A stretch of DNA of 64,000 nucleotides from Anolis carolinensis (lineage: Eukaryota): contig NW_026943825.1 in NCBI RefSeq assembly GCF_035594765.1, forward strand, positions 16,980,590 to 17,044,589, in the 5' to 3' direction. This document shows, piece after piece, positions 1 to 64,000 of the stretch; within the stretch, counting starts at the first letter, position 1; each line of letters begins with the position of its first letter. The notes beneath the pieces are model-generated. The model searched no databases. It worked only from the letters and a program-made list of their open reading frames with translations, and had not been told where the DNA came from. The translations under genes and the position numbers were made by a program.

Positions 1-39986: not shown

Positions 39987-41957
39987 TTATTTAATAATAA
40001 TAATAATAATAATAATAAAGTTTATTTATATCCCGCCTCCATCTTTCCCGAAGGGGACTTGGGGTGGCTTACAGCAAAATCAGATACAAAACAATCTATA
40101 TATATAAATGAGTGATGGCATCACGGCGACCCACAAAACCAACAAAACTACAGGTTGACAACACAACCCATCATCCATGCCTCTAGGTTGATACAACAAA
40201 AATAAAAGAAAAATAAAGTCCTACTTAGAGGGAGAGCAAGAATTGTTTTTATCCAATTGCTGCCACTTAGAAGGCTAAGCTCCGCCCACTTGGTCTCCTA
40301 GCAACCCACTCAGCCCAGTATTAATAAAAGAATAAAAAATAAAATAAATACAAATAATACAATAAAAATAATTAAAAAGACTAAAAAATTAATACAATAA
40401 AATACTATAACAAAATAACTAAAAATAATACAACAAAATAATAAAATATAATAAATAAAAAGATAAGTTACAATAAAATTAATTTAAAAAATACAAATAA
40501 CGTCAAATAAAAATTCCACAACAACTTTTAACCAGTACCACCACCACTTTGCCACAGCAACGCGTGGCTGGGCACAGCTAGTATAAAATAAAATATGAAA
40601 CATCAAAGAACAAAACCAATAATAATATATACACAGCAACCGAAAAAACACAACGCGGTATTAAAACAACGCGGTATTATTTATTTATTTGCTACATTTA
40701 TATCCCGCCCTTCTCACCCCGAAGGGGACTCAGAGCGGCTTACAAATTAAATTTACATACAATATTATATTATTAGCATAGTACAATACTGGCAATAAAT
40801 TACTATATTGTACTGTATCAACATATTGTAAAATTATTAGTAATATTACATGTAAAATATAATATATATAATTAATATTATATTGTATTATTAGTATTAT
40901 ATCGTATTACAATATAATATTATAAATATTATATGTATATACAATATATTATAATTATTATATATTANNNNNNNNNNNNNNNNNNNNNNNNNNNNNNNNN
41001 NNNNNNNNNNNNNNNNNNNNNNNNNNNNNNNNNNNNNNNNNNNNNNNNNNNNNNNNNNNNNNNNNNNNNNNNNNNNNNNNNNNNNNNNNNNNNNNNNNNN
41101 NNNNNNNNNNNNNNNNNNNNNNNNNCACGTGTTGCTGTGGTTTATGGGAATCCTTTGTTGGCCAGGTGGAATAGCAGTGAATAGCCTTGCAGTCTCAAAG
41201 CCTGGCCGTTTTCTGGAGTAGCTGGAGCTTTTTGTTGTATGAACATAGAGGCATGGATGAGGGGTTGTGCTGCCAAGTTTAGTGTTTCTGGGATGTGTAG
41301 TTTTGTTGTTTTGTCCTAGGCCGAAACGTCATTACCCTTTTATATATATAGACTAGCTGTGCCCGGCCACGCGTTGCTGTGGCGAAGTCTGGTGGTCTGG
41401 GAAATAAAGTATTGAGGAATTGGTGGTAGTTAAGGTAAAGGGTAAAGGTTTTCTCCTGACATTAAGTCCAGTTGTGTCCAACTGCACACTGAAGTGGATT
41501 ATATGGCAGTGTGGAGTCAAGATAATCTGGTTCAAAGCAGATAATATAAGATTATAAATGGGTTCTATAGCTCTGTGGAAGGGCCTTGAGTCTACACTGC
41601 CATATAATCCAGTTCAAATATGATAATCTGTATTTTATAGGCAGTGAAGAAGAGGCCTAAGTGAGGCCTTACTCTGCCTGTCCCCTGGGCTGAGTGGGTT
41701 GCTGGGAGACCAAGTGGATGGAGCTTAGCCTTCTAACTGGCAGCAATTGGAATAAAAACAATTATTCCTCTCCCTCTAATTAGGACTTTATTTTTCTTTT
41801 CTTTTTGTTGTATGAACGTAGAGGCATGAATGAGGGGTTGTGCTGCCAAGTTTAGTGTTTCTGGGATGTGTAGTTTTGTTGTTTTGTCTTGGCCGAAACG
41901 TCATTACCCTTTTATATATATAGATATATATAAAAATAGCATAGCATGTTATCTATC

Positions 41958-41999
<42 letters not shown>

Positions 42000-42958
42000 G
42001 ATGATAATAATAAGATCAGGGAGATTGGTTTTGATGACCTTTGGGAATCTGTTATCTATCTATTAGGAATTGTGGGATTTGTAGTCCTAAACACCGGGAG
42101 GGAGGGAGGGCCGCAGTTGGCCCGTGGCTGATGTAGATGTATCCTAATATGTTTTCTATCCATGTCATAATGTAATGTTATTAATAATTTAAAAATCATT
42201 GTGACTATAACTCCTTAACCAGGCCAAGTCTTCAGCGAGGAGTTTAACAAGATCAACATCTTGAGGAAAGTCCCGGTTCTGAAAGACGGCGATTTCACCC
42301 TGGAAGAGAGGTATGTACAGCCGCGGCTGTAGAGAAAGACCCCGGTGGGGCCGTTCCAACCGGCGACTGTGGCAATGACCCCCCCCTTCCTTCCTTCCTT
42401 CCTTCCTTCCTTCCTTCCTTCCTTCCTTCCTTCCTTCCTTCCTTCCTTCCTTTCCCAGCACCGCCATCTTGCTCTACCTGACCCGCAAATACAACACGCC
42501 CAGCCACTGGTACCCGCCAGACATGAAGAAACGGGCCCGGGTGGACGAGTTCTTGGCCTGGCAGCACTCGAACCTGCGCCCCTGCGCCTCCAAGATCCTG
42601 TGGCTGAGGGTGAGGAGCCCTCTCGGGTGGGGCGGGGGGGGGGGGGGGGCATTCCTTATAGTCACGATATCTCTCTCCCCGTAGGCAATGTGGGCTGTGG
42701 TGGCGAGGTGGCTTCCCAGGGAGGGTCCACGCCTTATACCCTGTTTCCCCGAAAATAAGACATCCCCAAAAAATAATATATGCTAATAATATAATATAAT
42801 ATAATATATTGTATGTACATATAATTTATAAGCCACTCTGAGTCCCCTTTGGGGTGAGAAGGGTGTGATACAAATGTAGTAAATAAATGCAGTAAATAAT
42901 AAATAAATAAATAAATTTTAGACTTGGGCTCACCCAAAGTCTGAAATGACTTGAAGGC

Positions 42959-42992
<34 letters not shown>

Positions 42993-43759
42993 CCCTAATT
43001 AACGTGACTATCTCATTGGCCAGAAGCAGGAGCACACTTCCCATTGAAATCCTGATAAATGTAGGTTGGTTAAAATTGTTTTTATTTTTAAAGATTGTAT
43101 TGTTCTTTTATTGTTCTTGTTGTTGTTGTTTTTGCACAACAAATAAGACATATGCAGTGTGCATCGGAATTTGTTTTTATTTTTTTCCAAATGATAATCC
43201 GGCCCCTCAGCAGTCTGAAGGATTGTGGACCGGCCCTCGGCTTAAAACGTTTGAGGACCCCCGTCCCAGAGGGACTCAGGGCGGCTCACAAAACACTCAG
43301 GGTGTGACACAAAATACGAGGAGGAGACCCCTTGACCGTTTCCACGGCCTGTTCTTTCCCCTTCAAGTCTGCTGGTCTTTTCTCCGCTGCCCACTCCTTT
43401 TCAAGGAGCAGGTGGAGATTCCAGCGGGGATCCCATCAGGTCTGCTGGCTTTGTTCTGTTGTCGTTGGCCGGTGTCTTTGCCGACTTCCTTCCTCCCAAC
43501 CGAGGAGGACGGTGTCATGAAGTCCTGGGGGCCCTTTCCTCACACAGCGGTGTCTCTGTCCCGTTCTATCTACCGTAGGTGGTGATCCCGCTCTTCCTGG
43601 GCCAGCAGGTCCCCTCCGAGAAAGTCCAGGACGCGCTGGAGGAGCTGAACATCGCCCTCCAGAAGCTGGAGGAGAAGTTCCTTCAGGACCGGCCCTTCAT
43701 GATCGGGAACGAGATCTCCCTGGCTGACCTGGTGGCCGTCGTGGAGCTCATGCAGGTAA

Positions 43760-43791
<32 letters not shown>

Positions 43792-45621
43792 GTAAAACTT
43801 TATTTATATACTGCCCTGTCTCCCGGATGGGACTCAGGGCGGTTTACAGTCATAAACGCAAACACAAACATTACAGAACAACATAACACAAGTTCAAAAC
43901 TTCATGAGGACGAACCACCACAGAACATGAGGTCACAGTCAAAAAGTGATGATAAGACGTTATCTAAAACAGCGCTCAAAAATCAAAGGAAGCACGAGGC
44001 AAAGAAAGTTGCTAAACAGGAGGCCAGGGCCGAAGGGAACCAGGAAAGTGCTCCAGCCCCAGCCGTGCAGACTGCATTGCACAATATACCACCCGCTGTA
44101 ACATTGGGAGATCCTGAAGTGGATACGAAGATAAAGAATCTGAGGAAGAAGCTAAAAGCAATTGAACAGCTGAAAGATCAAGCTCCTACAGGCAAACAAC
44201 TAGAGAAAAACCAGCTGGAGAAGATTCAAAAAGAGGCTGCCCTTTTAAAGGAGCTTGAAAATCTGGAACTGGGACTCTAGAACGACAGAAGAATTGCAGT
44301 TTTGTTCTACAGAATCACTGAATAGTAAATGACTTCAGAATGTCCATTTTTAAATGCATACAGCACAGATGCTTTTTATTATTTCCCTTTAATATCTAAA
44401 TAATTGCAGAATTTAACAAGAAATGTAATTTAGAGCCAGGCAAACCATTTACTGTGTTTCAAAACACATTGATGAACTCCTAGTAAAGTACAAGGGGTCT
44501 TCTTACTTTTTACACAAAGTAAAATAATACAACACAGTCTTGGGACATGGAGGTAAAGTGTCTTTAACTTTGGAGCACCTTAATTAAAGCACCAGCAAGT
44601 CTTGAGCAAGTCTTGAGAGGAAGAGAGGAGAAAACAAGTGCACAGAGGTGTTGTAGTTCCCGGAGTTTGGAGTTTTCTATTTGTGTTTTGGAGTTCTTTC
44701 TGTTTCAGTTCATATAGTTTTAGTTAGAAACTCCTCAGCAGTAGGTGTTGTTTGCAGAGTAACAGAGATAAGTATGAGCAACAAGGAGTAGGAAGCAGCA
44801 TACACGGCACAAGTAATGTGAGCAAACAGCCAGAGTTTCTACAATAATGTTGCTCACTGCTCAAGCTGGAGATAACTGAAACAGACTGGAGCAGAATGGG
44901 AGTAAAATAAAATAAAAATATTAAAAGATAAAAGTAAGGAAAACAATGACGATACCGGAGCTCAGCTGAATGCCTCTTAACTCTCCGGTGTCTGCCTCCC
45001 GACTGTCAAAATAATACAATTATAACAATAAATCACACTTACATGACCAGATCAAGGGAACGGGAACCATAAAACCAATATATTAAAATGTATCATTTTA
45101 GGCTTGGGAAATCTTGTGCAATATATTCAGGCCCAGAAATCGGCGGTAGTCCAATGTAATTACTCAAAAACCTGCCGACACCACCAAGTCTTCAGTTCTC
45201 ACAAGTATGTGTACATATAGCAAAACAGTTTGAGTTTAAGACACTCTACTGCTTAAAGCATCTAGTACAGGGTTAAGCTTTTACTCATATATGCATAAGT
45301 AACAAAATAGTTAGAGTTCAATTCCCTCTTTTGCGACTTTCTATGATAATATTATAGTTTCGCAGTATGCTGCAAGTAGTTGTCTTCTTTTGCTTTTCTG
45401 CATAGGAGGAGCAGGTTGGTAAGTAGAAATGAAGGAATTCATACACCCTACATTGAGAATCACCATACCCCTCAACAGTTTATCGGCAGCCAGTGGAGCT
45501 GCTTTAAGAGGGGCGTTGTGTCCTCCTCCGTGGTCACGAGAAGAAGGAGGGACGGGCGGGGTCTTAGGAGGGGAGTGTGCTCTCTCCGGCCACGGTGGCG
45601 GCCCTTCACGCCCCGTCTCTC

Positions 45622-45665
<44 letters not shown>

Positions 45666-45863
45666 GCCGGTGGGCGCGGGATGGGATTCGTTCGAGGGCC
45701 GCCCGCGGCTGCAGGAGTGGCGCAAGCGCGTGGAGCTGACCCTGGGGAAGGAGCTCTTCCTGGAGGCGCACGGGCGCATCCTCAACGCCCAGGAGCTGCG
45801 CAACATCGCCATCGACCGCTCAAGGCCCAGATGAAGCCCATGCTGCTCAAGATGCTCAAGTAG
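39628..45863 (+). CDS. Glutathione S-transferase theta, paralog C; frameshift near the C-terminus as assembled
   Basis: Exons 39628-39739, 42223-42310, 42459-42609, 43579-43755 and 45667-end. In-frame stop TGA at 45832-45834; the homologous stop TAG at 45861-45863 is in another frame (197 nt vs 201 nt in A and B). Confidence 0.87.
43888..44280 (+). pseudogene. EIF2A: 5'-truncated processed copy of EIF2A (C-terminal ~130 codons, probably followed by 3' UTR to ~44900)
   Basis: [12 protein letters not shown]...[16 protein letters not shown]...[23 protein letters not shown]...[15 protein letters not shown]...LELGL* matches the eIF2A C-terminus as I recall it. No introns and no WD40 portion. Confidence 0.88.
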
Positions 45864-46572
45864 ACCACCAGCACCACACGCACACCAACGGGCAGCGCCG
45901 CCTTCCGCCATTCCTTCCTTGCGCCCCCCCCCCCCTGGTCGCCCTCCCTTTGAATCCCAATGGGAGGCCACAAAGGCATTCTGGGAATAAAACAGTGGAG
46001 ACATTATGCCAATGACATGTGCAGAGACCATATATCTATCTATATAAAAGAGTGATGGCATCACGGCGACCCACAAAACAACAAATCTACAGGCCCCCCA
46101 ACCTCCAAGTTTGACAACACAACCCATCATCCACACCTCTAGGTTGATACAACAAAAAGAAAAGAAAAATAAAGTCCTAATTAGCGAGAGAGGAATAATT
46201 GCTTTTATCCAATTGCTGCCAGTTAGAAGGCTGAGCTTGTTACCTATGTCAACTTGATAAAGACACAGCAGGGTCTATTCCCATCTCAATTGGCACTTCC
46301 AAGAATTTGCAGCACTTTCTCAGTCGCCTCGTGTTTACAATATTTATCTGGTGCACCTTACCCAGTCTACTTTTATAACCTCTCCATTTTAATCCATGTT
46401 TTTATTAGCTCTTGTCATTTGTTTTTACTGGCTAATGTTTAAATTTTATAATTGTGGATGCCTTTTGCCTATTGTTGTGTTTTATATTGCTATTGTTTTT
46501 ATTCGGGCTTGGCCCCATGTCAGCCACCCTGAGTCCCCTTTGGGGAGATAGAGGCGGGGTATAAAAATAAAC

Positions 46573-46620
<48 letters not shown>

Positions 46621-46640
46621 GCTCCTCCAACTTGGTCTCC

Positions 46641-48455
46641 TAATAAATAATAATAATAATATAATAATTTTATTTTTGTACCCCGCCACCATCTCCCCAG
46701 TGGGACTCGGGGCGGCTTACAGATATAAAACCAGCATACAGTATACGGTTTTACAAAAACACACAAGTAAATTGAAAAGGCATTAAAAATCATGATCATT
46801 ATAAAACATATGAAAACACAGCAATGAGCTGGGCAAAGTGCACTGAGTGGAACTTGTAAACAAGAAGGAAGTTAAGGTGCTACAAGGTCATGGGAAGAGC
46901 CTTAGACTGGGGTGAACTCTGAGGCTACGTCAAGGAGTTAACCAACAACTGGTCAGAAGGACCCGCTCGTACCAGGGTTTAGTGAACAGTGGGCGGAACT
47001 TCTTCAAAGGCCTGTTTGAAGAGCCAGGTTTCCAGGCTCTTCCTGAACACTTCCAAGGAGGCCGCTTGCCTATTTCCCTGGGGAGCGCGTTCCAGAGCCG
47101 GGATGGGGGCCGCCACGGAGAAGGAAGGCCCTCTCTCTCCCTCGTCCCCACCAGCCGCGATTGCGAGGGTGGTGGGAGCGAGAGCAGGGCCTCCCCGATG
47201 AACGAAGAGATCGTGCAGGTTCGTAGGGAGAGATGCGGTCTCTAAGGTAAGTGGGTCCCAAACCATTCAGGGCTTTGTAGGTCAGCACCTGCACCTTGAA
47301 TTGGGTCCGGAAGGTGAGCGGCAGCCAGTGGAGCTCCTTGAACAGGGGCGTAGACCCCTCCCTGTCATTCGCTCCTGTTAGGAACCTGGCTGCCGCCCGC
47401 TGAACTAGCTGGAGTTTCTGGTCCGTCTTCAAAGGCAGCCCCACGTAGAGTGCGTTGCAATAATCCAATCTAGAGGTAACTAAGGCGTGGACCACCCTGG
47501 TCAGATCAGACTTCTCGAGGTACGGTCGCAGCTGGCGCACAAGTTTTAGTTGTGCAAAGGCCGACACCTGAGCCTCAAGCGTCAGAGATGAGTCCAGGAG
47601 GACCCCCAAGCTGCCATGGACCTGCGCCTTCAGGGGGAGTGCGACCCCGTCAAGCACAGGTGGCCACCCTATGCCCCGATCAGACGTACGACTGACCTGG
47701 AGGACCTCTGTCTTGTCGGGATTAAGCTTCAGCTTGTTCGCCCTCATCCAGCCCATCACAGCCGCCAGGCACTGGTCCAGAATCCGAGGGGCTTCCTTGG
47801 AGTTTGGTGGAAAAGAGTAGCAGAGTTGGGTGTCATCCGCGTAGAGATAGCACCGCACTCCAAAACTCCAGATGACCTCTCCCAGCGGTTTCATGTAGAT
47901 GTTAAAAAGCATGGGGGACAGAATGGAACCTTGCGGGACCCCACAGGTCAAAGGCCAGGGGTCCGGGCAGGTGTCCCCCAGCTTCACCAACTGGGATCGG
48001 CCCTCCAGAAAGGACTGGAGCCACTGGAGCGCAGTACCCCCAAGGCCCATCCCGGAGAGCCGTCCCAGAAGGAGACCATGGTCGATGGTATCGAAAGCGG
48101 CTGAGATGTCCAAGAGAACCAGCAGGGTCACCCTCCCCTGTCCAGTTCCCTGCAGAGGTCATCCACCAAGGCCACCCAAGCCGTCTCGGTGCTGTGCCCA
48201 GGTCTAAAGCCGGACTGCGATGGGTCCAGAAAATCAGTGTCATCCAAGAACCCCTGGAGCTGAGAGGCAACCACCCGCTCCAGGATCTTGCCCAAAAAAG
48301 GAAGATTCGAGATTGGTCTGTAGTTATTTAGGATGGTCGAATCAAGGGAGGCTTTCTTCAAAATTGGCCTCACTATAGCCTGTTTTAGGGCAGATGGAAA
48401 TTTGCCTTGAACCAGAGAGGCATTAATTATAAGGGAAATAAGGGTAGTCAATGGT
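46641..48455 (-). mobile_element. L2-clade LINE, 5'-truncated, with a frameshifted RT ORF2
   Basis: NYRPISNLPFLGKILE, QSGFRPGHSTETA, LLDISAAFDTIDH, GVPQGSILSP, YADDTQL, SRLDYCN, LHWLP; 3' UTR and (TTA)n tail at ~46641-46720. Confidence 0.92.
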
Positions 48456-48460
48456 TTTTG

Positions 48461-48746
48461 AGCCGCTGTGTGTGTTTGTCTCCATCCAGTGGTGAAAGGC
48501 GCGCATTGCAGGCGGAGATAAAGTGAATAGGGAATAAGCCGCTGTGTGTGTTTGTCTCCATCCAGTGGTGAAAGGTGCGCATTGCAGGCGGAGAGAGAGT
48601 GAATGGCCAGGAAGCCGCTGAGTGTGTGTTTGTCTCCATCCAGTGGTGAAAGGCGCGCATTGCAGGCGGAGAGAAAATGAATGGCCAGGAAGCCGCTGAG
48701 TGTGTTTGTCTCCATCCAGTGGTGAAAGGCGCGCATTGCAGGCGGA
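48461..48746. repeat. ~77-bp tandem repeat, ~4 copies, at the 5' break of the L2
   Basis: AGCCGCTG...GTTTGTCTCCATCCAGTGGTGAAAGGCGCGCATTGCAGGCGGA at 48461, 48537, 48613 and 48691. Confidence 0.92.
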
Positions 48747-48807
48747 CTGGAAAATTCCCCGCCTTGATCTCAATGGAGAGGGAGGAGGAGGAGGAAGCCC
48801 TCTCCAT

Positions 48808-48865
<58 letters not shown>

Positions 48866-49082
48866 ATGCTTTTTATTGAAGTTTTCTTACATGTACATAG
48901 ACTAAAAAGAATAAAAAACCCAACTACAAGAGATACGTTTTATTCAAATATAGACACGAATCGTGGTTCAGAATCGATATGATCTGGGCCACAAACTCAC
49001 TTGTAACCAAAATGGACAAAATAAACATTTTATCAAGAGATAAATCGGACCCCTCTTGCCTCGTTTCCAACAGACTTCCCAA

Positions 49083-49123
49083 CCTCTGAGGATGCCTGCC
49101 AGAGATGTGGGCGAAACGTCAGG
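49083..49123 (+). ncRNA. Minimal hammerhead ribozyme motif (Penelope-type)
   Basis: Stem I CCT/AGG, core CTGAGGA, stem II GCCTGC/GTGGGC, GAAA, palindromic ACGT stem III, GTC cleavage triplet. Confidence 0.65.
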
Positions 49124-49285
49124 AGAGAATGCTTCTGGTACAGCAACCCAATTATTTTATATTATTATATATATTGCACTATAGTATTATAACACGATGT
49201 ATATCATACACCACCGGTATATTATATGATTAGTATTATATAATATACTGTGCCATATCATAAGTTGCAGTATATATAATATAAA

Positions 49286-50335
49286 TTTTAGATGAAAACG
49301 GAGAGCGCATGCGTCGAGCAGCTCCCTGCTGTCCCGCCCAATTCGGCGAAACCCTGTCTGAGCCTGTGACGTGCGGGAGAATCGTCCAATCGGGAGGCGG
49401 CCCAGGGAGAAGGGGTGGGACCAAGGCCAAAAAGGCGGCCGGATTGGGAGGCTAACATATATTTTAGATGACACCGGAGTGCGCATGCGTCGAGCAGCTC
49501 CCTGCTGTCCCGCCCAATTTTGAGAAGCCCTGTCTGAGCCTGTGACGTGCGGGAGAATCGTCCAATCGGGAGGCGGCACAGGGAGAAGGGGTGGGACCAA
49601 GGCCAAAAAGGCGGCCGGATTGGCAGGCTAACATATTTTAGATGACAACGGAGTGCGCATGCGTCGAGCAGCTCCCTGCTTTCCGTCCCAATTTTGAGAA
49701 GCCCTGTCTGAGCCTGTGACGTGCGGGAGAATCGTCCAATCGGGAGGCGGCACAGGGAGAAGGGGTGGGACCAAGGCCAAAAAGGCGGCCGGATTGGCAG
49801 GCTAACATATAGTTTAGATGACAATGGAGTGCGCATGCGTCGAGCAGCTCCCTGCTGTCCCGCCCAATTTTGAGAAACCCTGTCTGAGCCTGTGACGTGC
49901 GGGAGAATCGTCCAATCGGGAGGCGGCCCAGGGAAAAGGGGTGGGACCAAGGCCAAAAAGGCGGCCGGATTGGCAGGCTAACCTATATTTTAGATGACAA
50001 CGGAGTGCGCATGCGTTGAGCAGCTCCCTGCTTTCCCGCCCAATTTTGAGAAGCCCTGTCTGAGCCTGTGACGTGCGGGAGAATCGTCCAATCGGGAGGC
50101 GGCCCAGGGAAAAGGGGTGGGACCAAGGCCAAAAAGGCGGCCGGATTGGCAGGCTAACCTATATTTTAGATGACAACGGAGTGCGCATGCGTTGAGCAGC
50201 TCCCTGCTTTCCCGCCCAATTTTGAGAAGCCCTGTCTGAGCCTGTGACGTGCGGGAGAATCGTCCAATCGGGAGGCGGCCCAGGGGGAAGGGGTGGGACC
50301 AAGGCCAAAAAGGCGGCCGGATTGGGAGGCGGGGC
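49286..50335 (+). promoter_or_regulatory. 6 x 176-bp tandem array of a promoter-like module
   Basis: Units at 49286, 49462, 49636, 49812, 49988 and 50164. Each has GCGCATGCG (NRF1), CCCAAT (usually CCGCCCAAT), TGACGT (CRE), CCAATC, GGGAGGCGG and GATTGG. The repeat is certain; promoter function is inferred. Confidence 0.75.
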
Positions 50336-51265
50336 TTCTTCTTGGCTCTTCAGTTGTCACACTTGCCTCAGCTGTGCCATTTCTCCTGGCGACATAGAAG
50401 ATAATACCTGCTTTTTTGATGAATACTTTAATATCCTGTCTCCTCAAAAATGACAAAACTTTTGTCCAGAGAAAGACAAAGAACAACATTTTAGGAAATT
50501 TACACCATTTGATTTATTTCCAGCCTTAAGACCCACAAAGGGCCATAAAGAGCCAGGTGGCTTTACTCTGAGCAATAAGTTTTACCTCAGAATATGTTTT
50601 TCCTGTCATCTGGAGAACTTCTTTTCACTTTATTCATGTACGTTTCCCTATTATTTCAGGAATTTCTTTATCAAACCTTTACCTCAGAAAAGCCTTGTGA
50701 AATAGAAAGAAGAAAATGCCAATTGTATTTATTAAGAGATGGTTATCTCAGACTTTACCTCAGAAATGGCAGAGCCTTGTGAAACGGAAGGGAGAAACAA
50801 AGGCAAAACTTTTCAAAATTAGCACAGCTTTTTCTGAAGGGACGAGATAAATAGTGTTGCGTTTTATTTATTATAATCTGGTTTATTTCTTGCCAAAGAC
50901 CCTCATGGAGCCAGAAGAGCCACATTTCTTTCAGCCACAACTTTTACCTCAAGCAATCCAGATCTTTTCACTTTATTCGTGTCTGTTTCCTGATTATTTT
51001 AGTAATTTCTTTCTTTACCTCAAACTTTTACCTCAGAAACGGCAAAGCCTCGTGAAATATAAAACAATTTCTATTTTAGGTAATAATACTTTATTATATC
51101 AAACCAAAAAAAATTACAAGGTTTTTTCCAGAGAAGAAGAAAAAAAAAGGCTAAATTTTTGGGTTGTTGTGAGTTTTCTGGGCTGTATGGCTATGTTCCA
51201 GAAGCATTCTCTCCTGACGTTTTGCCCACATCTATGGCAAGAAACCATAGATTGCTGGTGAATGT

Positions 51266-52213
51266 AAACGGGCCGGCAGAACGTTGGATAAGCGAATATG
51301 TTGGATAATGAGGGATTAAGGAAAAGCCTATTAAACATCAAAATAGGTTATGATTTTACAAATTAAGCCCCAAAACATCACGTTTTACAACAAATTTGAC
51401 AGAAAAAGTACAGTAGAGTCTCACTTATCCAACATAAACGGGCCGACAGAACGTTGGATAGGCGAATATGTTGGATAATGAGGAGAGATTAAGGAAAAGC
51501 CTATTAAACATCAAAATAGGTTATGATTTTACAAATTAAGCCCCAAAACATCACGTTTTACAACAAATTTGACAGAAAAAGTACAGTAGAGTCTCACTTA
51601 TCCAACACAAACGGGCCGACAGAACGTTGGATAAGCGAATATGTTGGATAATGAGGAGAGATTAAGAAAAAACCTATTAAACATCAAAATAGGTTATGAT
51701 TTTACAAATTAAGCCCCAAAACATCACGTTTTACAACAAATTTGACAGAAAAAGTACAGTAGAGTCTCACTTATCCAACACAAACGGGCCGGCAGAATGT
51801 TGGATAAGGGAATATGTTGGATAATGAGGAGAGATTAAGAAAAAACCTATTAAACATCAAAATAGGTTATGATTTTACAAATTAAGCCCCAAAACATCAC
51901 GTTTTACAACAAATTTGACAGAAAAAGTACAGTAGAGTCTCACTTATCCAACACAAACGGGCCGACAGAACGTTGGATAAGCGAATATGTTGGATAATGA
52001 GGAGGGATGAAGGAAAAGCCTATTAAACATCAAAATAGGTTATGATTTTACAAATTAAGCCCCAAAACATCACGTTTTACAACAAATTTGACAGAAAAAG
52101 CATTTCAATACGCAGTAATGTTATGTTGTAATTACTTTATTTATGAATTTAGCACCAAAATATCACGATATATTGAAAACGTTGACTATAAAAATGTGTT
52201 GGATAATCCAGAA
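51266..52213 (+). repeat. 173-bp tandem amplification of the left half of the TA-flanked MITE
   Basis: CAGTAGAGTCTCACTTATCC recurs at 51411, 51584, 51757 and 51930. Confidence 0.93.
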
Positions 52214-52221
52214 CATATATA

Positions 52222-52700
52222 TTTTAGATGACAATGGAGTGCGCATGCGTCGAGCAGCTCCCTGCTTTCCCGCCCAAATTGGCGAAGCCCTCTCTGAGCC
52301 TGTGACGTGCGGGAGAATCGTCCAATCGGGCGGCGGCAGAGGGAGGGAGGAGGGGTGGGACCAAGGCCGAAAAGGCGGCCGTGGTGGAGGCGCCTCAGCC
52401 GTGTGAATTTACCTCAGGAAACGGGGCCTCGTTTGGCGCCCAGGCGTTTCCTTTCCCTCCGAGAGAGAGAGAGAGAGAGAGAGAAGGGCGCCTGGCCTGG
52501 CAGCCGTGGTTCAGGCCGGGCTGGGAAGGAGGGAAGAGCCGGCCCGGGTCCCCTCAGCCGTGGCTGGAAGGAAGGAAGGCCCCGAGGAGACAGGCCGGGA
52601 AGGGCGGGCGGGCTCTCTCTCTCTCTCTCTCTCTCTCTCCTCCCGCCACCCAGAGCCGGAGAGAGAGGTGAATCAGGGCCCGTGCTGTGGCCTCGCCTGG
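52222..52700 (+). promoter_or_regulatory. Single diverged copy of the 176-bp module followed by a GC/CpG-rich segment
   Basis: TTTTAGATGACAATGGAGTGCGCATGCGTCGAGCAGCTCC...TGTGACGTGCGGGAGAATCGTCCAATCGGG, matching the array unit. Confidence 0.7.
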
Positions 52701-53708
52701 TTCAGCCTCCTTTCTTGGGGATGAATCTGGAAAGAGTTGAAAGAGGAGAGAGACGCCTTTCCTTTGGGGAGTCACTTTTACCTCAGGAAAGGCTTTTCTT
52801 CCCGTCCAGAGGACCCTCTCTCTCCCACTCGATTTTAGGTTGGTTTCCTTGTTGTTTTGGGGGTTCTTTCATTACCTCAGGAATCCCCTCAAAAGTGAAA
52901 TACAAAGAGGAAAGGCCTGTTTTATTATATTACTCTGGTCTTAAATTTTCAAAAACGGCCTCAAATAGCACCAGGTCTTTCTCCAGATAAAGGTGGATAA
53001 AGGCTTTGTGAAACAGAAAGAAGGAAACTATTTCATTGATTAAGACTTCCATGAGGTTTTGCCTCCGAAATCACCTCGTCACAAAGCCTTTCTCTAGTAA
53101 GAGAGAAGATACAGTTGGGAAAAATGTTCACTGAAATATTTACAAAATCATTAAAATATTGACAAACATAATCATAAAAAATATTTGCAGAAATATTTGC
53201 CCAAAATAAGCAAAGTATTTGGGGAAAAATATTCATAAAATATTCACAAACGTATTCAGAAAAAAACAATCATGGAAACATTCACAAACATTGAAATAAA
53301 ATATTCACCCAAAAAATCATACAAATATTTGTGGAAACATTTGCCAAAAATAAGCAAAATATTCAGAAAAAATATTCACAAATACAGTAGAGTCTCACTT
53401 ATCCAACACTCGCTTATCCAACGTTCTGGATTATCCAACGCATTTTTGTAGTCAACGTTTTCAATAAATCCTGATATTTAGGTGCTAAATTCGTAAATAC
53501 AGTAATTACTACATAGTATTACTGCATATTGAACGACTTTTTCTGTCAAATTTGTTGTATAACATAATGTTTTGGTGCTTAATTTGTAAAATCATAAACT
53601 AATTTAATGTTGAATAGGCTTTTCCTTAATCTCTCCTTATTATCCAACATATTCGCTTATCCAACGTTCTGTCGGCCCGTTTACGTTGGATAAGCGGGAC
53701 TCTACTGT

Positions 53709-54186
53709 AATACCTGCTTTATTGATGAATAGTTTATTATTCTATCACCTCAAAAATTACAAAACTTTTGTCCAGAGAAAGACAAAGAACAACATTTTTG
53801 GAAATTTACACCATTTGATTTATTTCCAGCCTTAAGACCCATAAAGGGCCATAAAGAGCCAGGTGGCTTTACTCTGAGCAATAAATTTTACCTCAGAATA
53901 TGTTTTTTCTGTCATCTGGATAACTTCTTTTCACTTTATTCATGTATATTTCCTTATTATTTCAGAATTTTCTTTATCGAACCTTTACCTCAGAAAAGCC
54001 TTGTGAAATAGAAAGAAGAAAATGCCAATTTTATTTATTAAGAGATTGTCATCTCAGACTTTACCTCAGAAATGGCCAAGCCTTGTGAAACGGAAGGGAA
54101 AAACAAAGGCAAAACTTTTGAAAATTAGCACAGCTTTTTCTGAAGGGACCAGGTGAATATTGTTGCATTTTATTTATTATAATCTG
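53709..54186 (+). repeat. ~480-bp direct duplication of 50403-50879
   Basis: Colinear high identity from AATACCTGCTTT to TTATTATAATCTG; the same chimeric Penelope junction follows both copies (51196-51262 vs 54200-54266). Confidence 0.92.
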
Positions 54187-54753
54187 AAATAATAATTGGT
54201 TTCCAGAAGCATTCTCTCCTGACGTTTCGCCCACATCTATGGCAGGAAACCATAGATTGCTGGTGAAGTTTTTATATATCTTCGAAATGTCCAGGGTGGG
54301 AGAAAGAACTCTTGTCTGTTGGAGGCCGATGTGAATGCTGCTATTGGCCACCTTGATTAGCATTGAATGGCCTGCAGTTTCAAGGCCTGGCTGCTTCCTG
54401 CCTGGGGGAATCCTGTGTTTGGAGGTGTTAGCTGGCCCTGCTTTTTGAGGTGGCAGCCCAGAAACTCACAACAACCCAGTGATTCCGGCCATGAAAGCCT
54501 TTGACAACACATGGCAACATTTTTGAAAATTCACACAGCTTTCCAGAGGAAATGAGTAGAATAATAATGGCATTTTTTTTACCAATCTGATTTATTTCCA
54601 GCCTTAAGACCCATAACATGCTATGCTGAAAATTATATATATATATATACACAAAAGGTCGAAGAGACAGAAGACAGAAGATGCTCGAAGACACTCTCGC
54701 AAGGACACCGCCCGCCCCCCCAAAAAGGTCATTGTCAGGGTAATGGGTGTCAG

Positions 54754-55510
54754 GCTAGGCATTTAATGTCTATCTTTGCAATAAAAAACAGGCTACCTGT
54801 GTGCTAGGCTTTTGCATGAAGAACACGGTTCCCCTCGTGTGTGGCATCGAAGTTTCCCACTCGGGAACGGACGGGTCCTCCCTTTGTTCTAGGCAGATGA
54901 TGGGGGTTTTCCTATACAAGCCGTAGGGGCCACAGCTTGGGGGGCAGCGGGGGGCCCGGCCCTGGCACCGCGGGGAGCAGCACACGTTACGGGCATTTTA
55001 AAAGCTCCCTTAAACTTAGACAGTGGCTAGAAATAAAAATATTAATACCTTAACTCACCTACTAACCCTACTAACACCATTCTAACTAGGGCAGCCTGGC
55101 CTTTTAAATAGGACTGTGTTTTGCCTGCTGGCAAGAACCAAGCTGGGAGGGAAGGGGGCCTCCTGGCCCCCCATAGAAGGGCTCCCCTAGAAGGACATTC
55201 AAAATGCCCGCAAGGTGTCCTGAGAGCAGCCCCTGGGGCCCTCAGTGTGCCCCCCACGGTGCCAGGGCTGGGCCCCCCGCTCTCCCCCAACCCATGACCC
55301 CTGCCGCCTGTATATCGTCCGCCCAGGGCCAACGGACGCCCCCTCCCTCCCCGGGCGGAGCTTCGGCGCCACACACAAGCGGAGGCCAGCCGTGGCCGCC
55401 AGAACATGGAGAACCTGGTTTTTGACTGCAAACATAGGCATGTAGGGACCCCCTTTTATTTATGTAAGGCCACCCACCCAGGGGACCTCTGTTCCTAATT
55501 AAAGCCTGGT
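54754..55510. other. Imperfect foldback element, copy 1 (arms ~54754-55008 and ~55191-55510)
   Basis: CGGGCATTTTAAAA vs TTCAAAATGCCCG; GGGGGCCCGGCCCTGGCACCGCGGGG vs CCCCACGGTGCCAGGGCTGGGCCCCC; GTGTGTGGCATCGAAG vs CTTCGGCGCCACACAC. Confidence 0.8.
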
Positions 55511-55562
55511 TAAAGGGGATCCTCTATTCTTAAAGTAAGGCCTATAGAGATCTCCTATCCAG

Positions 55563-56255
55563 AAACTAAGGCGGCCTGGCCTATAAAGATCCCCTTTTGT
55601 TAAACTAAGGTGGCCTGGCCTATAGAGATCTCTTGTTGTTAAACTAAGGTGGCCTGGCCTATAGAGATCTCCTTTTGTTAAACTAAGGTGGCCTGGCCTA
55701 TAGAGATCTCTTGTTGTTAAACTAAGGTGGCCTGGCCTATAGAGATCTCCTTTTGTTAAACTAAGGTGGCCTGGCCTATAGAGATCTCTTGTTGTTAAAC
55801 TAAGGTGGCCTGGCCTATAGAGATCTCCTTTTGTTAAACTAAGGTGGCCTGGCCTATAGAGATCTCTTGTTGTTAAACTAAGGTGGCCTGGCCTATAGAG
55901 ATCTCCTTTTGTTAAACTAAAGTGGCCTGGCCTATAGGGATCTCCTTTTGTTAAACTAAGGTGGCCTGGCCTATAGGGATCTCCTTTTGTTAAACTAAGG
56001 TGGCCTGGCCTATAGGGATCTCCTTTTGTTAAACTAAGCTGCCCTGGCCTATAGAGATCTCCTATTCTTTAAGGTAACGCCAGGCGATGTGGAGATCCCT
56101 GGTTCTTTTAACCCTTAAGGCCAACCGTGGGGAGATCCCTGGTTCTTTTAACCCTTAAGGCCAACCGTGGGGAGATCCCTGGTTCTTTTAACCCTTAAGG
56201 CCAACCGTGGGGAGATCCCTGGTTCTTTTAACCCTTAAGGCCTGCCTGGGGAGAT
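55563..56255 (+). repeat. 39-bp tandem repeat (~13 copies) followed by a 40-bp repeat (~4 copies)
   Basis: AAACTAAGGTGGCCTGGCCTATAGAGATCTCCTTTTGTT, then GGAGATCCCTGGTTCTTTTAACCCTTAAGGCCAACCGTGG from 56091. Confidence 0.95.
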
Positions 56256-58223
56256 ATATTCTTTTTTCATGAAAAGTCGGGTATAGACCTTCTCTTTTCT
56301 CTCCCGTTTCATGTGCCTGGACTCCCGGAGGGCTCCTGCCGGACACCGTCTCCCATCGGCCGAGAGGGATCCTTCCTGTTTGGAAAGCATCTGCTACACA
56401 GGTAAAAAGAAGATTCCGGGAAGGAGATTCCTACAGCGGAGCCCTAAAGCCAGGTGAGACGTTCCTTCCAACCTCCACGGCTGCTTTGCACACACACACA
56501 TGACACACACATGACACACACACACACGCATATACAGCTGGGGGCCCTCAGGGACTCTCCCCCCAATAGATCGGGGACTCCCACTCCGGCAATTGGCCAT
56601 TGTAAATGCCTTGAAGCAGTTTGGGGCTTCCGGCCAAGCGCTCGCAAAGAGAACCCATTCAAGGTATACGTGGAGCCCCTTTTATTTATTATTTATTGAC
56701 AGCATTTCTATTCCGCCCTTCTTTCTCACCCCAAAGGGGACTCAGGGCGGATCACATGACACATATAGGCAAACATTCAGTGCCTTTTAACATAGAACAA
56801 AGACAAACAAACATAAGCTCCGAGCGGGTCTCGAACTCATGACCTCCTGGTCAGAGTGATTCATTGCAGTTATAATTGCAGCTGGCTTGCTCTCCCGCCT
56901 GCGCCACAGCCCGGGCCAACCTTGATAAAAAGGGCCTGGCACGTGGAAAACTCTATTTGTAAGGCAAACCCTCGTTAAAGGAGGTTTGCAATTAATTTAA
57001 AACCAGGCTTCTGAGGGACCCGCTGCGTTTAAAGCCAAACCTAGCAGGTGGGAACCTCTCTTGTTGGATAAAGGAGATCCCCTCTGGTTAACGTAAGGGG
57101 AGGGACCCTCCATTTTTAATAGGATGCCTGGCAGAATCTTAACCTCAATGCAGGCCTATGGGGTCCAGCCTTATTCTCAATGACTGCATAGCCAGGCATG
57201 AAGGGATCCCATATTATTAATTTGAAGCCTGGTAAAAAGAGATTTATGTATTTATTTATTTACTACATTTATACCCCGCCCTCTTTTCCCTTAAAGGGGA
57301 CTCAGAGCGGCTTACAAGTTATATTTACATACACTATCTCATTAGCATAGCACAATATTAGCATTATATATTACTACATTGCACTATACCACTATATAGA
57401 AATATTGTTACCAATATTACATTTAAAATATAATATGTAATTAATATTATTGTATCATTGTTAGTATTATATTGCTTTATTTATTTATTTATTTATTAGA
57501 TTTATATGCTGCCCTTCTCACCCCGAAGGGGACTCAGAACGGCTTAAAAATTAAATTTACATACAATATTATATTATTAGCATAGTACAATACTGGCAAT
57601 AAATTACTATATTGTACTATATCAATATATGGTAGTATTATTAGTAATATTACATGCAAAACATAATATATAATTAATATTATTATATTGTATTATTAGT
57701 ATATCGTATTACAATATAATATTATGAATATATGTATATACAATATGTTGTAATTATTATATATTAAATTATATATATATACACACACAGTAGAGTCTCA
57801 TTTATCCAACATAAACGGGCCAGCAGAATGTTGGATAAGCGAATATGTTGGATAATAAGGAGGGATTAAGGAAAAGCCTATTAAACATCAAATTAGTTTA
57901 TGATTTTACAAATTAAGCACCAAATCATCATGTTATACAACAAATTTGACAGAAAAAGTAGTTCAATATGCAGTAATGCTATGTAGTAATTACTGTATTT
58001 ATGAATTTAGTACCAAAATATCATGATGTCTTGAAAACATTGTCTACAAAAATGCGTTGGATAATCCAGAATGTTGGATAAGTGAGACTCTACTGTATAT
58101 AAAAATTAGAATAGCATGTTATTAGGGGAGGAGCATCTTAATTATTAGATGTCAGTATTAGTCATTAGATGTTAATATTAGTTATTCATATTAGTATCAA
58201 TATTACATTAATATACAATAAAG

Positions 58224-58300
58224 CAGGGGTCCCCAAACTAAGGCCCGTGTGCGGGATGCGGCCCATCGAAGCCATTTATCCGGCCCCCACAGCACAACCC

Positions 58301-58354
<54 letters not shown>

Positions 58355-58459
58355 GCATTGAGGCTGGGTGGCCATCTGTCAGGGGTGCTTTGCTTGTGCT
58401 TTCGGTGCACAAAGGCAGAAAGGGATTGGACTCAATGGCCAACCCTTCCAACCCTCATA

Positions 58460-58490
<31 letters not shown>

Positions 58491-58581
58491 ATTATTGCTT
58501 GGTGGCCAACTATAGTCTGGCCCTGCAATGGTCTGAAGGATCGTGAACTGGCTCCCTGTTTAAAAGGTTTGGGGACCCCTG
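58224..58581. mobile_element. hAT-type MITE
   Basis: TIR CAGGGGTCCCCAAAC / GTTTGGGGACCCCTG; 8-bp TSD CAATAAAG / CAATAGAG. Confidence 0.8.
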
Positions 58582-58787
58582 CAATAGAGTATATTATTAT
58601 CCTAGCACAATGTTATTATGTTATATAGTAGTATGTATGTTCATATTATTTATTCATATTAGTATCAATATGACATTAATATACAATAGAGTATATTATT
58701 ATCCTAGCACAATATTAGTATGTTATATAGTAGTATGTTGTTGCTAGGGGGAGGGGCCCCCCACTGATGGAGAGGGCCCCCCCACTG

Positions 58788-59585
58788 AGATCCCCTGTCA
58801 TTAATGTTAGACCAGGCATTTAACGCCTACCTTTGCATTAAAGAGCAGGCTCCTAGGCCTTTGCATTCAAGAGCAGTGCGCTAGGCCTTTGCGCAAGGAA
58901 CACCACCCACGGCTCCCCTTGTGCGTGGCGTTGAGGCCCCACTCGGTGACGGACGGGTCCTCCCTTTGCCCTGGGCAGGTCGTGGGGGGGGGGTCTCCCT
59001 GGATGTGCAGGGGGTCACGGCTGGGGGGAGAGCGGGGGCCCGGCCTTGGCACCCCCCTGGGGACCCGAGGGGCCGCTCTCAGCCCACGTCACGGGCATTT
59101 TAAAACGTCCCCGGGATATGTAGTAGCTCAGATTAATCCCTGCACTAACCGCTAACCCTACTAACCCAGTTCTAACCCGGGCAGGCTAGGCTTTTAAATA
59201 GGACTGTTTTTGCCTGTTGGCAAGAACCTAGTGGGAGGGGGCCTCCGGGCCTCCCGTGGGAAGAAGGGCTCCGCCCCCCCCGGCCCCCCGGCCCCTGCCC
59301 TGTGCTGGGAGCCCCCCGCCCGGGCCCCCAGAGGCCTCCCTGTGGTACCGGGCTTGGCCCCCGCTCTGCCCCCATCCGACGGCATAGGAAAGCCCCCCAC
59401 CATCCGCCCAGGGCCAACGGACGGCCCTCCCTCCCAGGGGCAGCCGCATTCCTCACGCAAAGGTCTGGCGCACGGGAGCCTGTTTCTGAATGCAAACGTG
59501 GGGCCCAGGACCCCCCCCCCCTTGTCTCCGTGCAGGGCCACCCCCCCAGGGACCCCCACAAATGCCTGGTGACAGGGGATCCTCT
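58788..59585. other. Imperfect foldback element, copy 2
   Basis: Termini GATCCCCTGTCA / TGACAGGGGATC; GTGCGCTAGGCCTTTGCG vs CGCAAAGGTCTGGCGCAC. Loop and both arms are homologous to copy 1. Confidence 0.8.
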
Positions 59586-60744
59586 CCTCTTAGCAGGAGG
59601 AAAAGCCACGTGCGTAAAGCGGTGCCTTTGCTCCCGTCGTTCCCAAGAGCCCCCCAAAAGCGAGATGCTCCCCTGGGTTCAGCCCTCCTGACCCCTGTCT
59701 TCTCCCTTGTTCCATGTCTCCAAAATCCCCGAGGGAGGGGCTCCTCCTGGACAAGAGCCAAGGAAGGACGGACGGACGGACGGACGGAGATCCCAGAGAG
59801 AGAGCGGAGAGCAGGATGCCTTGCCTTTTCGGAGCTGCTGAGGTCGACCCCTTTCCAACGATGTCAGCTTTCAAGAATAAAACTCTTCCCAAAAAAGTGT
59901 GTTCTGGTTATTATTCAAAGGCACAACGTTCAATATTTGACAGCATTAAACATCTAGATTACAGGACAGTTTATGTTACTGCATTTTATACACCTGACCT
60001 TGTTTTTACAAATAAAGTACCTGTATAATTTTTGCCTCTATATATATATATTGTACTATGCTCAGACTCATTGTTCTGATATGCTGTTATATGGTTTAAT
60101 TGTTTATATTGTTTATATTTTTAATGTATGACTGTTTATTACATCTGTCATTGGGCTTGTTTCCCATGTGAGCCACCCCGAGTCCTCCTGGGGGAGATGG
60201 GAGCGGGAATATAAAAATAAAGTATTATTTTGTATTATTATTATTATTTATAGTATTTATTATATATAATTTTCTTGCACCCCAAGTACCTCTGGCAAGT
60301 GCCAAAGAGTATTTAACTCTGCCTACATGGCACTAAAGTGTATTTATATGTTGATTGTTCCTATTGATTTTATGTTATGTTTTTTTTTGCTTTGTATAAT
60401 AAGGCATTGAATTTTTGCCTTAATAATAATAATTTTATGAAAGTTTTAATGTCACTGAATTTTAAATTGGATTGAAATGTCATTGTAATTGTTTATATGT
60501 GTATTTTCTATTTGTAAGCCACCCTGAGTCTCCCCTTATTGGGTGAGAAGGTTTGGGAAGAAATACTGTCATAAATAAATAAATATTCTGTGTCCAGGTT
60601 GGTTCATGGTTGACTTCTCTGGCAGGATGAGTCTGCAGGGCCTTTCCTGTCCCATGCAGCCGTGGGCAAGTCTACACAGGGACCACCAAGCCCAGCACTC
60701 TGCCCCACAGCAAGCATGCAACAGAAAAGGCACTGCAGACACTC

Positions 60745-61480
60745 CTGCGCCTGCGCGGCCTGCTCCCGATTCGAGGGAACTTGGCCCGCCCACTACAGGC
60801 ATCCCTTTATGCGCCTGCGCGGGCTGCTCCCTATGAGAGCGAACGTGGCCCCGCCCACTGCAGGCATCCCTTTATGCGCCTGCGCGGGCTGCTCCCTATG
60901 AGAGCGAACTTGGCCCCGCCCACTGCAGGCATCCCTTTATGCGCCTGCGCGGCCTGCTCCCGATTCGAGGAAACTTGGCCCGCCCACTGCAGGCATCCCT
61001 TTATGCGCCTGTGCGGCCTGCTCCGTATGAGAGCGAACGTGGCCCCGCCCACTACAGGCATCCCTTTATGCGCCTGCGCGGCCTGCTCCGTATGAGAGCG
61101 AACTTGGCCCCGCCCACTGCAGGCATCCCTTTATGCGCCTGCGCGGCCTGCTCCGTATGAGAGCTAACTTGGCCCCGCCCACTGCAGGCATCCCTTTATG
61201 CGCCTGCGCGGCCTGCTCCCGATTCGAGGGAACTTGGCCCGCCCACTGCAGGCATCCCTTTATGCGCCTGTGCGGCCTGCTCCGTATGAGAGCGAACGTG
61301 GCCCCGCCCACTACAGGCATCCCTTTATGCGCCTGCGCGGCCTGCTCCGTATGAGAGCGAACGTGGCCCCGCCCACTACAGGCATCCCTTTATGCGCCTG
61401 CGCAGCCTGCTCCCTATGAGAGCGAACGTGGCCCCGCCCACGACAGGCATCCCTCTCCCTCCCTTCTGCGCCTGCGCGGC
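60745..61480 (+). repeat. 65-bp tandem array (~11 copies) carrying NRF1 and Sp1/KLF motifs
   Basis: GGCATCCC at 60798, 60863, 60928, 60992, 61057, 61122, 61187, 61251, 61316, 61381 and 61446; units contain TGCGCCTGCGC and (C)CCCGCCC. Confidence 0.95.
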
Positions 61481-61770
61481 CTCCTCGGCGTCACCGGAAG
61501 CTCCGTCACAGGGCGGCAAGATGGCGGCCCGGCCCGGTCAGAGGCGTTCGGGGCGGCGTTTCCACGGTGACCCGGGTCCGTCGAGGCTTCGTCGCCAAGG
61601 CCCGGGAGGAGGAGGAAGGGCGCCGGGAGCGTGGCCTTCCAAACCGAGCCGGGGTTGGGCGTGAGGCCGCGCCTGCCTCCCTTCCCTGCCCGGACGTTTG
61701 CAGGCCAAGGCGGGGAAGGAATCCCAGGCAGGAAAAGCCCCTTGGCCTGCGCGCCCTCCCTGCCTGCCGG
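61460..61770 (+). promoter_or_regulatory. CpG-island core promoter / probable first exon of a downstream gene
   Basis: CGTCA-CCGGAAG (CRE half-site plus ETS) at ~61489-61500, YY1 motif CAAGATGGCGGC at 61517, candidate donor GTGAGG at 61661. Confidence 0.6.
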
Positions 61771-62199
61771 AGTTTGGGACTCTTCCCAACCCGTAGGCTG
61801 GCTGCTAGGCATTGTGGGAGTTGGAGTCCCAAGTTCGCCCAGGCCTCTTCTTTTTTCCTGACCTTTTTTAAAAAATAATTATGTATCAAAAAAAAGTTTT
61901 CAATAAAAATGATTTAAAAAAAATAAATGGAGGTGAGCACCAACCTCCAGAGTGTGAGTAGATCAATAGGTACCGCTCCAGCGGGAAGGCAACGGCGCTC
62001 CATGCCGTCGTGCCAGTGGCCACATGACCCTGGAGGTGTCTACGGACAACGCCGGCGCTTCGGCTTAGAAATTATTTCTACTAATAGGTTTGAGAAAGTA
62101 AAAAAGTAGACCAGAAGGAAGAAGGCGGGACCAGGAAGACACCTGTCCATCATGTCTCCTGTATCAATTTCACAATAGAATAATAGAGAATACTCATAT

Positions 62200-64000
62200 T
62201 ATACTCATCATATACTGTATACACATATAATATTGATAATATTCCGATGTAATACAATAGAATAATAATAATAATACGGTATTATAATTATATATTTATA
62301 TTACATGTAATATTACTAATAATATTGCAATATAGTCCTATAGTACAATATAATAATATATAATGCTTACATTGTGCTGTACTAATATTATAATGTATAT
62401 ACATATAATATTGATAATAATATTCCGATGCAATACAATTTAATAATAATAATACACTTTTATAATTGTATAATTTTATTAAATGTAATATTACTAATAA
62501 TATTGCAATATAGTACAATATAATAATATATAATGCTTATATTGTGCTGTACTAATATTATAATGTATATGCATATAATATAATACTGATAATAATATTC
62601 CGATGTATTAAAATATAATAATAATAATACGCTATTATAATTGTATATACATATAATACTGATAATAATATTCCAATGCAATACAATTTAATAATAATAA
62701 TAATAATAATACACTATTATAATTGTATATTTTTATTACATGTAATATGAATAATAATATTGCAATATAGTCCTATAGTACAATATAATAATATATAATG
62801 CTTATATTGTGCTGTACTAATATTATAATGTATATACATATAATATTGATAATAATATTCCAATGCAATACAATGTAATAATAATAATAATACACTATTG
62901 TATATTTATATTACATGTAATATGACTAATAATATTGCAATATAGTCCTATAATACAAAATAATAATATATAATGCTTATATTGTGCTGTACTAATATAA
63001 TGTATATACTTATAATATAATACTGATAATAATATTCCTATGTATTACAATATAATAATAATACACTATTATGATTGTATATACATATAATACTGATAAT
63101 AATATTCCAATGCAATACAATTTAATAATAATAATGCACTATTATAATTGTATATTTTTATTACATGTAATATGACTAATAATATTGCAATATAGTCATT
63201 TAGTACAAATAATAATATATAATGCTTGTATTGTGCTGTACTAATATTATAATATATTGTGTATATATATATATATATATACTGATAATAATATTCTGAT
63301 GTAATACAATGTAATAATAATAATAATACACTATTGTATATTTAAATTGCATGTAATATTCCTAATAATATTGCAATATAGTCCTATAGTACAATATAAT
63401 AATATATAATGCTTATATTGTGCTGTACTAATATTATAATGTATATACATATAATATTGATAATAATATTCCGATGCAATACAATTTAATAATAATAATA
63501 TACTTTTATAATTGTATAATTTTATTACATGTAATATTACTAATAATATTGCAATATAGTACAATATAATAATATATAATGCTTATATTGTGCTGTACTA
63601 ATATTATAATGTATATACATATAATATAATACTGATAATAATATTCCAATGCAATACAATTTAATAATAATAATAATACACTGTTATAATTGTATATTTT
63701 TATTACATGTAATATGACTAATAATATTGCAATATAGTCCTATAGTACAATATAATAATATATAATGCTTTTTTGTGCTGTACTAATATTATAATGTATA
63801 TACATATAATACTGATAATAATATTCCAATGCAATACAATGTAATAATAATAATAATACACTATTGTATATTTATATTACATGTAATATGACTAATAATA
63901 TTGCAATATAGTCAAATAGTACAATATAATAATATATAATGCTTATATTGTGCTGTACTATTATAATGTATAAAATACTGATAATAATATTCCAATGTAT
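62200..64000. repeat. AT-rich complex tandem repeat
   Basis: Recurring blocks TAATAATATTGCAATATAG, TGCTTATATTGTGCTGTACTA and GATAATAATATTCCAATGCAATAC; runs off the end of the window. Confidence 0.9.

Follow-up and report, generated by a model that had tools for sequence, protein, structure and literature searches.

Paired foldbacks in Anolis carolinensis belong to a subtelomeric unit of small chromosomes that is likely transcribed toward the telomere

Two large foldbacks in a 64,000-nucleotide stretch of the Anolis carolinensis genome (contig NW_026943825.1; hereafter the window, numbered from its first letter) raise the question of what kind of element they form and what their hairpins might do. 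A first-pass annotation, made from the letters alone, described a duplicated foldback and offered a hairpin-RNA locus, a palindrome-embedded promoter, or a transposon or viral terminus. The description itself proved sound: the two direct copies (54748–55355 and 58805–59439) align at 67% identity (E = 1e-47), and both are imperfect foldbacks with arms placed around loops. Specifically, alignment and folding on the + strand locate the arms of copy 1 (type 1A) at about 54766–55012 and 55188–55441, around a 175-nt loop (55013–55187). The arms of copy 2 (type 2A) lie at about 58789–59096 and 59291–59581, around a 194-nt loop (about 59097–59290) with the same two small hairpins as copy 1. Folding gave z-scores of –6.8 for copy 1 and –4.0 for copy 2, with none of 20 shuffles equalling either, and the blocks said to be shared between the left arms and between the right arms were recovered. 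The proposed homology further downstream (56286–56346 with 59689–59752) is discernible by eye but absent from blastn at E ≤ 0.01. Degenerate units of the 39/40-bp type border both foldbacks and reappear at 56915–57240.

The CTAAC cluster noted in the loop is genuine (P about 0.005 when the loop was pair-shuffled 20,000 times). The motif CCTACTAAC occurs at 55058 and 55067 in the loop of copy 1 and at 59157 in that of copy 2, and is kept in 74 of 75 copies examined; all 75 carry at least two [AG]CTAAC and retain the loop-hairpin core. Perfect UACUAAC motifs number two in most copy-1 loops and mostly one in copy-2 loops, accompanied by near-matches. The loop of copy 1 also holds a TATA-like 10-mer (55101–55110), a small hairpin (55116–55138) whose variable base is confined to its 4-nt loop, and a second hairpin (55154–55171).

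Where the element resides in the genome goes beyond the first-pass view: it is a chromosome-end repeat, the foldbacks being part of a 17–20 kb subtelomeric unit present at the ends of small chromosomes. A genome search with copy 1 returned 56 places rather than one lone locus, with 27 on C9, 24 on C10–C17, one on C7, four on small contigs, and none on C1–C6. Copy 1 lies within 60 kb of 17 of the 18 ends of C9–C17, on the – strand at left contig ends and on the + strand at right ends, and hence is always tip-directed. C5, which carries telomere arrays at either end, does not have the unit. The foldback comes in six types (1A, 1B, 2A, 2B1 and 2C among them), with 20 copies of type 1B and seven of type 2B1 among the 75 surveyed, and all copies examined have the unit's own flanks in common. 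We did not accept the internal clusters as true chromosome fusions, given the 200-N gaps at 15.66 Mb on C9 and 5.32 Mb on C7; the internal cluster at 30 Mb on C9 was sampled in part only. Motif matches on macrochromosomes were also set aside, as eight of twelve 15-mer matches and an 18-mer match on C3 are without further homology. No description of the element was found in the openly accessible literature.

This distribution does not support a transposon terminus, since the copies are not dispersed and travel with the unit. Across the six types the arms grade into degenerate 39-bp units, with no sharp terminal inverted repeats, and no target-site duplication was recognised. The suggested viral terminus fared no better, as 22 IMG/VR contigs match over at most 35 nt around the seed. 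Pfam matched none of 16 frames tested over 52298–61913; a DIRS, Penelope or LTR terminus was rejected for want of a reverse transcriptase, recombinase or integrase frame in that interval, and the nearest reverse transcriptase (47073–48769) lies outside the shared unit. A telomere-attached Penelope-type element was discarded because its orientation would be wrong, the C-rich motifs being on the G-rich strand of the telomere. The foldback has no Rfam match in the window or at four other loci. An origin from telomerase RNA was dismissed as well: there is no RF00024 match, and alignment scores to TERC stay at shuffle level for the six types. The genome has a single canonical TERC, on C3, and none of the 20 type-1B copies keeps the 9-nt CTAACCCTA intact.

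Evidence on transcription came from contig sets of three studies that we guess to be RNA (X1, X3 and X8) and a DNA-like set (X15), compared over 52450–57600, the copy 1 region. The ratio of depth over the foldback to depth over the upstream intron is 262 in X1, 73 in X3 and 20 in X8 versus 0.69 in X15; these are contigs, RNA by guess, so that strand, ends and level cannot be read from them. A GT..AG joint on the + strand, from 52838 to 53966, occurs in X1 (depth 1403) and X3 (968) and is absent from X8 and X15. It delimits the 3′ part of an upstream exon (52732–52838) that ends at an AG|GTTGGT donor, a spliced intron of 1127 nt (52839–53965), and a next exon (53966–54152). Contigs of X3 and X8 stop exactly at 54152, and the donor-like CAG|GTGAAT that follows may well be in use. 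A 39-bp array (55539–56063) and a 40-bp array (56091–56255), to which no strand is assigned, have high contig depth in X1 and X3. Upstream on the + strand lies a GC-rich 176-bp tandem array (49277–50330; CpG observed/expected 0.81), with a further partial unit at about 52216–52400. The array contains what we take to be six NRF1-type, six CRE-type, twelve CCAAT-type and five GC-box motifs, and is a candidate for the unit's Pol II promoter. At the other end, AATAAA followed by a GT-rich stretch (59876–59915, + strand; also present in those 2B1 and 2C copies that were read) is a candidate poly(A) site. The + joint, together with the tip-directed + orientation of all terminal copies, indicates that the RNA is likely transcribed toward the telomere, and we infer the same strand over the foldback.

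These observations bear on the earlier proposal that the loop TATA box and a first donor form a minus-strand promoter pointing toward a 'GAG|GTAAA array', which would drive centromere-directed transcription. The 10-mer and the minus-strand AG|GTGAGT are indeed present in copy 1, and the 10-mer is found in 67 of 75 copies; in addition, chicken subtelomeric PO41 repeats are reported to be transcribed from both strands (PMC7374410). However, the donor occurs in 27 of 75 copies only, all of type 1A, the eight copies that lost the 10-mer include all seven of type 2B1, the array reads on the + strand as the acceptor-like TTACCTCAG, and the sole spliced joint seen is on the + strand. We consider such a promoter highly improbable. 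The foldback could alternatively be intronic. The YACTAAC motifs would then be genuine branch points serving an exon within the loop, and pairing of the arms would lead to skipping or back-splicing. A donor-like CAGG|GTAAT directly precedes the left arm in 57 (partly redundant) rows, and AG dinucleotides come after the YACTAAC motifs within the loop, as such a splicing role would have it. Against this, X1 depth over the arms, loop and downstream arrays equals or exceeds that over the spliced exons, and of the 15 joints listed, out of 157, none leads into the loop or spans it, which leaves the idea improbable. In most other copies the foldback is preceded by a strong acceptor-like polypyrimidine-CAG; at the corresponding place, comparison with them puts a deletion of about 600 bp in the window copy (54649–54651).

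Signs that the hairpin itself has been maintained are mixed. The loop had been called the best-kept part of the element, which holds between copies 1 and 2 (2 of 30 differences in the loop hairpin versus 28 of 121 and 36 of 99 in the arms) but not between unit types A and B, where substitutions in the loop core (6.7% and 9.8%) compare with 7.4% in the flanking repeats; there, three of the four arms change faster than the flanks do. As to the compensatory changes that were to be looked for, 6 of the 26 pairs in the basal stem have changed on both sides. The stem reaches a covariation score of 0.153 against 0.100 for shuffled data (0 of 500), with the structure derived from the six related sequences scored, and is retained even in type 2C, where most of the right arm is lost; overall, selection on the hairpin structure appears weak. 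RNAalifold on the whole alignment (covariation term +3.06) did not yield the long stem in full, owing to indels in the arms. Folding also favours the minus strand, which is more stable than the + strand in six of six types, and sites of concerted change between arms are modestly above a homoplasy control (e.g. 4 vs 2 and 12 vs 3).

Much of this pattern would suit a passenger palindrome, that is, an ancient inverted duplication, or a MITE relic past recognition, carried in a transcribed subtelomeric duplicon without a selected role, which would fold and be edited as any inverted repeat and whose matching changes would reflect arm-to-arm copying. Such a passenger is consistent with a loop no better kept than its flanks and faster arms between types A and B, with the absence of G-U bias on the + strand (84 G-U vs 96 A-C positions), and with the large deletions in the right arms of 2A, 2B and 2C. 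It accounts less readily for loop motifs and a small hairpin that persist in 74–75 of 75 copies even as some 20–40% of arm sites differ between copies 1 and 2, for variation in that hairpin being limited to its loop, and for the very high depth in the presumed RNA sets. We regard a mere passenger as possible, if somewhat unlikely.

One position in the stem bears on folding in the cell. The adenine at 54934 (+ strand), unpaired and facing C at an A:C mismatch inside the predicted copy 1 stem, is a candidate A-to-I site: it reads G in X1, X3 and X8 (RNA by guess), with support that includes a 277-nt type-1A contig with four differences, and A in X15 as well as in all 56 genomic places, none of which has G. 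Total A>G differences show no excess in X1, X3 and X8 (16, 15 and 15) over X15 (16), with 40 of 145 rows of differences listed. From this one candidate site, the stem probably folds in cells and is ADAR-edited. The site, the + joint upstream and the abundance in the presumed RNA sets lend support both to the earlier hairpin-RNA idea and to reading the ACUAAC repeats on the + strand. A narrower version, in which dicing of the duplexes would yield endo-siRNAs or a miRNA acting on the many unit copies, is helped by long imperfect stems in an abundant RNA, multicopy targets and some compensatory pairs. The hpRNA endo-siRNA loci and expressed inverted duplicates (PMC10317233, PMC5398296) too give a non-coding transcript with a long imperfect intramolecular duplex; unlike them, the foldback has a large structured loop, conserved motifs and a chromosome-end distribution. 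Moreover, its arms are only about 64% Watson–Crick paired (730 of the 1136 sites aligned across six types) with many gaps, no Rfam miRNA family matches it, and, in a weak test, four short spellings of the invariant motifs do not occur in 10 supplementary files from a miRNA study of Anolis carolinensis (PMC4858913). Dicing of this kind seems improbable.

Our preferred reading, to which we assign a probability of roughly 0.55, is that the two foldbacks, in a 17–20 kb unit of small-chromosome ends, belong to an abundant non-coding RNA, likely made by Pol II and telomere-directed, with likely ADAR-edited duplexes and a UACUAAC loop for SF1/QKI-type proteins. Transcription by Pol II would start in the 176-bp CpG array and run toward the telomere, and the spliced exons and foldback would form a single transcript that terminates at the AATAAA beyond copy 2. 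The RNA would fold into long duplexes edited by ADAR, with the UACUAAC sites of the loop displayed to SF1/QKI-type proteins. Editing and the UACUAAC cluster may in turn hold the RNA in the nucleus and, in the way that Gomafu acts with SF1, collect proteins that bind branch points at the ends of microchromosomes. The unit itself may have originated by inverted duplication in a degenerate 39-bp minisatellite, followed by tandem duplication and then ectopic recombination between chromosome ends.

Parallels with known systems are partial. TERRA and human subtelomeric promoters feature a tandem-repeat CpG island with NRF1-type motifs near many chromosome ends, shared between ends, and tip-directed transcription (PMC5087959; PMC6600276, PMC6795134); the unit resembles them in its CpG tandem array with NRF1-type motifs, a candidate promoter, and in the likely direction of its RNA. 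Unlike TERRA, its RNA is spliced, has long hairpins and C-rich CUAAC motifs instead of UUAGGG, and apparently comes from small chromosomes only; the candidate poly(A) site lies 8–51 kb before the telomere array (C13 right, C16 right), which argues against a transcript reaching the UUAGGG repeats. Gomafu/MIAT is a nuclear non-coding RNA whose tandem UACUAAC motifs bind SF1 (PMC3116199), and the unit's non-coding RNA resembles it in carrying UACUAAC motifs. Gomafu/MIAT is one locus, whereas copy 1 occurs at 56 places without a single syntenic locus, and the unit's loop has one or two perfect motifs plus near-matches inside a long hairpin. Chicken CNM is a 40-bp repeat of microchromosomes that is absent from macrochromosomes 1–5, and PO41 transcripts are nuclear with short duplexes (PMC7374410); LL2R repeat RNA recruits splicing factors (10.64898/2026.03.19.712899). 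The unit too holds arrays of 39/40-bp repeats, but in contrast to these simple tandem arrays it is gene-like, with a candidate promoter array, an intron and two large foldbacks.

In the nuclei of birds and reptiles, microchromosomes lie close to one another, and they have repeats in common (PMC8609325). A hairpin RNA that is gene-like and highly expressed, from a unit found at nearly all microchromosome ends and absent from C5, the one fully assembled macrochromosome, is a candidate mark of microchromosomes, and its six diverged hairpin types provide a natural series. At minimum, the unit marks the polarity of microchromosome ends and of scaffold joins in this assembly. A bolder view, which we hold to be unlikely, is that of a microchromosome-specific architectural RNA made from all small-chromosome ends and no large ones, in which the edited duplex and UACUAAC loop would gather SF1/QKI-type proteins and help to bring the ends of microchromosomes together in the interior of the nucleus. 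If true, it would offer a molecular handle on microchromosome clustering.

The two foldbacks of the window are direct copies with 67% identity (E = 1e-47), each carrying inverted arms, as the first-pass annotation had described. The arms lie at about 54766–55012 and 55188–55441 in copy 1, and at about 58789–59096 and 59291–59581 in copy 2; RNA folding z-scores are –6.8 and –4.0, respectively. The reported CTAAC cluster in the loop holds up (chance occurrence P about 0.005), and the outer arm ends grade into degenerate units of a 39-bp array located 3′ of copy 1. The 60-bp similarity claimed further downstream is visible by eye but goes unreported by blastn. The pair sits in a 17–20 kb unit that is repeated in tandem on the small chromosome C9 and also found at other chromosome ends, the window itself belonging to contig C16, with 84 kb between it and the telomeric end. 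This position is directly observed genome-wide: a 20-mer taken from copy 1 has exact matches at 56 places, comprising 27 on C9, 24 on C10–C17, one on C7, four on small contigs and none on macrochromosomes C1–C6. At 17 of the 18 ends of C9–C17 a copy lies within 60 kb, in minus orientation where the end is a left one and in plus orientation where it is a right one; the plus strand of the window is therefore directed toward the tip. Of C1–C6, C5 (207 Mb) carries telomere arrays at its two ends but not the unit. The final 6 kb of the remaining 10 ends contain no telomere array, so the apparent lack of the unit there is provisional. Internal clusters occur on C9 at 15.6–15.7 Mb and 30.1–30.5 Mb (arranged head-to-head), on C7 at 5.32–5.35 Mb, on C15 at 1.13 Mb, and on C17, whose left cluster is 0.44–0.47 Mb inward. 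Those at C9 15.6–15.7 Mb and C7 5.3 Mb adjoin 200-N gaps, and internal clusters probably mark scaffold joins of chromosome ends.

At the right end of C7 (locus L097), a truncated type-B unit stops before the foldback and passes into a satellite of about 62 bp, and a satellite of about 147 bp occupies more than 30 kb between the type-B unit and the C16 telomere (L034 from 7800 to the end of L036, and L099), with related arrays at C9 30.47 Mb and C7 5.33 Mb. Elsewhere in the window, a GST-theta exon at 43579–44280 is followed by an in-frame eIF2A C-terminal fragment (E = 7e-48 to 8dys_A), likely a retrocopy piece within a GSTT gene; GSTT seems to be the final ordinary gene ahead of the subtelomeric unit. 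Exons of cytochrome P450 and a further GST exon lie at 996–4537 and 30378–30986, and large arrays of related 20/41/61/143-bp units, built from AGGCCT-containing repeats, at 29891–36127.

The foldback transposon suggested by the first-pass annotation is not borne out: target-site duplications were not recognised (nor had they been in that annotation), and dispersed copies and an enzyme are missing. Palindromic, foldback or subtelomeric elements go unmentioned in a paper on Anolis DNA transposons (PMC3014272). Pfam gave no family match for 16 frames tested across 52298–61913, nor did Rfam for the foldback. Identity with telomerase RNA was rejected, the single canonical gene (L111; G000 C3:268449559–268449963, minus strand, 137.5 bits to RF00024) having no similarity to the foldbacks. 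Of four short motif spellings, none appears in 10 supplementary files that accompany an Anolis miRNA study (PMC4858913). In the openly accessible literature, bioRxiv supplements apart and outside repeat databases and gene annotation, no published description was found.

To assess transcription, contigs of 4 of 24 listed sequencing runs were compared with 52450–57600; X1, X3 and X8 come from three studies and are RNA by guess, and X15 behaves as DNA, with flat depth and a foldback/intron depth ratio of 0.69. The corresponding ratios of 262 (X1), 73 (X3) and 20 (X8) show the foldback to be abundant in these RNA-guess runs. Among the 15 of 157 joints examined, a plus-strand GT..AG joint, 52838 to 53966, was observed in X1 and X3 and in neither X8 nor X15. 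In X3 and X8, contigs terminate at 54152, immediately before a CAG/GTGAAT site, and a 600-bp deletion in the window copy removed an acceptor-like site. Many RNA contigs spanning the foldback carry type-1B letters, and much of the signal therefore derives from terminal type-B units. Transcription, taken alone, is graded as highly probable. A 176-bp CpG array upstream of the foldbacks, with motifs that we take to be of NRF1, CRE, CCAAT and GC-box type, may serve as promoter, and copy 2 is followed, at 59876, by a candidate poly(A) signal made up of AATAAA and a GT-rich tail. In its proposed workings the unit resembles a subtelomeric lncRNA driven by a promoter of the TERRA type, for which this array is the candidate; human subtelomeric promoters contain NRF1 sites (PMC5087959). 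Because of the poly(A) candidate, read-through into UUAGGG, as in TERRA, is unlikely. Telomere-ward of the foldbacks, at 60746–61900 of the window and at 2940–3300 and 5500–5900 of L034, lie a second CpG array (65-bp unit, 10 GCGCCTGCGC motifs) and a further promoter-like stretch with an ATG and donor, which are candidates for a true TERRA promoter.

At position 54934, X1, X3 and X8 all have G; X15 and all 56 genomic places have A (G at none). This A lies opposite C within the predicted stem, and an adenine facing C in a duplex stem is a classic ADAR editing context; the RNA-only G at this mismatch points to folded plus-strand RNA. The signal is confined to this single position, since A>G totals are not raised in the RNA-guess sets (40 of 145 difference rows), and 54934 is a candidate editing site, the DNA side of the comparison being X15 and the genomic copies.

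Six copy types (1A and 2A in the window, 1B, 2B1, 2B2 and 2C) share 59–98% similarity, and all retain the basal stem, including 2C, whose right arm is largely gone. In a set of 75 distinct copies, at least two [AG]CTAAC and the small loop hairpin core occur in every one, CCTACTAAC in 74, the minus-strand TATA 10-mer in 67, and the minus-strand AG/GTGAGT donor in 27, all type 1A. Two-sided changes occur at 6 of 26 basal-stem pairs. Concerted arm changes exceed the control class only modestly. The covariation score is 0.153 versus 0.100 shuffled, for six related sequences and a structure derived from the same six. The description of the loop as the best-kept part holds for copy 1 against copy 2. 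Between unit types A and B, the loop core has 6.7% and 9.8% differing sites versus 7.4% in flanking repeats, and three of four arms diverge faster than those repeats. The minus strand folds better than the plus strand in all six types, and G-U bias on the plus strand is absent (84 versus 96 positions). Together with the modest concerted changes and the loop and arm divergence, these results weigh against strong selection. The main rival explanation is a passenger palindrome carried in a transcribed subtelomeric duplicon; we consider it rather unlikely.

Our preferred reading, with a probability of roughly 0.55 for the whole mechanism, is that each small-chromosome end would yield a multicopy Pol II non-coding RNA, made toward the telomere and possibly as a single continuous transcript. 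Its foldbacks would pair into long duplexes edited by ADAR, each displaying a loop that carries UACUAAC motifs together with two small hairpins. By analogy with Gomafu, an RNA that stays nuclear and binds SF1 through tandem UACUAAC repeats (PMC3116199), and with LL2R repeat RNA, which recruits splicing factors (10.64898/2026.03.19.712899), the RNA may be retained in the nucleus as a scaffold or sponge that binds branch-point-binding proteins. By description the unit also resembles chicken CNM, a 40-bp microchromosome repeat, and PO41, whose RNAs are nuclear with short duplexes (PMC7374410). Overall, the element is real, and the evidence for its function is indirect. It is a subtelomeric non-coding RNA unit, unusual among such units in a distribution limited to microchromosomes, in its high expression, and in two hairpins that carry branch-point motifs.
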